This document shows positions 1-64,000 of a DNA stretch of 64,000 bases, one piece after another. Under the pieces are notes generated by a model. The model made no database searches and was not told the DNA's origin. It was given only the letters and a program-made list of their open reading frames with translations. This DNA is from a bacterium. GTDB taxonomy: Bacteria > Electryoneota > Electryoneia > Electryoneales > Electryoneaceae. The stretch spans positions 2,848,001 through 2,912,000 of the forward strand of contig OY769902.1 of the NCBI GenBank assembly GCA_963669175.1. Reading direction: 5' to 3'. How positions within the stretch are numbered: position 1 is the first letter of the stretch; each line of letters opens with the position of its first letter. Both the position numbers and the translations under genes were made by a program.

Positions 1-855
1 AGCAACCTGACCGCAGAATGGGCGTCAGTATTTGGGAAACGGTATAAGCTAGTCGTTTCAGAACGATCCATGTACGGCTGGTATCCCTACCAGATCAGCA
101 AGTACGGTTTTGCGCACCAGAATGTGATGAATCATGTTGCGGATTGGATGGTGTTGAATTCGCATCACAGTATGGAAAACCTGAAAAAATACGCACCTCT
201 GATGGTTCAAAAGGCATCCGTGATCTGGAATATTGCCGACCTGGAAACATTTCGACCTTTGCCAGGAAAAAAAGACCGTGGCAAGCCATTCCGGTTTGTT
301 GCCGTTTCGTCCTATCATCGGTGTAAGAATGCGCCACGAGTCGCTGGCGCTGTCCGCAGGCTGGTAGAGGATGGGTACACAGAGTTCAAAGTTACCTGGT
401 TGGGACGTATTCCAGAAAAACCGGAACCAGAGGATGAGTATCGCAAGGTTGACACATACCTGAAACGCCATGACCTGTCCAGGTACTTTGAGACACCGGG
501 ACGTCAATCCAATGTGCATGAGTATCTCCAGAAAGCTGACGCGCTCTTGCATGTTACCAAGTTCGAAGGATTACCGAACGCGGTAGTGGAAGGGATGGCC
601 AGCGGTCTGCCGATAGTGGCATCACGAGTCTCGGATGTGCCACGCATGGTTACAAATGGCGAAAACGGTTTCCTGTGCGATGCCTATGATGTTGATTCGA
701 TTGTTGCTGTTATGAAAAGCTGTATGGATTCGGAACAGGAGGATCTGGTCAGGATGGGGAGGGTATCGCGCCAACGTGCCGAAAGAATGTTCAACAAAGA
801 GCATTTCCTTGATAACTATGAAAATTTGTATGCAAGATTGCTTGCCTTCCGATAA
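1..855 (+). CDS. Glycosyltransferase family 4 (GT-B), 5'-truncated by the window edge
   Basis: Frame open from base 1; GT4 motif FEGLPNAVVEGMASGLPIVAS and NGENGFL. Confidence 0.9.
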   Translation, partial: SNLTAEWASVFGKRYKLVVSERSMYGWYPYQISKYGFAHQNVMNHVADWMVLNSHHSMENLKKYAPLMVQKASVIWNIADLETFRPLPGKKDRGKPFRFVAVSSYHRCKNAPRVAGAVRRLVEDGYTEFKVTWLGRIPEKPEPEDEYRKVDTYLKRHDLSRYFETPGRQSNVHEYLQKADALLHVTKFEGLPNAVVEGMASGLPIVASRVSDVPRMVTNGENGFLCDAYDVDSIVAVMKSCMDSEQEDLVRMGRVSRQRAERMFNKEHFLDNYENLYARLLAFR

Positions 856-932
856 ATCCTCTGTTCGTTTTTTGTAAACATCGTTTTTATATTGGGTTGC
901 ATATATAATGTTGTATAGGACAGCAATACTAC

Positions 933-980
933 GAGATCCCCGTTTGATCCCCGACAACATCATTCGGGGAGGGGATGACA
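933..980. repeat. REP-like hairpin of the GAGATCCC...GGGATGACA type
   Basis: Same ends as 20596-20638 and similar to the family-B arms. Confidence 0.5.
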
Positions 981-1192
981 TGATGCGACATTTTTGTCGA
1001 GTACTGCAATAATTGATCTTTCACGGATATGCTACATGACCATATGACGGATTAATAATGGGAATGGATTAAAGCAAAAACCGATTCTTATACATTGATA
1101 TTATTGGTAATAGAATGATTCGCTATGTTGTACTCATGAAATATTCGGGTTAATAATGAGAACCGCTCAGTTTCACATCGTCATTTCATGCC

Positions 1193-1229
1193 AAAGAAAA
1201 CCGGCAACGCCTTAAAGACGTTGCCGGTT
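1193..1229 (-). terminator. Rho-independent terminator of the C25 peptidase gene
   Basis: AACCGGCAACG/CGTTGCCGGTT stem followed by a U-rich tail on the minus strand. Confidence 0.75.
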
Positions 1230-1251
1230 GGTTGTTCAGGACAGATCAGGC

Positions 1252-4200
1252 TTACTTCATCAGGATCAGCCTCGTAGTCTCGTTGATCGGGCCAGCCTGG
1301 AAGTTGAGGAAGTACATACCGCTTGCCAGGTTGCTGCCGTCAAAGGTCAACTGGTGGAAACCGGCTTGCATGGGTTGGTTGGCCAGGGTGGCAACCTTCT
1401 GACCCAGCAAGTTAAACACAGTGGCCTTTACGACCGCTGTTTCCGGCAAGCCGAATTTAACCCGTGCAATGGGATTAAACGGATTCGGATAGGCGCCATC
1501 AAAGCTGAATTCTGTCGGCAGGTCATTAGTGGGTTGATCTCCTAATCCCTTGCCGTCGTCAACAATCATGGTCACATCAACCCATTCCTGGTCTTCAGTG
1601 CAGGCGTTATGACTGATCTCGACCGCAACTGTGAATGTATCGGCCGGAAGACCATAGGAATGCAACCGGAGCTCAACCGTCTCCGTCTCACCAGCCGCTA
1701 CTGTGCCAGTTGGGTTCTGGATGCTGATCCAGTTGGAGTATGTGTCGATTTCCCACAAGTCAACCTTGTCAATATCACTGCTTTCCAGTATGCTGATATA
1801 TTGCCATACGGACGGATCCCACAGATAGGTAATATCACCGCCAGATGCAGTATAGCCATCATCACAAAGGAAAGTATGTACCGGACGCAGGTCGCCCGTG
1901 GTTGGGTTCATCTTGATGATATTGACTTCAGCTTCACCGCTCGCCTGGCCGATGAAGTAAACACTGTAGCCATCATCATCTTCCGGGAACCAACCGCCAC
2001 CACGAGGATAGAAAGTCTGGGTGAATTCATAAAGGATACCGGTGCTGTCGGGATTGATCACACGAATTTGAGTCCCGTAATCACCCACGTAGAAGTTGTA
2101 GGTATTCGGATCAAGGACAATATACCGTGCCGGGTTTGCAGGGATATCCCAGCTATCGACCGAAGTCCAACTGTCGCCGTCAAACTCCATCTGGTACATG
2201 ATACCATTATCCGCCGCATACAGGTATTCGCCATCCCAGGCCATGCCAAAGAATCCCTGGCTGCTGCGATCTGAAGCAGGTACCGGTTGATCAAATGTAG
2301 CGACATAGCTACCATTCTCATCGTACTGATACAACTTGTTCGGACCAGCGACATCATAATTGTCCGAACCACTTACCCAGAAAAATTCACCGTCGAAGAT
2401 CACACCATGATAGCGTGTCTCTATCGCGCTGAGCTCGAATTCACCAATAACATCCCAGTTCTCATCCAGTTCATTACCACTTCGAACTGGTCCACGGTTG
2501 CCATTATCGCCTCCGCTATTGAGCATTGCCTCATTTGGGAAATGGAGGCTTGCGTCGTAGTACAAGGGGCCGTTGCCATCGTTTGTGATGTCAAACTGCA
2601 TGACCATTTCTGAATCCGGAGGCGCTACAATGGACAGTTCTGTTGTGGACAAATCGAATTCGGGATGTGTGAGGCTGGCGCTGGCTTCAGTATTGGCGCC
2701 ATCTAACACCTCAACGCCATCAAGGGTCACCGGATTGTAACAGTCGGCTTCAATGACAAAATCATGTACACCGACAAACATGTCCTCAATAAGGTATTCA
2801 CCCTGCGCGTCTGTGACTCCGCTGAACAACCAGTTCGAAGTGTGAACGCAAGCGCCTTCGATCGGACTGTTGGTTTCCGAGTCGGTTACGGTTCCGTATA
2901 CACCACCGAACGGGATTGCGGTGTTCGTAGTAAACTTAATCGCGCGGCCTTCAGTAATCGCGGAAGAGCCAGGCGAGTATTCGTTCCAATACGCTACAAG
3001 CAAACCATCGGTCTGATCGCCGTTCTCGATCCCCGTGGTCCAGTAAGGCACGTCAAAGCTCATACCGCCAGAGGAATGATCGCATTCACCGTACTGGAAT
3101 ACGAACTCGTTATCACCGGTTCGTGTGGGATACATTTCTGTATCGTAGAAAATGACTTCAAAAGTGCTTTCGTATGAAGTATTATGATGCCGCATCTTGT
3201 AAAATTCGAAGATCATGCGGCCATCGTCTTCATCGTGGTAGTACAGGATTTTGCAATCGCCGTTTGTTTGCAGGTTATCCCAGTAAGGGGCAATCATGTC
3301 GTTCGGACCGCCTGGCGTAGGAATGCTCCAGTTACGGTTGTTGCAGATGCTGGGCTGCAAGCCCAGCGCCAGGAAGCCATTGGTGGTAATGGAGATATAG
3401 TCGAATGTCTGGCCGTAATAGGTAATCGGGAATCCATGAACCTCCAGGTTCAGCGTATCACCTTCATCGTCATCTTCTGAAAGGTCTTCAATATCAATCT
3501 CGATGCCTTCGAAGTCATAACCGTTTACGGCAGAATTGATCTCAACCCAATCAAAAGTTGGAGCGTATTCATAGTCAGTGTCGACATTTTCAAATCCCAT
3601 ATACCCGTAGTTGTCCGGGCCGATAGGATCTGTTGGGGCACGTTCACCGAATATGATGTTTGCATAAGCCGTATCAACCTGTCCCGTTTCAGTAGTCACG
3701 ACCAGCATGGTTTTTGCGCTGTAACCGGGGAAACCATCTTCAAGCGCCGCAACCGTGAATTCAGAGGTCACGTTTTCTTCGTTGATCTCGATTGCAGGAA
3801 CAGTGCCGGTTGGTTGAGTGACGCGCAACCAGGGATCCATGCTGACAAGCAGTGCTGTACCAGCGGCGCCATCGCTCAATCCGGCATTACCCAGGGTGAA
3901 TGCTACGTTTTGGACTGTACCGGGTTGAAGTTCGCCTGAAAAGGCTGCCTGTGTAACCACAAAGTTGGGGGCCGACAGTGACATCTCTATCCCGTCTGTC
4001 ACTGTTCCAGCAGATGTTTCAATAGTGAAATGTACCGGTACAATCCACCTGTCCTGAGCAGCGGGAGCGATCTCAACGATAATCAGCCCTGAGCCAAGAG
4101 AAGTCTGGTTCTGCTCGAGCGACGCCAGGGTGATTTCGCCAAAAGTATCTGTGATGTAAGGATCATCAATATCGCCTGTCACAGATATGTCAGTTAAGGT

Positions 4201-6333
4201 CTCATTGCCGTAATTCTTCAGCGTCATCTGGATGCCGATACGTTCACCTGCTTCAGGAATACCATCCCCGTCGCCAATGGTGCCGGTCATGCCATTATCA
4301 ATGAATTCAAAATCACTGTAGCCGACTGAACCGCCAATGACACCAACGCTGACATCAACCTGTGTCGGTGCGAAATTCAGCTTGGTTACCGTTACTTTCG
4401 CTGCGCCGGCCGATATTACTTCCGGGTAGAATGTGACCTGACCGTTTGCATCGGTATACTTGGAAATCTGGACCTCGTCCTGACCGGAGTCCTTATAGAA
4501 TGTTACCCACGCATCTACTACAGGTTCGCCGTCCTCTTCCACGGTGACCGTATACTCACGTTGTCCGAGCGTAAGCGTTTCTGACGCTTCCACATCGAAT
4601 TGATGCGGGATATCTGTCCACATGTACACCAGTGGATCGCCCATGCAGTTGTACCAACGCAGGAAGCGATCCATTTCATTGTCACGGCCATTGTAGTTCA
4701 CATAACAGTTGACCTTGGAAACATACATCAGGTCGCCCGGGGTTGGGAATTGCATCTGGAGCATACCCCAGCCTGAAGCGCCTGACAATACATTGTTGAA
4801 GTTCGGGTGTGTCATTGCTGTGGACATGGCCATGCAGACAACACCACCACGAGGAGTGCCAACTGTTCCGTGAAGCATGAACGCTTCGCTGATTGCCAGA
4901 CCGCCTGACCAGCAACCTGTTGCGCACGTTACATCAATAACAACAGGCGTCATGTAATCGTTTTCAAGTTCGTACACTTCATCAATGCTCAAGCCCTGGC
5001 CATAGTAGCCACGTTCAGCATAGAGGCTGACACCATTATCAATGCATTCCTGTGCAAAGGGATCCTGGCCGCCCCAGTTGACTGTGTCTACCTGGGTAAA
5101 ACCAAGTTTGTTCAACAGCAGGTACTTGTAGTAACGGTGCATGATGATCTTGCTGATACCGCCGCCATTGGTGTTGGCACGGTTCAGCATGGCACGGAGG
5201 TACCAGTCGGTATTATCAAAATCAACATCACGTTCGTATAGGAGCAGTTTTGCTACATATGCGGCGGCCTGTGCGACTGTTTGCACGGAAATTCGACCGC
5301 TTCCAAGGTCGGCCAGGTTATCGTTGCCAACAAGGCAGCAATACGGTTGGTCGCCGTTGTCTTCACCGCAACCACCGGAACCTGCCGGGACAGCGAAGGC
5401 GCCCTGGTCATCACCGATTACTACGACGTAATCGTAAGGATCACGCATCGTTTCGTAGCGAGATATCAACTCATTACGAATGTTGGTGGCACTCCAGCCA
5501 ATATCACTGTCAGTAATGAAATCAAGGCGCCAGCCTTTTTCCCGCTTCCACTCGATCCAGTCTTCCATGGCAGTCCAAAGTGCGTCGTCATCAACCATGA
5601 CAACAGCGACTGTGCCATCGTAGAACTCGTAATCATTCAATTCATCCAGTTCCCAATCAAGGAATGCTTCGTACATGGGAACCATCCTGCGGCTCAATCG
5701 ATTCGGCCACTGCGCAAGTGTATTCCTGTCATCAACGCCTTCATAGCGGATCTGGACACGGATGGATGAATACACGCGCACTTCGTTACGCGCCGGATTG
5801 ACCTGAACCGGATAGGTCACGAGGTTTGCTACACGAAAATCGTGCATGATAGCCGGCTCGCCTACCTCAGCAAGCGTACCCGGATACCAGCTATCCTCGT
5901 TATTCGACACACTCGTATACTGAATCGCGGTTTCAGGGCCTTCGTTCAGCTCATCACTGAAAAGGGCCGCGTATTCAACGTCCGAATATGTCACATATTC
6001 AGATCCAATTACCTCGACGACTACGCCACTGCGCGGAGGAATACGGAATAACGATGCCGCAACGGGAACATAGGGCATGCCCGCATCATCAAGTGCGCCA
6101 CTCAGAGGAAACGCAGCAAATTCCAACTGGGAACCGTCTGCACCATCCACCCCAAGCCACGTGGGATCTTCAATGTCAAGGGTCGCAGTGATTCCGGACT
6201 CATCGACTTGGAGATCAACAACTTGAAATGGCTGGATTTGCTGGTTGGATACATCTGTCAGGTGGGGTGAATCTGCGGCAAAGGCTAGTCCAGCCAGAGC
6301 CAAAACAAGTAAAACCGTAATACAGATACGCAT
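1252..6333 (-). CDS. Gingipain-like peptidase C25 family protein with propeptide, Ig-like domains and T9SS C-terminal sorting domain
   Basis: Signal peptide; C25 motifs WKREKG, YVVVIGD, GRIS, DVTCATG, MGDP; C-terminal YPNPFNP...LASGMYF; GGAGG RBS. Confidence 0.9.
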   Translation of the reverse strand: MRICITVLLVLALAGLAFAADSPHLTDVSNQQIQPFQVVDLQVDESGITATLDIEDPTWLGVDGADGSQLEFAAFPLSGALDDAGMPYVPVAASLFRIPPRSGVVVEVIGSEYVTYSDVEYAALFSDELNEGPETAIQYTSVSNNEDSWYPGTLAEVGEPAIMHDFRVANLVTYPVQVNPARNEVRVYSSIRVQIRYEGVDDRNTLAQWPNRLSRRMVPMYEAFLDWELDELNDYEFYDGTVAVVMVDDDALWTAMEDWIEWKREKGWRLDFITDSDIGWSATNIRNELISRYETMRDPYDYVVVIGDDQGAFAVPAGSGGCGEDNGDQPYCCLVGNDNLADLGSGRISVQTVAQAAAYVAKLLLYERDVDFDNTDWYLRAMLNRANTNGGGISKIIMHRYYKYLLLNKLGFTQVDTVNWGGQDPFAQECIDNGVSLYAERGYYGQGLSIDEVYELENDYMTPVVIDVTCATGCWSGGLAISEAFMLHGTVGTPRGGVVCMAMSTAMTHPNFNNVLSGASGWGMLQMQFPTPGDLMYVSKVNCYVNYNGRDNEMDRFLRWYNCMGDPLVYMWTDIPHQFDVEASETLTLGQREYTVTVEEDGEPVVDAWVTFYKDSGQDEVQISKYTDANGQVTFYPEVISAGAAKVTVTKLNFAPTQVDVSVGVIGGSVGYSDFEFIDNGMTGTIGDGDGIPEAGERIGIQMTLKNYGNETLTDISVTGDIDDPYITDTFGEITLASLEQNQTSLGSGLIIVEIAPAAQDRWIVPVHFTIETSAGTVTDGIEMSLSAPNFVVTQAAFSGELQPGTVQNVAFTLGNAGLSDGAAGTALLVSMDPWLRVTQPTGTVPAIEINEENVTSEFTVAALEDGFPGYSAKTMLVVTTETGQVDTAYANIIFGERAPTDPIGPDNYGYMGFENVDTDYEYAPTFDWVEINSAVNGYDFEGIEIDIEDLSEDDDEGDTLNLEVHGFPITYYGQTFDYISITTNGFLALGLQPSICNNRNWSIPTPGGPNDMIAPYWDNLQTNGDCKILYYHDEDDGRMIFEFYKMRHHNTSYESTFEVIFYDTEMYPTRTGDNEFVFQYGECDHSSGGMSFDVPYWTTGIENGDQTDGLLVAYWNEYSPGSSAITEGRAIKFTTNTAIPFGGVYGTVTDSETNSPIEGACVHTSNWLFSGVTDAQGEYLIEDMFVGVHDFVIEADCYNPVTLDGVEVLDGANTEASASLTHPEFDLSTTELSIVAPPDSEMVMQFDITNDGNGPLYYDASLHFPNEAMLNSGGDNGNRGPVRSGNELDENWDVIGEFELSAIETRYHGVIFDGEFFWVSGSDNYDVAGPNKLYQYDENGSYVATFDQPVPASDRSSQGFFGMAWDGEYLYAADNGIMYQMEFDGDSWTSVDSWDIPANPARYIVLDPNTYNFYVGDYGTQIRVINPDSTGILYEFTQTFYPRGGGWFPEDDDGYSVYFIGQASGEAEVNIIKMNPTTGDLRPVHTFLCDDGYTASGGDITYLWDPSVWQYISILESSDIDKVDLWEIDTYSNWISIQNPTGTVAAGETETVELRLHSYGLPADTFTVAVEISHNACTEDQEWVDVTMIVDDGKGLGDQPTNDLPTEFSFDGAYPNPFNPIARVKFGLPETAVVKATVFNLLGQKVATLANQPMQAGFHQLTFDGSNLASGMYFLNFQAGPINETTRLILMK

Positions 6334-6756
6334 CGTTGTTCCTCCAAGGCAAAAGTAAGCTTTTCCTGGTTAACACGTCGTCGTCTATGAAAAGAACTCA
6401 ATCACGGAACTCGTTTTTGAAATTCCATACATCCAACTAAAATACGTCAAAGCTCAGCTTCATGCTCCCTTCTGCAACTATTTCTCAAAAAAATTGCAAA
6501 ATTTTACAGAAAAACAACGGCTCCCGAGACACTGTCCTGAGAACCTGAACCGGTTGGTACTATTCACTTTCTTCCTGTTTCATTTGACATAAGGGACGTT
6601 CATATTCTACCTTGAAAAGACCTGAATGGACAGAAGAATTCGTGTACAATTAAATCCTGTTACGAGTGGCTGTCAAATCCTGTTCTACAACATTGTTAAG
6701 GTTTTATCAGGATAAGGTAAAGTGGGCCTCAAAGGACAGGTAACCTTGCAGCAGGG

Positions 6757-7671
6757 ATGATCATGCACCTTTTCCAATGTGGTACCCGCCCGGGATCGAG
6801 ATTGGTCCTGGTCATTGTGTTGGCCATTCTCTTCTCTGTCGCCGGGGCAAAAGCTCAGGAAGTCAACATACATCCCATCATTGAACCACCGTTCCTGATC
6901 GGTGGGAAAGATACTGTGATGGCGCATGTGTATACCTATGATCTTTTTCCTGCGCCAGCGTTGGACTTGGACATCGATGGCGATGCGATTGTTCAGTTCA
7001 CTGTTGATACCTCCGGCTCACCCATCAATGTAGAGCTGTTCCAGGAACGTCCTGAGGGGCTGGGCTTCGGGGATTCTGCGGTAGTCGCAGTGAAGGCGCT
7101 ACGTTTCGTGGTTCCCCAGACACGGTTGCCCGATGGAAGTATCGGGAAGGCGCCGGTTCTTATGCAGCAGGTTGTACGGTTCCGTTGTGATGAGTACCGT
7201 GAATACAAACGCACCCACCCGAACGTCCGCCAGGTCACACGTCCAGCGCCTCCCGATCCGTCCGGTGCAATGGGCTGGCCGCTGCCGAATCCTGAACCAC
7301 CACCGCCGCCGCAGAAATCTGATTATTCGACGCCTGCAATGCCAGTTCAGGCGGAAGAGATGGGCATCGAACCGCAACTGGTCGGTGGGGAAGAGGCGCT
7401 GTACGAGTATATCCGTACCCACAACCTCTACCCGCAACAGGCCTGCGACGCCGCCATCGAGGGCGATGTCCTGCTGGAATACACCGTCACCCCACAAGGG
7501 CAGATTGTCGATATCAAGGTTGTGCAGGAACGCCCCAGTGGACTTGGCTTCGGTGATGCCGCCCGGAAAGCCATTGAAGCCATGAGCTACATTCCCGATA
7601 AAAGACAGGTGAAGGAAGAGTTGTATCTGAGAGTGAAGATGATTGTCAGGTTTGGTCCAGAAAATGGGTGA
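6757..7671 (+). CDS. TonB family protein with two TonB C-terminal domains
   Basis: Two copies of (I/E)GD..V.(F/Y)TV...G....V.QERP.GLGFGD.A..A joined by a Pro-rich linker. Confidence 0.8.
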   Translation: MIMHLFQCGTRPGSRLVLVIVLAILFSVAGAKAQEVNIHPIIEPPFLIGGKDTVMAHVYTYDLFPAPALDLDIDGDAIVQFTVDTSGSPINVELFQERPEGLGFGDSAVVAVKALRFVVPQTRLPDGSIGKAPVLMQQVVRFRCDEYREYKRTHPNVRQVTRPAPPDPSGAMGWPLPNPEPPPPPQKSDYSTPAMPVQAEEMGIEPQLVGGEEALYEYIRTHNLYPQQACDAAIEGDVLLEYTVTPQGQIVDIKVVQERPSGLGFGDAARKAIEAMSYIPDKRQVKEELYLRVKMIVRFGPENG

Positions 7672-7771
7672 ATGTAATGTTCGTGATAATGAACAGATTT
7701 TCATTGAATCTGGACAAAACACTACGCTATGTATATATTATTTACTTGAGATTGGATAACTGGGGTCGGTT

Positions 7772-8935
7772 GTGAGTCGGGCGATAATAAAACCAGAGAT
7801 GCTACGTTGGGCGCGTGAAAGGGCAAGTCTTTCCATAGACGCATTGGCCCACAAGATTAGCGTTAGTGCGCATGTGCTTGAAGCGTGTGAACGTGGAGAA
7901 CAGCAACTCACATTTCGCCAAGCACAGCTTCTTGCCAGTCGCACCCACATTCCATTTGGTATATTGTTTCTCCCACAGCCACCTGAGTTCAGGTTACCAG
8001 TTCCAGATTACCGAAGCAGAATAGACCCTTCTTACCAGGTACCAAGTCTTGAACTTTTCGATGTTCTTCATGATGCCCAACGAAAACAAGATTGGTTCAG
8101 GGACTACGCTCTAAAGCATGATTGGGAGCGACTAGAATTTGTAGGGAGTAGTCCTTCTAGTACGCCCGAGCAAATAGCCACCTCAATTCGTCGAGAACTA
8201 CATCTTGCTGTAGACTATGCCGATCAGTTTAAGCGATGGGAAGACACACTTCAATTTCTGATCAGCGCAGCAGAAGAAGCTCGTATTCTGGTCATCCGTA
8301 ACGGTATAGTTGGGAATAACACGCACCGCCAATTGGATGTTGACGAGTTCAGAGGGTTTGTACTTGTTGATGATATGGCGCCATTGGTATTCTTGAATGG
8401 CAAAGATGCCAAGTCCGCCCAGATGTTTACCCTGATTCATGAGCTTGCACATCTTTGGATTGGTAAAAGTGGATTGACAGATGCACCGATGGCATTGAGA
8501 AGTATAGACCATCCTGTTGAACGCATATGCAATCAGGTCGCAGCAGAAGTGCTTGCGCCACAGGAAATCTTTCTTACAAGCTGGGATAGGCATAATGCGC
8601 TTGTTGAGAACCTTGATAAACTTGCCAAACAGTTGAAAATAAGCCGTCTGGTCGTGATCAGTCGTGCGCTTGATCTGGAATTGATTTCCTGGGACGAACG
8701 GAACCGTTTTTGGGAAGAAGAGTGGGATCAGATTCGAGCGCGAGGCGAGATAAAATCCTCGGGGGGCGATTTCTATCCAACGCTACGTTTTCGTAATGGT
8801 CGTCTTCTTTCTGAAGCGATCCTGCGAGCTGTATGGAGCGGTGAAGCTCTATACCGAGATGCATTTCATTTATTAGGCTTGAAGAATAGCAACAGTCTTC
8901 GGAAGTATGCAGTCAGTCTGGGAGTGAGTAAATGA
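7772..8935 (+). CDS. XRE HTH + ImmA/IrrE metallopeptidase
   Basis: N-terminal HTH (LRWARER..LS); FTLIHELAHLW HExxH motif; E..CNQVAAEVL. Confidence 0.9.
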   Translation: MSRAIIKPEMLRWARERASLSIDALAHKISVSAHVLEACERGEQQLTFRQAQLLASRTHIPFGILFLPQPPEFRLPVPDYRSRIDPSYQVPSLELFDVLHDAQRKQDWFRDYALKHDWERLEFVGSSPSSTPEQIATSIRRELHLAVDYADQFKRWEDTLQFLISAAEEARILVIRNGIVGNNTHRQLDVDEFRGFVLVDDMAPLVFLNGKDAKSAQMFTLIHELAHLWIGKSGLTDAPMALRSIDHPVERICNQVAAEVLAPQEIFLTSWDRHNALVENLDKLAKQLKISRLVVISRALDLELISWDERNRFWEEEWDQIRARGEIKSSGGDFYPTLRFRNGRLLSEAILRAVWSGEALYRDAFHLLGLKNSNSLRKYAVSLGVSK

Positions 8936-9432
8936 TTTATCTCCTTGATGCGAATGTCTTTATAGAAGCCAAGAATCGTTATTACCGCTTTTCAATATGT
9001 CCAGGATTCTGGGATTGGCTTGAAAGTGATGGACCAGGTAAGTTGTTGTCAATCCGTCCGGTTCGCGAAGAATTATTGGCGGGGAAAGACGACCTGAAGG
9101 ACTTCATCGAAACCATACCTCTTGCTCGTTTTGCTGACATAACAGAACCGGAAACGCAATCCCATTTTGCAGAGATCGTTGCATGGATTGATCAGCAACA
9201 CTACACCGATGCAGCTAAAGTGAAATTCCTATCAGGCGCTGATCCATGGTTGGTGGCACATGCAATATCTCTAAATGAAGTCGATGATTGTACTGTAGTC
9301 ACGCATGAGCAGTCAGACCTGCTAAGTAAAAGGAGAATTTTTATTCCTGATATGTGTAATCGTTTTGACATAAAATATTGTGATACTTTTGATTATCTTG
9401 AATACTACAACGTTGCATTCAAATATAAATAG
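8932..9432 (+). CDS. DUF4411-type PIN-domain protein
   Basis: YLLDANVFIEAKNRYY, ADPWLVAHA, VVTHE, IPDMC; start overlaps upstream stop. Confidence 0.85.
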   Translation: MIYLLDANVFIEAKNRYYRFSICPGFWDWLESDGPGKLLSIRPVREELLAGKDDLKDFIETIPLARFADITEPETQSHFAEIVAWIDQQHYTDAAKVKFLSGADPWLVAHAISLNEVDDCTVVTHEQSDLLSKRRIFIPDMCNRFDIKYCDTFDYLEYYNVAFKYK

Positions 9433-9498
9433 CTACAAAAATATTGTATCCTTGGGAGTGATTAATGCAATTTACCCCTGTTTCATGTCGATCAAGGT

Positions 9499-9545
9499 TT
9501 ATATTTATTCAAAATAAACCCTGATTTCACAGCAATCAAGGGCAG
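9499..9545. repeat. Direct repeat, copy 1, flanking the DUF2971-like gene
   Basis: 47 bp with 5 mismatches to 10521-10567. Confidence 0.75.
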
Positions 9546-9592
9546 TAAAAAGTAGAATATTTGCACTATTCGATACCATTTTGGAGGGAAAA

Positions 9593-10273
9593 ATGATTTA
9601 TCATTATACTTCGATAGAAACATTAGCTTTGATTCTAGATACTAAAAAGATACGATTTACAAGATTAGATCTAGTAAACGATCCTGAAGAAGCATTAAAC
9701 GAAGAAAATATTGATATAAGAAAAAATATTATGGTTTCGTGCTGGACAAAAGAAAGTGAAGAAAACATACCTATGTGGCATATGTATACAAATAAAAATG
9801 GAAGTGGCGTAAGAATAGGTGTTGAGGATGAAATAATTGAAACAAACAGAATGGTATCAAATAATTGTTGGTTATCTAAGATACAAAAAGTTAATTATAG
9901 TAATAATATAAATTGTTCTTTAATAAAAAATAATTTAATAAAATTACCTTTTAATGATAAGTATATATTGTATCCGGGTGGGATAGCGACAAATAAGAAG
10001 AAAGTGTGGAGTTTTGAAAGCGAAAAAAGATTTGTTATCGTATCTTCTGGTGTTATAAGAGGTGAGAATATTGATAATAATATGAAAATAAAAATAATGA
10101 TAGAAAATAAATTTAAAAGAAAGTATAAATATATTCGAGTGAATCGTAAACTGTTAAATAATATGAATATAATTATTGGGCCGGGATGTACAAAAGGAGA
10201 AAATATTGTTATCAATGCTCTGTGTGAAAAATATCATATAGTCAATGTAAAACAAAGTAATTTAAAAATTTAA
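9593..10273 (+). CDS. DUF2971-like protein, very AT-rich
   Basis: MIYHYTS..L..IL, NDPEE, VSCWT, E.IPMWHMY, GVRIG, WSFESEKRF; GGAGG RBS before ATG 9593. Confidence 0.8.
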   Translation: MIYHYTSIETLALILDTKKIRFTRLDLVNDPEEALNEENIDIRKNIMVSCWTKESEENIPMWHMYTNKNGSGVRIGVEDEIIETNRMVSNNCWLSKIQKVNYSNNINCSLIKNNLIKLPFNDKYILYPGGIATNKKKVWSFESEKRFVIVSSGVIRGENIDNNMKIKIMIENKFKRKYKYIRVNRKLLNNMNIIIGPGCTKGENIVINALCEKYHIVNVKQSNLKI

Positions 10274-10391
10274 ATCAAAAAAATGTAAAATAATCACTGT
10301 ATTGTATCGAAACATGGTTTATATAGCTACTCTTGAAAATAAACCGTCATGATGATAATCCAACGAACTCTTTAATGGTGACAGAGAAGAA

Positions 10392-10523
10392 GGATATGGA
10401 AAAAAGGGATAGTTTCCTTTTCCATGAATGCTTCAAGAGTATTCAATATAAACGCGAGGAAAAGGATCCCGTCCCCTTTCCCCGGCAATCTCCATTATGA
10501 CGGAAAATAATCGAGAATAATTA
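10392..10523 (+). repeat. Repeat family A, half copy (one doublet)
   Basis: Matches the 3' half of 26217-26450 and 47218-47446. Confidence 0.9.
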
Positions 10524-10567
10524 TACTTATTTAAGATAAACCCTGATTGCACAGCAATCAGGGGCAG
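10521..10567. repeat. Direct repeat, copy 2; contains the perfect hairpin CCCTGATTGC-ACA-GCAATCAGGG
   Basis: Similarity to 9499-9545. Confidence 0.75.
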
Positions 10568-10721
10568 GCAGTAGGGGAGTTCCGTTGTCAAATTGTTGAA
10601 TTGATAATGCGGTGAAACATGTACTGAGAACCCGGCTCCTTATCTGGAACCGGGTTGTAAGTTTTCCATCTATCCACAATCTATCTCGAACCACCCAATT
10701 CAGGATAAGACAATCCCAAAA

Positions 10722-12863
10722 TCACTTCACCAGCAGCATCTTCTTCACCTGCATGCCCAGGTCTGAATTCAGACGGTAGAAGTAGACACCGGACGGCAGC
10801 AGGCTCGCATCGAACTGCACGTTATGCTGACCGGCGCTGAAGTGCTGGTTGGTGATGGATGCAACCTGTTGGCCGACAAGGTTGAACACGGTGATTTCCA
10901 CGTGTGATGCCTGCGGAAGCGTGAACGCTATTGACGTTGTCGGGTTGAACGGGTTCGGGTAGTTCTGCGACAGGGTATAGTCGAACGCTTGTCCCGCTTC
11001 TGTGTCGGTGATATCGTTGGTCGGATCGAAGCAGTAGACTTCACCATTGGTGCCCATGTAAAAGTCACCGTCACCACCGGCTGCGAAAGAATACGCCTTG
11101 GTCGAGTTCAGACCGGCGATATCTTCACGCCATGTCGCGCCCTGATCTTCGGATACATAGATACTACGCGTTACAACCCCTTCCATGAAGCGGTTGATGG
11201 TGAAATCGACAAACAGGTTCCCCGCATTATCCACACCGATCTTGTTTGTGCCAATGGTTGCCAGAACTCCATTTTCTACGAGTCCATCGGTAATTGTGGT
11301 CCAGGTGTCGCCATGGTCAGTCGATTTCTGAAGTGCCGAGATGCTGCCATCGCTATCCAGGTAAACAATATCGTTCGTGAAATCGATAGCCGCTTCATCA
11401 TGCGCACCGCCCACAAGAGATGTGAACGTGCCGCCGTTGTCATCGCTACGGTAGAATCCCGTTAAACCACCGCCATAGATCGCGCCCTGGGCATCACCAA
11501 AAGCCACGTAGGGAGCGGTAACCCCTGACAACTGGGTGAAACTGCCGCCAGCGTCGGTGGAGTGGAAAATCCCGTACTGGGCGTGAATGAGAAACAGGTC
11601 GCTGGAAGGTGATGTTCCGAAGCGGCAACCATTGGAACCTACAAGGCCGGTATTGTATTCGGTCCAGTTTGCACCGTTATCGGTTGATTTGTACAGGTAA
11701 TTCGTAGCGCCTGCATAAAGGGTGCCGTCCGGAGTGCGAATCGCGTCAAGGTCAGCACCGGTGCAGGTGATCTCGTCAATCTGCTCCCATGCAGTAGTTC
11801 CGCTGGGGAGCTGGTAGATGCCGAAACTGTCGGCTGCGGCGATCACGGTTCCGTCAGCGGTTACAGCCAGTCCACCGATAAGACTTGCGGTCAGTCCGCT
11901 GTTGGAAGGCGCCCAGGTTGAGCCACCGTCACTGCTCATCTTGATCGCTTTGTTGAATACGCCCAGTACCAGGTCACCATTGACAGTTGTTTCCAGGCAA
12001 TGGGAATCGTAAATAGCGGGCAAGTCCGGTGTGGAAGAGGACCAGGTAGCGCCGTCATCGGTTGAGGTTAGCACTTCCGGGGCCAGGGTTACGGCATAGA
12101 GGGTGCCATCATCTGCGGCTGCCATCCCCTGTATACCGTTGGTCACCATGGCAGTGTGGACTTCCGTCCAGTTATCGCCGTTGTCGGTCGAACGGTAGAT
12201 GCTGCCAAAATAGCCGCCGACCAGGGTGCCTTCATCGGTACACTCGAGGTATTGCAACGCTGCTGGAGTGCCCGGGGTAACCTCGGTCCAGTTGTCACCA
12301 TTATCGGTCGAACGCATGAAGACGGATGTGAGCAGACCTGGAATGAAAAGAGTACCATCCGTGCCCACAACAATACGGCCGGGATTGGCCAAACCCATAG
12401 TTCCGACAGTAGACCAGTTCGCTCCACCGTCGGTCGATTTAAAAATCGAAATGTTTGGGTTGCGTCCTACCAGGATGAGGTTATCGTTATCAATCGCGTG
12501 TATAACATCAACCTTGAGAATACCGGCCGGAAGCGTAAGCAGATTACTGGTTTCAAAATGGTCATCGGACCAGTAGGATGTGCTGCTGAAAGCTGCGGTG
12601 AATAGACGGCCACTTGGTGATTCACTTATCTTCAAATAAAAACCATCACCGGGAATTCCGGTTCGTGACCACGTTGCCCCGTTATCCGATGACATGAACA
12701 GGCCGGCATCACGTGTTGAGGCATACAGATAACCGTCTGAGGCACGATACAGGTTGTACACGGTTCCGCCATTGGGGCCGCCCAGGTTCACCCAACTGGC
12801 AAATACTGATGAGCATAGCAGTAGAGTAATTGCAGCAGCAATCACAAGTTTCACAATCTTCAT
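10722..12863 (-). CDS. Secreted BNR/Asp-box beta-propeller protein with T9SS sorting domain
   Basis: Signal peptide MKIVKL...; many S-x-D-x-G-x-x-W Asp boxes; LSQNYPNPFNP...LPSGVYFYRL. Confidence 0.9.
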   Translation of the reverse strand: MKIVKLVIAAAITLLLCSSVFASWVNLGGPNGGTVYNLYRASDGYLYASTRDAGLFMSSDNGATWSRTGIPGDGFYLKISESPSGRLFTAAFSSTSYWSDDHFETSNLLTLPAGILKVDVIHAIDNDNLILVGRNPNISIFKSTDGGANWSTVGTMGLANPGRIVVGTDGTLFIPGLLTSVFMRSTDNGDNWTEVTPGTPAALQYLECTDEGTLVGGYFGSIYRSTDNGDNWTEVHTAMVTNGIQGMAAADDGTLYAVTLAPEVLTSTDDGATWSSSTPDLPAIYDSHCLETTVNGDLVLGVFNKAIKMSSDGGSTWAPSNSGLTASLIGGLAVTADGTVIAAADSFGIYQLPSGTTAWEQIDEITCTGADLDAIRTPDGTLYAGATNYLYKSTDNGANWTEYNTGLVGSNGCRFGTSPSSDLFLIHAQYGIFHSTDAGGSFTQLSGVTAPYVAFGDAQGAIYGGGLTGFYRSDDNGGTFTSLVGGAHDEAAIDFTNDIVYLDSDGSISALQKSTDHGDTWTTITDGLVENGVLATIGTNKIGVDNAGNLFVDFTINRFMEGVVTRSIYVSEDQGATWREDIAGLNSTKAYSFAAGGDGDFYMGTNGEVYCFDPTNDITDTEAGQAFDYTLSQNYPNPFNPTTSIAFTLPQASHVEITVFNLVGQQVASITNQHFSAGQHNVQFDASLLPSGVYFYRLNSDLGMQVKKMLLVK

Positions 12864-13022
12864 GTTTTCTTCCTTTCCTGGTCGAGTCACTACACACAAG
12901 GTGAGATTTGCGTTTTCAAGATACGTCCCAATTGTTTGGGATTTTTGTGATATGAGGCACTTTTTGTGATTTATTCTGGAGTTGGATGGGTATCACAGAT
13001 TGCTCTTTGTCCGGAAAACTTG

Positions 13023-13054
13023 AAAAAAAGCCATGCTTCGGGGAAGCATGGCTT
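13023..13054 (-). terminator. Terminator of the aminotransferase-pckA operon
   Basis: 12-bp stem AAGCCATGCTTC/GAAGCATGGCTT with U-tail on the minus strand. Confidence 0.85.
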
Positions 13055-13086
13055 GAATAGTATCAAGGCAAAACTGTATTGCTGCG

Positions 13087-14733
13087 TCAGTCTTTTTTCG
13101 GTCCGGAGTTACGGACTTCCGGGGTGACTTCATCGGCGAACTTACGGAAGTTCTCGATGAAGCGTGCGGCGAGCTGACGGTACTTGTTATCGTACTCTTT
13201 CTTGTCGCCCCAGGAACTGGACGGATCAAACACGTTGTCCGGCACATCCGGGCAGGTCTTCGGTACTTCGAAGCCGAAGAGTTCGTCTTTCCGGTACTCG
13301 ACATTGTCCAGGTCACCGTCAAGCGCTGCGTTGAGCATACGACGAGTGTGCCTGATCGAGATACGCTTGCCGACGCCGAACTTACCGCCGACCCAACCGG
13401 TATTCAACAGCCAACACTTCACGCCGTGCTTCTGGACCTTGTCGGCCAGCATTTTGGCGTAGAAGGAGGGCGGATGCACCATGAAGGGCGCTCCGAAGCA
13501 GGCGGAGAAGGTGATTTCCGGTTCGAGACCGACACCGATTTCCGTGCCGCCAACCTTGGAGGTGTAGCCACTGATGAAGTGGTACTGTGCCTGGTCGGGG
13601 GTCAGACGCGCGATTGGAGGCATGACACCGCTGGCGTCGCAGGTCAGGAAAATGATGTTGTCCGGGTGCCCGGCCATTTTATCCGGAACCGCATTGTCGA
13701 TGAAGGACAGCGGATAGGAAGCGCGGGTATTTTCTGTCAGCGTCCAGTCGTCCAGGTCGATGCGACGGCTGACCGGGTCCATGATCACATTTTCGAGGAT
13801 GGTGCCGTAGCGACGGGTGCAGGCATAGATTTCGGGCTCTGCTGTCGGTGACAGGTTGATCACTTTCGCATAGCAACCGTTCTCAATGTTGAAGATGCCT
13901 TCGTCGGTCCAGCCATGCTCGTCGTCACCGATAAGGTTTCGTGCCGGGTCTGCGGAAAGGGTGGTCTTACCGGTGCCGGACAGACCGAAGAACAGCGCGC
14001 TATGGCCGTCCTTGCCCACATTCGCCGAGCAGTGCATGGAAAGAACGCCTTCCAACGGCAGCAGGTAGTTCATCAGGGTGAAGATGGTCTTCTTGATTTC
14101 ACCGCCATACTGTGAAACACCGACATGCCCAATCTTCTTGCCGAAGTCGGCAACGATAAAGGTATTGGACGCGGTCGAATCTATCTGACGAACTCCCTTG
14201 AAACCGGGAGTGACGATCAGGGTAAACTCAGGCACGAACTGCTGGTATTCATCGGCCGATTTCGGCGGCAGCAGCATGTTGCGTGAGAACATCGCCTGCC
14301 AGGCATGCTCGGTAATGATCCGTACCGGGACACGGTAGTTCGGATCTGCTCCGGCATAAAGGTCCTGGACAAAGATATCGCGTCCCTGCAGGTAACCGTT
14401 GACACGATGATGCAAGGCATCAAAGGTGTCTTCCGACATCGGACGGTTGTATTCGCCCCAGTAGACGTGGTCTACACTGGTCTCTTCTTTGACGATGAAC
14501 TTGTCATTGGCCGCGCGGCTGGTATGACCGCCGGTTTCAACGAGAACTGGTCCACCTAAAGAGATCTTACCTTCACCACGGAAAATAAATTCCTCATACA
14601 AGGCTTCCGTGGGGAGGTTCCAATAGACTTTCCGCGGATTCATGATGCCGTGCATCTTGACCGGGTAATCGCTTGCGAGGCGATCGGCGACCTTTTCCGC
14701 GGGGGTCTGAATATTCAGGATGTTGTTAATCAC
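13087..14733 (-). CDS. pckA: Phosphoenolpyruvate carboxykinase (ATP)
   Basis: YGGEIKK, MHCSAN, FFGLSGTGKTTLSADP, GDDEHGW, GCYAK, FSACFGAPF; GTG start overlaps upstream TGA. Confidence 0.97.
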   Translation of the reverse strand: MINNILNIQTPAEKVADRLASDYPVKMHGIMNPRKVYWNLPTEALYEEFIFRGEGKISLGGPVLVETGGHTSRAANDKFIVKEETSVDHVYWGEYNRPMSEDTFDALHHRVNGYLQGRDIFVQDLYAGADPNYRVPVRIITEHAWQAMFSRNMLLPPKSADEYQQFVPEFTLIVTPGFKGVRQIDSTASNTFIVADFGKKIGHVGVSQYGGEIKKTIFTLMNYLLPLEGVLSMHCSANVGKDGHSALFFGLSGTGKTTLSADPARNLIGDDEHGWTDEGIFNIENGCYAKVINLSPTAEPEIYACTRRYGTILENVIMDPVSRRIDLDDWTLTENTRASYPLSFIDNAVPDKMAGHPDNIIFLTCDASGVMPPIARLTPDQAQYHFISGYTSKVGGTEIGVGLEPEITFSACFGAPFMVHPPSFYAKMLADKVQKHGVKCWLLNTGWVGGKFGVGKRISIRHTRRMLNAALDGDLDNVEYRKDELFGFEVPKTCPDVPDNVFDPSSSWGDKKEYDNKYRQLAARFIENFRKFADEVTPEVRNSGPKKD

Positions 14734-15947
14734 AGCCAATCCCTCACGAGTTTCTTGTCTCCGATGAACAGTTCGTTCGGCGATTCGGGATCCACGACCC
14801 ACTTGATCCGCTCGACACCCTGCTTAATATCCTTTACCGAACCGCAGATGCTCAGGCGCAAGTGACCTTCCCAGCCAAACTCCTTGCCGGGAACTGTAAC
14901 CACCCAGGCCTTCTCCAGCAGTTCTTTCGACAGCTTCACTGAATCCTTGGTATAGGCGCGGAAATCCACCAGGCAGTAGAACGTGCCTTTTGGCGCTCGA
15001 ACCTTAATACCGTTAAAGGTCTTCAGTTCTTGTCGCATCACTTCCCAGTTGTTCTGCAACATCTGGCGAAGCTGTTCGACTGTATTCTGCACACCATTGA
15101 GCGCACCCATGGCAGCCGTCTGCGAAACGATCGGAGCCGTTGAGGTGGTTTGTGCCTGAACATTCAGCATCACCTTGCGCAGCTTGCGAGGCGCTACCGC
15201 CCAACCGATACGGAAACCGGTCATGCCGTACACCTTGCTGATGCCGTTCAGGGAAATGATGTGGGAATCGTCAATGGTATTACTGGTGAATTCGTAAGGC
15301 GAAGCCCAGTCGACACCATCAAAGATCAACTTGTGATAGATGTCATCGGAGATGTAGTAAATCCCCTTTTCTTCGCAAAACTCAACCAGTTCCTTGATGA
15401 ACTCACGGCTGTAGACCATCCCCGACGGGTTGTTCGGGCTGTTGACGATGATGGCCTTGGTGTAAGAACCGACCACGCGCTTGATCTCTTCCATGCGCGG
15501 CTGGAAGGTACCGTCTTCCGGGGTAACAATGACCGGGACGCCATAACACATCTTGATCATCTCGGGATAGCTTACCCAGTAGGGGGACAGTACGATTACT
15601 TCATCCTGCGGGTTGAGCAGGGTGAAGAGGAGGTTGTACAGCGACTGCTTGGCGCCACTGGAAACGATCACATTTTCCGGTGCGGGCAGACGTCCGTAGT
15701 TTTCTTCCGTGTACTTGATAACCGACTTGATCAGGCCGGGGATGCCTTCTGTGGGTGTGTACTTAACGTCTCCGTCTTTCAGCTTGGCGGCGGCGCTCAG
15801 GATACCCGCAATCGGGGCACGATTCTTCGGTTCTCCTGCGCCGAGGTGGATCACCGGGTCGCCCTTTGCCTTGAGCAGACGAGCCTGCTCATTCATGGCT
15901 AGGGTCGGAGATTCGGCGATCTCGCTGGCAATCATGCTCAAACTCAT
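14730..15947 (-). CDS. PLP-dependent class I/II (aspartate-type) aminotransferase
   Basis: GAGEP, GAKQSL, PYWVSY, NSPNNPSG, SDDIY, SKVYGMTGFRIG. Confidence 0.93.
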   Translation of the reverse strand: MSLSMIASEIAESPTLAMNEQARLLKAKGDPVIHLGAGEPKNRAPIAGILSAAAKLKDGDVKYTPTEGIPGLIKSVIKYTEENYGRLPAPENVIVSSGAKQSLYNLLFTLLNPQDEVIVLSPYWVSYPEMIKMCYGVPVIVTPEDGTFQPRMEEIKRVVGSYTKAIIVNSPNNPSGMVYSREFIKELVEFCEEKGIYYISDDIYHKLIFDGVDWASPYEFTSNTIDDSHIISLNGISKVYGMTGFRIGWAVAPRKLRKVMLNVQAQTTSTAPIVSQTAAMGALNGVQNTVEQLRQMLQNNWEVMRQELKTFNGIKVRAPKGTFYCLVDFRAYTKDSVKLSKELLEKAWVVTVPGKEFGWEGHLRLSICGSVKDIKQGVERIKWVVDPESPNELFIGDKKLVRDWL

Positions 15948-16127
15948 AGGCCGCAGCTTCCTCGTGTAAAAGGGTGGACGCCGTCGGGCGTGTTCGGAAC
16001 CCCTAATGTCTGGGGATCTACTCTGGTCTTCGTTTTTAGCCGCTTGTCTGTTGGGGTGACTTTGTACCTAACTGCAAGCTCTAACCTCTTGAAAAGTCAC
16101 CCTACTGGAAATTGGAAAGATCCAAGT

Positions 16128-16145
16128 TAGTGAACTATTTAACAA
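16128..16145. promoter_or_regulatory. Possible Rex-like operator
   Basis: TAGTGAA-CTAT-TTAACAA, 2 mismatches to TTGTGAA-N4-TTCACAA, upstream of the aminotransferase-pckA operon. Confidence 0.35.
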
Positions 16146-16531
16146 AGTGCAACGTGCTCCGAGAACATAATATCACAGGAATTCAGTTTGACTCCAACTG
16201 CCTCCCAAGGAAAAGGAAATGTAAAAACATCATGGTTCATTTTCAGTCAAAAATGATGCTTGCAAGAAGTAAAATTTCCAATAAAAACAGATCTCTTTCA
16301 CTACTGGAAAATGATGTTCTGAATTTGTTGATCGTCAAGGAGGAATCTGTTTGTCCCTGTTCATTGAAATGAGGAAATGCAAAAAAACTGGTCCATATGA
16401 TATTCCCGTGAGAGACAGTCCGATTCAACATGTGATTGATTTGGTTTTGCTCCGTTCCGTTTACCCGTTACCTTCAATTGTCATTCAGGGGAAAATGTGA
16501 AGAAATGCACGACCAGGAGAAGGGGAGGGAG

Positions 16532-17233
16532 ATGAATAGAGCATTGATCGTACTGTGTATGCTGTTGCTGGTGGCTTCAGCGTTTGCTGCAGAGAAGGTG
16601 CCGCTGGAACAACTCAGCACGGATGAACTGGTGGCTGAGACGCAGTTTGAGGCGCTGGAAAAAATTGAGAACGGTATTAACATCTGTTGGTGGTTCCCGT
16701 ACGAATTCTGGAAAGCCATCATGATAAACGATAAGCAGATGACGCAAGCGCAAAAAGACTCCATGCTGGCCATCGTGGAGGATGTCGCATTCCTGGCTGT
16801 GGTGCAGGTCGATGTGTTCCCTACCGGATATTTTGATTATTACCCGAAAGAGACAATTAAAAAGGGGATGACTGTACAGTTTGTTGATCCGGATGGTTCC
16901 GTGTACGCGTTAAGCATCCAGAAGGACATGAATCCCGAACTTCAGTCCATGATGGATATGATTGCCATGATCCTGACCAATGCGATGGGCAACCTCGGGT
17001 CCAACATGCACTTCTTCCTGATCGAAAATGAATATGACGGCAAGCGGATCGTCGATTGTTATGAAGAAGGGGAAATACGCGTCCGGCTGACAAACAGTGA
17101 CGGCGACAGAATAACCACACGTCTGGAACTGCCACTTGATTGCCTGTATGTCCCACGCAAATGCCCGAACGGTAAAGACGCACACGTTTCGTGGAAATTC
17201 TGCCCCTGGACCGGGGAAAAGCTGCCGGATTAG
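16532..17233 (+). CDS. Exported hypothetical protein with C-terminal Cys motif
   Basis: GGAGG RBS, signal peptide, terminal CPNG...WKFCPWTG. Confidence 0.8.
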   Translation: MNRALIVLCMLLLVASAFAAEKVPLEQLSTDELVAETQFEALEKIENGINICWWFPYEFWKAIMINDKQMTQAQKDSMLAIVEDVAFLAVVQVDVFPTGYFDYYPKETIKKGMTVQFVDPDGSVYALSIQKDMNPELQSMMDMIAMILTNAMGNLGSNMHFFLIENEYDGKRIVDCYEEGEIRVRLTNSDGDRITTRLELPLDCLYVPRKCPNGKDAHVSWKFCPWTGEKLPD

Positions 17234-17292
17234 TATTGTCTCAAGACTGAGACTCTAAAGTAGCTAAAATACTGATTTGGCCCGACTGCTCG

Positions 17293-18183
17293 TCAGTCGG
17301 TTTTTTTATCAACCATTTCAATTGCCAATACATTGGGAATACCCCAGAAGGCATGATTCTGATTGTGCTGGGTGAAATCGGTCTCAAAGCTTCCAACCCA
17401 GTCCCAATACTCACCGTTTGGCAAACGGATACAGACCTGTGCTTCAGGGCCGCCTTCCAAGTGCTGAGCAGCCACTATGCCTAGGGGTAACTCGAGAAGG
17501 ATTGTGTTGAAATCGTGCATGGAATAGGGGGATCGACAGAAAACGAAGAGGATATTTCCGGAATCATCCTGTGCGAGCGAAGCCTCACTCCAGCGTCGAG
17601 GTTGCTGCTTCCAGGCATTTTCCCCAGGCTTTTTTATCAAGCGCAGGTTCTGCAAGATGCCATGATATTGGGCTTGCATGGAATCAAGCGGAATGACGCC
17701 ACGATCAAGAATGTCGAATTCTGGCAATCCCGCACGTTTCGGATTGAAAACAGCAAATGAATGATATGTATTATTGAAAGCCGGGTTGTTGACATGATCC
17801 TGTGAGCTCATATAGCCGGTATGGGTAGTATAATCCTCCTCAAACATACCCGCATTGATAGCAGTAACGGCGCCATAGAACTCACATGCAACATGGGCGT
17901 CCAGGAGGTCAACGCTGTCCAGCGCGGATGCTGCGAGAAGTTTCAACTTGAAATGCTGTGGGGATATGCGCAGAACATAGAGAATAGAATCATCAACCAG
18001 CGAATAGGAATCCAGTTTGAATTGACCAAACTCAAGGCCTTCCTGCAGAGTCACCCACTCGTATTCTCCGGGAACAAGTGGAGGTTGAGAAGCTTCTTTT
18101 GCGCCGGATCGACAGGAGATCGTTATCAGGTAAATAGGAATGAGCATCAGAAAAAGTAACGACAATCTTGCGAACTTGACCAT
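17293..18183 (-). CDS. Phosphodiester glycosidase (NAGPA-like) lipoprotein
   Basis: Lipobox-like TISC; AINAGMF, AQHLEGG motifs. Confidence 0.7.
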   Translation of the reverse strand: MVKFARLSLLFLMLIPIYLITISCRSGAKEASQPPLVPGEYEWVTLQEGLEFGQFKLDSYSLVDDSILYVLRISPQHFKLKLLAASALDSVDLLDAHVACEFYGAVTAINAGMFEEDYTTHTGYMSSQDHVNNPAFNNTYHSFAVFNPKRAGLPEFDILDRGVIPLDSMQAQYHGILQNLRLIKKPGENAWKQQPRRWSEASLAQDDSGNILFVFCRSPYSMHDFNTILLELPLGIVAAQHLEGGPEAQVCIRLPNGEYWDWVGSFETDFTQHNQNHAFWGIPNVLAIEMVDKKTD

Positions 18184-18200
18184 TTCTTTTCCCCCAGTAT

Positions 18201-19298
18201 TTAGAACGCCTCCTTATACCCCACCAGTTCCACATATCCGAAACTGAAGCCGGGAAAATCCTGGCGTTCCACTTTGACCGCGCCTTCCCAGTAGGTGACA
18301 CGGGTGGATCGGGAGGTCCGTAATTCCTGGTTGAGTTGGGTGGGCGTGAGGGTGAGGTCGATACCTTTGGAAGGAACCTGTACACGCCATCCGGAGGGAT
18401 AGGTTGTTTTGCTGTCCGGGCTGGTCCAGGTTCCGGTATTGGTCACAGTGATCCGGTCCAGGGCGAGGTGTTCCGGCGTTCCTGTGGCTGGCATCCATGT
18501 CCCGGCGGACTGAGCGATAGCGTTGCCGTCCCTGTCACGGATCAGGTAAATCATCAGCGCATCACCACCTGGCAAATGCAGGCCGAACCAGTCCCAGCCG
18601 ACCAGTCCTTCACCGAGCTGCTGGTTGCCGAACTCGTGGTCCATCCAGAAGTCACCCGATACGGCTTCCGTTGCCTGGCTGCCGGCAGGTGTGAAATAGC
18701 CGTCCGCTTTCATGTACGGCATGGAATAGTAATACGAGGCTTCGGTCCCGCCCGGTCCTTTTACGCTGTAGCCTTCCTCTCCATTCAACACAGGTGAACG
18801 ATCCCAGGTCAATGCCAGGCGTATCTCACCGAGGATCGGGGAGGAGGCGTGGAGGATATGCTGACCGTTCAGTTCTTCCGCGGACCAGTCATCCAGCCAG
18901 ACGTGGTAGACGCCGCCAACCGCGCCAGCTTCACCCAGGGTGCCCCGAGCGATCTTTTCATCAAATCCAAACGGCATTCCCGGCCCGCTCATGGCTAAAT
19001 GGGCGAAGTAGAGGGAACCGCTCTGTTGTCCGGGGAGTTGGTTACGGAAGAAAGTGAGCTGGAGATGATACCAGTTGTCCGGGTTGGAAGCGTCGGCTCC
19101 AGTCTTGAGCAGATGCCCGGTGTAGTACCACCATTCCAGCGCGTAGTCCGGGTGCGCGGCATGATCGACCGGGAAATTCCAGTTGTAACCGGGCTCAGGC
19201 ACCGCGAACTGGCCTTCCTGGGCAAAGGATGCGGTGCCGCATGTAAGCGCTATCAGCAGTATGAATGAGAACGCCCTAATTTGCCGTATAAACCACAT
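18201..19298 (-). CDS. AttH/CrtC-like lipocalin-domain secreted protein
   Basis: FPVDHAAHPDYALEWWYYTG, SYYYS, WMDHEF, GWDWF, YWEGAV, GYVELVGY; start uncertain. Confidence 0.88.
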   Translation of the reverse strand: MWFIRQIRAFSFILLIALTCGTASFAQEGQFAVPEPGYNWNFPVDHAAHPDYALEWWYYTGHLLKTGADASNPDNWYHLQLTFFRNQLPGQQSGSLYFAHLAMSGPGMPFGFDEKIARGTLGEAGAVGGVYHVWLDDWSAEELNGQHILHASSPILGEIRLALTWDRSPVLNGEEGYSVKGPGGTEASYYYSMPYMKADGYFTPAGSQATEAVSGDFWMDHEFGNQQLGEGLVGWDWFGLHLPGGDALMIYLIRDRDGNAIAQSAGTWMPATGTPEHLALDRITVTNTGTWTSPDSKTTYPSGWRVQVPSKGIDLTLTPTQLNQELRTSRSTRVTYWEGAVKVERQDFPGFSFGYVELVGYKEAF

Positions 19299-19947
19299 TC
19301 CATGATCCGGGGTATCGTGTGGCGGAATAGCCATGTTTTTCGAGGAATTCTTCCACACCTTCGGTATCGTCTTCAATAATAAAGATCGGTTTGTCCCTTT
19401 TAATCAGGTTCCTCATGCCTTTAAGAATCTGGAGTTCATGGCCTTCGGCATCCATTTTGACCAACTTGATACGATGCGGAAATTTCAAGGCGTCAGTGTT
19501 CAGGGTGAGGACCGAATATTTTCCACCATCCTTTGTGATCTGGGCACGGTAAAAGTCACTCATCCCGGTGTCTTTCGCAGCGGGAACATCCATGCTGGCG
19601 AGGTCTACCTTGTCAGAGGCTGCGACGTTGAACAGGGTGATATTCTTGTAGCGTGCATAGGACGCATTCGCGGTCAACAGTTCAAATGTATCTTGAATGG
19701 GTTCGAAGGAGAAGACACGTCCTTTCAGACCAACCAATGAGGAGCAACGCAGGGTGTAGGTACCCACGTTGGCCCCGATATCCAGCACCCAGTCGCCATG
19801 TTTCACCCAGCGTCCGAGCATCTGAAATTCCTTTTCCTCGGATACAAATTTCCCAGCTCTGATCTTTATCGGGAAATAGATTTTTTTCAACACTTGCTGG
19901 CAGGATGGGGGCAACAGGGCTGCGAGTTTTTTCACTTCCTGTATCAT
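19276..19947 (-). CDS. FkbM family methyltransferase
   Basis: VLDIGANVG, SFEP, KMDAEGHE. Confidence 0.9.
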   Translation of the reverse strand: MIQEVKKLAALLPPSCQQVLKKIYFPIKIRAGKFVSEEKEFQMLGRWVKHGDWVLDIGANVGTYTLRCSSLVGLKGRVFSFEPIQDTFELLTANASYARYKNITLFNVAASDKVDLASMDVPAAKDTGMSDFYRAQITKDGGKYSVLTLNTDALKFPHRIKLVKMDAEGHELQILKGMRNLIKRDKPIFIIEDDTEGVEEFLEKHGYSATRYPGSWNVVYTAN

Positions 19948-20132
19948 CAGATCGGTTCCCTGATTTTATGAAAGATGTAAACAACTCATGGTGAATGAAA
20001 ATACATCATTCAAAATGCAGAGGCCATACTTGAGGGGGATTCTTATTTTCAGGGATACTCATTCCGGTCCACTAGCCCGAAGATTTCACCACTGGCAATT
20101 TCAATGTGATACTTGATGGAACGGCCAGTACA

Positions 20133-20386
20133 AGAACCACGGCAGTGGTTCTCTGTATTAGCCCACCGTCCAGCGCCGTCTGTTTGGCGCTCACGGTGGG
20201 AATAGGATGTACGCTACTTGCCAACCCCGGCAGCGGGTTGCCTGAATATTTCCACTGTATACTTTTGATATTTATCAGGTTACTCCTTCCGGAGTAAATA
20301 TATGGTGCGCATTATCTCCCCGGGTAGCCGCCAAACTGACGGCGGCTGCCCGGGGCTAATACAGGTTGCCCCTGCCGGGGCGGTTG
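20133..20386. repeat. Repeat family D, multi-hairpin palindromic element
   Basis: Same architecture as 30028-30331; two long stems with AAAC(A/T)GAC loops in inverted orientation. Confidence 0.85.
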
Positions 20387-20595
20387 CCGATACTCAGCCT
20401 CATATTGCCAGCGAAACAGGGAATAGACACGCAAAGGGATACCGGAGCAAACTGTCCCCTGAAAAATGCTGTATGAATCAGTTGTAATGTGTTGATATGA
20501 AATGTGTTAAGATGATTATCCATGTTTCGTTCATGAAATATTCGGGCTAGGTGATCGTCTCGATGAACCAACAATCGCAAGGAATCCAGAGGAGG

Positions 20596-20638
20596 AGATC
20601 CCGGACAACGCTAAACGACAGCGTTTCCGGGATGACAG
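20596..20638. repeat. REP-like hairpin GAGATCCCGGA...TCCGGGATGACA with AAACGAC loop
   Basis: Visible inverted repeat. Confidence 0.65.
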
Positions 20639-20645
20639 AGTGGCA

Positions 20646-20737
20646 GCGAAAAATGAGACTACTACCTTTTCATCTATATCAAATCAGGACTTTGAATGAA
20701 GAGTTTTCGAAAAGGTAGCTGTACCGGATTTTTCGCA
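20646..20737. repeat. Family-A-related REP doublet
   Basis: GCGAAAAAT...ACCTTTTC / GAAAAGGTAGCTGTACCGGATTTTTCGC, similar to 51841-51931. Confidence 0.7.
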
Positions 20738-20741
20738 GATC

Positions 20742-23303
20742 CTATTCATACTCCATCCTGACCTGCTGAGCGATTTCGACTTTTGAGGCGCGTAAAGCGG
20801 GCATCAGTCCGGCAAACAGGGCGCTGAGAATCATCAGGCCACCCGCCAGCCCGATCTGGCCCCATTGAATTTGCGGACTCAGGGACCAGCCGAAGCTGTA
20901 TTTGTTGATAACATAGATAAGGATAAGGCTGAGAATAATGCCCAGTACAGCGCCCAGCAGCCAGCCTGCCAAGCCCAATAGACCTGATTCCGCGAGGATA
21001 CGTCCGATGAGCTGACGTTGTGAACCGCCAATCGCACGGATGATCGCATGTTCACGGGACTGTTCGGTGACAATCGCCGCCATGCCGCCACTGACCGCGA
21101 GAAGAGCTACAATAATGGCCACCGCTTCCAAAGCGTAGGTAATCGCAAAGGTATGATCAAACACATCCAACACGGCACGGCGTAGCTGAACATTGGTCCG
21201 GACATCCAGATCCAGTTCCGGGGGGAGCAGAGATTCGACCAGCTTTCGACCTTCATCAATGCTCATTTCGTCCGGGATGTAGATCGCAATGGAAACCGGA
21301 CGGTCATCACGCCAGTGTTCCGCAAACCAGGCACGATCTACCAGGATCAACCCGGAGTCGGTTGAGTAATCATAATAGATAGAGGTAACAAACAGGCGTT
21401 GCGGACCGGTTGGCGTCTCAACGGTAATGCTGTCGCCGGGTGAGACGCCCTGATGAAAGGCCATGGTCTCTGAAACAATGCAGGCCGGATCTCCACGTAG
21501 CAGCGACTCGTATGGCGACTGATCAGGAAGCGTCTCAAGGAATTGCAGCCGTTGCTGTTTTGCGACGGAAACCATACGAGTCATGGCCATACGGACATCA
21601 TGATCGTTAGCTTTGAGCTGAACGGTACGAAAACAGTCGATGTCCGCCAGTTGATCGTTGGTCAGCAAATTGTCCAGAACATAGGCCGGTATCAATTCAC
21701 CTTTATTCAGCTCAAAAGAACCGGAACCGGTAACCACAAGGTCTGCGGTGATTGTGTTTTTATACCAGATGTCTACGGTATTTCGGAAGGATTTAACCAT
21801 CATGTCCACGGAAAGCCACATGGCAACCGCGAGCGCCAGCGCTGCGACAGCGGGCGCAGTACGGTGACGTGAACGTACCAGCACTCCCAGCATCATGTTT
21901 ACCTGGGCGCCGAGCTTTGCGATGCCGGTCCAGGAAAGAATCTTGTAGCCAGCTCCCAGCAGCCAGGGAGTCATAAGCGCCGCCCCGAATACAAAGGCCG
22001 CCGCGGCGCCATACCCGGTTATCACCGGGAAAGCAGGGAAGGGGTAACGGGCCAGTATCGTGCCGAGTAGGACAAATCCGATTCCGCCGAGCAGAAGGAT
22101 AACCGGACGCATCCGGTCTTCCAGCACCTGACGTGAGAAGCTGTCGCGTACCGGCACTCGCGCCGCCTCAAAGGCTACCGGGGTAACAGCGGCAATCGCG
22201 ACAACAATCCCAAGCGCGGCGCTGGTAGCGATCTCGCCCCAAGTGACATACCAGCCTTGCGCGCCTTCAAGCAGGTAGAGTGTGCTTACGGTGATTTGAA
22301 CTGCACGAACCGCACCACGGGCGAACAGCAAACCCAACGGTACACCAAACAGTGCGCCGAGTATCCCAAGGGCGATTCCTTCGAGCAAATAGAATTTCAC
22401 AACAAAGCGTCGTCCCGATCCAACAGCTCGCAGAATGCCGGTCAACCTTCGCCTTTGCAAAGCCGCAGCGGTTACAGTCTGGTAGACAAGGAATCCGGCA
22501 ACGAGAAGCGCTACAAATGCCAGCGCTGTCAGGTTCAAGCGAAATGAAGCGAGCATCTTCTCCGCCTGGGGACGCCGCCAGCCGGCGGCTTTTGCTGTGA
22601 TGCCGGGAGGCAGAAAACGATTGACTGCGGCCAGCACGGAATCCTGATTGACACCCTTATTGAAGAGGATATCGATACGGTGTATAGCGCCCCAATCATC
22701 GGTCAGGCGCCATGCGCGGGGCAGATCCATAATGATCAGGTCGGCGATTTGCGCCTTGGATACTGTCTCACCTTCAAGGATGCCCAGAAGTTGAAGCGTA
22801 TCACTCTTTCCACTGTGAAAGAGTGGAAAACGGTCACCAATCGTAACCCCGAGTTCCTCTGCCAGCGAAGGGGACAGTAGAGCTGAATTCGGTGACGTGA
22901 AGATGACAAGCGGTTGGGTTGAATCTGCCAGTTCAGCCTTATACCAGGGACGAAGGTCACTGTCACGGGCCAGGTCTACACCCATCAGCTTGACGATACG
23001 TTCCTGAGCGCCGGCTCGTGCGCGCCTGATATATACCGGTGCGGCAGAATGTATTCCGGGCCAACGTGCCAGCGAGGTATAAAGCTCGGGAGGGATATGT
23101 CCTTCCCCTTCGGCGTAAATCTCCACATCTGTCCGTCCGGCAATCAGCTCCAGACTACGGCCAAAGGCTTCAATAGCGGATGAGTTTGCCACGCGAACAG
23201 CCAGCAGCACCGCAACGCCCAGCGCAACGCCACCGATAGCCAGTAATGTTCTTCCGGGACGAGCCAGCCAGCCTCGTATAAACAGTCGCAGCAGGGGTCT
23301 CAT
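20742..23303 (-). CDS. FtsX/MacB-like ABC transporter permease (duplicated architecture)
   Basis: Two TM clusters with periplasmic loops; ILRAVG and IIRAIGG motifs. Confidence 0.92.
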   Translation of the reverse strand: MRPLLRLFIRGWLARPGRTLLAIGGVALGVAVLLAVRVANSSAIEAFGRSLELIAGRTDVEIYAEGEGHIPPELYTSLARWPGIHSAAPVYIRRARAGAQERIVKLMGVDLARDSDLRPWYKAELADSTQPLVIFTSPNSALLSPSLAEELGVTIGDRFPLFHSGKSDTLQLLGILEGETVSKAQIADLIIMDLPRAWRLTDDWGAIHRIDILFNKGVNQDSVLAAVNRFLPPGITAKAAGWRRPQAEKMLASFRLNLTALAFVALLVAGFLVYQTVTAAALQRRRLTGILRAVGSGRRFVVKFYLLEGIALGILGALFGVPLGLLFARGAVRAVQITVSTLYLLEGAQGWYVTWGEIATSAALGIVVAIAAVTPVAFEAARVPVRDSFSRQVLEDRMRPVILLLGGIGFVLLGTILARYPFPAFPVITGYGAAAAFVFGAALMTPWLLGAGYKILSWTGIAKLGAQVNMMLGVLVRSRHRTAPAVAALALAVAMWLSVDMMVKSFRNTVDIWYKNTITADLVVTGSGSFELNKGELIPAYVLDNLLTNDQLADIDCFRTVQLKANDHDVRMAMTRMVSVAKQQRLQFLETLPDQSPYESLLRGDPACIVSETMAFHQGVSPGDSITVETPTGPQRLFVTSIYYDYSTDSGLILVDRAWFAEHWRDDRPVSIAIYIPDEMSIDEGRKLVESLLPPELDLDVRTNVQLRRAVLDVFDHTFAITYALEAVAIIVALLAVSGGMAAIVTEQSREHAIIRAIGGSQRQLIGRILAESGLLGLAGWLLGAVLGIILSLILIYVINKYSFGWSLSPQIQWGQIGLAGGLMILSALFAGLMPALRASKVEIAQQVRMEYE

Positions 23304-24025
23304 GAGTGATCCAGTTTCCCGTCACGGAGTTTCAGAACACGGTCGCCGGACTGGAACATCTCACGGTCATGGCTGGCGATCAGCACAGACGCAATGCCTT
23401 CTCCAGCAATGGTTCGGAAAAGTGTCATCACACGATGTGAGGCTGTGCTGTCCAGGTTCCCGGTCGGTTCATCCGCCAGGATCACGGCCGGATCATTGAT
23501 CAACGCACGCGCTATTGCAGTACGCTGTATCTCGCCGCCGGAAAGCTCGTGGGGCCGGTGGCTGACACGATCAAGCAGATCAACACGCTCCAGAAGTGTT
23601 TCTGCCTTGGCCTTCGCTTGTTTGAAAGGAATACCGGCCAGTTCTGCTGGCAGGGATACATTTTCCAGGATCGTCAGGGTTGGAATCAGGTGGAAGAACT
23701 GAAAAACAATGCCTACGGTATGACGTCGATATTCATCAATATCTTTATCTGCGAGATCACTCAACCAGGTATCAGCTACCCTGATCCGCCCCGAATCCGG
23801 ACGGTCTAACGCGCCAAGCAGGTTGATCAGGGTAGACTTGCCACACCCGGAAGGTCCGGTTATAAACGTAATTCCGGAAGGCAACTCCAGCGAGACATGG
23901 TTCAGCGCATAAACAGGCTTGGTCGTGTGACCGTATACACGGCTGACATCCTGCAATTCAATCACGGGTTGTTCAGGTCCTTGGTTCAGTTCTTTCATGC
24001 CCTCAAGATAGAGTCCCAGATTCAT
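23300..24025 (-). CDS. ABC transporter ATP-binding protein (LolD/MacB type)
   Basis: [25 protein letters not shown]. Confidence 0.95.
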
Positions 24026-24148
24026 TGAGAAAACGGCAATTTTTCAGCCCGCCCCGGGAGGGGTGGAATTTCATGACTCGTTCCGGCGGGATTGCACTTG
24101 AGTGCCAATCATCGTATTCTTTCATTATTAAAAACAGTGGAGGTACTG

Positions 24149-24790
24149 ATGCTCGTCCGGCAGATTCTGACAGGTGGAGATCGTAATTACGCCTATGTCG
24201 TAGCTGATGAAGAATCCAGACTGGCGTTGATTATAGATCCCTCGTATGCCCCTGAACGAGTTTTTGAGTTCATCACAAGAAATAAGTTGAAGGTCTACTA
24301 TGTGCTGAATACTCACCGGCACCATGATCACAGCAATGGCAACGAAACGATGCTTCAGTTGAGTGGGGTTGAAGCGCTGGCCTTTGGCGACGCGGATCCT
24401 CGCACAGACAAGAGAATCGAGCAGGGTGCTGTTTTCCCGATGGGAAGTCTGAACATTCACATCTTGCATACCCCCGGTCATACGGAAGATTCTATTTGCA
24501 TCCTGGTGAACAATGCTGTATTTACCGGCGATACGCTTTTTGTGGGTAAAGTCGGCGGAACCGGGTACGGTGAAGATGCACGGCAGGAATATGATTCGAT
24601 CCACGAGAAACTGATGACCTTGCCGGATGAAACTCGTATATTTCCGGGGCACAATGTCGGTGTACAACCTTCATCGACAGTGGCAAACGAACGTGAGACG
24701 AATCCGTTTCTTCAGCAACCTGATTTTGAGAGCTTTGTCGAATTGAAACGTAATTGGCTGGAGTATAAAAGAAAGCATGGGATCGCGTGA
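24149..24790 (+). CDS. Metallo-beta-lactamase fold hydrolase (glyoxalase II-like)
   Basis: THRHHDHS, HTPGHT, TGDTLF, PGH; GGAGG RBS. Confidence 0.92.
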   Translation: MLVRQILTGGDRNYAYVVADEESRLALIIDPSYAPERVFEFITRNKLKVYYVLNTHRHHDHSNGNETMLQLSGVEALAFGDADPRTDKRIEQGAVFPMGSLNIHILHTPGHTEDSICILVNNAVFTGDTLFVGKVGGTGYGEDARQEYDSIHEKLMTLPDETRIFPGHNVGVQPSSTVANERETNPFLQQPDFESFVELKRNWLEYKRKHGIA

Positions 24791-24843
24791 CCGGTGGACC
24801 GACTCTGAAGTGAATTGATCCATCTGGATAGAAAGGATTTTTC

Positions 24844-25518
24844 ATGAAAAACCTGCGCCAGTTTGTGGTTCTCAGCATCATTATACTTCTTATAGCTACT
24901 GGTTTGACAGCAGGTTATGCAACTCTATTGAAAATGAAGCGGATGGCAGACGCGCGTGGCTTTCAGTTACCCATGCGTAAACTGGTGGCTGAACTCGCCA
25001 ATCCGAAAACTCTGTTCTACGTCAGCAAAGTAATAATTGATGCCGCGCCTACAATCGGTAAACCTGAGGAAGTAACTCTCAGGACCGAGCAGAACGCTAT
25101 CACGATTAACCGTCCGGTTGATGTTGTATTCGACTTCTTTGTTGATCCCCAGAAAATGAAGCTTTGGATTGCGGGGCTGGAGAGCATTGATGAGCTTTCC
25201 CAGGGACCGATGGAAAAGGGAGCAAAATACGTCGCTTTTTATAAATTGATGGGAAGCCGCTTTCAACTGGTAGGCGTCGTTGATGAGTTTGTCCCATTCA
25301 AGAAGATGCGTGTTTTGATGGATCACTCTGATTTCAGCGCGAATATCAGTTTTGAGTTTATTGAACACAACAAGGCAACAACGATTCTACATTCAATGCA
25401 GGCCTCTACAAATTCCGGTACGATGATGATTGCCGCCGGCATGGTTGCATACCAGGCCGACCTCGAGCTGAGTAAAGATTTGGAAAACCTGCAAAAGATT
25501 ATTGAGTCGAGGTATTGA
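24844..25518 (+). CDS. Membrane-anchored SRPBCC/START-domain protein
   Basis: ITINRPVDVVFDF.VDP...KLW; C-terminal DLENLQKIIE helix. Confidence 0.75.
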   Translation: MKNLRQFVVLSIIILLIATGLTAGYATLLKMKRMADARGFQLPMRKLVAELANPKTLFYVSKVIIDAAPTIGKPEEVTLRTEQNAITINRPVDVVFDFFVDPQKMKLWIAGLESIDELSQGPMEKGAKYVAFYKLMGSRFQLVGVVDEFVPFKKMRVLMDHSDFSANISFEFIEHNKATTILHSMQASTNSGTMMIAAGMVAYQADLELSKDLENLQKIIESRY

Positions 25519-25519
25519 T

Positions 25520-26200
25520 ATGAAGTTGAATCTTGCAGAAGAATTTGTACTGCTTGCCCTGAATGATGAAACAGGAAAATGGGTAGCCGAAGGCACCGCG
25601 TTGCAGCTTGCTATTCCGGGAGCCCTATTGATCGAGCTCTTTCAGCTGAACAAGCTGACAATGGATAATAAAAAAGTCATTGTTTTGGACAGTACTCCCA
25701 CAGGTGATGCTCAGCTTGATGAAGCGCTCAACCTGATCACTTCAGCTAAGAAGACTCGCAAGCCTAACTATTGGGTGCAGAAACTGGCAAGCAAGATGAA
25801 AAAGCTGAAAGAAATCATGGTAAATCGTCTGGTGGAAAAAAATATTGTTAAGGTGGAAGAGGACAAGGTGTTATGGCTGTTCGATGTGAAGCATTACCCT
25901 ACTGAAAATCCGATGCCTGAACTGGAAATCCGCCAGAAGCTGGACAGTATTATCCTTCAGGGAAGCCAACCGGATGATCACATGGCCGCATTGATAAGCC
26001 TTGCGTATACCTGCAACCTGGCAAAAGAATTGTTTGACAAGGAAGTCAGGAAAGAAGCGACAAAAAGAATGAAACAGATTGCAAAAGAGACAAAAGCGGC
26101 AGAACCAGTAGCGCAGGCAATTCAGGAAGTTCAGGCAGCAGTTATCGCTTCGGTTGCGGCCGCGGTTTCTTCAGCCGCCGCTGCATCAGCTTCTTCCTGA
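25520..26200 (+). CDS. GPP34/GOLPH3 family protein
   Basis: LAEEFVLLAL, GALLIEL, PTGD..LDEAL, poly-Ala/Ser tail. Confidence 0.85.
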   Translation: MKLNLAEEFVLLALNDETGKWVAEGTALQLAIPGALLIELFQLNKLTMDNKKVIVLDSTPTGDAQLDEALNLITSAKKTRKPNYWVQKLASKMKKLKEIMVNRLVEKNIVKVEEDKVLWLFDVKHYPTENPMPELEIRQKLDSIILQGSQPDDHMAALISLAYTCNLAKELFDKEVRKEATKRMKQIAKETKAAEPVAQAIQEVQAAVIASVAAAVSSAAAASASS

Positions 26201-26216
26201 TGCAGATGGTTAATGC

Positions 26217-26450
26217 TTGGAAAAAGGGGACTGCCTCCTTTCCCTGGGGTAAAGCCTTTCCGGCGTGAGCATGGACCGGGAAAGGTGGCTGTACCCTTTT
26301 TCTTGAAAGCAGGCAGGAAGTACACGGAAAAGGGGACAGTTTCCTTTTCCAGAAATACTTCAGGAATATTCCGTATAAGCGCGAGGAAAAGGATCCCGTC
26401 CCCTTTTCCCGGCAATCTCCATTATAACGGAATTAAATCGATAACAGCTA
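26217..26450 (+). repeat. Repeat family A, full BIME-like copy (4 units in 2 inverted doublets)
   Basis: Units at 26219, 26279, 26326 and 26385; near-identical to 35478-35712 (reverse) and 47218-47446. Confidence 0.95.
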
Positions 26451-26483
26451 TGTGTATAGGGAGTATACAAGCAAGCCGATCCA

Positions 26484-28103
26484 CTACCCCAGTGAGCCGT
26501 TTTTTTTGTTGTTGAGAATGATATCAAGATCCCTGGGAAGCTGAATCGTAAATGTCGTGCCTTTTCCTTCTTCGCTGGAAACAGTGATTTGTCCGTGATG
26601 ATCCTGCAAAATCCGGTAACAGATCGCCAGTCCCAATCCTGTCCCGACGCCTACACCCTTGGTAGTATACCCCGGATCAAACACCCGGCTAAGCTTATCT
26701 TTCGGAATCCCATGACCGTTATCAGCAATCTGAACCGTTACGTTTTCTTTGTCCTCTCTGGTACGGATTGTAATGATGCCTTTCCCTTCGGGGAATGCCT
26801 GGACTGCATTAACGATGAGGTTCAACCAAACCTGGTTTAACTGAGCCGGAAAACAGGGGACCGGTGAAAGGTCGCCAAATTCTTTTACAACCTTGACCTT
26901 ATCTTTCAACTCATGGTGAATCAGTTGCAGGGTACTCTCGATACCTTCGTGAAGATCCGCGCGTTGCAGTTCAGCCTGATCAAGTCGGGCAAAAGACTTG
27001 AGTTGTTTGACGATGCGAGCTACACGATCACTACCGTCAGCAATGACACGGTTTGCATCATTGATCACCTGCATATTAGCCTGCCATTTATGTTCAGTTT
27101 CAGATTGCAGGTCAGCACAATTGCCGATTTCATTGATGTGTTCAATTGCTGTACGTAATGTCGAATGCATGGAGCGAATTGCCCCCATGGGGGTGTTGAT
27201 TTCATGCGCAACACCTGCGACCAGTTGACCAAGTGAGGCCATCTTTTCTGCCTGTGCCATTCGAGCATGGGCGTCCTGCAACTGCTCGGTTCTCTCTTCT
27301 ACACGTTTTTCCAGTAGCAAATTCATCTCATCAACCCGGGCGAACTGGTATCGTACAATCGCGATGTAGAAGAGCAACACGGCAAGCGGAAAGGCTGTGA
27401 ATGGATAGATCTGAGTGGAAGAATCGAAAATCAAAGGAAGAATTACGAAGAGTAAAGCTGCCGGACCATAAATCAAGCCGAACGCGATGAGATTCAACGC
27501 CAGGAATTCCCTGTATGAACGGCTGTCAGATTTTCGATAGGCATAACTTAAAATATACATGATTTTGGTTATAGCAACGCAGAGAATAAAAAAGCTAAAA
27601 TAGACCAATGGCCCATATTCGATTTTATAAACGTGAGTTGCGTGAGGATTTACCGTAATACCTGAAATAAACCAGTCTGTGCTGAGAAGCAGGGCTAGAA
27701 TGATTGACGCGATGACAATCATGCCAGTAAAATAATAACGTAGCGGAATCCTGACCCCGAACATGGTAAGCAATTCACCACTGACCATTGAAACACCGAT
27801 ATGGCGTCCGAATATGGTGAACTCCTGTTCGTAGCGTGCCAGCATGGCAGAATAATAGACAGCGAAAAGTGCGGATAATAAAGCAAAGAAGGGGGCAAAC
27901 CTGATAACAGTGTTGACGTGATCAATATTTTCAAGTCTTGTTGCAGCAAATACGAATGACGATGCGGTTCCCAGCATGAAACAGAAGATTGAAAACAGCT
28001 TCCACATATGATCGCCCTTACGTGAAAAAAGGGCAACGAGAGCCAGCGAATAAAGGAAGGCGGCGCTGATCAAAGGAGGTATGGAAACCGGTAGTACTGG
28101 CAT
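26484..28103 (-). CDS. Membrane sensor histidine kinase
   Basis: Multi-TM N-terminus; GVAHEINTP H-box, NLIVNAVQA, DNGHGI, GTGLGL. Confidence 0.95.
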   Translation of the reverse strand: MPVLPVSIPPLISAAFLYSLALVALFSRKGDHMWKLFSIFCFMLGTASSFVFAATRLENIDHVNTVIRFAPFFALLSALFAVYYSAMLARYEQEFTIFGRHIGVSMVSGELLTMFGVRIPLRYYFTGMIVIASIILALLLSTDWFISGITVNPHATHVYKIEYGPLVYFSFFILCVAITKIMYILSYAYRKSDSRSYREFLALNLIAFGLIYGPAALLFVILPLIFDSSTQIYPFTAFPLAVLLFYIAIVRYQFARVDEMNLLLEKRVEERTEQLQDAHARMAQAEKMASLGQLVAGVAHEINTPMGAIRSMHSTLRTAIEHINEIGNCADLQSETEHKWQANMQVINDANRVIADGSDRVARIVKQLKSFARLDQAELQRADLHEGIESTLQLIHHELKDKVKVVKEFGDLSPVPCFPAQLNQVWLNLIVNAVQAFPEGKGIITIRTREDKENVTVQIADNGHGIPKDKLSRVFDPGYTTKGVGVGTGLGLAICYRILQDHHGQITVSSEEGKGTTFTIQLPRDLDIILNNKKNGSLG

Positions 28104-28171
28104 CTTGTATTTTCACTTGGAAAGTTAGACAGTATCATTTAAGATACGAAAAATTCCCGGTGAAATGCTGC

Positions 28172-29617
28172 TCATGCGACTCGGTTGAAAGATGCGCCGC
28201 TTCGAGGGGGAAACTCGGCCAGTTTTTTCGTGGAAGGACGAGAAGAAGAGGTGGAATTGCTGTTGCGTCTATACGATTCAGCGGCTCGTTTTAATGGACC
28301 GTTTTCATCAAGTATCATTCCTGATTGCTGCATGGAATTTGCCTGGATGACGCCGTTACCCATTGCAGCCTGCCCAACGGAGCCGCCGTTCTGATTGCCT
28401 GACATGATCCCGTTTTGATTGCCCTGATCATCAGATGTTGCATGATTTTCATTCTCGCCAAAAGCATCAGCAGCCGGTGATTGCCTGTTATAGGATTCGA
28501 TGGGCGAGAACGGAGATGTGTCGTCCTGAACCCCCATGGCCGATGTGGGCTGCTCCGATGTGTCGCCTGGTTGAGGCTGCGAAGGCGCGGGATCTGTTAT
28601 CGCAAATGGATTGACATCAACTGGTGCGACTGCCGGATAGGTTGATTCTTCAGGTTGTTCTTCGGATTCTGACGGTGAAGTGATTCCATTCCGTGATGTA
28701 TCTTCTTCCGGTTCAGTCTTTTTAACTGCCGGATCTGCCTGTTCTGTCTGATCTGCGCCTGTTTGGCTTGTTTCTTCGGATTCCGTTGCTTGAGAAGCGC
28801 GTTCATCATTGATTTCTTTCTGGGCCTCGGTGGCGACCTGGCGGGCTTCGGCAGCAACTTTACGATCCTGCGCCGATGGTTCAGCGGGGGCAAGAGCCGC
28901 ACGTTCCGCCTGCTGGGCGTTTCGCATGCGTTCTTCCGGTTCATCGCCACCGCCGACACTAATACTGACATGGCCGCCTGTCGCGTACTGACGTCCGTCC
29001 GGACCCTTTTCATAATCATACTGTGCGCCGCCACTGGCTAGATGTCCGGCTGCGGCCAGGTGAGCCTGTTCATGCTGACGAACTTCCGTGTCACGCTTTT
29101 TCAGTTCCTCGACTTCTTTTGCTTCGTCCTTGGATAATTCCTGGCTGGTGGCTGGTGTTTTTGATGATCCCGATTTTTCCTCATCATCGCTTGAGGTTGT
29201 TTTATCTGTCTTCTCGTCTGACGTATTGTCTATTGGAGAAAGACTGACATCCGGTTCAGAGGATTGAGAATAGGAGTCGCTGATGGATGTCAACCCCGGT
29301 TGTGCTTCAGCCTGGTCGTCCTGTTGAGTCTGTTCAGGTTGGCTAATCAGGCTTGCAGCATCATCTTTCTCTTCGTCGTCGTTTTGTTGGTTGTTCAGTG
29401 CGCTTTGATACCGTTCATAGGCGCTGGAAGAGATGGAAGCGCTGTCCTGATAGCCGCAGCAATAGGGGGGATGCCCGCCACACTTGGGGCAAACTTCTTC
29501 ATCGTCGGGTATGGTCGAGATGGCGCGGTTCAGGAGCGGAGAAAGCCCAGCCTGGAATCCGGCGCTCCGGACTCCGGCGGACATACGTCCTGAAATAATC
29601 ATGGATTCGCTTGCCAT
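28172..29617 (-). CDS. SprA-related family protein with low-complexity flanks
   Basis: RDTEVRQHEQAHLAAAG...GPDGRQYATGGHVSI...AALAPAEPSAQDRKVA. Confidence 0.85.
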   Translation of the reverse strand: MASESMIISGRMSAGVRSAGFQAGLSPLLNRAISTIPDDEEVCPKCGGHPPYCCGYQDSASISSSAYERYQSALNNQQNDDEEKDDAASLISQPEQTQQDDQAEAQPGLTSISDSYSQSSEPDVSLSPIDNTSDEKTDKTTSSDDEEKSGSSKTPATSQELSKDEAKEVEELKKRDTEVRQHEQAHLAAAGHLASGGAQYDYEKGPDGRQYATGGHVSISVGGGDEPEERMRNAQQAERAALAPAEPSAQDRKVAAEARQVATEAQKEINDERASQATESEETSQTGADQTEQADPAVKKTEPEEDTSRNGITSPSESEEQPEESTYPAVAPVDVNPFAITDPAPSQPQPGDTSEQPTSAMGVQDDTSPFSPIESYNRQSPAADAFGENENHATSDDQGNQNGIMSGNQNGGSVGQAAMGNGVIQANSMQQSGMILDENGPLKRAAESYRRNSNSTSSSRPSTKKLAEFPPRSGASFNRVA

Positions 29618-29997
29618 CGTTCGCTCCGTTGACTTGTACCTCAAGCCACAACAACGAAACAGGTCGATGGTCACCCTCAATTATCCTATCGGCAAGATTA
29701 TCCATAAGCTTTACTATTTTATCGCATAGTGTGTTCTGCTATTTCCTCCGAAGTTGGTGCAGATGGTATTGTGTCTAGCGCAATTAGTGCAGTTGGTATC
29801 GTGTCTAACGTAATCTGAGGATGATTAGCCTGCTTTAGCAGGCTCCTCTTAGCACCCGGCTTTAGCCGGGTGGGTGATTCTATCCAAATGGAAGAGCGCG
29901 CTTCAGCGTGCTTTCACTTGTGATCCAAGTATGATTCTGGAAAGCACCCTGAAGGGCGCTTGGTAATGATTTGTTAGCTGTTCCCCCGGCTGAAGCC

Positions 29998-30393
29998 CTG
30001 TCTCTTGCTCACATCTTCGTGTTTCTGCCACCCCAGAGGGGGTGGTATATTTTAGCGTAGGGTAGACGCTGTCTGTTTAGCGTCTACCCTACGAAAAAGA
30101 TCAAACCTTATCTCAACCCTGGAAGGGTTGCATAACGTATAATTTACACCCAATTGATTTATAAAGGATATAAATTACGTTATTACCTGTAATAATTGAA
30201 TAAACTAATATTGACTGCTCATTATGCAACCCTTCCAGGGTTGATTGTTCGTTAGAAATCCTGACATAGTGTACAGGCCAAACAGACGGCCTGTACACTA
30301 TGCTAAAATAGGGAATCCCGCCGGGATTCTAAAAATGCGATGTCCACAATCCTTTTGCTGATAAAGCTTTCAGAGGATGTGGGTAAGAGACAG
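29998..30393. mobile_element. Non-autonomous IS4-family (IS50/Tn5-like) MITE, 396 bp
   Basis: Ends CTGTCTCTTGCTCACATCT and GGATGTGGGTAAGAGACAG; flanking duplication GGCTGAAGCC at 29988-29997 and 30394-30403. Confidence 0.85.
30028..30331. repeat. Repeat family D copy inside the MITE
   Basis: Perfect 15-bp stems at 30056-30093 and 30265-30302; TCAACCCTGGAAGGGTTGCATAA inverted pair. Confidence 0.85.
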
Positions 30394-30617
30394 GGCTGAA
30401 GCCGGGGGCTAAGAGGAGCAGGCTAAAGCCTGCTAAGAGAGTATGGTCTATTAAAACGCATTGACTCGACAGTTACGCCAATAAGGAGTGCCTACCGAGG
30501 TAAATCCAGTTGCCCATTCGAAATTGCGTGGACTTCAGAGAACTACTCAATATGTTGGTATTTTTTATTCTGTCATGTATGTTCGAGCATCGTTAGAATA
30601 CTACAAAAGGAGGAGCG

Positions 30618-31787
30618 ATGAGTCGCCCGCATACATACAAGGATAACAGCTTTAAACCAACATTATTCAACCAGATAGAAGAAGCAATCAAGGCCAGTAG
30701 TGACCCGGATGCGTTGATTGCTCTTCATGTCGGTGATACCTGGTTTGACCTTCCGAAAGAATTGAATCAGCCGTTGGAGTCGGAGCCCTGGAACGAACGT
30801 CTGTCCCGTTATGGCGCTACACAGGGGGAGATCGAACTCAGAAATCGGCTCTTTCAAAAGCTGACCACGAAAAATCAACTTCCGCTTTCCGGGCCACAGG
30901 AAGTTCAGCTTGTGTTCGGAGCGACCGGCGGTCTTTTCCTTACCATGAGCAAGCTGATGAATCCCGGCGATGAAATCCTGACCCTGGCGCCTTATTGGGC
31001 AATCCTCCGTGTGGTTGCATCGACTGCCGGGGTGAAACTGGTGGAAGTGCCGACTTTTGATCGTCTGCCTGATCCTTCAGATACACAGGCGATGGCGGAG
31101 ATGCTGGATACTTACCGAACCGATAAAACAGTAGCAGTATACTTCAACAGCCCGAATAATCCTTCCGGGGTACAGTTGAAACGTGGGCATCTGGAATCCA
31201 TCGCGGAATATGCTCAAAAGCATGATCTGTGGGTATTGTCCGATGAAGCCTACGAAGATTTCGTCTGGTCAGATGATCCCCATATTTCAATAGGTACGCT
31301 GGACGGCATGTATGAACGTACTGTTTCCATCTTTACCATGTCCAAATCGTATGCCGGAGCGGGATTACGGCTGGGTTGTGTCGCTGCGCCACAGGGGGTG
31401 ATTGCTGCGCTGAATCCATCTCATGTGGGGGTGGGGTATGAGCCGAACCGTCTGGCGCAGGTTCAGTGGATTCGTGGCCTGGAACGTAGCGAGGTGATTA
31501 TCAACAGCTTGAAGATCGCCTATCATGAAGGTTTGAGAGCTGTGGAAGAGAACTGCACGGTTCCTTACCTGGCGCCGGAAGGTTCCTTCTATGTATTCCT
31601 GGACTTGCGTGATCGATGGCAGGGATTGAGCGGTGACGAGAAACTAAAACGTATGCTCGATGCCGGTGTGGTGCTGTCCACAGGGGAAGCGTTCGGGAAT
31701 GATTACAACGGTTGGGCTCGCTTCTGCTACACCGCCGAACCGCCGGAACGTATCGCTGAAGCCGCACGAAGAGTTGCGAATTTGTAA
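30618..31787 (+). CDS. PLP-dependent class I/II aminotransferase
   Basis: NSPNNPSG, SDEAYE, SKSYAGAGLRLG; AGGAGG RBS. Confidence 0.92.
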   Translation: MSRPHTYKDNSFKPTLFNQIEEAIKASSDPDALIALHVGDTWFDLPKELNQPLESEPWNERLSRYGATQGEIELRNRLFQKLTTKNQLPLSGPQEVQLVFGATGGLFLTMSKLMNPGDEILTLAPYWAILRVVASTAGVKLVEVPTFDRLPDPSDTQAMAEMLDTYRTDKTVAVYFNSPNNPSGVQLKRGHLESIAEYAQKHDLWVLSDEAYEDFVWSDDPHISIGTLDGMYERTVSIFTMSKSYAGAGLRLGCVAAPQGVIAALNPSHVGVGYEPNRLAQVQWIRGLERSEVIINSLKIAYHEGLRAVEENCTVPYLAPEGSFYVFLDLRDRWQGLSGDEKLKRMLDAGVVLSTGEAFGNDYNGWARFCYTAEPPERIAEAARRVANL

Positions 31788-31970
31788 ACCGTAGCCCGGC
31801 CATGCCTGGCCGGGATCCGGCTTAGGGATGCATCATTGGCCTCCGTTCAGGGGGCTTTTCTGTTTTCTTTGAGCCACTTGCATTAGCATGATCAACAGAA
31901 TGCGGTTATTTTACTGATCGCAAAGCAGTTCGCATTTTCAGAAAAGTGATGCAGCAATAGGGAAACTCTC

Positions 31971-32786
31971 ATGGATAGCACGACCATCAAACGTATCGGG
32001 TACGCGCAGTTCGCCCCGGAGTTCGGCAACGGCGATTTGAACCGTAAAGTCATCACACGCTTTACCGAAGCCGCCCAGGCCGCTGACCTGCTGGTTTTCC
32101 CCGAGCTGTGCGTTTCAGGTTACGATTTTATCGATAAGGATGAGCTGGGCGATCTGGCTGAACCGTTCGACAACGGTCCAACTTCAGAACTGGCGCTGGA
32201 ACTGGCGGAGAAGTATTCGATCACTCTGGTCATCGGGTATCCGGAACGAGATGGTGAGAAATTCTACAATTCCTGCCTGTTGGCCCAACCTGGCGGCAAG
32301 ATTGTCAATTACCGTAAAATTCACCTGTTCAGCAAAGAAACCACCCTGTTCACACCGGGAGATAAACCGCCCACGGTCGTTGAAACGCCAGCCGGACGTG
32401 TGGGTATGATGATCTGCTTCGACTGGGTGTACCCGGAAACGGCACGTGTGCTCTCCATCAAAGGCGCGCAGATCCTGGCCCATCCCTCGAATCTCGTCCT
32501 TCAATTCTGCCAACGCGCCATGTTCGCGCGGAGTGTGGAGAATGCGGTGTATTCTATCACCTGTAACCGTTACGGCACCGAAGAACGTACCGACCGCAGC
32601 CTGACCTTCACCGGCTACTCCCAGGTCCTCGATCCAAAGGGCGAACTGCTGATGCAAGCGCGTAGCGATGAACACCATGTCGGGATTGTGGAAGTGGATA
32701 TCGCAAAAGCTGACAACAAATGGATGACCGAATACAACCACCTGTTCGAAGGACGCAGGACGGATGTGTATGAGGGGCTGATGTAA
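31971..32786 (+). CDS. Nitrilase/carbon-nitrogen hydrolase family protein
   Basis: Catalytic triad motifs FPEL, YRKIHL, ICFDW. Confidence 0.93.
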   Translation: MDSTTIKRIGYAQFAPEFGNGDLNRKVITRFTEAAQAADLLVFPELCVSGYDFIDKDELGDLAEPFDNGPTSELALELAEKYSITLVIGYPERDGEKFYNSCLLAQPGGKIVNYRKIHLFSKETTLFTPGDKPPTVVETPAGRVGMMICFDWVYPETARVLSIKGAQILAHPSNLVLQFCQRAMFARSVENAVYSITCNRYGTEERTDRSLTFTGYSQVLDPKGELLMQARSDEHHVGIVEVDIAKADNKWMTEYNHLFEGRRTDVYEGLM

Positions 32787-32886
32787 GTATGTGATATGGT
32801 TGTTGAGAGTTTGAAAGTTACAAAGTTTAAAAGTCCCAAAGTTGTCTAATCGGTTTTCTTCCACCGGTTCAGGAACTCCAGCAAGC

Positions 32887-33147
32887 CTGGGTGGCCCGAT
32901 TTCCCATGTTGGTATACTGAATTCCTTTCTTTGGTATGTACTACTGGCGAAAGGTTGTATTCAGTGAGGGGCAGGAGGAAAGTCGGGATTGTGCGGAAGA
33001 CCAGAATTTGCCGCATTGTTTGGTGTTCAGGTTCAATCACATTCCCGCCTTTGCTTATCAACTCCTGATAAGTGTGAAAGCCTTGTTTTCTCTGTCAAGC
33101 GCATCAAGGATATCAAGATTATCGCCAGGCAAAATCGGGCCACCCAG
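32887..33147. repeat. 261-bp segment bounded by perfect 16-bp inverted repeats (GGGTGGCCC type)
   Basis: CTGGGTGGCCCGATTT at 32887 and AAATCGGGCCACCCAG at 33132. Confidence 0.7.
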
Positions 33148-33199
33148 TCAAAGTGAGAAGAGTTGTGAAGAAGTACAACTGGCGGGGATTAGAAATCTA

Positions 33200-34141
33200 T
33201 TATTGATAAATCGTTTTTCCCGCTTCCGCCGCTTTCAGCAGGCCGTTGCTGATATCGCTGGCCCACGCCCACGCAAGCGGGACTCCGTGGAATTTCCAGG
33301 TTGAAATGGTCTGTTTCCCGAGCAGGTTGGGGAGCCGATTCATGTTCCGTGACCCCTTGTACCGGATATGGCGCAAGGAATAGGGAATCTCTTCACCTTG
33401 AGCGTTTCGAAGCTGAACCGGGATCATTTCTGCACCTGCAAACGCCGGGAAGCGTTCTCCAAGCAAATCCTCAGCATGATGCACCAGGGTAAGGTAGAGA
33501 TAGGGTGAGGCGCCCAGGACAAGGATCACCGTCTTTCTCGTTGCCATGATATCGTAGGGAGTTCCATACCCGAACGTAGTTTCCGCAAGATGATGGCTGG
33601 CCGTCAGTTCTTTTGCTAACGGGCCCATGGCAGAGATGGAATGAGTCGGGTGCAGGCTGCGCAGGGACGATTTCTGGCGTCTGAACAACTCCGTCAACAA
33701 CCCCATCTGCGATGTGGTCTTCACCTGATCAAAAAGGGGATGTTCACGATACCAGTCCCCCCAACTTACAGGGCCATCACCGAAGGAGAACGCCGGCATG
33801 GCAAGAGTGCGATCCGGACCGACAAAATCCTGCAATGCTTTCAGCAGCTTGAAAACTGCGTCACGGTACATCGGCATCAAGCCGTCATAGGAACTGTGTA
33901 TAAACAGAATCTCAAAATCCCGGGGCAGCGTCTGAGCAAGGTGATCGATCAACTCACTCGTGGTAAAGGTACCGTTCAACTTGAGCACCAGTGGTTTGAA
34001 GCGTATACGCAGCTTTTTCTTCAAACCCCAGCCTATACCAAGACGTGATCGAAGGCTTCGTTTCAGGTTGTGAATACTCATGTCTTTCCTGTAACCTGCC
34101 AAGTGTGGCAATGGACCACTGGAGCTGGCAGTAGCATTCAA
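33200..34141 (-). CDS. AAC(3)-family N-acetyltransferase
   Basis: FIHSS, TLAMPAF, MGLLTELFR, RSLHPTHS, HHAE; start uncertain. Confidence 0.85.
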   Translation of the reverse strand: MNATASSSGPLPHLAGYRKDMSIHNLKRSLRSRLGIGWGLKKKLRIRFKPLVLKLNGTFTTSELIDHLAQTLPRDFEILFIHSSYDGLMPMYRDAVFKLLKALQDFVGPDRTLAMPAFSFGDGPVSWGDWYREHPLFDQVKTTSQMGLLTELFRRQKSSLRSLHPTHSISAMGPLAKELTASHHLAETTFGYGTPYDIMATRKTVILVLGASPYLYLTLVHHAEDLLGERFPAFAGAEMIPVQLRNAQGEEIPYSLRHIRYKGSRNMNRLPNLLGKQTISTWKFHGVPLAWAWASDISNGLLKAAEAGKTIYQ

Positions 34142-34152
34142 ACTTTTTCATG

Positions 34153-35385
34153 CTAGCGCTTTGTCATCTCCGCACGTTTTCTGCTTTCTTCATTCTGCTG
34201 TGGAAAACGCAGGTAGAGCATCAGGGCATCAACAAAGAATTTTGCAGCCCAGTTCGGATACGCATAGGGAAGATAGGCTCCGTAGATCGGCCATGATCCT
34301 GCGATTCCACCTCGTACCGAAGGAGGACCGTCTGTAATCTGTGTTGAGGCAACAAACCGCACAAGATTCTCGGCCGCTTCACGAAGTACTTCATTGCCGG
34401 TTAATTCAGCCAGTTTGAAAAAGATAATCGCTATCTGTGCAGAACCAGTCAAGCAGACATAACGGGAATTTCCTGTCCAATCGGGGTGAATCTGACCGGA
34501 TAGAAAACCTGTCTGCTTTATCCTGGTCCTGTTTGCCTTGTATAGCTGCAGCATGGCCTGCATGACTCTGGATGTCAGTTCTTCCTGGAGATCCGGTAGA
34601 AAGGTCGCAGCTTCCAGAAGACCACGGTAGGTATAAGCAAGCGTGTGAGTAAAGGGGGCGGTTTGTCCCTCGTAGAATTCCATATGTTTTAGGAAGCCAT
34701 TGGGCTGGGCGTGTTTCAGCGCCCATGTAATTGCACGTTCCCCAGCTTCATGTAAATCCTGTCGTTGCGAGAGCTGCGCGGTTTCAAGGAGTGCCCAGGC
34801 AGTGCGGACATTGTAACTGTGAACGCGATTCTGAAACGTATGCGCGCGCCATGCCCCATCTTCATCCTGAACATCTCTGAGCCATTTCCCGGCACGGATG
34901 GAAGCTTCAAGACAGTTATCCTGATGAGTGCGCTCATAAATCGCATTCCAGCCAAACATGACCTGGCCCGTATTGAACACGACAGGATAGTCGTTTAATC
35001 CCACCCCACCACGCACCCCACCACTGGGAAGCTGAATGCCCAGTTCCCAATCGGCCATCCGTTGCGCGCACGCGCGATAATCTGCTTTGTCAAAGTAATC
35101 TGAATAGTGAAGCAGGGTAGGAATCAAGTATCCTGTTGTTTCAGGATAAGCGCCGGACCAGCCACCCAAAAGGGAAAACCATGCACAAACACCATCATTA
35201 GAAGACTGTTTGTGTGCAGTAGAAAGCCAATTCAATGCAAGATTAAGATGAAAATCAGGGTTAAAAGAAGACATACCTGACCTGAAGATGATATGTCTCG
35301 ATACTTGCGGCCTTACCAGAAAAGAAAGCGCACTAACCCCACGAAATAACTTTTGTATGAGTCGCATGTGTTTCTCCGTGCTCAT
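34153..35385 (-). CDS. Alpha/alpha-barrel protein of the type found in polysaccharide loci
   Basis: YPETTGYLIPT, FNTGQV.FG, CLTGSAQ, YPNWAAKFF.DAL. Confidence 0.75.
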   Translation of the reverse strand: MSTEKHMRLIQKLFRGVSALSFLVRPQVSRHIIFRSGMSSFNPDFHLNLALNWLSTAHKQSSNDGVCAWFSLLGGWSGAYPETTGYLIPTLLHYSDYFDKADYRACAQRMADWELGIQLPSGGVRGGVGLNDYPVVFNTGQVMFGWNAIYERTHQDNCLEASIRAGKWLRDVQDEDGAWRAHTFQNRVHSYNVRTAWALLETAQLSQRQDLHEAGERAITWALKHAQPNGFLKHMEFYEGQTAPFTHTLAYTYRGLLEAATFLPDLQEELTSRVMQAMLQLYKANRTRIKQTGFLSGQIHPDWTGNSRYVCLTGSAQIAIIFFKLAELTGNEVLREAAENLVRFVASTQITDGPPSVRGGIAGSWPIYGAYLPYAYPNWAAKFFVDALMLYLRFPQQNEESRKRAEMTKR

Positions 35386-35477
35386 GGCAGCATCATTACA
35401 TCAATTCCTCTATTAAATTACAGATAGGATTTTCGAGGAAACAAGTCCTTGGACTCCGTTCTGCCAGTTTTTTGTAT

Positions 35478-35712
35478 ATAGCAGTTCTCGATTTTATTCC
35501 GTCATAATAGAGATTGCCGGGAAAAGGGGACGGGATCCTTTTCCTCGCGCTTATACAGAATATTTCTGAAGTATTCCTGGAAAAGAAAACTGTCCCCTTT
35601 TCCGTGTGATTCCTGCCTGCTCGCAAGAAAAAGGGTACAGCCACCTTTCCCGGTCCATGCTCACAGCGGGAAAGCTTTGCTCCTGGAAAAGAAAACTGTC
35701 CCCTTTTTCCAT
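35478..35712 (-). repeat. Repeat family A, full copy in reverse orientation
   Basis: Reverse complement aligns with 26217-26450. Confidence 0.95.
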
Positions 35713-36106
35713 AGGCTTCTTCCCTGTCACCTATGAATCGTTCGTCGGATACTATCATGACGGTTTATTTTCAAGAGTAGCTATAGGTCCATTAGTGCTT
35801 GTCTGCCTATAATTTGTGAAATTACAATATTATAGAGATGTTTCCAGGCGTTGGCTTGCTGTACTGTTTGAATTTATCGAAGACAAAAAGGCAAACACTT
35901 GAGTCTCCTTTTCGCGTCATCTTGCTGTCTCCCTTATGAACCACGCTTTCCTGATTGTTTACCTTTCCTAATTGACTGGTGAGGCAATCCTCTGAGCATT
36001 GCTCGCCGGGACAAAAGTGGCGATAATACAGGTAACGCAATGCCGGAACGTGCATCATACTTTGAAACGGGCAGTATTGTACGCATACCATGTGGGAGGC
36101 AAAGAA

Positions 36107-38926
36107 TTGGCCGTCAAGGTACCAGAAAAGAAAAAGACCGGTGACAATGGGCGCAAAGCGCCGGCAGTCACTGGTTGGAATGCCGATTATGTTGACGATC
36201 TCTATAAACAGTGGCAGGAAGATCCGGGCTCACTGAGCGAATCCTGGCAGATGTTCTTCAAAGGGTTCGACCTGGCGATGTGCCCACGTACCTGCGTGGC
36301 GAACCAGGCCGCACGGAACCAGTCATCGGCCGCCAGCCTGATCTATGCCTATCGTAGTGAAGGGCACCTGATCGCGAAGACGGATCCCCTGGGAAACAAC
36401 CTGGAATCTCATCCTGACCTTGAGATTGAACAGTTCGGCTTTACCGAAGCAGACTTGGACACAGTTTATGACACTGGGCATCTGGGCGGTCCCAGTCGGG
36501 CCAAATTGCGTGACATTATCAGTATTCTTCAAGAAACCTACTGCCGCACCATCGGCGTTCAGTATACCCATATCCAGAACAAGCAGATTCGCCGGTGGTT
36601 GCAGGCCGAGATGGAGCCGAACCGCAACCATCCGAAATACGACCGTGATAAAAAGCTCGCCATCCTGAACAAGCTGGTGAATGCCGAGCTGTTCGAGAGT
36701 TTTGTGCAGGCACGCTACCGTGGGCAGAAACGGTTCTCCCTGGAAGGCGCGGAAACCCTGATCGCTCTGCTTCATGAGATGATCGAGATCACCCCGGACT
36801 ACGATATCAATGAAGTGGTCATGGGGATGCCGCACCGTGGACGATTGAACGTACTGGCAAACATCCTGGATAAAGGCTACGCGCAGATCTTCGAGGAGTT
36901 CGAGGATGATCATGAGCAGGATGAGTGGGGCGGGGACGGTGACGTCAAGTATCACAAGGGTTTCAGTTCGACCCATTTTAACCGTGAAGGCAAGAAAAGT
37001 CACCTCACCCTGACCGCCAATCCCAGCCACCTTGAGGCGGTTGATCCGGTGGTCATGGGACGGACCCGTGCGAAACAGCGCCAGTGGGGCGATGCTGAAA
37101 CACGACGCCAGGTGCTTCCCATCCTGATGCATGGCGACGCCGCTTTTTCCGGGCAAGGGATGGTTGCGGAAGTATTCAACCTCTCCCAACTGAAGGGCTA
37201 CAAGGTTGGCGGTACGATCCATGTCATCATCAACAACCAGATCGGCTTTACTACTGATCCCTCGGAATCACGTTCTACGGCCTACGCCACTGACATCGCT
37301 AAAACAGTCGAAGCCCCCATATTCCATGTGAACTTTGAAGATCCGGAAGCGGCGGTTTATGTCGCTGAACTGGCCTTGAAATTTCGCCAGACCTGGGGAC
37401 GCGATATCGTAATCGACATGGTCTGCTATCGTAAACATGGGCACAACGAAGGCGACGAACCTGCTTTCACCCAGCCGATCATGTATGAGAAGATCAAGGC
37501 ACGACCAAGTGTACGTGAAATCTACACCAGCCAGCTCCTTGATGAAGGCGTGATCAGCAAAGAGGATGTGGAGCGTACGGAAAAGGAGATGCGCGAAATC
37601 CTCGAAGAAGACCTGGAAACGGCGAAGAGCTCCTATGTTCAGACCGACCCGGAACCTTTTTCGGATCGTTGGGAGGGACTGGATCAACCCTTCAGCAATG
37701 GCCCCTGGGAAACGGGTGTCAAGCAGGATGAGCTGCTAAAGGTGGCGAAAGGACTTAATTCCATACCACCTGAATTCAACCTGAACAAAAAGATCGCCCG
37801 AAATCTTCCGGAACGAATGAAGGCTGTCGAGGAAGGCGGTACAGTCGATTGGGGCTATGCCGAGCTGCTCTCGTTTGGATCTCTGTTGCAGGAGGGGCAT
37901 CCGGTTCGCTTGAGCGGACAGGACAGCGAACGCGGCACCTTCAGCAGCCGTCACTCGGTCTGGCACGATATGGAGACCATGCAGGCCTACAAGCCTTTGA
38001 ACCATATCAGCAACGACCAGGCGCATTTCTGCGTCTACAACAGCCCGCTGTCGGAAGCGTCGGTTTTAGGTTTCGATTACGGGTATTCGCTTGCAGAACC
38101 GGGCATGCTGATCCTGTGGGAAGCGCAGTTCGGTGATTTCGCCAACGGCGCCCAGATGATCATCGACCAGTTTATCAGTTCCTCACAATCCAAGTGGCAC
38201 CGTACCAGCGGGTTGGTTATGCTGCTGCCGCACGGCTACGAAGGCATGGGACCGGAACATTCCAACGCCTACCTGGAGCGTTATCTTGCCGCCTGTGGAC
38301 AGAACAATATCCAGGTCTGCAACATCACCACACCGGCGCAGTATTTCCATGCGTTGCGTCGCCAGATCATGCGCCCGTTCCGGCGTCCGCTGATCATCAT
38401 GTCACCGAAGAGCCTGCTACGACACAAGCTGGCGGTGTCTCCGGTGAAAGAACTTACGGATGGACGGTTCCACGAAATCCTGAATGATCCGAAACCGCCG
38501 AGGAAAGCTAAGCGGCTAGTGCTTTGCAGCGGCAAGGTGTTCTACGATTTGTACGAAGCTCGTGAAGAACAGAAGATCGACGATGTTGCATTGGTGCGTG
38601 TTGAGCAGTTCTATCCGTTCAACAACGAAATGCTGACACAAATCGTAAACAAGTACGGTTGGATCCAGGAAATTGTCTGGGTGCAGGAAGAAACGAAGAA
38701 CCGTGGCGGTTGGAACTTCATGCGGCCTCTTCTGCATCACCTGTTCCCGGAAATGAGAATCCGTTACGTGGGACGTGGGTATGCCGCAAGTCCTGCAACC
38801 GGATCAGCGCACCGTCACCGTCAGGAACAACAACAGATTATCAACGCAGCCCTGGGCAAGGAGAAACTCCTTGAGGATTACCCGGTATTGCCCGAAGAGC
38901 TGTCATTTGGTTTAGGGGAGAGATAA
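36107..38926 (+). CDS. sucA: 2-oxoglutarate dehydrogenase E1
   Basis: KRFSLEG, GMPHRGRLN, GDVKYH, HGDAAF, WEAQFGDF; TTG start after GGAGG inferred. Confidence 0.97.
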   Translation: MAVKVPEKKKTGDNGRKAPAVTGWNADYVDDLYKQWQEDPGSLSESWQMFFKGFDLAMCPRTCVANQAARNQSSAASLIYAYRSEGHLIAKTDPLGNNLESHPDLEIEQFGFTEADLDTVYDTGHLGGPSRAKLRDIISILQETYCRTIGVQYTHIQNKQIRRWLQAEMEPNRNHPKYDRDKKLAILNKLVNAELFESFVQARYRGQKRFSLEGAETLIALLHEMIEITPDYDINEVVMGMPHRGRLNVLANILDKGYAQIFEEFEDDHEQDEWGGDGDVKYHKGFSSTHFNREGKKSHLTLTANPSHLEAVDPVVMGRTRAKQRQWGDAETRRQVLPILMHGDAAFSGQGMVAEVFNLSQLKGYKVGGTIHVIINNQIGFTTDPSESRSTAYATDIAKTVEAPIFHVNFEDPEAAVYVAELALKFRQTWGRDIVIDMVCYRKHGHNEGDEPAFTQPIMYEKIKARPSVREIYTSQLLDEGVISKEDVERTEKEMREILEEDLETAKSSYVQTDPEPFSDRWEGLDQPFSNGPWETGVKQDELLKVAKGLNSIPPEFNLNKKIARNLPERMKAVEEGGTVDWGYAELLSFGSLLQEGHPVRLSGQDSERGTFSSRHSVWHDMETMQAYKPLNHISNDQAHFCVYNSPLSEASVLGFDYGYSLAEPGMLILWEAQFGDFANGAQMIIDQFISSSQSKWHRTSGLVMLLPHGYEGMGPEHSNAYLERYLAACGQNNIQVCNITTPAQYFHALRRQIMRPFRRPLIIMSPKSLLRHKLAVSPVKELTDGRFHEILNDPKPPRKAKRLVLCSGKVFYDLYEAREEQKIDDVALVRVEQFYPFNNEMLTQIVNKYGWIQEIVWVQEETKNRGGWNFMRPLLHHLFPEMRIRYVGRGYAASPATGSAHRHRQEQQQIINAALGKEKLLEDYPVLPEELSFGLGER

Positions 38927-38929
38927 GTC

Positions 38930-40240
38930 ATGAAAGCGGAAATCAAGATCCCTGAAGTTGGCGAATCCATCACCGAAGGTATCCTCGTTGAATGGAAGAA
39001 GAAAAACGGGGAAATGGTGCAGATGGATGAAGAACTGTTCGAGCTTGAAACAGATAAAATCACCATGCCCGTGACCGCTGAGGCCGAGGGTGTGCTGGAA
39101 ATAAAGGTGGAAGCGGATACCACTGTTCAGATCGGTCAGGTGGTCGGATTTATCGATACAGACGCGAAAGCCGAAACCTTAAGTAAAGCTGAAGCAAAAC
39201 CTGCACCAGAGGTTCCGCAAAGCGCCGGGCCGTCAGTTAGTTCGCCAGCGGGTAAAGCCCAGGTAAAAGAGAAACTCGCGAAGGACTATAAACTCGATGC
39301 GCTCTCTCCGGCAGTACGCAGGCTGGTTGAAGAGAATAACCTGAATCCCAACCTGATCCCGGCAACCGGAAAGGACAACCGTATCACCAAGGAAGATGTG
39401 GTTCGTTTCCTTGAGAATCCACCGGAAAAAGCAGAAGTTGCTTCAGAACCTAAACCTGTACCCGATGAACCGGCCAAGACGGTTGAATTGCCGAAGGAAT
39501 CTCCCCAGGCAGCAAAACCTGTTGACTTGAGTGAGAAGGTGACCCGCAAGCCGATGAGTTCCTTGCGTCAGCGTGTAGCTGAACGCCTGGTTGAATCGCA
39601 GCACAATGCGGCCATCCTGACCACGTTCAACGAAGTGGATATGTCCAACGTCATGGCCTTACGCAGTAAACACAAGAAGATGTTTGAGGAGAAGCATGGT
39701 GTACGGCTTGGGTTTATGAGTTTCTTCATCAAGGCGGCTGTGGAAGCTCTGAAAGCAATTCCACAGGTCAATGCGCTTATCGATGGGAACGACATCGTTC
39801 AGAACAACTATTATGATATCGGTGTTGCGGTCAGCACGGAGAAGGGGCTGGTGGTGCCGAATGTACGTGATGCGGACCAGAAGACATTCGCCCAGTTGGA
39901 AAAGGATGTTTCCGATTTGGCCGAGAAAGCTCGTAATCGAAAACTCACCCTGGATGACTTGCAAGGGGGCGTGTTTACCATTTCTAACGGTGGCGTGTTT
40001 GGATCACTGTTATCAACCCCGATCCTGAATCCACCGCAAAGCGCGATTCTTGGGCTGCACTCGATCAAAAAACGCCCGGTTGTGGTGGGTGACGATGACC
40101 GTATCGAGGTGCGTCCCATGATGTATCTCGCCATGAGTTATGATCACCGTCTGATCGATGGCAGCGAATCGGTGCTGTTCCTGAGGAAAATCGTGGAGTG
40201 TATCGAAGACCCGGAAAAACTGATGCTGGATATGTGTTAA
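38930..40240 (+). CDS. sucB: Dihydrolipoamide succinyltransferase E2
   Basis: Lipoyl motif ETDKI, SPAVRRL, YDHRLIDG. Confidence 0.97.
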   Translation: MKAEIKIPEVGESITEGILVEWKKKNGEMVQMDEELFELETDKITMPVTAEAEGVLEIKVEADTTVQIGQVVGFIDTDAKAETLSKAEAKPAPEVPQSAGPSVSSPAGKAQVKEKLAKDYKLDALSPAVRRLVEENNLNPNLIPATGKDNRITKEDVVRFLENPPEKAEVASEPKPVPDEPAKTVELPKESPQAAKPVDLSEKVTRKPMSSLRQRVAERLVESQHNAAILTTFNEVDMSNVMALRSKHKKMFEEKHGVRLGFMSFFIKAAVEALKAIPQVNALIDGNDIVQNNYYDIGVAVSTEKGLVVPNVRDADQKTFAQLEKDVSDLAEKARNRKLTLDDLQGGVFTISNGGVFGSLLSTPILNPPQSAILGLHSIKKRPVVVGDDDRIEVRPMMYLAMSYDHRLIDGSESVLFLRKIVECIEDPEKLMLDMC

Positions 40241-40261
40241 GGCTGTTCGGGATATCGGGGA

Positions 40262-41338
40262 TCAATCAGGAATGACGTCTGTTCCTTCCTTGTGCCCGAA
40301 TCGTTCCAGCAATATCGGAGTCAACTCATCCGCCAGATGTCTGGCGGATTTTTTATGTGCGGCAATGGAGGGGTGGCTGTCATACTTGGAAATGCGATAC
40401 AAGTCACGATTCTTGATGTCTGCATAAGGCGTAAAACCACGAAATGCTGGTATATCAAGTGAATCACACAATGAAACGACACGGTTTTCTGCGGTATCCA
40501 GAACATGGTACGCTTGTACCATGTTCATTTGCGGAACGATGTATACGACAAGCAAATCATTCTTGTTATGAATATCCTGCGCCATTTTGGCGAGGTGCTG
40601 CTTGGACATCTTCCATCCGTAATAGTAATCTGTATGCGACTTGGTAATCATATGGTGAAATTCGGTCTTCGGTAATACGATACCGCGCAGACGTAATTCA
40701 AGGTTCACATTTGAGACAAGCTTGTTGATGACAACCGACTTGCCGATAAACAGCCTGAAATCCTTGTAAACCTGCAACCAGAAGTCGTGAGAAACATGTT
40801 CTGATTTTGCTTTCCGACGATTCCGCCAGTTGGCGTCCGCATTCTCAGTCAGATTGTTTTTTACACTTGAGTCCTGTTCACTTTCCTTCTTTTCCATGAT
40901 ACCATACACATCATTGGTATTGTATAGGAGCAGGGTAACCTGTGGCTGGAATTTCGGCGCCAGTTCGTAATAGTCCAGGGTGTTGGTGAAGGTGTTATTC
41001 CCCGGGCGTGTCCCATCCAGAACGACAACCTGTTCAAACGGCAGATCAACCTTGTTCAACTCCTGTTCCAGAACCTTGGCAAAGGAAGAATCAACATCAA
41101 TATTATGGCCGTAAAAATGTGAATCGCCAATGATGAGAAGACGCAAACTGCTTGAATCCGGAATAAATGTCCCGTTCAGTACATCCACCATCAAGTCAGT
41201 CTGAGCCGCCTCGTTTTCCAGTTCAACCTTCTGCTGTGAAGAGAAGATGGCTGTGGCCCGGTCAAAGCGGTACAGCGCTTCACCGAATCCAACGAAGAAA
41301 AGCAGGCCGAGGGCTATGTATGTGATCTTCTTCCACAT
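40262..41338 (-). CDS. SGNH/GDSL-fold protein (O-acetylation partner)
   Basis: IIGDSH, TND, DSHP; N-terminal membrane anchor. Confidence 0.8.
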   Translation of the reverse strand: MWKKITYIALGLLFFVGFGEALYRFDRATAIFSSQQKVELENEAAQTDLMVDVLNGTFIPDSSSLRLLIIGDSHFYGHNIDVDSSFAKVLEQELNKVDLPFEQVVVLDGTRPGNNTFTNTLDYYELAPKFQPQVTLLLYNTNDVYGIMEKKESEQDSSVKNNLTENADANWRNRRKAKSEHVSHDFWLQVYKDFRLFIGKSVVINKLVSNVNLELRLRGIVLPKTEFHHMITKSHTDYYYGWKMSKQHLAKMAQDIHNKNDLLVVYIVPQMNMVQAYHVLDTAENRVVSLCDSLDIPAFRGFTPYADIKNRDLYRISKYDSHPSIAAHKKSARHLADELTPILLERFGHKEGTDVIPD

Positions 41339-41340
41339 AG

Positions 41341-42783
41341 TTAGAACTGGAAGTAAATGAACTGTGTTTTGTTGAACATCCCGAATACAACAATGAACCA
41401 GAATTGTACCGTCATATCCAGGTAAATAACCAACGGTTTGTTCAGGAAACTGAATTCACGCCAGCGTGCCCAGTCGTAAGCATTCATAACAACGAGCAGC
41501 AGCAGGATATACCAGACCTCACGAATATGTGTGAAGGGCTCCTGTAGTGAGAATACATCTCCGCCCGTTACCATTCCGGCAAAACCGTGTTGCAGGATAT
41601 AAAATGCTTCGTTCAGGTTGTTGGCACGGAAGAATACCCAGGCCAGCAATGCCAGGTGAAACGTGACGAAAACCTTCCATACCTGGTCCAACCAGTGAAC
41701 CGAGGACAACCGTAAAGCATCAGCAATTGTCTTCCTGATCGTTGTAGTCCAGATGGAGAAAATCAGGTAGAAGCCATGCAGGAATCCCCATACCACGAAA
41801 GTCCAATTGGCGCCATGCCACAAACCGCTGACCATAAACGTGATCATCAGGTTGCTGTACCAGCGGAACTTGCCGACACGATTTCCGCCGAGGCCGATAT
41901 AGACATAATCCTGGAACCAACTTGACAGGGAAATGTGCCAGCGTTTCCAGAATTCACGGATCGAACGTGAGAAATACGGCTGCTTGAAGTTGGTCATGAG
42001 GTCGTAGCCCATGACACGAGCAGAGCCAATTGCGATATCTGAATATCCGGAGAAGTCACAATAAATCTGGTAGGCGAACAGGTACGTCGCGATTACCAGT
42101 GAAGATGTGCTGTGAGTCGTTGGGGCATTGTATACCTGGTCCACATAATAGGCCAACCTGTCGGCAACCACCACCTTCTTGAAGAATCCCCACAGCATAA
42201 GCCGAATGCCACTGTACAGGCGCTCTTTCGAAAACGAATGCTTTTCATGGAACTGGGGGAGCAAATTAGTGGAGCGTTCGATCGGACCGGCGACAAGTTG
42301 AGGGAAGAACGAGACATAGACGGCAAAGATACCGAAGTGCCGTTCAGCGCTACGCCTGCCCTTATACACATCTATGGTGTAACTAAGCGTCTGGAATGTA
42401 TAAAACGAGATTCCTACGGGGAGCAGAACCCGTAGCTCAGGCATGTGGTACAGGATATTAAATGTAGAGAAAACAGATTCGACAGAATCGGTGAAGAAAT
42501 TGAAATACTTGAAGGTAAACAGCAGTCCAAGATTGGTCAGCAGGCTGAAGGATAAAAACAGTTTCTTCCTTGCCTTTGTTTCAGCCTTGTCGATCTGGAT
42601 GCCGGCGACATAGTCAATAATGGTTGAAAGGACGATCAGGCTAAGGTATTCGACACGCCAGCAACCATAAAAGTAGTAACTGGCAACAAGCAGCAATCCC
42701 CAGCGCCAGCGTGCAGGCATGCCGAAATACAGCATGACAACGATGGGGAAGAAGATCAGAAAATGTAACGAGTTGAATAACAC
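41341..42783 (-). CDS. MBOAT family O-acyltransferase (AlgI/DltB/PatA-like)
   Basis: LPVGISFYTFQ, FFPQLVAGPIER, DFSGYSDIAIG, FWKRWHISLS, SGLWHGA, FIYFQF. Confidence 0.95.
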   Translation of the reverse strand: MLFNSLHFLIFFPIVVMLYFGMPARWRWGLLLVASYYFYGCWRVEYLSLIVLSTIIDYVAGIQIDKAETKARKKLFLSFSLLTNLGLLFTFKYFNFFTDSVESVFSTFNILYHMPELRVLLPVGISFYTFQTLSYTIDVYKGRRSAERHFGIFAVYVSFFPQLVAGPIERSTNLLPQFHEKHSFSKERLYSGIRLMLWGFFKKVVVADRLAYYVDQVYNAPTTHSTSSLVIATYLFAYQIYCDFSGYSDIAIGSARVMGYDLMTNFKQPYFSRSIREFWKRWHISLSSWFQDYVYIGLGGNRVGKFRWYSNLMITFMVSGLWHGANWTFVVWGFLHGFYLIFSIWTTTIRKTIADALRLSSVHWLDQVWKVFVTFHLALLAWVFFRANNLNEAFYILQHGFAGMVTGGDVFSLQEPFTHIREVWYILLLLVVMNAYDWARWREFSFLNKPLVIYLDMTVQFWFIVVFGMFNKTQFIYFQF

Positions 42784-43083
42784 GTTTGCCTGGTACGGTT
42801 TAAATGTTTGAATCAGCTATGGCTGAACAAAGCACAATCTTGACCTGTGTTCTGCTATAAGAAGCCGAAAGGTACTACGGCTATCGTGATCTGTCAACGG
42901 AACAACATCACAAAGATTATTGAAAAGGATACCTCAGGATTTTGTAATCATAGGGAAATAACGGGCTTGCCGAGGTTGGTTTGGATCACAGGCAGGTAGC
43001 AATCAAGATTCAAAGCCTTGTATATTGGCGGAGAAGTTTTCCAACAGTCAAAAAGAACCGTTTATAGATGGGAGTGTTAAGGG

Positions 43084-44481
43084 ATGGAAGCGTTTGATTT
43101 TGCAGTCATTGGTGCTGGTCCTGGGGGATATGTTGCAGCGATTCGTGCAGCACAACTGGGCTTGAAAACCGTACTGATAGAGAAAAACGAACGTCTGGGC
43201 GGAACCTGCCTCAATATCGGCTGCATCCCGTCCAAGGCATTGCTGGAATCCAGCGAATGGTTTCATAACGCCAATCATGGGTTTGAAGCGCATGGCATTT
43301 CTGCAAAAGATGTTGCCATTGATATCAAGACCATGATGAACCGTAAGACGGAAGTTGTAAACACCCTGACCGACGGCATCGGTATGCTGATGAAGAAGAA
43401 CAAGGTCAAGGTGGTGCGAGGTACTGGAACCTTGAAGGGACAGGGGAAAGTTGAAGTTGATTCGGCTGACGGCAAAGAGGAATTCGAAGCGAAGACCATC
43501 GTATTGGCAATGGGTAGCATCCCGACCGAGTTGCCGTTTACAAAGTTTGACCATGACAAAATCATTGATTCCACCGATGCGCTTTCCATGGAAAAGGTTC
43601 CGAAAAAGCTGATCGTAATCGGCGCCGGCGCTATTGGTCTTGAAATGGGGAGTGTATGGGCGCGTCTGGGCAGTGAAGTAACGGTTGTGGAAATGCTGCC
43701 GCAGATTGTTCCTTTCGCGGATAAGCAGCTCGCCAAGATGCTCCAGCGTTCACTGCAGGATCTTGGTATCACCTTTAACCTGGAAGCGAAAGTGACCGGT
43801 GCGGAAGTCCTGAAAACCAAGGTCAAATTGAGCTTCGAGGACAAGAAAGGTGAGCAGCAGACCATCGAAGGCGACAAGGTGCTGGTCGCAGTAGGGCGTC
43901 GTCCCAATCCGCATACGGCAGGCATCAAGGAAGCCGGGGTTGAGCTGGACGAACGTGGTTTCATCAAAGTCGATGAACACTGGCAGACAAATCTTGAAGG
44001 CGTATACGCAATCGGCGACCTGATTCATGGCCCCATGCTGGCGCATAAGGCCGAAGATGAAGGCGTGGCGGTAGCGGAACTTGTCGCGGGAAAACCGGCG
44101 CATGTCAATTATGACGCCATTCCGAACGTGGTCTATACCGAACCCGAGTTGGCGGGTGTGGGTAAAACCGAAGACGAATGCAAGAAAGAAGGCATCAAGG
44201 TCAAGACCGGGAAGTTCTATTTCCGTGGTAACGGACGTGCGCTTGCATTGGGAATTACCGATGGCCTGGTGAAAGTTGTGGCTGATGCGGAGACCGATAC
44301 CCTGCTGGGAGTGGGCATTCTTGGACCTCGTGCTTCCGAGCTGATCGCAGAATCGGTTGCGGTGATGGAGTTCCACGGCAGCGCGGAAGATATCGCACGT
44401 ACCTGCCATGCCCATCCGACCCTGTCCGAAGCGGTCAAAGAAGCTGCGCTGGCGGTGGATAACCGGGCGATACACGGTTAA
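43084..44481 (+). CDS. lpdA: Dihydrolipoamide dehydrogenase E3
   Basis: GAGPGGY, GGTCLNIGCIPSK, HAHPTLSE. Confidence 0.97.
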   Translation: MEAFDFAVIGAGPGGYVAAIRAAQLGLKTVLIEKNERLGGTCLNIGCIPSKALLESSEWFHNANHGFEAHGISAKDVAIDIKTMMNRKTEVVNTLTDGIGMLMKKNKVKVVRGTGTLKGQGKVEVDSADGKEEFEAKTIVLAMGSIPTELPFTKFDHDKIIDSTDALSMEKVPKKLIVIGAGAIGLEMGSVWARLGSEVTVVEMLPQIVPFADKQLAKMLQRSLQDLGITFNLEAKVTGAEVLKTKVKLSFEDKKGEQQTIEGDKVLVAVGRRPNPHTAGIKEAGVELDERGFIKVDEHWQTNLEGVYAIGDLIHGPMLAHKAEDEGVAVAELVAGKPAHVNYDAIPNVVYTEPELAGVGKTEDECKKEGIKVKTGKFYFRGNGRALALGITDGLVKVVADAETDTLLGVGILGPRASELIAESVAVMEFHGSAEDIARTCHAHPTLSEAVKEAALAVDNRAIHG

Positions 44482-44633
44482 TCGAAGTGAAAAAAGTGAG
44501 CAGTGAAAAAAGTGAAAAAAAGCTGTTGAAGCTCGGCCACATGTGCGTCAATCGGCGTACATCTGGCCGGGCCATTAAAATATCATCTTATAATTCCTAA
44601 TTTCTGATTCCTGATTTATTGATTGAGGTTTTC

Positions 44634-44687
44634 ATGGGCCGTGTGGCCCGGGTTCTTGCACCCGGGATTGCTTTTGAAGATGAATAA
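44634..44687 (+). pseudogene. Possible N-terminal remnant of a REP-associated tyrosine transposase
   Basis: GAGG RBS followed by MGRVARVLAPGIAFEDE*. Confidence 0.35.
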
Positions 44688-44775
44688 AGTAATGTACGTT
44701 TATCTATATAGTATATCTGAATTGTGTTGTAACCAATTGTTAATTCTTAATTGTTAATTCTTAATTGAGGAAGCC

Positions 44776-45225
44776 TTGGGCAGACGTGGCGAGGGTTGGT
44801 TCTTGGTACAACTGGTTATTTTCGCAGCCGTGCTGTGGGTGCCGGATATCTGGTCGGTGGATTTCCCCGGCTGGGTGCAGGTGATTGGCGGCTTGATCTT
44901 GCTGGATGGTGCGGTATTGGGAACTGCGGCGCTCATCTGCCTGGGACGCAACCTGACGCCATTCCCGAAACCACGTGAGAATGCAACCTTTATTCAGTCC
45001 TGCACCTATGGACTTGTCCGGCACCCGATCTATACCGCGATCATCGTGGCGACACTTGGTTTTTCGCTGGTGCGTGAGAGTTTGACCGGGTTGATCCTGA
45101 CCGTAATCATGTTTGTCTTTTTCGATCTGAAATCACGGAAAGAAGAGACCTGGCTGGTGGAAAAATTCCCGGAGTATGTGAACTACCGGAAACGTGTGGC
45201 CAGGTTGATTCCCTGGGTATACTGA
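44776..45225 (+). CDS. Isoprenylcysteine carboxyl methyltransferase family membrane protein
   Basis: LTPFPKP, YGLVRHPIY, KEE.WL, Y.NY.KRV.RLIP. Confidence 0.88.
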   Translation: MGRRGEGWFLVQLVIFAAVLWVPDIWSVDFPGWVQVIGGLILLDGAVLGTAALICLGRNLTPFPKPRENATFIQSCTYGLVRHPIYTAIIVATLGFSLVRESLTGLILTVIMFVFFDLKSRKEETWLVEKFPEYVNYRKRVARLIPWVY

Positions 45226-45308
45226 TTGACATGATGAAGGATAGAGGTGTACGCAAAAGTGGCCCGGCATCTCTGCTATAGTGAAGGCGGCGTGTATTAC
45301 AAAAAACA

Positions 45309-45522
45309 CTCTCATTCCAGCGAAGGCTGGGATCCAGTCATGTTGCTATATTACAAGAAGTTAATTGTTGTCGAGAAGCACGGTTCATTGAGAGTCGCAT
45401 AAGTGCCCAGCTTAATACTATTTCGACACTTGCCTGGATCCCAGCCTTCGCTGGGATGAGAGCATCAGTGATTCTGCGACAGTCTGCTCTGCTGGGATGA
45501 GAGAATGCCGATTCTGCGATAG
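45309..45522. repeat. Repeat family B unit (CTCTCATYCCAGCGAAGGCTGGGATCCAG inverted pair plus short subunits)
   Basis: Arms at 45309-45337 and 45434-45462; spacer is a diverged version of the 54638 unit. Confidence 0.9.
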
Positions 45523-45633
45523 CATGGAGAGCAGGGTTTTCGTTGTTATTCGGGAATTACTTAGAAGCATGGAATAGCCTGTAGGAAATCCGAAAGAGAA
45601 TCAGCAGTTTTTGACCGGCGCTCACGAGGGGGA

Positions 45634-46077
45634 GTGGTTGTGAAGAAATACTACTGGATGATGAAGGTGCAGGGCGTACTGCATTTTCTGCTCGCTGTTT
45701 TCCACGTTCAGTTCTGGTGGTTGTTTGAGTGGGAGAAAGACCTGCAGAACCTCACCGCGATGAACCGCAATAACGTGCAACTTCTGAACGCCGGCATGGT
45801 GGTCATGTTGTTGCTGATTGCGCTTGCCTGCCTGAGAAACACGGGCGAATTGATCACAACTCGGCTTGGCTTTGACATGCTGGTTATGATCACCCTGTTT
45901 TATCTCGTTCGCTGGGTTGGTGAATTCTTCTTCCTCGATGAAGTCAATCTGATTACCTACTTGTTCGGCGGAGTGTTTGCCCTGATGGCGGTCAGTTTCT
46001 TCTGGGCCGCGATGGGCAACCTTTCCTTCCGAAAGCAGATGAAAAAACTGGAAGGTTTAAAGGATCACAAGCGATGA
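45634..46077 (+). CDS. Hypothetical 4-TM membrane protein
   Basis: Hydrophobic segments, FH.QFW.LF.W; overlaps the ribokinase start. Confidence 0.75.
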   Translation: MVVKKYYWMMKVQGVLHFLLAVFHVQFWWLFEWEKDLQNLTAMNRNNVQLLNAGMVVMLLLIALACLRNTGELITTRLGFDMLVMITLFYLVRWVGEFFFLDEVNLITYLFGGVFALMAVSFFWAAMGNLSFRKQMKKLEGLKDHKR

Positions 46078-47063
46078 TGTCTGAAGCCTCGGCTGCGAAT
46101 AGCTTGCCGCAAAGTGTGATAGAAAGACTGCAACGGAATCCGGACAAACCCGGACGCGTTCTGGTTCTCGGCGCGGCCGTATTGGATCGCTTGTTTTATG
46201 TCGAGAAGCTCCCGGTAGCGGGGGAGACTGCCATGTCGGACCGGATGAAAATCCTGCCCGGCGGGAAGGGCGCGAACCAGGCGCTTACGGCACGAAAAAT
46301 GGGCGCTGAAGTACGCTTTCTGTCGGCTGTGGGCGAGGATGAAGCAGCGGATTTCGTATTACAGCCATTGATTGATGCCGGAATCGATGTGTCGGGAGTG
46401 AAGCGTGTCCGTGGTGTGCATACAGCCGAAACCGTTATTTCGGTTGATACGAAAGGCGAAAACCATGTGACTTCCTGCCCCGGCGCGTATCATCGCCTTG
46501 ATCCATCCTATATAGCGTCCCAGCGGTCAGCTTTTGAATGGGCGGATTATTTCCTGGTGCAGAATGAGCTGCCACGCCCCACTGTTCTGGCTGCGATTCA
46601 ACTCGCGCTGCAACTGAAGAAAATAATCATATTCAATCCTTCGCCATTCAGGAAAAATCAGCCAGCCCCGCCAAAGGGAATCCGTGTGATGGTGCCCAAT
46701 GAACTGGAAGCGGCGGGACTGCTTGGTGTGGATGCCTATGAGGAGATCCCGGTTGATGAACGCTGGCAACAGTGGCAGACGTTTGGCGTATCGTGTGTGG
46801 TGATCACAAAAGGCAGCCATGGAGGCGAGTGGTTCGATCAGGACGGAAACCGCTATGTGGAGCCGGGAAGGTCGGTCAATGCGATTGACACAGTTGGAGC
46901 CGGGGATACGTTTGCCGGAACTTTGACTGCGCTACTTGCTGAAGGGATTGACATCGCCCACGCAATCAAGCTGGCGCATCGTGCGGCGGAACTGTCTGTG
47001 ACGGTTCGCGGGGCACAAGAAGGGATTCCCACCAGAGAACAAGTTGCGAAAGCTTTTTCATAA
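46074..47063 (+). CDS. rbsK: Ribokinase (PfkB family)
   Basis: GGKGANQA, QNE, PNELEA, DTVGAGDTF. Confidence 0.85.
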   Translation: MMSEASAANSLPQSVIERLQRNPDKPGRVLVLGAAVLDRLFYVEKLPVAGETAMSDRMKILPGGKGANQALTARKMGAEVRFLSAVGEDEAADFVLQPLIDAGIDVSGVKRVRGVHTAETVISVDTKGENHVTSCPGAYHRLDPSYIASQRSAFEWADYFLVQNELPRPTVLAAIQLALQLKKIIIFNPSPFRKNQPAPPKGIRVMVPNELEAAGLLGVDAYEEIPVDERWQQWQTFGVSCVVITKGSHGGEWFDQDGNRYVEPGRSVNAIDTVGAGDTFAGTLTALLAEGIDIAHAIKLAHRAAELSVTVRGAQEGIPTREQVAKAFS

Positions 47064-47217
47064 TATTGAGTTGGAAGCCAACTACCTTACATATGGTAGC
47101 CATATATTATGGCCTGGTACATTATCACCTTTCAGTTTTTATGGCGATTCCTATTATTTGTTCGATATATGGTCATGTGTTATATCAGCGAAAGATCCAC
47201 TATATAGTTGGAAAAAA

Positions 47218-47446
47218 GGATATGGAAAAAGGGGACTGCCTCCTTTCCCTGGGGTAAAGCCTTCCCGTTGTGAACATGAACCGGGAAAGGTGGCTGTACC
47301 CTTTTCTTGAGGGCAGGCAGGAATTATACGGAAAAGGGGACAGTTTCCTGTTCCATGAATGCTTCAAGCGTATTCCGCATGAGTGCGAGGAAAAGGATCC
47401 CGTCCCCTTTTCCCGGCAATCTCTATTTTGACGGAAATAAATCGAG
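47218..47446 (+). repeat. Repeat family A, full copy; tail interrupted by IS110 and resuming at 48817
   Basis: Aligns to other copies up to AAATCGAG; AGAACAACTATA resumes after the element. Confidence 0.95.
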
Positions 47447-47533
47447 TTCCTATGTTAAACGACAGGCGCATCAAGTCGTGTTGGAACTGCTATCTTAGCA
47501 GTATTCCATTTTTCCAACACAAGGAGAAGCGCC

Positions 47534-48595
47534 ATGTCGAAGAACCAAGTTATTGCAGCGGACCGTTCATTGTCTATAGGTCTGGATGTTGATTCGCAGA
47601 CTTCTTTCGCCGTTGTGCTCGACACCCAGACTGGTGAAGTGCTCTTTGAGAATCGGATCAAGCATGACTCAGCCGCTTGGGAACGCTTCTTTGCCCGTTT
47701 TCCCAACTGCCGCATGTGGGCGTGTTATGAAGCGGGCCTCACCGGCTTTGGCCTCTGTCGTTACCTGATCGGCCAAGGTGTTGACTGCCAGATCGCGCCG
47801 CCCAGCCAAGTTCCCAAAGGGGCGCAAGCGAAGCAGCAGAAGACCGATCATCTGGATGCCCTTACCTTGGCCCACATGTTCTGGACACCACCTCGTACCT
47901 GGGTACATGTCCCCACAGAACAGGAAGAGGCGGATCGTCAGTTGTCTCGCACCCGTGACCAGGTGATGAATGATCGCGTTCGGGTCAAAAACCGAATCAA
48001 GAGTCTGCTATTGTTTCACGGTTTACAGTCACCGTTTCCGCCGCAACGCTATTGGACAAAGGAATACCGGCGCTGGTTGCGAACGTGTGATTGTCTGGCC
48101 GCGACACGGATAGCCATTGATGTTGCTCTCGATGAGCTGGAGGCCATTGAACAGCAACTCAAGGTGATCACCAAAGCGATCAAGGCGATGAATGCGTCCG
48201 CAACGTATCGGGACCGTACCCAGCGCCTGCGCCAGGTGAAGGGAGTGGGCGAGTTGACCGTGAACGCCTTCGTGACCGAGATGTATCGTCCCGAACGCTT
48301 CGCATCCGGTAAGCAAGTCGGCGCACATCTTGGCTTGACGCCGTGTGAATGGTCAAGCGCCAACACACGCCATATGGGACACATTACCCACTGGGGACCG
48401 TCCCATCTACGAAAACTATTGGTCGAAGCTGCGTGGCGTTGGGTGCAAAAAGATCCGTATGCAAAGAAGAAATACGATGCGATCCATGCCGGGAAAACAC
48501 GGAAAGTGGCGATCGTCGCCATGGCACGAAAACTAGCCGTGATACTGTGGGCCATGCTGGTCAAAGAACAAGACTACAATCCTGCCTGCGTATAA
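47534..48595 (+). CDS. IS110 family recombinase/transposase
   Basis: DEDD residues in GLDVD, YEAG, KTDHLDA; GVG; GLTPCEWSSA catalytic-Ser region; VAMARKLA. Confidence 0.97.
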   Translation: MSKNQVIAADRSLSIGLDVDSQTSFAVVLDTQTGEVLFENRIKHDSAAWERFFARFPNCRMWACYEAGLTGFGLCRYLIGQGVDCQIAPPSQVPKGAQAKQQKTDHLDALTLAHMFWTPPRTWVHVPTEQEEADRQLSRTRDQVMNDRVRVKNRIKSLLLFHGLQSPFPPQRYWTKEYRRWLRTCDCLAATRIAIDVALDELEAIEQQLKVITKAIKAMNASATYRDRTQRLRQVKGVGELTVNAFVTEMYRPERFASGKQVGAHLGLTPCEWSSANTRHMGHITHWGPSHLRKLLVEAAWRWVQKDPYAKKKYDAIHAGKTRKVAIVAMARKLAVILWAMLVKEQDYNPACV

Positions 48596-48639
48596 CCCCA
48601 GCACTGCTGGCAGGTAGGTAAAGCATAGATTGTGATTGA

Positions 48640-48780
48640 ATCGTCCGATGCCATTGGGAACACGCGACCCTGGTAGTTATTCTGTTGCTTGACAACGATT
48701 CGAGTTTAGGGCGCCGCTGTTCCGTGCGAACAAAAAACTTGTGCCACGAGCACGAATAGCAGAACGGCACATGGGACGAT
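48640..48780 (+). ncRNA. Putative bridge/seek RNA
   Basis: Closing stem ATCGTCC.ATG/CAT.GGACGAT; two internal loops carrying target and donor matches. Confidence 0.8.
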
Positions 48781-48870
48781 ACAAAGGCTCTTTACACCCT
48801 TGACTGTTTACATAGCAGAACAACTATAACTTTCTAACTTAACAACTACACAAGCTTTTTAGAGATTACC

Positions 48871-51123
48871 ATGATCACTATAGCCAAGCAAGTCGCCTTA
48901 CCAACCCTGAAGCGAGCGACCCAGGATGCCCCGCATCTGGTGGGACTCCTGTTCGAGCAGGATATCCCTGTTTTACCAGATCCTGACGAGTTTAGACTGG
49001 TATCCGTCGGCCCCCCCAAGCGTATTATCCGGCAATCACCGCGACGGATCGCGCTCGAATTTGAGCCGTTAAAACGATCTCGCACATACAAAATCAAGCT
49101 TCCTGACGGGAAAACCTATCCCTTGCTGCCGGACGGCTTGCTGGATCGCATGGTGTCCGATAAACCGTTTGGACTGACCTGGACCCGAACCGGCGCGATT
49201 CTTCGGCTCTACGCACCACGCGCACGCCGTGTAACCGCACTGTTCTACACCCACCCCGGTGAGAAACCGGCAGAAGAACTTGACCTCGAGTTCAATGAAA
49301 CGGACAACACCTGGGAAGTTGAAACGCAGTTCTTCGCCAATCCGAACCAGCGCTATTATTATGGGTATCGTGTGCTCGGCCCGGTAGGAGATGCGGATAT
49401 TTCACGGACTATTTTCGCCGATCCCTACAGTTGGGCGGTGTGTAAACGGAACAGTTGGCGACGGGAATCGCTGACCGTGGTGATGCCACGATGGGTGTAC
49501 GAACGTCAACCTGCGGCAGGCCATGTTATCATACCGCCACGCGACCTGGTGATCTATGAAAGTCATGTAAAAGACTTCAGTGTTCTGGCCGAAAGTGTGC
49601 ATCAGGATTTTCGAGGCACGTATCCCGGTGCAGTGTATGATGCCGCCGGTGCGCCCATACGCCACATCAGGGAGCTTGGCATTACGGCAATTGAATGGCT
49701 GCCGCTAGCCGATTATGACTTCTATGAATTTCCTTACAATGTGCCAGATTTGCCTGTTCTTAACACGTGGAACCCCTTTGAACGGAACCACTGGGGCTAC
49801 ATGCCGGCGTACTGGTTTGCCCCGGAGGCACGCTATGCTACCGGGCAATCCACGCAGGATGGCGACTGGATTGGTGTGGATGGCCGCCAGGTACTCGAGC
49901 TGCGGGAGATGATCCGGAAACTGCATGAGGCCGGAATTGCCGTACTCGTAGATGTGGTGTACAACCATGTCGCCCAGTACGGCCAGAACCCGATTCGCCA
50001 GGTAGATCCGTTCTACAGCCTGCGTCACTCGAAAACCGGGAGGCGTGTCGGTGATTCCGGGTGCGGGAATGATCTGGCCACCGAACGTCCCATGATGCGA
50101 CGACTGATTGTAGAATCCTTAAAGCACTGGGTGAGGTTTTACGGTGTTGACGGATTCCGTTTTGACCTGGCCGGCCTGATTGATGAAGGCACACTTGACG
50201 CTATCACTGTCGAGCTGAAAAAGGAATTACCCCAGATACATCTGATCGCCGAACCCTGGGGCGGTTATTACGATAAGCAGCGTTTCTCCAAACGTGACTG
50301 GGCGTCCTGGAATGACCTGTTCCGCGATGGCATCAAGGGCTGGGAACCGGGGAAAGTGGATGCCTTCCTGTTCGGGAAGTGGCGTAGCGGTGAGAATGAG
50401 AAAACATTGGTTCGACACGCCAGCGGGAACCTGTGGAAAGACGGCGGCCCGTTCAAACGTGAGACGCATACGGTAAACTTCCTTGCCTGCCATGATGGTT
50501 ATACCCTCGGTGACTATGTCCGCCTGGCGGGGGACTGGCTGAAAGACGTGAAACCGAAAGAGCGCGAGGACTGTTACCGGCTTCCTGAGAAAGACTGGCG
50601 TCGAATCCGGTTGGGACTCTTTGTGCTCCTGACCAGTCGTGGCCCGGCCATGATTCACCAGGGCGATGAATGGGGATTCGCAAAATGGGTGGATGCCGAT
50701 GAGGTCAGCGGGCTGAAAGAAGGCAAACTCGACCACGACAGCTATAACAAGGATACCCGCACCAACTGGTTGGATTGGGACTGGCGAGGGCGAAAACATT
50801 GCAAGACATTATATGAGTATACACAGGGATTGATCGCACTGCGGAAACATTACCCGGCGTTACGTATCGCAAGGCGTGATGATGTGGATGTGATGGCCTC
50901 GCCGCTGGAATTCGCGTTTGGTTACAGGCTCAAGGTGGGACGTGATGACCTGATGATCCTGATGAACGGTGACCAGAAAAAAGAGGCCGTCTTCAACCTG
51001 CCTCGTGGACGCTGGCTATTGCTGGCCAATCATCATCGTGTTGCGGTTCCGGATGGAATGCAGGTGGTTGAAGAAAGTGTCAGTGTTCCGTCCGTTGCTG
51101 GGGTAGTACTGTTGAAAATGTGA
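48871..51123 (+). CDS. GH13 pullulanase/isoamylase-type debranching enzyme
   Basis: IYESHVKDF, WGYMP, DVVYNH, SGCGND, DGFRFDLA, AEPW, CHDG. Confidence 0.92.
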   Translation: MITIAKQVALPTLKRATQDAPHLVGLLFEQDIPVLPDPDEFRLVSVGPPKRIIRQSPRRIALEFEPLKRSRTYKIKLPDGKTYPLLPDGLLDRMVSDKPFGLTWTRTGAILRLYAPRARRVTALFYTHPGEKPAEELDLEFNETDNTWEVETQFFANPNQRYYYGYRVLGPVGDADISRTIFADPYSWAVCKRNSWRRESLTVVMPRWVYERQPAAGHVIIPPRDLVIYESHVKDFSVLAESVHQDFRGTYPGAVYDAAGAPIRHIRELGITAIEWLPLADYDFYEFPYNVPDLPVLNTWNPFERNHWGYMPAYWFAPEARYATGQSTQDGDWIGVDGRQVLELREMIRKLHEAGIAVLVDVVYNHVAQYGQNPIRQVDPFYSLRHSKTGRRVGDSGCGNDLATERPMMRRLIVESLKHWVRFYGVDGFRFDLAGLIDEGTLDAITVELKKELPQIHLIAEPWGGYYDKQRFSKRDWASWNDLFRDGIKGWEPGKVDAFLFGKWRSGENEKTLVRHASGNLWKDGGPFKRETHTVNFLACHDGYTLGDYVRLAGDWLKDVKPKEREDCYRLPEKDWRRIRLGLFVLLTSRGPAMIHQGDEWGFAKWVDADEVSGLKEGKLDHDSYNKDTRTNWLDWDWRGRKHCKTLYEYTQGLIALRKHYPALRIARRDDVDVMASPLEFAFGYRLKVGRDDLMILMNGDQKKEAVFNLPRGRWLLLANHHRVAVPDGMQVVEESVSVPSVAGVVLLKM

Positions 51124-51316
51124 TAGATAGCTATTCACACAAGAAAACCGTTATTTTATGATGCAATGACAGGTTCACAGTCTAAAGGAAATGGGATAAG
51201 GGAATTGCCTCAACCAGGCAAAACCAAAATGCCTTCCCCGACCGGGGATCTCGACCCGTTCTATGACGATCTTTAAAGAAGCGGGATGGTGCCATAACAG
51301 CGCAGGAGGGATAAGA

Positions 51317-51781
51317 GTGATTCGAGTAGCTATCGTCTACGATCACCTGGTGGTCCAGGAAGGACTACGCAAGATTATTGATGATAGCGAGGATATGAGC
51401 GCTGTCCTCGTGGCCGATACCTACCGTGAACTGCTGTCCTATATGAAGATGAATCCTGTTGATGTTGCCCTGATCAACGAGATGGATGCCGATTTCCCCG
51501 TCTTCTATTTCTTCAAGAAACTGATGGATATCCCCAACCTGTGCCGGATTATTGTTTTCGCGCAACGGGATGAAATTCAGAGTCATGGGGACGAAGATGT
51601 ATATGGCGTCTATAAGAAAAAAATGGGATTGGACTGGGAAGAACGTATCCTTGAATGGGAAGAGAAAGAAGCGGATATGCTTGACGCCGGTGCGGATGCC
51701 CTGTTTGAATTGTCCGAACCTGATCCCGATACCCTGCTGGCCCTGATCCGGAATGTGGTAATCCGACCGTATGATGCCTGA
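51317..51781 (+). CDS. Atypical stand-alone receiver-domain protein
   Basis: MIRVAIVYDHLVVQEGLRKII NarL-like start; AGADA; AGGAGG RBS before GTG. Confidence 0.7.
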   Translation: MIRVAIVYDHLVVQEGLRKIIDDSEDMSAVLVADTYRELLSYMKMNPVDVALINEMDADFPVFYFFKKLMDIPNLCRIIVFAQRDEIQSHGDEDVYGVYKKKMGLDWEERILEWEEKEADMLDAGADALFELSEPDPDTLLALIRNVVIRPYDA

Positions 51782-51840
51782 CCTTTCTCCGTGTTTTTCA
51801 TTTCGACCTGGTTTCCAGGATTACGTGATGGTCGGATTCG

Positions 51841-52085
51841 GCGAAAAATCGGACTGTTACCTTTTCATGATAGCAGATGCAAAATTGTGAGACACCTGTT
51901 GGTGAAAAGGTAACTGTACCAGATTTCTCGCCTGCTTCAGTACGATGCGTCGAGCGGGAAAATGCTGGGACAGCCACCTTTTCGCAACGTGTTTTTCCTG
52001 AAGTTCGTATTGAGCGCACAATTCAAGCGTGCTCAACAATCATCGCCACTCAAGCAAGCGAAAAGAGTGGCAGTCCCCATTTCCC
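51841..52085. repeat. Family-A-related 4-unit REP cluster
   Basis: Units GGACTGTTACCTTTTC, GAAAAGGTAACTGTACC, GGGACAGCCACCTTTTC, AAAAGAGTGGCAGTCCC. Confidence 0.8.
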
Positions 52086-52167
52086 ATCAGCAAAACTATT
52101 CTTCAATCTATTGAGACATGTCAATTGATCCACCAGTGGAGCATAGCAGGTGCAATGCTCCACCAGA

Positions 52168-54405
52168 CTACCGCAACAGCACCATCTTTTTCACTACAGA
52201 CATTTCGCCCGTATCCGCCTTCAGGAAATACACCCCGGAAGCCAGTTGATCCGCTTGAAAAACAGTGCTGAAGGTTCCTGCATTGGCCTGTCCGTCAAAC
52301 ACTGTTGCCGTTTCCTGCCCCAGGATGTTGTATACCTTGATCGACAGGTAAGCCGAAGAAGGCAATTCAAGGACAACCTCTGAGGTCGAATTAACCGGGT
52401 TGGGGAAGAGGAACATGGATAGCTGAACAGGCAGGGATTCTGTGTTGATTTCCTGAGTACCCAGCACCTGGGAGCCGTCCAGACGAATGATATCGTGGGG
52501 GCGTGCTGCGATAATGTCTGAACCATCACGGATCCAGCTCCGGATGGGATCAATGGGATCGTATTGTTTAATATAATAACCGATCTCTGTGGGCTGTTCA
52601 GGGATGGATATGTCATAAAAGTAATAGCAGTAATTATGTCGAAGGAAAAGCCTGTCCTCGATAATAGACAAGTTACCGGAACTGCGAGGCACATTTACGG
52701 AGTCTATGGACTGCAATTCGTTATTAGCTGTCAGACGATTGATGATAAAATTGTTTCCTTTATGAATATAAAAGATCGAGTCTTTATTAGCTACGTTATT
52801 AATGTTGTCTCCAGACAACGCCAATCTATCAAGTTCCCGATATGTATTGTCAGTTAAATAATATCGATATAAGCTGTCATTATTTGTGGTGAATATAGTA
52901 TTATTTTCAATGCCGCAGAAAACCCCATCTATAGTATAACTGTCATCTATTAGTTGCATAGAATCTAAATTAAATAGATTTAATGCATATGTAATATATA
53001 TATAATTGTTTGAACCATATCTTGTTTGTACTATAAAATAATTATCATCGTCGTCTATTTTGTAAATGTCACCTGGACAAGTTAAAGAATCATCAAGAAT
53101 AACAGAGTGATTATTGTCAATATAATAATGATATAGAGTATAGTAATCTTCATTAGTATGAATAATAGTTATGATATGATTAAGATAAGTGTGAATAAAA
53201 TATATGTATTTTGTCATGACTGTATCTATTGGGGTAATAGAATTGAAATCATTTTCAATAGAAGCAAGAACAAAAGCGCGATTAGTATTGACATTATTGC
53301 CAACCAAAGTATTATATATAGTATAAAGGTTGTCGTTAATATTCATTAGCTCTATGAAATCATGTGCGAAAGAGGTGCGATTTATTGATACGGGATAGTC
53401 TATGTTGTTGTTGAATAGTTGAATATCTACGGATTGATCCACATCTAAGCCAAGAATATGTTGATCGACAATTTTTACTTTGCTCAGGTTATAGGCAGTT
53501 GAGCAGACTGTTACAGGATTAAAAATATCAAGCATATCAATTTGAGTGTAATAATCACCAAAGCAATGTAATATGGAACCATTTAGAGTGAATTCTGAAA
53601 AATCAAAATTTGGAATTTCAGCGGTAGTATATATCGTATCTTCTTCAGTATTTTCATAAATGCATAGCCGATCATTATAATAATACTTAATGTAAAATAG
53701 TGAGTCTGTTGCTATAAAACCTTCAAGATAACAAGGCCAGGCTAATGTGTCAGGCACTGTTAGATAGTGTTGGAATACCAATGAATCATTATCCCATTTG
53801 TATAGATATTGATAATAATTTGTTTGTCTGTCTTCATGAGTAAAAAAGAGAACATAATCTTGCGAGGGAAGCAAGCCAAGCACACAATCTGTATTATCAA
53901 AAGAATCAAGCCTGGAGACGATTTCAGGATCAGCAGGATAAGAGATGTCGAAAACATATCCATGGTGTGACGTGCAAGTATATAGATAGTTATCCTGTAT
54001 GTAAAGCAACTTCAGGCTATCGAATGTGGCTTCTGAAACAAATCGTGGATTAAGTGGGTCCACGATTGACAATACTGTAAATGTGTGAGGCCGGTAATAA
54101 TCATTCAGATACAGGAACAGGTAATCACCCTCGATTTGAGCAAAAGTTGCGTTCAAGGACTCTGAAAGCCAGGTGATCCCATTGGGATAGGTCGGATTGG
54201 TCAAGTCAACATGATACAGGCCGCAATCCTGTGTAGTGACAAACAGGTCATTTCCACGCATGGCCATGTCCGACACAGTCCCCCAACTTGGCAGATAAGA
54301 ATCGACGATAGACATGTTCATCATGTCTTGCGCGCAAAGGTGTTGGAGGGGAAGCAAGGACAGCAGGAGGAGTATCCCCGTAACAGGCACGTATCGTAAG
54401 CGCAT
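52168..54405 (-). CDS. Secreted LVIVD-like repeat protein with T9SS sorting domain
   Basis: Signal peptide MRLRYVP...AQD; D(I/L)S.P..P repeats; FPNPVN...LASGVYFL; start moved downstream of the repeat-derived extension. Confidence 0.85.
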   Translation of the reverse strand: MRLRYVPVTGILLLLSLLPLQHLCAQDMMNMSIVDSYLPSWGTVSDMAMRGNDLFVTTQDCGLYHVDLTNPTYPNGITWLSESLNATFAQIEGDYLFLYLNDYYRPHTFTVLSIVDPLNPRFVSEATFDSLKLLYIQDNYLYTCTSHHGYVFDISYPADPEIVSRLDSFDNTDCVLGLLPSQDYVLFFTHEDRQTNYYQYLYKWDNDSLVFQHYLTVPDTLAWPCYLEGFIATDSLFYIKYYYNDRLCIYENTEEDTIYTTAEIPNFDFSEFTLNGSILHCFGDYYTQIDMLDIFNPVTVCSTAYNLSKVKIVDQHILGLDVDQSVDIQLFNNNIDYPVSINRTSFAHDFIELMNINDNLYTIYNTLVGNNVNTNRAFVLASIENDFNSITPIDTVMTKYIYFIHTYLNHIITIIHTNEDYYTLYHYYIDNNHSVILDDSLTCPGDIYKIDDDDNYFIVQTRYGSNNYIYITYALNLFNLDSMQLIDDSYTIDGVFCGIENNTIFTTNNDSLYRYYLTDNTYRELDRLALSGDNINNVANKDSIFYIHKGNNFIINRLTANNELQSIDSVNVPRSSGNLSIIEDRLFLRHNYCYYFYDISIPEQPTEIGYYIKQYDPIDPIRSWIRDGSDIIAARPHDIIRLDGSQVLGTQEINTESLPVQLSMFLFPNPVNSTSEVVLELPSSAYLSIKVYNILGQETATVFDGQANAGTFSTVFQADQLASGVYFLKADTGEMSVVKKMVLLR

Positions 54406-54520
54406 GGCATACCTCATGGACGTTATTGCGGGGATGCTGAAAATTACACACTGGGACAGCAAATCACAACGGGTGGATCTCGAATTTGAAAAATGCGCTA
54501 ATGAAACCTTTCCTATAGCA

Positions 54521-55147
54521 GACTGTATCAGAATCACTGAGGCTCTCATCCCAGCGAAAGAGGCTGTCGCAGAATATCCGTTAGTCTCATCCCAGCGAAG
54601 CAAGGTGTCTCAGAATTACTGATGCTCTCATCCCAGCGAAGGCTGGGATCCAGTCATATTGCGATATTACAAGAGGTTAAGTGTTGTCAAGAGACGCGGT
54701 ACATTGAGAGCCGTTCAAGTGTCCAAGTTGTTATTATGTCGATACTTGCCTGGATCCCAGCCTTCGCTGGGATGAGAGTGTTTTCTATTCTGATACAGTC
54801 TGGAAGGCTGGGATCCAGTCATATTGCGATATTACAAGAGGTTAAGTGTTGTCAAGAGACGCGGTACATTGAGAGCCGTTCAAGTGTCCAAGTTGTTATT
54901 ATGTCGATACTTGCCTGGATCCCAGCCTTCGCTGGGATGAGAGTGTTTTCTATTCTGATACAGTCTGGAAGGCTGGAATCCAGTCATACTGCGATATTAC
55001 AAGAGGTTAAGTGTTGTCAAGAGACGCGGTACATTGAGAGCCGTTCAAGTGTCCAAGTTGTTATTATGTAGATACATGCCTGGATCCCAGCCTTCGCTGG
55101 GATGAGAGTGTTCGCTATTCCGATACACACTGCTTCGCTGGGATGAC
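54521..55147. repeat. Repeat family B cluster: ~41-bp subunits then three tandem 165-bp units
   Basis: GAAGGCTGG(G/A)ATCCAG at 54638, 54803 and 54968 with near-identical spacers. Confidence 0.95.
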
Positions 55148-55472
55148 ATCTCGGCGATCACCTCAGTATTTCGCCTGCTGTGGATGCGACAATACTTTCG
55201 ATACTCACTATAAACACCTTCCTTTAGACAGGCGATCAGGAAGAAGTGTTCCTGCATCTGACCTGGGATCTTCATCAAAGCGACAAAACTTTGGCTTTCC
55301 TATCCTTCCGTGAAGTGAAGTTTTATCTTGTTAACATGTTTCTAATTAAGGAAGTAGTTATCATTTCTGGCTTTCACTTGACTTGAAAACGGTCAGATTA
55401 CATTTTTTTAACAATTTCCAAATCCTCTGGCGTGTCTTGATTTCTTGACCTATATTTTTGGCTTCAATGGCC

Positions 55473-55488
55473 TGTGAGCGTGGTCACA
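55473..55488. promoter_or_regulatory. CRP-family-like site
   Basis: TGTGA-GCGTGG-TCACA about 115 bp upstream of the FadL-like gene. Confidence 0.5.
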
Positions 55489-55603
55489 ATCGTGTGGGAG
55501 CGATTGGTTCTGAAAGCTACATCACCGGTCGACAAGCGGCTTCGGTAGACCTTACAAGATGCACAGCATAAAGCGTTTCATTAACGTTAGGGAGGATGTC
55601 TAC

Positions 55604-56986
55604 GTGAAGAAGGCTATCAAGGTGGTATGCATTGCCGCTCTGGCGCTGGTGTTCACGACCGGCGCATTCGCAGGCGGATTCAACCTGGCAGGAGTGGGCG
55701 GTAAAGCGCTTGCCATGTCCGGGTCGTTCCGTGCTATCGCGGATGACTGGAGTGCAATGTACTGGAACCCTGCCGGTCTGGCCGGACAAGGGAGTGGAGC
55801 CTGGTTAGAGATGAAGCTGTTATACCCGATGGCATGGGTAACACCTTCAGATGTAAGTGGAAATGCCACCTATCCCGGGTACGATTTGTACCGTCCGGGT
55901 GTTGAACAGTCCTCGCTGGCACAAGCCTATCCCGACGGCGCGGCGGCTTTCCAGTGGCAGTTCAACGATCGTTTGACCGCGGGTATCTCCGTGTTTGCAC
56001 CGTCCGCATTAGGCGCTGAGTGGGAAAACCTGTATCTCGGTCCGCCTGCCGGATACCGTGAAACAGAAGAATATCCCTCACGTGACTGGTACTCCAGCAT
56101 GATGGTCATTGACATTCACCCGACTGTCGGGTACAAGATCAATGACATGTTCAGCGTGGGTCTCGGCCTGGCGATCAAATATGCGACCATCGAAATGCAG
56201 ACCCCGAAACTGTCCCCGGCGTACAATCCAGCCTCCGGCGACCGTCTGCCTTTCCCGAACCAGAACTTCTTCATTGATGCCCTGCTGGAAGGCAGTGGCA
56301 TGGGCTTTGGTTTTAATGTCGGCGTGCTCGCACACCTGACCGAAAAGCTGCACATGGGCCTTTCCTATACCGGCCCGACCACGATTAACCTGGAAGGCAG
56401 TGTTGATCAGGTCGTCTACCTCTCAACCCTGGCCGGTGGCGGAACCTTGGATGCGAAGCCGGATGCCAGCGCTGATTTCCCGCTACCGATGGACTTTGGT
56501 TTTGGTGTAGCGTATGATATCAGCGAACGGTTGACCGTGGCCGCCGATGTCTGCTGGACCAAGTGGGATGATCTCGATGAAGTGACCATCGAGCTGGAAG
56601 GCTCTGACCCGACCGGCGCCCCGGCGGAAGACACCGAGCTGATCCTGCACTGGGAAAACACCCTGCGTTACAACGTCGGCCTGAACTGGATCGCCATGCC
56701 GGAACGTGGCCTGGAACTGCGTTGCGGTTTCTACTTCGATCCCAGCCCGATCCCGGATGAAACCATGCGTCCGACCATTACCGACGTGGCTGACAAGAGC
56801 AACATCTCCATCGGTTTTGCCTATCCCTTCGGCGAGAACTTCCTGTTTGAAGGCTACTGGGAGCATGTGGTCAGCGGTGAGAAAACAGTCGCAGCCAACG
56901 AAGGCGAAATGTTTATCGACAATGTTCCGGGTGACTGGAACATGCAGGTCGATACCTTCGGCATCCAACTCGGTTACCTGTTCTAA
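55604..56986 (+). CDS. OmpP1/FadL family outer-membrane transporter
   Basis: Signal peptide then GGF..G.G.KALAMSG...ADDWSAMYWNPAGL; terminal YLF; GGAGG RBS before GTG. Confidence 0.92.
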   Translation: MKKAIKVVCIAALALVFTTGAFAGGFNLAGVGGKALAMSGSFRAIADDWSAMYWNPAGLAGQGSGAWLEMKLLYPMAWVTPSDVSGNATYPGYDLYRPGVEQSSLAQAYPDGAAAFQWQFNDRLTAGISVFAPSALGAEWENLYLGPPAGYRETEEYPSRDWYSSMMVIDIHPTVGYKINDMFSVGLGLAIKYATIEMQTPKLSPAYNPASGDRLPFPNQNFFIDALLEGSGMGFGFNVGVLAHLTEKLHMGLSYTGPTTINLEGSVDQVVYLSTLAGGGTLDAKPDASADFPLPMDFGFGVAYDISERLTVAADVCWTKWDDLDEVTIELEGSDPTGAPAEDTELILHWENTLRYNVGLNWIAMPERGLELRCGFYFDPSPIPDETMRPTITDVADKSNISIGFAYPFGENFLFEGYWEHVVSGEKTVAANEGEMFIDNVPGDWNMQVDTFGIQLGYLF

Positions 56987-57000
56987 AGGAGGACACAACG

Positions 57001-58230
57001 ATGCGTAAAGCCATGATTCTTGGTGTACTGCTGGCGGCGTCGCTGCTCCTGGTACTCGGGTGCGGTTCTGAAACCGACCAGCCAACACGTCCGGATTATT
57101 CCGCCGGTACGGTGGTTCAACTGGATGATGCGTTTGCTACTGCCGTAAATGGCGTGGCTTCCTATATCAACGTCTACCTGCCCCCGAACTATGATGCGAA
57201 CCGTGCGGAACCGTACCAGGTTCTGTACCTGTTGCATGGTTTCGGTGGCGACGAGAACTACTTCATCAACTACTTCAACGCACCTTCCATTGCGGACAAA
57301 CTGATCGCTGAGGGTGTGATTGATCCTATGGTTATCGTCATGCCGAACGGTAAAACCCAGCTCGGTGGCAGTTTCTACACAAATTCTACACACCTGTCCG
57401 TTGCAGGCGCTGAAGATCATATCACGCAGCAGGTTGTTGCAGCAGTAGAAGCGAACTACAATGTCGCAACCGGAGCAACCGGACGTGCTATCGGCGGTCA
57501 TTCCATGGGTGGTTATGGTGCGCTCAGCATCGCCATGAACAATCCCGGCCTGTTTGGCGCGGTTGCCGAAATGGCCGGCCCGATCTCTTTCTGGGGAACC
57601 AGGACGGCTGATCCGACCGATATGACCTACAAAGGTGTCGAAGAATTGTTGCCGATGGTGCTGGTTGAGACCGGGTATGACACCATCCTGACCGCTACCG
57701 GTGGCGCTGGTGATGCGACTGCCTGGCGGAACATGATGTATCCGAACTCGGACCGTACCATCACCGCGATGATGTTCGCCATGGCGGCAGCGTTCAGCCC
57801 CTATGATGGCAGCCAGTCCACATCCCTGATAGATTCCATTGTAGCAGGTGTTGATAACAACGGCAATATCGTACGTCAGGCGATGTACCTGAACCTTCCC
57901 ATCGCAGTGGATGGCACGATGGACATGAACACATGGACACGCTGGATGTCACATGACTGCCTGGCTCGTATGCAGACCCAGGGGATCAACATTATGCCGA
58001 CAGCCGTACCGTTGTTCATGGATTGCGGCAACGTGGACGACCTGGGCCTTAACTACGCCCACCAGGTATTCTCCGGTGGCTACCAGCAGGCGTTCAATGT
58101 CGCGCCGTCTCATGACGTGATCTTTGCCGGTGTCAACGATCCCTTTGGTGAGGTCCCGGCAAGTCATTCTGCCCTGGTCTATCAGCGTTTGGAATTGCTG
58201 ATCGAATGGGTGGACCAGCAAATCGATTAA
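57001..58230 (+). CDS. Lipoprotein esterase (alpha/beta hydrolase)
   Basis: Lipobox VLGC; VYLPPNY, YLLHG, GHSMGGYG. Confidence 0.9.
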   Translation: MRKAMILGVLLAASLLLVLGCGSETDQPTRPDYSAGTVVQLDDAFATAVNGVASYINVYLPPNYDANRAEPYQVLYLLHGFGGDENYFINYFNAPSIADKLIAEGVIDPMVIVMPNGKTQLGGSFYTNSTHLSVAGAEDHITQQVVAAVEANYNVATGATGRAIGGHSMGGYGALSIAMNNPGLFGAVAEMAGPISFWGTRTADPTDMTYKGVEELLPMVLVETGYDTILTATGGAGDATAWRNMMYPNSDRTITAMMFAMAAAFSPYDGSQSTSLIDSIVAGVDNNGNIVRQAMYLNLPIAVDGTMDMNTWTRWMSHDCLARMQTQGINIMPTAVPLFMDCGNVDDLGLNYAHQVFSGGYQQAFNVAPSHDVIFAGVNDPFGEVPASHSALVYQRLELLIEWVDQQID

Positions 58231-58258
58231 TGCTGACGATTAGTACCTGAGACAAAAC

Positions 58259-58296
58259 AGGGCTGACTCGTATGAACGGGTCAGCCCTTTATTTAT
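58259..58296 (+). terminator. Terminator, possibly bidirectional
   Basis: AGGGCTGACTCGT/ACGGGTCAGCCCT stem plus T-rich tail between convergent genes. Confidence 0.8.
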
Positions 58297-58327
58297 TCCG
58301 TAAAAAATACAACTACTGAATTCCCGA

Positions 58328-58822
58328 TCAATCCCCTTCCAGATACACCGCCAGGTTGATCAACGCGTTGTCATCCACACCGTCATGATCCGTATCTGCG
58401 TTTCCATCGCCCGTATTATCGATCACAATACGGTAGCGTTCGTCCAGGTCGAGTGGATCATAATAATGGCGTGAATACGAACTGGCAATGTCAAATGTCC
58501 AGGCGCGAATCACTGAGAATGTTTCACCGGCGACGTACCGATCATAGTCATCTTCAATCATCAGAAATACTTCCAGCCCATAATCGCCGGGCCATTCCAG
58601 CAATTCCACATCAAAACGCAAGATGCCCGAACGGGGAAGAATAATCTGGTTTGAAGCCAGGTATTCATTTTCCACCACAGTCTGGTTGGTCACTTCGTAC
58701 AGCAAGGTATCCGGTACAGGTGCAACCGGTGAAGTATCATCATCGTCATCTTTATCGCAACTGACAAATGCCAGCAGGGCAGCAACAGGCAGGATAACCC
58801 ATATCAGGGAACGCTTTCTCAT
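58328..58822 (-). CDS. Hypothetical lipoprotein
   Basis: MRKRS...FVSC followed by an acidic stretch; GAGGAG RBS. Confidence 0.8.
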   Translation of the reverse strand: MRKRSLIWVILPVAALLAFVSCDKDDDDDTSPVAPVPDTLLYEVTNQTVVENEYLASNQIILPRSGILRFDVELLEWPGDYGLEVFLMIEDDYDRYVAGETFSVIRAWTFDIASSYSRHYYDPLDLDERYRIVIDNTGDGNADTDHDGVDDNALINLAVYLEGD

Positions 58823-59079
58823 GCCCAAGTCTCCTCAATGTTTGCATGGTTCCGGCTCGGAAAGCGGGTGAATAATGGCTCGATCCATTTAAACTGAACC
58901 ACTAACTCGCGAATGTGTAACCGTTTTTCCAAACGTATGACGATCCTAACGAAAAGAATGTTACACCTCGCCGAGCCGGGGTGCAAGCGCATTTTCTCTC
59001 CTATATTAATTCCTCCTGTCCTTGCAAAGTAATGAGATAATATGTACATTTGTTTAGTATTTTATCCCACGGGAGATTC

Positions 59080-60018
59080 ATGTACGACACACTCGCCCTT
59101 CAACGCGAACTTCATACCCTCGGCTACAATCCGGGCTTGCCGGACGGTGTAATGGGCCCAAGGACACGTTCGGCGCTGATTGCTTTTCAACGTGATAATG
59201 GGGTGGTCCCGGATGGTATTCCGGGGCAGAAGACGGCCGCAGCGCTTGCACGTGAACTGTGGCGCTATCGCAAACTGTCACGTGAGCAGGTGGTTCAGGC
59301 GCGTCTTCTTCTCCAGACTCGTGGGGATGATCTCGGTATTAGCGGTGTGCAGCTACGGGAGCTGGTGCAGGAACGTGAGTATCCCTGGAGTAATGTCAAT
59401 GGATGGGTGAACCTGGTGGGGTTGCGTGGATTCACTGGGGATCGTGCCAACGGGAACACGTTCGACCGCTACAATGATACCCTCATACTGGCTCTGAATG
59501 AGCCGGGAAAACACGATGAAGATCTTCCGAACATTCGTCTGTACCAGTTCACCGCATCGGTTGATCCCGGCTTGTTGAAGAAGCCGAAACCGGAAGGGGT
59601 AGCGCACCTGCTGCCCGGGCATTACCGATACCGATTGGGATTACATCATCAACGTGAAGAAGCGCTGGTGCAGGCGGCACGAGTGACTATCGCACGTTTC
59701 TTCGATCCTCTGCAACCGCAGCCGGGGCAACAGGCTTCCGAAAGTAAAAACCAGCCACGTTTACCCAAACGTGAAACCGGGTGGTTCGGGATTCATATCC
59801 ACCGGGGCGGTATGGGCCTGAAGGTGGGGGAGTGGTCTGCCGGGTGCCAGGTGATTCAGGGGAACCAGTGGCCGTTGTTCCTGTCCCTGGTCAAGGAAGC
59901 GGGCAATGCAGGCCAGCAGGAATTCGGGTATACGCTGTTGAATGGGGCCGCAGTGCAGCAGGCGAACCTGGAACAATGGGCTACGGCTACACAACAAGGT
60001 ACTTTCGTAAAAGCCTGA
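59080..60018 (+). CDS. Peptidoglycan-binding protein with putative His/Cys (L,D-transpeptidase-like) catalytic domain
   Basis: LQ..L..LGY.PG.PDG.MGPRT..A...FQ; GIHIHRGG...WSAGCQV. Confidence 0.8.
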   Translation: MYDTLALQRELHTLGYNPGLPDGVMGPRTRSALIAFQRDNGVVPDGIPGQKTAAALARELWRYRKLSREQVVQARLLLQTRGDDLGISGVQLRELVQEREYPWSNVNGWVNLVGLRGFTGDRANGNTFDRYNDTLILALNEPGKHDEDLPNIRLYQFTASVDPGLLKKPKPEGVAHLLPGHYRYRLGLHHQREEALVQAARVTIARFFDPLQPQPGQQASESKNQPRLPKRETGWFGIHIHRGGMGLKVGEWSAGCQVIQGNQWPLFLSLVKEAGNAGQQEFGYTLLNGAAVQQANLEQWATATQQGTFVKA

Positions 60019-60032
60019 TCTGAAAGAATGTC

Positions 60033-60330
60033 TCACGCAAAGACGCAAAGGCGCAAAGAAAAGAAAAGAAACTACAAAAAGATATTTTTAAGGGAAAAGA
60101 TAAAGAAAAGATAAATGATAAAAGATACAGAATGAAAACAATAGGTAATACGAATTTGCAGATATGCGACATTACTTTCGAGCATTACTATAAATAAGAA
60201 ATAATAAGAATAGATAAGAAATAATAAGAATGAATGAGAAGTAATAATAATTATTTCTTCGTTTTTGCATTAAAAAATTCTTTTATCTTTTCTTTTAAGG
60301 TTTTCTTTGCGCCTTTGCGTCTTTGCGTGA
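60033..60330. repeat. Perfect 30-bp inverted repeat (CGCAAAG-type) around an AT-rich low-complexity core
   Basis: TCACGCAAAGACGCAAAGGCGCAAAGAAAA at 60033-60062, complement at 60301-60330. Confidence 0.9.
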
Positions 60331-60367
60331 ACCTATTAGTGTACCTCTTTGCGTGAAATGAGGCAAT

Positions 60368-60399
60368 AAAAAAACGGAACCCGACCAGGCTCCGTTTTT
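60368..60399 (-). terminator. Terminator of the aldolase gene
   Basis: AAAAACGGA/TCCGTTTTT stem with flanking A/T runs. Confidence 0.65.
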
Positions 60400-60451
60400 C
60401 GCCGGGGATGCGGCGTGGCACCTTGGGGGTGCCTTAACTGTAAAACCGGAC

Positions 60452-61384
60452 TTACTTTCCGGCGTAAACATCCATGATCTTGCGCAGGAAATCGATCGCG
60501 ACATCCTTCGGGCGTTGGAAGCTGTTCCGACCGATGATCGAACCAAAGCCGCCGCCTTCGTGAATACCACGGATGCTTTCCAGCACACTTTCATCCGTAC
60601 CCTTACCGCCACCGGAGAAGATGACAATACGACGGCCTTCAAACGAGCTGCGAACGACCAGCCCGATCCGTTTGGCCAGGGTGCTGATATCAGTTTTGGT
60701 CTCTTCGATGACCTTCCGGTTCGCATCCTGGGCGATGACATCCGTAGGCGGTTTCACCTTGATGATGTTGGCGCCGAGCTGTGCCGCGATTTGGGCGGCA
60801 TAGCAGGCCACATCAACCGCGGTTTCATGCGTCTTTTCAAGGTCTTCACCACGCGGGTAAGACCAGACGACTGCGACCAGACCGGCAGCCTTGATCTCGG
60901 CGATCAGTTCACGCAGTTCTTCGTACATCGTTTCACGTTCCAGCGAGCCCGGATAGATGGTGAAGCCAACGCCCACGCAGCCAAGACGAAGCGCATCGTC
61001 CACGCTGGCGGTGATTGCCGGGATCGGATCGGGATCTTTGTGCAGAACGTCGTGGTTGTTTGCCTTCAGAATCATCGGAATCTGGCCGGCGAATTTGTTC
61101 GCGGCTTCTTCGATGAAACCAAGCGGCGCGGCATATGCGTTGCACCCGGCGTCAATCGCCAACTGCGGGTGATAATAAGGATCAAAGGTCGGCGGGTTGG
61201 GCAGGTAAGTCCGCAGGGGACCATGTTCAAAGCCCTGGTCCACAGGAAGAATAACCAGTTTACCTGTTCCGGCCAGACGACCGGTCATCAACAGACGATA
61301 GATATTCGTCCGTACGCCAGGATTTTCGTGCCCGTACCAGCTCAGTATCTCTTGTACTCGTTTCGACTGTCCACGTCTTGCCAT
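60452..61384 (-). CDS. fbaB: Class I fructose-bisphosphate aldolase (DhnA type)
   Basis: ILPVDQGFEHGP, WSYPRG, IIKVKPP, GSIIGRNSFQRP; GGAGG RBS. Confidence 0.93.
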   Translation of the reverse strand: MARRGQSKRVQEILSWYGHENPGVRTNIYRLLMTGRLAGTGKLVILPVDQGFEHGPLRTYLPNPPTFDPYYHPQLAIDAGCNAYAAPLGFIEEAANKFAGQIPMILKANNHDVLHKDPDPIPAITASVDDALRLGCVGVGFTIYPGSLERETMYEELRELIAEIKAAGLVAVVWSYPRGEDLEKTHETAVDVACYAAQIAAQLGANIIKVKPPTDVIAQDANRKVIEETKTDISTLAKRIGLVVRSSFEGRRIVIFSGGGKGTDESVLESIRGIHEGGGFGSIIGRNSFQRPKDVAIDFLRKIMDVYAGK

Positions 61385-61639
61385 GAGAACCTCCCTATTT
61401 GCAATAGTGTATCTATAGTGGTTCCTGGATAGAATCTCGGTATATCCCATCCCCGACCTGATCGGGAATCTCCTCTGGTATTCGCAGGGAATAGATGCCC
61501 GTCAGCGGTTCTGCCAGTTCGCGGAGATGACGTTCCGTTTTCCCATCCCAACTTACGTCCAGGAACAACTATATGTCTCAGCACCCAATGTACTTATCCG
61601 GTAACATGGATGTCTAGGGTTTGCAAGCAGTTTTAATGC

Positions 61640-62305
61640 TCATGATTCCCTTTCGGGGGCTCCATGTTCCGCTTTGAGCCAGGTTCTGAGGAACAGGCCT
61701 ATTCCAGCGAGCCAGCCCGGCAGGAAGATCTCCCAGCGGAACCGTGCCGGTTCACCTTCAGTCAATGCGTGAGGGAAATCAATGATAAAGCTGAAGATTA
61801 TTATCAGGCCGCAGAGGATTTCAAACAGCCAGAACAGCCGAGCCGGTTGCAGTGGTCGTCTTCGGTCTTCCTGTATGACGATCACAACACATGCGCCGAT
61901 CAGGGAAAGGCTGACCAGTACCGGAGCCAGTACCGGTCCGATCCAGGGGAGTGGAAGCAGGAACAGCAGATCCCAGGTCAACAGGCTGGAAGGCCATCCT
62001 TCACCAGCAAGTAAGCCCAGGTAGTACACGATGTCCCAGACGCCAAACACGAGCATGAAATAACCGAATCGTTCCAGAGGAGTGCGTCCGGCCAGGTATC
62101 CGACTGCAATCAACATCAGGATGGTCGCAACTTCACGCACCAGTTCAATCCAGAGAATCTCGCCGGGGATAGTGCGAACCGGGAAGCTGAAACCTTCCGG
62201 GTAGAAATGCAGACGCAGGTAGATAACAAGCGCCGCTTCGAACCAACCCATGCAAGCGGCGTAGATGGTTGTCCAGATCAAGCGGTTTCGGCTGTAGGGG
62301 GACAT
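61640..62305 (-). CDS. Conserved hypothetical membrane protein
   Basis: EAALVIYLR, E..RE.ATI.ML, WDI.YY, WD.LFL.P.PW.GPV.AP. Confidence 0.8.
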   Translation of the reverse strand: MSPYSRNRLIWTTIYAACMGWFEAALVIYLRLHFYPEGFSFPVRTIPGEILWIELVREVATILMLIAVGYLAGRTPLERFGYFMLVFGVWDIVYYLGLLAGEGWPSSLLTWDLLFLLPLPWIGPVLAPVLVSLSLIGACVVIVIQEDRRRPLQPARLFWLFEILCGLIIIFSFIIDFPHALTEGEPARFRWEIFLPGWLAGIGLFLRTWLKAEHGAPERES

Positions 62306-62327
62306 GTTTGCAGTTTCGAGTCTATCA

Positions 62328-62412
62328 TTGGAAAAAGGGGACAGTCACCTTTTCCGAAAACTCCTCGGAAAATCTTGTTTTTCATCACGAAAAGGAAACA
62401 GTCCCCTTTTTC
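62328..62412. repeat. Family-A-related REP doublet
   Basis: GGAAAAAGGGGACAGTCACCTTTTCC ... GAAAAGGAAACAGTCCCCTTTTTC. Confidence 0.8.
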
Positions 62413-62482
62413 TGCACCTTTTATCGTGAATGCAGGTCATTATCGCAGGAAAACAAGTGAGAAGATTCATCGAGACAAATTG

Positions 62483-62797
62483 TTATTTCGGTGGTTCGGG
62501 AAGGCCTTTATCCCGTTCCATCAACTCACGAATCTTTCTTTCTTCCCAGCTTTTTCCCAGCCAGGTATGCAGGCCATGAATCATCAATCCAATTCCCCAG
62601 CCTACCAGCGGGAAGAAATAAAAGTGCGGACCTGGCGAAATGACATAGTCAAAAAGGATAATGGTTGCATTGACCAGGATGTAAACGATCAGGTGAGTGT
62701 AAAAACCTTTCAATTCCTGAACTCGTTCACGTGCTCGTTCATAACGTAGTTGTTCATCCGTCTTTACTTGCGATAGTGTTTCTAAAGCCATCTTCAT
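62483..62797 (-). CDS. 2TM domain protein
   Basis: RYERARERVQELKGFY.HL..Y...WGIGL..H...WEERKIRELM. Confidence 0.88.
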   Translation of the reverse strand: MKMALETLSQVKTDEQLRYERARERVQELKGFYTHLIVYILVNATIILFDYVISPGPHFYFFPLVGWGIGLMIHGLHTWLGKSWEERKIRELMERDKGLPEPPK

Positions 62798-62799
62798 AC

Positions 62800-63093
62800 C
62801 TATAGTTGGTTTCGTTGTCTTTCTTCTTTTTCCATCAGTTCACATATTTTTCGTTCTTCCCATTCCGGGCCAAAGAAGTTCCATATTCCAAATGTGCTGA
62901 GGCCATGAGCGGCCAGCCCAATTCCCCAGCCGATCAGTGGCCAGATTGCCCAGAAGTAACCACCGGACCAGAGGTTGATTCCGACCAGGAAAGCATTAAC
63001 CAGAACATAGGTAGCTACATGGGCGTAGAACTCCTTGATCTCCTGCACCCGTTTCCGGGCACGTTCGTAACGCATCTCTTGTGATTCCTGCAT
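62800..63093 (-). CDS. 2TM domain protein (tandem paralog)
   Basis: Same motif set; GGAGG RBS before ATG 63093. Confidence 0.88.
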   Translation of the reverse strand: MQESQEMRYERARKRVQEIKEFYAHVATYVLVNAFLVGINLWSGGYFWAIWPLIGWGIGLAAHGLSTFGIWNFFGPEWEERKICELMEKEERQRNQL

Positions 63094-63177
63094 GTGACCT
63101 CCTGTTGATGTGAAAAGATACGGACGGATTTCCTCCACGTCAGCTCTCTATCAAATTTTTTCAATTTCCTACTCGTC

Positions 63178-63206
63178 TTGAAAACTGAACAAAAGTACAG
63201 TATTTT
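63178..63206 (+). promoter_or_regulatory. Sigma70-like promoter with SOS-box-like palindrome in the spacer
   Basis: TTGAAA-N17-TATTTT; ACTGAACAAAAGTACAGT at 63184-63201. Confidence 0.6.
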
Positions 63207-63211
63207 GTGAT

Positions 63212-64000
63212 ATGCTACAACAGCGGACATATGTGGTGGCACGGATCCCCGGATTTGTCGCGGACGTGGAGCAGAGGCTTCTTCAGTTGCAGGGACAACC
63301 GGTTGCGGTTGTGACTGGCGAGGGAAGCCGTGCCCTGGTCGTGTCGGTATCGCAAGAAGCGTTACAACAGGACGTCACTCCCGGTATGCGGGTGGATCGT
63401 GTTGATGCACGGGAATGTGTTATTGTTCCGCTTTCACGTGAACGATGCGAGGACACCACGAGGGAGGTCTTATCCTGCCTGAGTCTGCCTTTACCGGACC
63501 CGTGGGAGTTGCGATTAGGTGTTTTTATTTCCTGCTGGACCGGGGGAACACGTATGCTGGAAGCGGCACGGCATGAAGCTGCGTCACTGTTGCATCGTAT
63601 GGGATTTGAGGCTGGTTGGGGGATTGGCCCTGAACCGGCTGTTGCGGAGATCGCGGCACGTGCGGCAGGCAGGGGAAAAGCGCTTCGAGTAGAACCGTCT
63701 CAAGTAAGTGGATTCCTGACACCGTTGCCCATTCATGCGCTCCCAGATTTGAAGCAGCAACAGGTGGAAGCGTTGCACGAGATCGGGATTCATACTCTCG
63801 GTCAATTGGCAGCGCTTCCGGATGTGGTTTTACGTGAGATGTTCGGGCCGGAAGGAGTGCATTTACGTCCGTTGGCATTACAGGGAAAACGGCCTGATGT
63901 CGTGCGTGAATGGCGGGGATTCCGCAGGTTGCAGGAGGATAGCGATGATCCGGCTTTGATCCGGGCCACACTGTCTTCATTGCTGGCGGAAGGGATTGAT
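63212..64000 (+). CDS. Y-family polymerase-like protein, catalytically degenerate (ImuB-like), 3'-truncated; absent from the ORF track
   Basis: Manual translation is open to the window end: ..IPGFVADVEQ..LQGQPVAVV..VVSVSQEA..V.PGM..FLTPLPIHALP..LHEIGIHTLGQLAALP..L.EMFG. Confidence 0.82.
   Translation, partial: MLQQRTYVVARIPGFVADVEQRLLQLQGQPVAVVTGEGSRALVVSVSQEALQQDVTPGMRVDRVDARECVIVPLSRERCEDTTREVLSCLSLPLPDPWELRLGVFISCWTGGTRMLEAARHEAASLLHRMGFEAGWGIGPEPAVAEIAARAAGRGKALRVEPSQVSGFLTPLPIHALPDLKQQQVEALHEIGIHTLGQLAALPDVVLREMFGPEGVHLRPLALQGKRPDVVREWRGFRRLQEDSDDPALIRATLSSLLAEGID

Follow-up and report, generated by a model that had tools for sequence, protein, structure and literature searches.

The 937-bp intergenic gap at positions 29681–30617 of the window (the whole 64,000-nucleotide stretch of DNA analyzed here) lies between two divergent genes and is filled with repeats. 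Within this gap, one hairpin of a palindromic repeat of about 206 bp is split by a gene-less insert of 396 bp (29998–30393), which raises the questions of what this insert is, how it reached the hairpin, and what it carries. The source genome consists of one contig of 5.447 Mb with 50% G+C and was scored 95.9% complete. The evidence described below makes it very probable that the insert is a non-autonomous MITE from the IS4 family (IS50/Tn5 subgroup) and that a recent burst left it as an orphan. The features of the locus are listed in Table 1.

Table 1. Features of the MITE locus and its surroundings (window positions)
Feature	Position	Strand	Remark
SprA-related gene	28172-29680	-	gap neighbour
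Host element, left and central part	29825..29997	.	REP-cluster/REPIN-like palindromic repeat of ~206 bp
A hairpin of host element	about 29828-29843	.	part of left half
C hairpin of host element	about 29853-29872	.	part of left half
Central hairpins of host element	29895-29915/29940-29960	.	inverted repeat
Left arm of split C' hairpin of host element	29983-29997	.	interrupted by MITE
Left copy of 10-bp target-site duplication, GGCTGAAGCC	29988..29997	.	exact repeat; metagenome joint 29987->30394
MITE, Tn5/IS50-type, 396 bp	29998..30393	+	44 genomic copies
Left terminal inverted repeat, 19 bp	29998..30016	+	17/19 to IS50 inside end (L094)
GC-rich hairpin followed by TATTTT, terminator-like (predicted), inward-facing	30026..30047	+	consensus scan
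Left D module: TATTTTAGC, hairpin with GTCTGTTTAG loop, then CAACCCTGGAAGGGTTG hairpin	30048..30135	+	
AT-rich centre between D modules	30136..30221	.	differs most between the two MITE subfamilies
Right D module, inverted	30222..30334	-	includes hairpin 30313-30329 followed by T-run on minus strand
Right terminal inverted repeat, 19 bp	30375..30393	-	16/19 to mosaic end, 14/19 to IS50 inside end
Right copy of 10-bp target-site duplication, GGCTGAAGCC	30394..30403	.	exact repeat of 29988-29997
Host element, right remainder: C' right arm, spacer, A' hairpin	30404..30436	.	inverted repeat and genomic matches
Class I/II aminotransferase gene	30618-31787	+	gap neighbour

The left terminus of the insert starts CTGTCTCTTGCTCACATCT, and its right terminus is the reverse complement of CTGTCTCTTACCCACATCC. 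Together they form terminal inverted repeats of 18/19 bp, in which 16 of 18 positions are alike (CTGTCTCTTGCTCACATC versus CTGTCTCTTACCCACATC), and this, along with the small size of the insert, is what characterizes a MITE. When the insert and one of the two duplicates were taken out, the hairpin CCCCCGGCTGAAGCCGGGGG was restored, which bears out the original prediction of a 396-bp insert that splits a REP hairpin. A degenerate pattern derived from the ends occurs twice in the window compared to 0.13 expected occurrences, and at least two occurrences were found in none of 100 shuffles.

As a natural IS50 reference we used the copy on the Tn5-bearing plasmid NC_009980.1 (L094, locus 285–1818). 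The left end of the MITE agrees with the inside end of this IS50 at 17 of 19 positions and with its outside end at 13 of 19, whereas the corresponding values for the right end are 14/19 and 13/19. Compared with the mosaic-end sequence given in Table 1 of PMC3347997, the left and the right end each showed 16/19 identities when counted by hand. The counts predicted earlier, 17/19 to the IS50 inside end on the left and 16/19 to the Tn5 mosaic end on the right, were thus reproduced, and the ends are IS50-like. The insert had also been predicted to lack a transposase, and the largest ORFs overlapping it indeed comprise only 42 and 61 aa.

As a single strand the MITE of the window was calculated to fold at −96 kcal/mol (z −16.6). 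A reading as an RNA gene was rejected, as no Rfam family reached its gathering score; the scan returned only weak hairpin-like matches to microRNA precursors, the best with 32.5 bits at a cut-off of 77. Promoter-like sites were not in excess (3 sites versus 2.1 in shuffles). A terminator consensus scan of positions 29600–30700 yielded six terminator-like sites compared to 0.8 in shuffles, and at each end of the MITE it predicted an inward-facing hairpin followed by a T-run.

The site is polymorphic for the insertion. One 1441-nt contig of the metagenome run X3 joins positions 29600–29987 to 30394–30700, with 406 bases absent, 10 letters shared at the joint, and flanks that otherwise differ by about 3%. 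This contig is an unoccupied site in a close relative, and it answers the concern raised with the original prediction that the insert might be an assembly artefact. In the short-read contigs of runs X1 and X2, presumably the source runs, the left junction is crossed by only 15 letters and the right one is not reached, so that no junction is bridged by 31 or more letters. Because these contigs break at the repeat, the filled state rests on the assembly and on the family-wide pattern described below. The depth of X1 over the MITE was about 33-fold that of the flanks, a sum of contig depths that does not represent a copy number.

The surroundings of the insert had been described as an outer family-C hairpin. 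A split hairpin is present, but it is not merely a 20-nt hairpin; it belongs to the palindromic repeat of about 206 bp, here called the host element. Its outer parts form a 43-nt inverted repeat with 86% identity (29825–29867/30394–30436), and without the insert (29825–29997 plus 30404–30436) it folds at −124 kcal/mol. The genome contains at least 76 matches of at least 120 bp to the host element, at 73–84% identity. Intact CCCGGCTNNAGCCGGG hairpins are present 72 times, in 67 cases outside long reading frames, as is typical of a many-copy, mostly extragenic repeat. At another locus (L095), a gene for a 155-aa Y1 transposase is bracketed on both sides by inverted A, C, and third hairpin modules. 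Because the two halves of the host element flank this Y1 gene in inverted orientation, the host element is, judged from this arrangement, a gene-less, REPIN-like form of an IS200-type (Y1) transposase unit. All three Y1 proteins tested matched the NCBIfam IS200/IS605 transposase model with 56–70 bits (cut-off 55). With the NCBIfam model REP_Tyr_transpos, one of the three scored 21 bits (cut-off 80) and the other two gave no match, placing none of them in the RAYT clade. Since the proteins score as IS200/IS605 transposases and not with the RAYT model, we term the arrangement of repeats and Y1 genes RAYT-like, on sequence grounds, and claim no RAYT membership. Just upstream of the host element, at 29749–29808, we observed two tandem 30-bp units that are 80% alike.

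A search of the whole genome revealed 44 full copies of the MITE, of which 42 have a length of 395–398 bp, while the other two, at 870 and 1717 bp, are longer through nested inserts. A truncated copy with 90% identity is located at genome positions 1392844–1393018. The duplication had been predicted to comprise 10 bp, or 8 bp if the ends are read as CCTG. Perfect 10-bp duplications flank 36 of the 44 copies, as expected for an element with a duplication of fixed length; many of them are non-palindromic and the bases preceding them differ. Therefore, the duplication is 10 bp and not 8 bp long, and the ends are CTG rather than CCTG. Five of the eight copies without a perfect duplication (at 271929, 1183775, 1750582, 2144036, and 3926219) have two flanks of the GGCTNNAGCC type with different central bases, and in one of the five the flanks are mutually reverse complementary. 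Such mismatched flanks would be the trace expected of recombination between MITE copies, leading to inversions or exchanges.

The short copies fall into two subfamilies that are about 89% alike, one with 29 copies (median identity 99.5%) and one with 13 copies (98.4%), and 13 copies of the MITE are identical. The copy in the window is a clean recombinant, with about 155 bp on the left from subfamily 1 and the rest from subfamily 2. For solo ends at genome positions 140818, 518137, 1393018, and 2154945 we found no convincing partner ends; one of them belongs to the truncated copy, and the others are remnants or related elements. The remnant at 517742–518137 has an end, CTGACTCTTACACACATC, that is nearer to the IS50 outside end, and it contains a D doublet (see below) with 76% identity to that of the MITE; a partner end was not found for it.

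Other mobile elements were observed within MITE copies. A further family of MITEs, 469 bp long and with ends starting CCGAATATTTCA, is represented in the window at about 20077–20546 (genome 2868077–2868546) and, for example, at genome positions 847912–848380; 71 BLAST matches included at least 25 full-length copies with 96–100% identity. The same GTCTGTTTGG loop recurs in its hairpins, and one of its members sits in the D-hairpin loop of the 870-bp copy. At genome positions 4494613–4496329, an IS of 1312 bp (413-aa PF01609 transposase, ends CAGAACTGTCCGG, 9-bp duplication) has inserted into a MITE copy, at the tip of its CAACCCTGGAAGGGTTG hairpin, resulting in four nesting layers.

In the interior of the MITE, two D modules form a palindromic doublet that encloses an AT-rich centre. 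The arms of the doublet are 80% identical at 30048–30091/30267–30310 and 100% identical at 30113–30135/30222–30244, in line with the original prediction that the cargo is mostly a family-D element. Each D module consists of TATTTTAGC and two hairpins, one with a GTCTGTTT loop and one of the form CAACCC..GGGTTG. In the entire genome, 88 of the 92 D modules lie inside MITE copies. The remaining four comprise two upstream of a Y1 transposase gene (L096) and one each in the truncated copy and in the remnant that ends at 518137. Beside the L096 gene, modules related to D were seen on the upstream side only. As 88 of 92 modules sit within MITE copies, the MITE is the vehicle of the D repeat, and the suggestion that it spreads a structured repeat proved well founded. 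Just upstream of a 151-aa Y1 gene, at genome positions 2671400–2671960, we also observed long arrays of tandem repeats of about 20 bp between two D modules.

Elements with the same type of ends but with a transposase gene exist outside the source genome. A scan for the end pattern, performed with one genome per species, recovered at least 76 stretches, which sets a lower bound for the taxonomic spread and is not a survey. Among the matches listed was a full-length element of 1557 bp in a Chloroflexia MAG (L073, positions 2001–3557) whose ends are identical to the right end of the window MITE at 18 of 18 and 16 of 18 positions. It encodes a 482-aa protein that matches PF14706, PF02281, and PF01609 as well as Tn5 transposase structures (E value 3e-41) and contains the Y-2-R-3-E-6-K signature; the duplication of this element is 9 bp. 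A frameshifted relative (L086) was also among the matches listed. The first 18 bases of the window right end are identical to ends of the L073 and L086 elements, and the homology stops after about 20 bp, as would be expected if only the ends are needed.

Closer relatives were found within the same taxonomic family. A genome of a sister genus (G009) contains two full-length copies of 1476 bp with CTGTCTTTTAGTCACATC-type ends and a 10-bp duplication, and another genome (G003) contains one full-length element whose end abuts GGCTTCAGCC. The transposases of both share 39% identity with the IS50 enzyme and 41% with that of ISEc13. MITE-type ends were present in 6 of the 15 other genomes of the family, mostly as ends of MITEs of 232–389 bp, and in none of the 25 genomes searched from other families of the phylum. 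Related ends and related transposases thus both occur in related genomes, and with 44 copies at home and like-ended elements elsewhere whose transposases have all three Tn5 domains (L073, G009, and G003), the earlier assignment as a non-autonomous IS4 element could be substantiated. A departure from classical IS50 is also visible: the duplications of the MITE and of the G009 element are 10 bp long and not 9 bp, as they are for classical IS50.

The source genome itself gave a different result. The search proposed for ends, further copies, and a cognate transposase succeeded for the ends and copies, but no cognate IS4/Tn5-type transposase was found in this genome. Searches with PF02281 and PF14706 gave no match at an E value of 1 or below, the L073 transposase, used as query in a protein search, matched nothing at 10 or below, and the best E value in a tblastn search with five Tn5-type transposases was 0.09. 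Four resident PF01609 IS types (1304, 1312, 1523, and about 1465 bp) were considered as partners and rejected, their ends being unrelated to those of the MITE. Because no Tn5-type transposase was found in the source genome, the MITE family is most likely orphaned, unless its partner resides on an unassembled replicon. Two exact mosaic-type ends 125 bp apart in a Xanthomonas arboricola scaffold (L029, 1981–2105) were set aside; this pair has no target duplication and is likely a library-adapter remnant rather than a transposon.

The 44 copies allowed us to reconstruct the empty sites, whose consensus is ccc-GGCTwwAGCC-ggg. C-type hairpins were the target of 21 copies, A-type hairpins (GCAGGCTNNAGCCTGC) of 3, and E-type hairpins (beside CGCGCTATTC) of 6, so that 30 of the 44 copies lie in three repeat-hairpin families and 14 in other targets; a preference for REP hairpins, as predicted from the single copy, is apparent in the whole family. 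At 28 of the 44 sites, at least six of eight base pairs around the centre are complementary, compared to 0.5% of 100000 random positions. Since 14 targets lie outside the named hairpin families and five sites have three or fewer of eight complementary pairs, the hairpin preference is strong but not absolute. In none of the 44 copies do both flanks lie within a stop-to-stop frame of 150 codons or more. Outside long frames, 67 intact C-type sites remain beside 21 MITE copies (21 of 88 sites occupied if all 21 count), 41 intact A-type sites beside 3 copies, and 54 other intact GGCTNNAGCC sites beside none, which means that the 10-bp core alone is insufficient as a target; this occupancy comparison may be biased, since insertions in genes could be selected against and the repeat copies are not independent of each other. 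A similar target geometry was seen elsewhere: Ktedonobacter, haloarchaeal, and Calditrichota loci among the matches listed have 10-bp duplications between GC-rich complementary arms, and in three loci (L012, L016, and L088) the duplicated 10 bp are non-palindromic and still lie between such arms. Perfect 10-bp duplications flank 8 of the 16 end pairs listed outside the source genome.

These data bear on whether the transposase recognizes a sequence or a structure. In the latter case it would read an extruded hairpin or cruciform, or a single-stranded hairpin at replication forks, and REP tips would be struck as they fold. Such a reading would explain why the palindromy of the targets is far above background, why in L012, L016, and L088 the duplication is exactly the loop between the complementary GC arms even where it is not palindromic, and why three unrelated hairpin families were targeted in the source genome. 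On the other hand, A-type hairpins have 7-bp stems like those of the C type and are nevertheless occupied about threefold less (3 beside 41 versus 21 beside 67), the arms show a base preference, with a C-rich 5′ side and a G-rich 3′ side, and 5 of the 44 sites have little dyad symmetry. Moreover, judging from the Tn5 mechanism, a 10-bp duplication would need staggered attacks on a duplex and would be hard to fit to the tip of a cruciform. As the core is insufficient and hairpins with equal stems differ threefold in occupancy, we favour an extended sequence target over structure, and we consider structural recognition a possible but rather unlikely explanation.

With respect to the origin and the present state of the family, three further explanations were weighed against that of an orphaned Tn5-type MITE. 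The MITEs might still be mobile, either by means of a transposase encoded on a plasmid or phage outside the one-contig assembly or through cross-mobilization by a resident PF01609 IS. This would agree with the 13 identical copies and with a site that is polymorphic between close strains, and a genome that is 95.9% complete in one contig leaves room for extra replicons; however, none of the four resident IS types has ends related to those of the MITE, and no Tn5-type match was found in the chromosome, and we regard continued mobility as unlikely. A multiplication of the copies by a Y1 transposase of the IS200/RAYT type, via the D modules or via a host element with the MITE inside, appears highly improbable to us. 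The D modules do resemble the upstream flank of one Y1 gene, the host element corresponds to the joined flanks of another, and two pairs of MITE copies have host elements that are 93–95% identical. Yet the copies are bounded exactly by Tn5-type ends and 10-bp duplications, whereas Y1 transposases of the IS200/IS605 family are not known to make target duplications. Because host elements of that subfamily without a MITE are equally similar (93–95%), joint movement is not needed to explain the shared flanks, and the mobilization of host element and MITE as a composite found no support. Finally, the breaking of the X1 and X2 short-read contigs at the repeat would be compatible with an assembly artefact, and the similarity of the ends to those of IS50 could be due to chance, but we have practically no doubt that neither applies, given that the family has 44 copies in different surroundings with duplications that match, that the site is empty in a related strain, where precisely 406 bases are absent, and that none of the 100 shuffles reached the number of end matches in the window.

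For the orphaned Tn5-type MITE, we infer by analogy with Tn5 a cut-and-paste mechanism in which a Tn5-type DDE transposase supplied in trans would bind both ends of about 19 bp, excise the MITE, and paste it into a double-stranded target with a stagger of 10 bp, giving rise to the 10-bp duplication. Recognition would depend on sequence rather than structure, the preferred target probably being an extended GC-armed palindrome of approximately CCC-N-[10 bp, A/T-rich centre]-N-GGG. The tips of REP-type hairpins provide the main supply of such palindromes in the source genome. The cargo, a hairpin doublet of a second Y1-associated repeat family, would have been multiplied only as a passenger. A recent burst would then have been followed by the loss of the parent, which probably disappeared or was resident on another replicon.

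IS50/Tn5 is one of the closest known systems. It shares with the MITE ends of about 19 bp (17/19 for the inside end, 16/19 for the mosaic end), and the full-length relatives of the MITE encode transposases with the Tn5 domains. Unlike IS50, the MITE is gene-less, causes a 10-bp rather than a 9-bp duplication, and strongly prefers palindromes with GC arms. Tn5 targeting has been described as nearly random (PMC6201506), and for its sites PMC1525189 notes only a tendency towards palindromes, with G/C pairs where the duplication begins and ends. ISEc13, a member of the IS4 family (IS50 subgroup) from Escherichia, has a transposase 41% identical to that of the G009 element, and its ends, which start with CTGTCTCTT, correspond to those of IS50 (L099, 298–1861); the single L099 copy differs by a 9-bp duplication (8/9 matching) and by a site with no obvious hairpin.

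Insertion specifically into REP elements is a feature that the MITE has in common with ISRm22, IS1397, ISKpn1, IS621, and ISPpu9/10. Five IS families are listed as targeting REPs in PMC1525189, and all copies of ISRm22, an IS4-family element of Sinorhizobium meliloti, are located in REPs according to this source (its table gives 10/10, its text nine). Targeting of REPs within the IS4 family had therefore already been published for ISRm22 in PMC1525189, and the points of interest here are the 10-bp stagger and the extended target. ISRm22, which we compared by description only, and the other REP-targeting IS are autonomous, whereas the MITE is gene-less and without a partner, has 44 copies, and carries a REP-type cargo. 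Host element and cargo are palindromic hairpin doublets related to the flanks of Y1 genes and in this respect resemble REPINs or BIMEs with their RAYT, a concept outlined in PMC3116915 and PMC3337134. They differ in that the Y1 proteins score as IS200/IS605 transposases and in that the D doublet occurs almost only inside a Tn5-type MITE. A non-exhaustive literature search, which included a word search of the MITE review PMC10969869, brought up no description of an IS50-derived MITE with a REP cargo.

For annotation, the MITE explains a 937-bp gap filled with repeats and provides a rule for 44 sites in the genome. The locus also points to a natural relative of Tn5 whose target is a strict, extended palindrome and whose stagger measures 10 bp; as Tn5 serves as a near-random tool, natural target selectivity among Tn5-type enzymes is of practical interest. 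It is possible, though rather unlikely, that a Tn5-type clade with nearly the same 18-bp ends and a 10-bp stagger extends across Calditrichota, Chloroflexota, and haloarchaea, homes to the tips of GC-armed hairpins, and parasitizes Y1-driven REP/REPIN populations, in which case a cargo of REP doublets would gain DDE-driven spread within and between genomes. The orphan state of the family, as seen from 13 identical copies in a genome where no transposase was found, dates the burst as recent and places the loss after it. The locus is a clear if not very unusual example of selfish DNA that has settled within other selfish DNA, in which three parties are related to each other: repeats of the Y1 type serve as landing pads, a MITE of the DDE type lands in them, and a second repeat of the Y1 type rides inside.

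Follow-up and report, generated by a model that had tools for sequence, protein, structure and literature searches.

Why an insertion sequence lies twelve bases inside the end of a dispersed non-coding repeat, and how it came to that place, are the questions raised by this locus. The window, meaning the whole stretch of 64,000 nucleotides analysed, holds one such insertion: an element of 1372 bp at 47445-48816 (+ strand) cuts the last 12 bases off a copy of a repeat named here repeat A. Judged by the sequences and by analogy with studied relatives, RNA-guided insertion by an IS1111-group element into the terminal repeats of repeat A and of a second family, repeat B, is a highly probable explanation. 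The interrupted locus is laid out as follows.

47140-47444, + strand: copy of repeat A (MITE-like), beginning with the left terminal repeat (TATGGCGATTCC..., consensus TATAGCGATTCCC) and ending in the G next to the insertion point
47445-48816, + strand: IS1111-group insertion sequence, AGTTCCTATG...TTTACATAGC, the donor core AG being counted at its left end
47450-47460, + strand: left subterminal inverted repeat CTATGTTAAAC, which aligns with the right end when the latter is reverse-complemented
47534-48595, + strand: transposase gene, 353 aa, with DEDD_Tnp_IS110 and Transposase_20 domains
48800-48816, + strand: right end, with TTGACT (48800-48805), the subterminal repeat GTTTACATAG (48806-48815) and a final C
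48817-48828, + strand: target-derived copy of the core (AG here, GG in four other copies), followed by the final 10 bases of repeat A, AACAACTATA, which form the outer portion of the terminal repeat

An IS1111-group element in twelve copies

The limits of the element are given by the points at which the flanks diverge among the 12 copies compared (47443 and 48817), and an assembly unitig covering 47444-48816 agrees with them. The left junction reads AAATCG-AG followed by TTCC (47439-47446), and the right junction reads CATAGC-AG followed by AACAACTATA (48811-48828). As a sequence-only reading of this DNA had proposed, taking out the element with one AG restores the tail of the repeat: cutting 47445-48816 leaves AAATCG-AG-AACAACTATA. 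The genome contains 12 copies, which are 99.3-100% identical, and no fragments. Unitig depth (287 against 22.3/19.8 and 398 against 32.9/28) would amount to roughly 13-14 copies, compared with the 12 assembled. In two runs from one study, searched at contig level only, no joint skipping the element or joining the element ends was found.

The earlier assignment to the IS110 family is borne out by the transposase. Both domains exceed their Pfam cut-offs (PF01548, 65.7 bits, E-value 5e-18; PF02371, 71.5 bits, E-value 8e-20), and D18, E66, D105, D108 and S274/S275, which we take to be the catalytic residues, are invariant among 36 homologues. The family assignment follows from the DEDD and Transposase_20 domains together with site- and orientation-specific insertion and the lack of target duplication: one motif in one orientation is present in 12/12 sites, and a single copy of the core suffices to restore the site. 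A longer non-coding region downstream of tnp is a criterion of the IS1111 group in the available part of PMC11187229; here, 221 nt are non-coding 3' of tnp, compared with 89 nt upstream. In members of the group, inverted repeats of about 11-13 bp also lie just inside the ends, which extend beyond them by 7 on the left and 3 on the right. In this element, CTATGTTAAAC aligns with CTATG-TAAAC (10 matches, one indel); with ATGT as the start of the repeat the extensions measure 7 and 3, and with CTATG as the start they measure 5 and 1. The subterminal sequences of nine related loci differ yet remain inverted at the same place, i.e., they covary.

Abutted ends would create a candidate junction promoter made up of TTGACT (-35, 48800-48805), 17 nt and TATGTT (-10, 47451-47456). 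The putative pattern TTGAC(T/A), 17 nt, TAT(G/A)(T/A)T occurs across the abutted ends of this element and nine relatives. Within the IS110 family, the element is very likely an IS1111-group member that is active or was so until recently. Its closest protein in a large database, 85% identical to the transposase, is unnamed. A homologue of the transposase is found in only two of 40 relatives (48% identity), and a scan of genome contigs with the single transposase protein gave three distant loci.

Repeats A and B and the insertion sites

The interrupted copy of repeat A starts near 47140, and the earlier start at 47218 marks only the beginning of the hairpin part; the copy has two long imperfect hairpins (47227-47305 and 47329-47414). 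In many genomic copies, the alignment to the segment 47139-47446 begins at its position 1-3. Repeat A is a non-coding unit of about 320 bp with 92 right ends and 41 matches to a near-full query, and its termini (23-24 of 31 positions identical; 19 full copies listed) are imperfect terminal inverted repeats. Repeat B measures about 366 bp, has a terminal inverted repeat of about 20 bp (termini identical at 24 of 30 positions), and reads TCG-GG-AAC..CTATA at its uninterrupted ends. The two families share one terminal sequence.

Repeat A had been called BIME-like. A host system of palindromic BIME/REP type, as for IS621 or ISPpu9, in which the tail would be a REP-associated spacer, is very improbable. 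The repeats do hold hairpins, repeat B has short G+C-rich modules such as GCCTGCTGAAGCAGGC in 50-85 copies, and the genome gives 10 matches to Y1_Tnp, a domain family that includes REP-associated transposases. However, REP and BIME elements are short palindromic units of about 35 bp in mosaic arrays, and repeat A is built differently, as a unit of about 320 bp with sharp ends and matching termini, of which the tail is a part. Repeat B is likewise bounded by its terminal inverted repeat. The insertion point lies inside the terminal repeat, 12 bases from the end, and not in or beside a palindrome, which upholds the earlier view that the non-palindromic tail and not the hairpins is the target.

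The sequences of both families suggest MITE-like elements, and they are called no more than that because no target-site duplication and no matching autonomous element were found. The 19 full copies of repeat A lack flanking direct repeats, apart from a possible TA within TATAG...CTATA, and a genome scan gave no transposase gene between paired termini up to 4 kb. As for candidate partners, the two best were ordinary genes, encoding a glycosyltransferase and a secreted fn3 protein. The scan of paired termini also gave a 1254-bp non-coding element, which is not an autonomous partner, and an IS630-like element (5 copies) was rejected, its ends being unrelated to the repeats. Repeat A was not found in 16 relatives (completeness 80-100%), including a genome of the same genus (92% complete, 390 contigs).

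Uninterrupted tails, as had been claimed, are present within the window:

10508-10525, + strand: uninterrupted repeat-A tail TAATCG-AG-AATAATTATA
26435-26452, + strand: uninterrupted repeat-A tail with an AT core, AAATCG-AT-AACAGCTATG
35477-35494, - strand: uninterrupted repeat-A tail AAATCG-AG-AACTGCTATA, the only site in the window with the full motif YCGRGAAYNNCTAT

All three were found as previously written (the last with its core at 35487-88, reverse). The corresponding matches, ATCGAGAATAATTATA (10510-10525, +), ATCGATAACAGCTATG (26437-26452, +) and ATCGAGAACTGCTATA (35477-35492, -), number 3, compared with 0.01 expected from shuffles.

Across the genome, seven copies of the element lie in repeat-A tails, three in repeat-B ends and two in unique DNA (10/12 at repeat ends). 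A common motif, YCG/CAG-(A/G)G-AAYNNCTAT, is present at 12/12 sites. Every site has G at -1, a core of the form xG and the right flank AAYNNCTAT; to the left of the core, TCG stands in 10 sites, CCG in one and CAG in one. Since the five copies outside repeat A bear the same short motif, the target is a sequence of about 16 nt and not repeat A as such. Insertions unrelated to repeat-A tails had been named as evidence against the earlier proposal; 5/12 copies do lie outside repeat A, but all five carry the motif.

The second core base, G, is kept in 12/12 sites, and the first is not strict, with four insertions at GG cores (8 copies have A and 4 have G at position 48817). At the GG-core targets, the donor AG is kept at the left junction and GG is found at the right junction in 4/4 cases. 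The probability of this pattern by chance is about 0.06. The suggestion that an AT core shields the 26.4-kb copy is plausible because the second core base is G at every occupied site; AT-core tails number only two in the genome.

The same kind of left flank in seven copies could also result from one ancestral insertion that was co-amplified with the repeat, without any targeting. This is hardly credible. The copies of the element are at least 99.3% identical, whereas the host repeats are diverged and variously truncated, three copies lie in the other repeat family and two in unique DNA, and the right flanks of occupied sites differ at positions 3-5 and 10. Over the last 230 nt, pairwise identity among the seven host copies of repeat A is only about 70%, so that the seven repeat-A insertions are independent.

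Occupancy was compared with target sequence at two levels. Genome-wide, NNNG-RG-AAYNNCTAT gives 98 sites, 12 of them occupied; by right-flank bases 4-5, occupancy is 7/11 for AA, 4/11 for AG, 1/3 for TT and 0/73 for all others. The tabulation against tail sequence that had been proposed was carried out on the 92 repeat-A tails, catalogued by blastn and re-anchoring. Of the 15 tails that combine an intact left side and an AG core with CTAT at positions 6-9, 7 are occupied, compared with 0/51 of those having other bases there (Fisher p = 8e-6, the CTAT classes having been set after the occupied sites had been seen). The two most numerous subfamilies of repeat A, ending in CAATA (19 tails) and TTATA (about 10), are never occupied. 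Their changes at positions 6 and 7 face the distal guide bases and break the symmetry with the left terminus (TATAGC).

A predicted guide RNA in the 3' non-coding region

Two loops of a seek/bridge RNA are predicted downstream of the transposase gene:

48664-48714, + strand: predicted target-binding loop, in the MFE fold, with outer stem GCG.CCCUGG / UUAGGG.CGC
48716-48768, + strand: predicted donor-binding loop, with stem GCUGUUC/GAACGGC and an inner hairpin at 48739-48755

The 5' guide UAGUUAUUCU (48674-48683) is predicted to pair with the top strand, AG-AATAACTA; in DNA it reads TAGTTATTCT, the reverse complement of AGAATAACTA. On the other side of a predicted inner hairpin (48684-48696), the 3' guide GAUUCGAG (48697-48704) is identical to the left flank TTCG plus the core AG. 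The guides fit the 12 insertion sites, with the top-strand segment 5' of the bottom-strand segment and an overlap at the core. The same order, a top-strand-complementary segment first and overlapping the bottom-strand one, is given for IS1111-type seekRNAs in the available part of PMC11187229. An A.C mismatch occurs at right-flank position 3 in 8/12 sites. AA at right-flank bases 4-5 means perfect pairing with the guide UU, and AG means one wobble. The earlier match between a guide in the 3' end and the tail was confirmed, including 9/10 for the 10.5-kb tail against the right guide; this tail, which had been put forward as a good empty target, pairs well on paper but is without the C at position 6, which 12/12 real sites keep, and none of the 51 tails without CTAT is occupied, so that it is at most a candidate target. 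In the donor loop, AACU (48736-48739) lies opposite AGTT of the left end, a weak 5' donor guide of only about 4 bp, and AAUAGCAG (48755-48762) matches the right end CATAGC plus AG. GAATAGCAG is present in 14/15 tabulated loci (all but L041).

The complementarity is observed in relatives as well. Their homologous loops have the same architecture, and several show the pattern stem, loop, hairpin, loop in the MFE fold. When the loops of relatives (44-56% identity) were scored against flanks, an element's own flanks ranked first of 9 in 7/9 elements and second in two. The mean score was 13.9 for self and 11.4 for non-self (Mann-Whitney p = 6e-6), in a small sample whose rows are non-independent, L013 and L033 being one element type.

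Alternatively, the transposase alone might read the target, e.g., through the likeness of CTAT to its own subterminal CTATG, and the 3'-end complementarity would be coincidental. CTAT is indeed present in 12/12 right flanks and also begins both subterminal repeats, and the 3' end gives no thermodynamic or RNAalifold signal. The stretch 48596-48818 (223 nt, comprising the 3' end together with the last base of the stop codon and the copy of the core) folds no more stably than its shuffles (z = -1.05; 32/200 as good), and RNAalifold, run on 12 loops aligned with MAFFT, returned no consensus structure (0 pairs). A search of Rfam gave no family at E <= 1 and only sub-threshold miRNA-like alignments on the repeat hairpins. 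Recognition by protein alone is nonetheless improbable. CTAT stands at +4 to +7 in the left end, compared with +6 to +9 from the core in the targets. In relatives that share the CTATG subterminal repeats, the insertion sites lack CTAT, so that CTAT appears specific to this guide and not a family-wide preference of the protein. Moreover, the loop sequences of the relatives follow their own flanks, and the IS1111-type elements studied in the available part of PMC11187229 need RNA.

A simple pairing score over 10.9 million positions places the occupied sites only within the top 12 to top 5,982, and many sites of equal score are empty; pairing as scored is therefore insufficient and discriminates poorly genome-wide.

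The copies, the sites, the motif and the complementarity, both within this element and in its relatives, are direct observations; the RNA, the circle and the order in which strands are exchanged are deduced from what is known of studied relatives. On this model of RNA-guided insertion, the element would be excised as a circle with its right and left ends abutting, and the circle junction would build a sigma-70-type promoter for the transposase gene and the 3' non-coding region, the latter giving the seek/bridge RNA. One internal loop would carry two short guides, UAGUUAUUCU to the top strand (core and right flank) and GAUUCGAG to the bottom strand (left flank and core), and a second loop would match the element's own ends. 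The complex of transposase and RNA would then recombine the circle into (T)TCG-(A/G)G-AA(T/C)AACTAT, in one orientation and without target duplication. As this sequence is part of the terminal inverted repeat common to repeats A and B, insertions would land 12 bases inside their ends.

Related systems and significance

The sequence-only reading had drawn a parallel with IS621 and REPs. The predicted bridge-type guide speaks for this parallel, but the element belongs to the IS1111 group, and IS1111/QMITE2 and IS4321/IS5075 are closer. IS4321 and IS5075 reportedly insert into Tn21 inverted repeats. The Tn21-type targets are the 38-bp ends of large plasmid-borne transposons. As far as the available descriptions go, these elements are also of IS1111 type, with subterminal repeats, and insert into another mobile element at its terminal inverted repeat; in contrast, the targets here are non-autonomous elements of about 320-366 bp with many chromosomal copies.

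In Coxiella burnetii, 20/21 copies of IS1111 lie inside QMITE2, according to the available part of PMC5896051. There, too, an IS1111-group element is found inside small inverted-repeat elements, and empty copies remain. Unlike in this genome, where a non-palindromic stretch of the terminal repeat is hit in two families, the target described in that system is a GTAG palindrome (REP) inside the MITE. The host is unrelated, and the likeness is one of description. The seekRNA systems of ISEc11, ISPa11 and ISKpn4, as presented in the available part of PMC11187229, share with the present one the non-coding region downstream of tnp, the 5' position of the top-strand segment, the overlap in the target, subterminal repeats, a junction promoter (a candidate one here) and the lack of target duplication; the present system, in contrast, is known from sequence alone and is likened to them by its features. 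Similarities to IS621 and ISPpu9, within what the available parts of PMC11208160 and PMC12288879 describe, include an RNA with target and donor loops (predicted here), a core of two nucleotides, which is AG in ISPpu9 too, and a dispersed-repeat landing site. These two, however, are IS110-group elements: their RNA lies in the left end, long subterminal repeats are absent, and the targets are palindromic REPs.

The behaviour of the element is a clear but ordinary case of known behaviour, and the current understanding of the mechanism is unchanged by these data. It is nevertheless a well-resolved natural case for RNA-guided IS110/IS1111 recombinases, with 12 insertions alongside dozens of graded empty sites, all within a single closed genome, from a lineage that is apparently little studied. 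The annotation of the repeat family is corrected from BIME-like to inverted-repeat-bounded and MITE-like.

The table of sites resembles a small natural specificity screen, in which mismatches are tolerated at position 3 and the first core base and are never seen among occupied sites at positions 6-9 and the second core base. The GG-core insertions show natural tolerance of a first-core-base mismatch. If their junction pattern is not due to chance, they would record the polarity with which an IS1111-type recombinase exchanges strands, a rather unlikely reading. Each insertion severs the outer 12 bases from the terminal repeat, which should disable that end. Separately, and with equally low confidence, the element may be a hyperparasite of MITE-like families, with an arms race that would be visible in the sequence.

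The element, its copies and their insertion sites

The IS1111-group (IS110 family) insertion sequence encodes a transposase with both domains of IS110-family transposases (Pfam PF01548, 5e-18; PF02371, 8e-20).

47534-48595, + strand: transposase gene, 353 aa

The junctions are ...GGAAATAAATCG-AG-TTCCTATG... on the left and ...TTTACATAGC-AG-AACAACTATA on the right, the same as in the sequence-only reading. In the host genome, a single 5.447-Mb contig in which the window is G000:C1:2848001-2912000, blastn identified 12 full-length copies (99.27-100% identity) and no fragments of the element. Their alignment revealed 14 variable positions inside the element and two at its edges: 47443, where 11 copies have C and one has A, and 48817, where eight have A and four have G. 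Because the edge variation sits at these positions, the constant unit AGTTCC...CATAGC was placed at 47445-48816 (1372 bp). An assembly unitig spans 47444-48816 in the only two public runs holding the stretch, both from one study; these runs are possibly the source of the genome and are not independent support for the boundaries. The k-mer depth of this unitig is ~13-14x that of the flanking unique contigs, versus 12 assembled copies; the excess might come from noise, from circles or from copies missing in the assembly.

The element was proposed to target the conserved right-end tail of repeat A, a small non-coding repeat. The observation was confirmed and its interpretation partly supported: repeat-A tails host 7 of the 12 copies, while the end of a different repeat (repeat B, ...CAGCAATAACTTTCG) hosts three and unique DNA two. 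Five of the 12 thus lie outside repeat A, the outcome that had been named as speaking against the proposal; as these five copies have the same motif, the claim is generalised and not overturned. The restored sites have YCG (TCG 10, CCG 1) or CAG (1) on the left and a core dinucleotide of AG (8) or GG (4). Their right flanks are AACAGCTATA and AACAACTATA (four each), AATAACTATG (two), AATAACTATA and AATTTCTATT (one each). All 12 sites, numbered from the core, have G both at -1 and at the second core position, followed by AA at +1/+2; CTAT occupies +6 to +9 in each. On the left side of the copy at 4231559 (-), about nine 18-bp units (ATCGAATCAGCAATAGAC / ...GCT; G000:C1:4232950-4233110) are arrayed in tandem inside a repeat-B end, and this array immediately adjoins the insertion point.

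The left junction is AG in every copy, and the right junction is GG in 4 of the 12. Elsewhere in the genome, repeat-B-type ends that lack an insertion read TCG-GG-AAC..CTATA, so the right core copy is target-derived and the left donor-derived. The GG sites show that a match at the first core base is not required; the opposing U of the predicted guide can wobble with G. After replication, a two-base staggered exchange would be expected to leave both AG-left/GG-right and GG-left/AG-right products. The GG-core insertions were AG-left/GG-right in 4/4 cases and the reverse in 0/4 (about p = 0.06), and this one-sided outcome is left as an observation.

Repeats A and B and the occupancy of their ends

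Repeat A gave 155 HSPs (blastn). The genome holds 41 matches to window 47139-47446, many starting at position 1-3, and the copy in the window begins near 47140. The 19 full copies measure 317-340 bp (two are shorter), start with TATAGCGATTCCCATTATTATTCCGTCAT and end with ...ATGACGGAATAAAATCGAGAACAGCTATA or CAATA / TTATA variants. Their two ends form an imperfect inverted repeat, agreeing at 23-24 of the 31 positions aligned. What was called the tail is thus the right terminal repeat's inner half, and the insertion falls 12 bases from the end. The earlier view of repeat A as BIME-like gives way to a MITE-like one, given the defined ~320-bp unit with terminal inverted repeats. No target duplication was found in the 19 full copies beyond a possible TA inside TATAG...CTATA, nor was an autonomous partner in the host genome. 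These termini presumably resemble Correia elements of Neisseria. An IS630-like (DDE_3) element with five identical copies on G000:C1 (e.g. 3627807-3628235; ends CTAGTGCCAGTTTAGATCAAG...) was ruled out as partner, its ends being unrelated. The genome also contains ten Y1_Tnp matches (IS200/IS605 or REP-associated type). Repeat A was not found in the 16 relatives searched. Its ~80-nt hairpins (47227-47305 and 47329-47414) matched animal miRNA-precursor models at 28 and 21 bits, versus gathering thresholds of 88 and 60; they are hairpin look-alikes, not miRNAs.

Repeat B (~366 bp; termini TATAGTCGTTCCCGAAAGT / TATAGTTATTCCCGAAAGT) has an interior pieced together, mosaic-like, from short hairpin modules rich in G+C, each kind occurring 50-85 times. 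A 1254-bp non-coding variant with repeat-B termini (L030:497-1750, an extracted locus at G000:C1:847296-848549; no ORF >97 aa) is packed with other kinds of short hairpin module, AGCAGGCTTTAGCCTGCT and CACCCGGCTTCAGCCGGGGTG among them, which suggests that repeat-B-type elements grow in a modular, cassette-like way. Termini of the repeat-A/B type number ~485 with two substitutions allowed, part of them surely by chance.

Occupancy was tabulated against tail sequence, and all occupied repeat-A tails bear CTAT. Among 92 right tails in the genome, 66 keep YCG-AG-AA; 7/15 of those with CTAT at +6 to +9 are occupied versus 0/51 with other bases there (Fisher p = 8.3e-6, descriptive, as the classes were defined post hoc from occupied sites). 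The 51 comprise 19 of AACAGCAATA type, ~10 of GTTATA type and others. None of the 26 tails whose left side or core departs from this pattern is occupied. Genome-wide, 98 sites fit NNNG-RG-AAYNNCTAT; by +4/+5, occupancy is 7/11 for AA, 4/11 for AG, 1/3 for TT and 0/73 for others, and 10/30 of those with a TCG left side are occupied.

Three uninterrupted tails in the window had been put forward as empty sites. The 10.5-kb tail, TAATCG-AG-AATAATTATA, would pair with the predicted guide at 9 positions plus wobbles and scores equal to most occupied sites, but has T at +6 versus C in 12/12 real sites. The 35.5-kb tail is the sole site in the window that carries the full empirical motif, though its +4/+5 TG pairs poorly. 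The 26.4-kb tail, with one of only two AT cores among tails in the whole genome, is probably refractory to insertion, since 12/12 sites and all relatives have G as their second core base.

Predicted guide RNA loops

In the minimum free energy (MFE) fold of the 3' end (48596-48816), the stem GCG.CCCUGG / UUAGGG.CGC surrounds an internal loop, whose two guide strands are parted by the hairpin GUUG-CUUGA-CAAC. The following features were predicted.

48674-48683, + strand: target loop, 5' strand UAGUUAUUCU, complement of AG-AATAACTA
48697-48704, + strand: target loop, 3' strand GAUUCGAG, identical to TTCG-AG
48716-48768, + strand: second stem-loop; AAUAGCAG matches the right end CATAGC + AG, and AACU faces left-end AGTT

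The predicted guide would account for the observed sites: its UU pairs with AA at +4/+5, and with AG at the cost of one wobble, while its (G)UAG pairs with CTA(T). The C present at +3 in 8/12 sites gives an A.C mismatch, which is evidently tolerated. A simple pairing score rates hundreds to thousands of empty sites equal to occupied ones. The 223-nt stretch 48596-48818 had a fold stability of z = -1.05, RNAalifold on related loops gave no consensus structure, and an Rfam search no match. The 3' non-coding end has a single variable position, 48739 (T in 9 copies, C in 3, at the same site in all 12). In the predicted donor loop, this base would lie opposite the donor's first core base; C there would pair with G. 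Two of the C copies lie at AG-core sites and one at a GG-core site, with no clear pattern.

According to PMC11187229, the complement of the top strand comes before that of the bottom strand in IS1111-type seekRNAs (guide RNAs), with overlap at the core; the predicted guide has the same order and overlap. The element also fits the convention in that paper of 7-base left and 3-base right extensions beyond the subterminal repeats, with AGTTCCT before ATGT... and AGC after ...ACAT.

Relatives and known systems

A database search at E <= 1e-30 gave 817 homologues of the transposase; apart from the protein itself, the closest is 85% identical and the next 64%. Ends were analysed at 19 loci (44-56% identity) from metagenome and genome contigs. 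Where present, they are AGTTYCTAT on the left and (C/T)ATAGC followed by AG on the right. The subterminal repeats vary in sequence and keep their inversion, and joining the two ends yields TTGAC(T/A)-17-TAT(G/A)(T/A)T in the element and its relatives alike. The internal GAAUAGCAG is carried by 14/15 tabulated loci (all except L041); target loops lie at a constant distance from it and differ in sequence. When the loops of 9 elements with both flanks were cross-tested, their own flanks scored best for 7 of them and second best for 2. One related element type occurs in two records (L013:445-1797 and L033:1041-2610; transposases 48-53% identical) at near-identical sites, CCCTAATCC-AG-CG(T/A)TAACTGTG, and seems to use a recurring target as well.

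IS4321/IS5075 reportedly target Tn21-family terminal repeats. RNA-guided target choice is established for IS110/IS1111 elements (PMC11208160, PMC11187229). IS1111 itself lies inside QMITE2 copies in 20/21 cases (PMC5896051), and ISPpu9, with an AG core, at REPs (PMC12288879). The open-access literature searched contained no account of an IS1111-type element that targets a terminal repeat common to MITE families. Such targeting is a small variation on known behaviour.

Follow-up and report, generated by a model that had tools for sequence, protein, structure and literature searches.

RNA-guided recombinases of the IS110 family are under development as genome-writing tools, and most of the work has been done on a few orthologues. 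Guide RNAs of the kind considered here are already known (Durrant 2024, PMC11208160; Siddiquee 2024, PMC11187229). The RNA of IS621 is described as having two loops with two guides each, by which both strands are read; all four guides cover a shared core dinucleotide, and handshake bases lie directly 3' of the short guides (PMC11208160, PMC11208158). In IS1111-type elements such as ISEc11, ISPa11 and ISKpn4 the DEDD transposase has about 340-350 aa (PMC11187229, PMC11208160), a long non-coding region lies 3' of the gene, and in the seekRNA the complement of the top strand stands 5' of that of the bottom strand, the two matches overlapping in the target (PMC11187229). A right-end bridge RNA was predicted by Durrant in 93% of IS1111 elements, the donor-binding bases often lying in a multiloop rather than in a simple internal loop (PMC11208160), and a long downstream non-coding region is reported for some IS110-group elements too (PMC11187229). 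In ISPpu9, an IS110-family element inserted in extragenic repeats, a small-RNA gene, Ssr9, follows the transposase gene (Pares-Guillen et al. 2025, PMC12288879).

The window, by which we mean the whole 64,000-nt stretch of bacterial DNA that was analysed, holds a locus comparable to these systems. Positions ~48636-48784 (+ strand) very probably encode the guide RNA of an active IS110-family element of IS1111-type layout, with a target loop and a donor loop. The IS1111-type traits given above recur here: a DEDD transposase of like length, the long non-coding region 3' of the gene, the order of the two complements with their overlapping matches, and donor-binding bases in a multiloop. Insertion into dispersed repeats and subterminal inverted repeats are likewise shared with that type, and -35 and -10 halves stand at the two ends, where they would form a promoter at the junction of a circle. 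Subterminal inverted repeats of 7-17 bp are a trait of the IS1111 group, and the window's element has repeats of this size. It differs from described IS1111-type elements in its protein (those of IS4321 and IS5075 are 25% identical, in a partial match over 71% of the query), in the Ala that follows the conserved Ser (SA), in the shortness of its inverted repeat and in having target and guide sequences of its own. The nearest named insertion sequences are ISEc45 (31%) and IS5708 (29%). By layout and inverted repeats the element resembles the IS1111 type; with a pairwise protein identity to named elements of at most 31%, its assignment to a subgroup is at most tentative.

The IS621 traits listed above recur at this locus, one of the four guides, the right donor guide, being a weak candidate. 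It is unlike IS621 in that the RNA lies 3' and not 5' of the gene and in that the order of the guides is reversed relative to the RNA-sense strand, on which the core reads AG, the equivalent of CT on the other strand. The proteins of IS621 and ISCro4 match that of the window in the C-terminal domain only (E about 3e-9). No new kind of system is revealed; the element itself is new, and its kind is known. It offers an unusually clean natural case, with 12 intact copies, guide positions that can all be read directly, and a set of at least 36 relatives from which one can see the RNA positions that follow the target, the donor and the handshake; it also adds a compact candidate of 353 aa from a little-studied phylum, with what may be a footprint of strand exchange within the genome.

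The insertion sequence, its relatives and its target sites

The genome consists of a single 5.45-Mb contig, in which a search with the element found 12 copies of 98-100% identity, all 1370 bp long. The ends were set to the base by aligning the 12 copies together with their flanks: identity breaks off at 47447 and 48816, and a 2-nt AG core lies on the flanks. Across the copies the left side reads ...TCG-AG|TTCCTATG up to the element start and beyond, and the right side ...CATAGC-(A/G)G|AAYARCTAT; in the window the junctions are AAATCG-AG|TTCC and CATAGC-AG|AACAACTATA. Since this alignment fixes the ends, the flanks against which the first-pass annotation had matched its guides are the true junctions. 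The order is that of a short left end (87 nt to the ATG), the transposase gene, a long 3' non-coding region (221 nt from the stop codon) and the right end. The subterminal inverted repeats, CTATGTTAAAC and the reverse complement of GTTTACATAG, agree at 10/11 with one indel; they were read by inspection and were not reported by an ungapped repeat finder. Judged by its 12 nearly identical copies, in which all frames are open, the insertion sequence is probably active. The coordinates of all features are collected in Table 1.

Table 1. Features of the element, its flanks and its proposed guide RNA (window coordinates)
Feature	Position	Strand	Basis or remark
Left part of ~155-bp dispersed repeat	47302-47444	+	last 6 nt (47439-47444), AAATCG = left target (LT)
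Left core dinucleotide AG	47445-47446	+	AG in 12/12 copies and in 36/36 elements, the window's included
Insertion sequence body	47447-48816	+	12 copies of equal length; identity ends there
Right-donor end (RD) TTCCTAT...	47447-47460	+	holds left subterminal inverted repeat CTATGTTAAAC (47450-60) and -10-like TATGTT (47451-56)
5'-UTR hairpin over ribosome-binding site, just 5' of ATG	47465-47533 (arms 47465-86, 47512-33)	+	22-nt arms, 77% complementary
Transposase/recombinase, 353 aa	47534-48595	+	Pfam DEDD_Tnp_IS110 + Transposase_20; NF033542
Proposed bridge/seek RNA	48636-48784	+	closing helix P1, 48636-50 / 48770-84
Helix P2, 5' strand, closing the target loop	48657-48673	+	pairs with 48705-48723 in the centroid fold
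5' target guide TAGTTATTCT (right-target guide of the first-pass annotation)	48674-48683	+	reverse complement of core + AATAACTA
Inner hairpin GTTG-CTTGA-CAAC, target loop	48684-48696	+	4/4 pairs changed on both sides in relatives
3' target guide GATTCGAG (48697-704) + handshake TT	48697-48706	+	same sense as LT + core; TT = RD start
Putative right donor guide AACT	48736-48739	+	complements core + TT; 4 nt, weak
Inner hairpin TGTGC-CACGA-GCACG, donor loop	48740-48754	+	helix 3; 96% of cells paired
Left donor guide AATAGCAG (48755-62), then AAC	48755-48765	+	matches left-donor end (LD) + core 7/8; AAC = first three right-target bases
-35-like TTGACT	48800-48805	+	17 nt from TATGTT 47451-56 if the element is circular; spacing counted
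Right end	48806-48818	+	subterminal inverted repeat GTTTACATAG (48806-15), left-donor end CATAGC (48811-16), right core (48817-18)
Right target (RT) AACAACTATA	48819-48828	+	last 10 nt of target repeat

In the contigs of a DNA sequencing run the element is collapsed to one contig of 1373 nt at a depth of 287, as against 19.8 in the flank (X1), and no circle-type joint from 48818 to 47447 was found among the matches listed from these contigs. A search of sequencing runs turned up no RNA run of the organism, and a metatranscriptome (X4) gave just two 151-nt pieces, from a relative. The sequences TTGACT and TATGTT would, in a circle, make a junction promoter of the sort expected in the family, and of the 36 ATAGC-type loci with two copies of the motif, 24 have CTTGAC just before the right end. 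In the window copy, the flanking repeat provides a TTGACG exactly 17 nt 5' of TATGTT (47428-47456), an arrangement that resembles a promoter directed toward the transposase gene; at this place most other copies of the repeat read ATGACG or ATGTCG.

The transposase matches the NCBIfam model NF033542 "IS110 family RNA-guided transposase" with 247.8 bits (cut-off 140) and PF01548 and PF02371 of Pfam above their cut-offs, and its open reading frame is intact in all 12 copies. In an alignment of 6 relatives E66, D105, D108 and S275 are invariant. The first Asp of the catalytic DEDD set, which belongs to the RuvC-like domain, lies in GLDVD, near residue 19-21, and its column falls short of invariance solely because one alignment row is incomplete. 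The conserved Ser of the G--P----S motif is present and is followed by Ala instead of Gly (SA, not SG/TG). Upstream of the gene, a complement covering the ribosome-binding site, comparable to the hairpin of the window's element, was read by eye in clade-2 relatives, and many relatives have, close to the left end, a GGCCGTTCCTCC that is perfectly complementary to GGAGGAACGGCC at the start codon. The CTGCTAT at 47487-93 in the 5' UTR, the reverse complement of the donor 7-mer, occurs in 2 of 36 relatives and was dismissed as a chance match.

The nearest relatives found are 47-52% identical in protein sequence, which, together with the distance to named insertion sequences, makes the first-pass annotation's "poorly studied lineage" a fair description. 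The genome collection yielded 3 loci, one of which, from the phylum of the window's genome, is labelled Calditrichaeota; 7 of 79 genomes of the phylum gave a match at E <=1e-20, and metagenomes contributed 80 loci of 27-52% identity. Both ends could be fixed in 36 elements of 1323-1565 bp, the window's included, and the left ends of the ATAGA clade are not reliably fixable. Close relatives have the left end in common with the window's element. In two of the 36 the right core is GG. Three side observations concern where relatives are inserted. The left flank of the metagenomic relative L056, GGCCTCATAGC-AG, equals the right end of an element of this kind, a head-to-tail arrangement like that of a tandem dimer or of the junction in a circle. 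The right flank of L066, ATGGCGGCCCTCG, is identical to the stretch of its own RNA just after the 3' target guide, and this copy appears to sit beside or inside a fragment of its own RNA region. Eleven metagenomic clade-2 relatives have the left flank (T/C)GCTCAG and the right flanks CATGAC, AATGAC or GGTGAC (ATGACT in one), a pattern that hints at a conserved target which they share.

Seven of the 12 copies are inserted 10 bp before the end of a dispersed repeat of ~155 bp. The insertion point is reached by 79 copies of this repeat, 7 occupied and 72 empty, and the empty ones read ...AAATCGAG|AACAGCTATA or near variants. Three copies lie at the end of a second repeat family made of 18-bp units, in which empty sites read TTCG-GG-AACNNCTATA, and the remaining two lie in unique sequence. 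Over both families there are ~90 natural candidate sites, 10 of which are occupied. The ~155-bp repeat (47302-47446 + 48819-48828 in the window) has internal hairpins and ends ...GGAATAAAATCGAG AACAGCTATA. The hairpins of the flanking repeat (47227-47305, 47329-47414) drew weak miRNA-like Rfam matches alone, which are put down to chance. The second family opens with CTGAAGCAGGCT, after which come 18-bp units in tandem, one or many in number (GAATCAGCAAAAACTTTC and variants), and it closes with the sequence of its empty sites, as in G000 at C1:1214270-1214430, 2430164-2430400 and 4207987-4208110.

The proposed downstream RNA and its target loop

The first-pass annotation had read the region downstream of the gene as an RNA of the IS110/IS1111 type, with two parallel loops inside a closing stem, and this reading is borne out by the insertion sites, by the guides of related elements and by the helices. 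A check of the sequence found closing stem, guides and hairpins all in place and the match counts of 9/10, 6/8, 4/4 and 7/8 correct; the 5' guides end in CU and the 3' guides in AG, as had been noticed. The closing stem, ATCGTCCgATG (48640-48650) with CATgGGACGAT (48770-48780), is part of 15-nt arms that the repeat finder gives as 87% complementary. In the centroid fold P1 surrounds two arms, of which one is the long interrupted helix P2 and the other the donor hairpin, with its flanking guides in the multiloop. Over the ensemble P1 is paired (0.13-0.23 unpaired) and the guides are mostly unpaired (0.58-0.80), which agrees with the expectation that they would be single-stranded.

Helix conservation was evaluated in an alignment of 20 sequences. 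In P2 and the two hairpins 83.4% of the cells are paired and 14 of the 19 pairs are changed on both sides (8 of 10 in P2); none of 500 shuffles reached the observed values and slid controls gave 29-53%, with the reservation that the tested helices were derived from the same sequences, so that the test favours them. G-U pairs are more frequent than A-C pairs (36 vs 14), which favours the + strand. When RNAalifold was run on plain MAFFT alignments it recovered just 6 and 11 pairs because the ends are out of register, and P1 is for this reason not countable column by column. Closing helices of 7 bp, taken locus by locus, are expected by chance in the search space.

The target loop contains two guides, one for each strand, whose matches overlap where the element is inserted, an interpretation well supported by comparison of the 12 sites and the relatives. 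The 5' target guide, with the core read as AG, matches the sites at 10/10 in three, 9/10 in four, 8/10 in four and 7/10 in one, and the 3' target guide matches as TTCGAG (6/6) at four sites and as TCGAG (5/5) at six. In the window the two guides together match at 16 of 18 positions, a value higher than in any of 300 shuffles of the non-coding region that preserved dinucleotides (maximum 14). The guides also find the sites in the genome: after removal of the 12 insertions in silico, every position on both strands (~10.9 million) was scored against the guide-implied 16-mer, and 669 positions reached at least 11/15. Within these 669 are 11 of the 12 insertion sites: a score of 13 was given to 6 positions, 12 to 71 and 11 to 592, and these groups include 2, 5 and 4 insertion sites, respectively.

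Across the 36 elements the RNA varies at these same positions in step with the flanks of the respective element, which is the guide-target co-variation that the first-pass annotation proposed to look for. The position of the 5' target guide is complementary to the right flank of the respective element (11/11 in L047, 10/11 in L051, 9/11 in L026, L050 and L048, and runs of 9 in L078 and L062), and the last 4-6 nt of the 3' guide track the left flank. In a cross test an element's own RNA scored on average 14.3/19 on its own target and the RNAs of elements with unrelated targets 11.6, and the own RNA beat all unrelated-target RNAs at just 10 of 30 loci; the window RNA scored 15, and the window target scored at most 12 on 28 other RNAs. 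The handshake follows the same pattern. In 22 of 32 distinct loci, the dinucleotide that follows the 3' target guide is the one with which the donor begins (TT/TT 10, GT/GT 6, AT/AT 6), as against a mean of 8.1 in permutations, none of which reached 22 in 5000, figures that overstate significance and independence because the relatives have common ancestry. In the window the handshake is matched in both loops (TT = TT in the target loop, AAC = AAC in the donor loop).

The right-target match had been called unusually long, and this we do not retain. In relatives, runs of ~7-11 nt are seen by eye at the same position. With the opposite strand as reference (core CT), the counterparts in IS621 are its 9-nt LTG for the 10-nt guide and its RTG for the 6-nt guide, and by that correspondence a 10-nt match is normal; the short guide of IS621 is described as 4 nt and extendable (PMC11208160, PMC11208158).

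These results bear on whether the region could be an ordinary 3' UTR with a terminator, its matches arising by chance or from repeat content. In favour of this, the fold energy is unremarkable (z = -1.59 for 141 nt and -0.36 for 221 nt); a terminator-like site was called on the minus strand (48753-48741), and the Rfam search found no family that matches the RNA region. The shuffles of the target loop, the recovery of 11 of 12 insertion sites genome-wide, the co-variation across the 36-element set and the compensatory changes in the helices nevertheless make this the least credible of the explanations considered. Scarcely better placed is the idea that the RNA is a passenger that uses the transposase and is not needed for transposition. 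It takes its model from Ssr9, which in the account of ISPpu9 is dispensable for transposition, moves as a separate module and is also found alone in the genome (PMC12288879). At the present locus, by contrast, the RNA region is carried by all 12 copies and varies among them at a single base (48739, T in 9 and C in 3), and its loops spell out the insertion sites. Moreover, an own-genome search with 47300-48900 returned no solitary copy of the RNA region; its non-copy matches were confined to positions 1-147 of the query, i.e., to the target repeat.

The proposed donor loop

The second loop was proposed to read the ends of the element itself, and here the two guides fare differently: the left one co-varies with the right end of the element across clades and is supported, and the right one, AACT, is a weak candidate of 4 nt. 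The left donor guide AATAGCAG matches the right end CATAGC-AG at 7/8. With both guides the donor-loop match is 12/16, which 85 of 1000 shuffles reached, and it is thus not significant alone. Relatives are more informative. Among the 76 loci with at least 250 nt downstream, guide and element end have the same 5-mer in 63 (ATAGC in 36, ATAGA in 22, ATAAC in 3 and ATAGG in 2) and 13 gave no guide/end pair, a count in which disagreements could not appear because the search for guide/end 7-mers required equality. In the ATAGC clade guide and end are invariant (36/36), so that no co-variation exists inside that clade; as judged across clades, the left donor guide co-varies with the right end in four variants.

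At the position of the right donor guide, directly 5' of the donor hairpin, relatives have longer complements to the core and right-donor end: CTAACT for TTAGC (6/6), TACCT for GTATC (5/5), CATACCT for TTATG (6/7, six loci) and ATTAACT for ATAAT (6/7). It is only because of these 5-7-nt complements that the 4-nt AACT is credible. Two other candidates were rejected. GGAAC (48657-61) lies within helix P2, where it pairs with 48718-23, and CGAAC (48727-31) is kept in relatives with differing donor ends and was accordingly regarded as a scaffold motif. The donor loop would also have its handshake, the base next to the donor guide on its 3' side being the same as that which opens the right flank in 19 of 32 loci, as against 13.1 expected; 24 of 5000 permutations reached 19, a figure that common ancestry again renders too favourable. 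Overall the case for the donor loop is half supported, with the left guide sustained by the comparison across clades and the right guide weak when taken alone.

A narrower reading would confine guiding to the target arm, acting as a short seekRNA of ~80-100 nt, with the copy of the element end in AATAGCAG being a DNA-level feature (an internal end copy bound by protein) or part of a longer precursor. Siddiquee et al. describe RNA species of two size classes, short ones of 82-96 nt and long ones of 148-172 nt (PMC11187229), and the non-significant donor-loop match, the 4-nt right guide and the invariance of guide and end in the ATAGC clade also speak for that reading. We regard it as improbable, though less so than the 3' UTR and passenger readings, given that the internal and end 7-mers change together across clades in four variants and that the donor hairpin, 96% paired, nearly duplicates the target hairpin in the majority of relatives. 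The bases after the donor guide match the first base of the target more often than expected, and the 5-7-nt complements at the 5' guide position likewise argue against it. An RNA with both a target and a donor loop is the reading followed below.

Proposed strand exchange and the asymmetry of the core

In the proposed mechanism the closing helix of the RNA would hold two arms of the same layout, arm 1 with the target loop and arm 2 with the donor loop. The 5' target guide UAGUUAUUCU would pair with the strand bearing AG + AATAACTA and the 3' target guide (GA)UUCGAG with the opposite strand of TTCG + AG, and the UU after the latter would provide handshake bases that match the incoming donor end. 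In the donor loop AAUAGCAG would match the right end of the element with the core, and AAC after it the target, and the weak short 5' donor guide ..AACU would match the core with the first two left-end bases. The RNA-guided recombinase would then join a circular copy (CATAGC-AG-TTCC) to a target TTCG-RG-AAYARCTA, the strands being exchanged at the dinucleotide. From what is known of the family one would expect the RNA to be produced and to bind the protein, a circle to be the intermediate and a promoter to arise at its junction. Programmability, the "reprogrammable" of the first-pass annotation, is likewise an expectation drawn from the family.

The core differs between the two sides of the copies. 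On the left the core is AG throughout; on the right 8 copies have AG and the other 4 GG. In the second repeat family ~15 of 20 empty sites, counted by reading, have a GG core; its three occupied sites and one unique site carry AG on the left, as in the donor, and GG on the right. The same left-AG/right-GG pattern is carried by L048 and L049 and, by eye, L102, and the reverse, GG on the left and AG on the right, occurred neither among the 12 copies nor among the 35 related loci. The base that tolerates A or G in the targets corresponds to the T described as nearly invariant in IS621 (PMC11208160, PMC11208158).

If both strands were exchanged over a 2-nt overlap and the mismatches segregated at random, both patterns should be found. 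The bias, in what are small numbers, would fit insertion being fixed through the exchange of a single strand, the product then being completed by replication; we consider this a possibility worth stating and on balance a doubtful one. One-strand exchange has been proposed for an IS110 element in a 2025 preprint (10.1101/2025.10.25.684509). A crossover point outside the first core base is an alternative that may lead to the same bias. Should the one-strand reading prove true, a disputed step of bridge recombination could be settled from genome sequences alone, and the answer could be extended to IS1111-type elements. The base that would face the variable core position in the donor loop is 48739, the single variable base of the RNA. 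It is C in the copies L003, L006 and L009, and the two changes, C at 48739 and GG as the right core, occur together in L009 alone.
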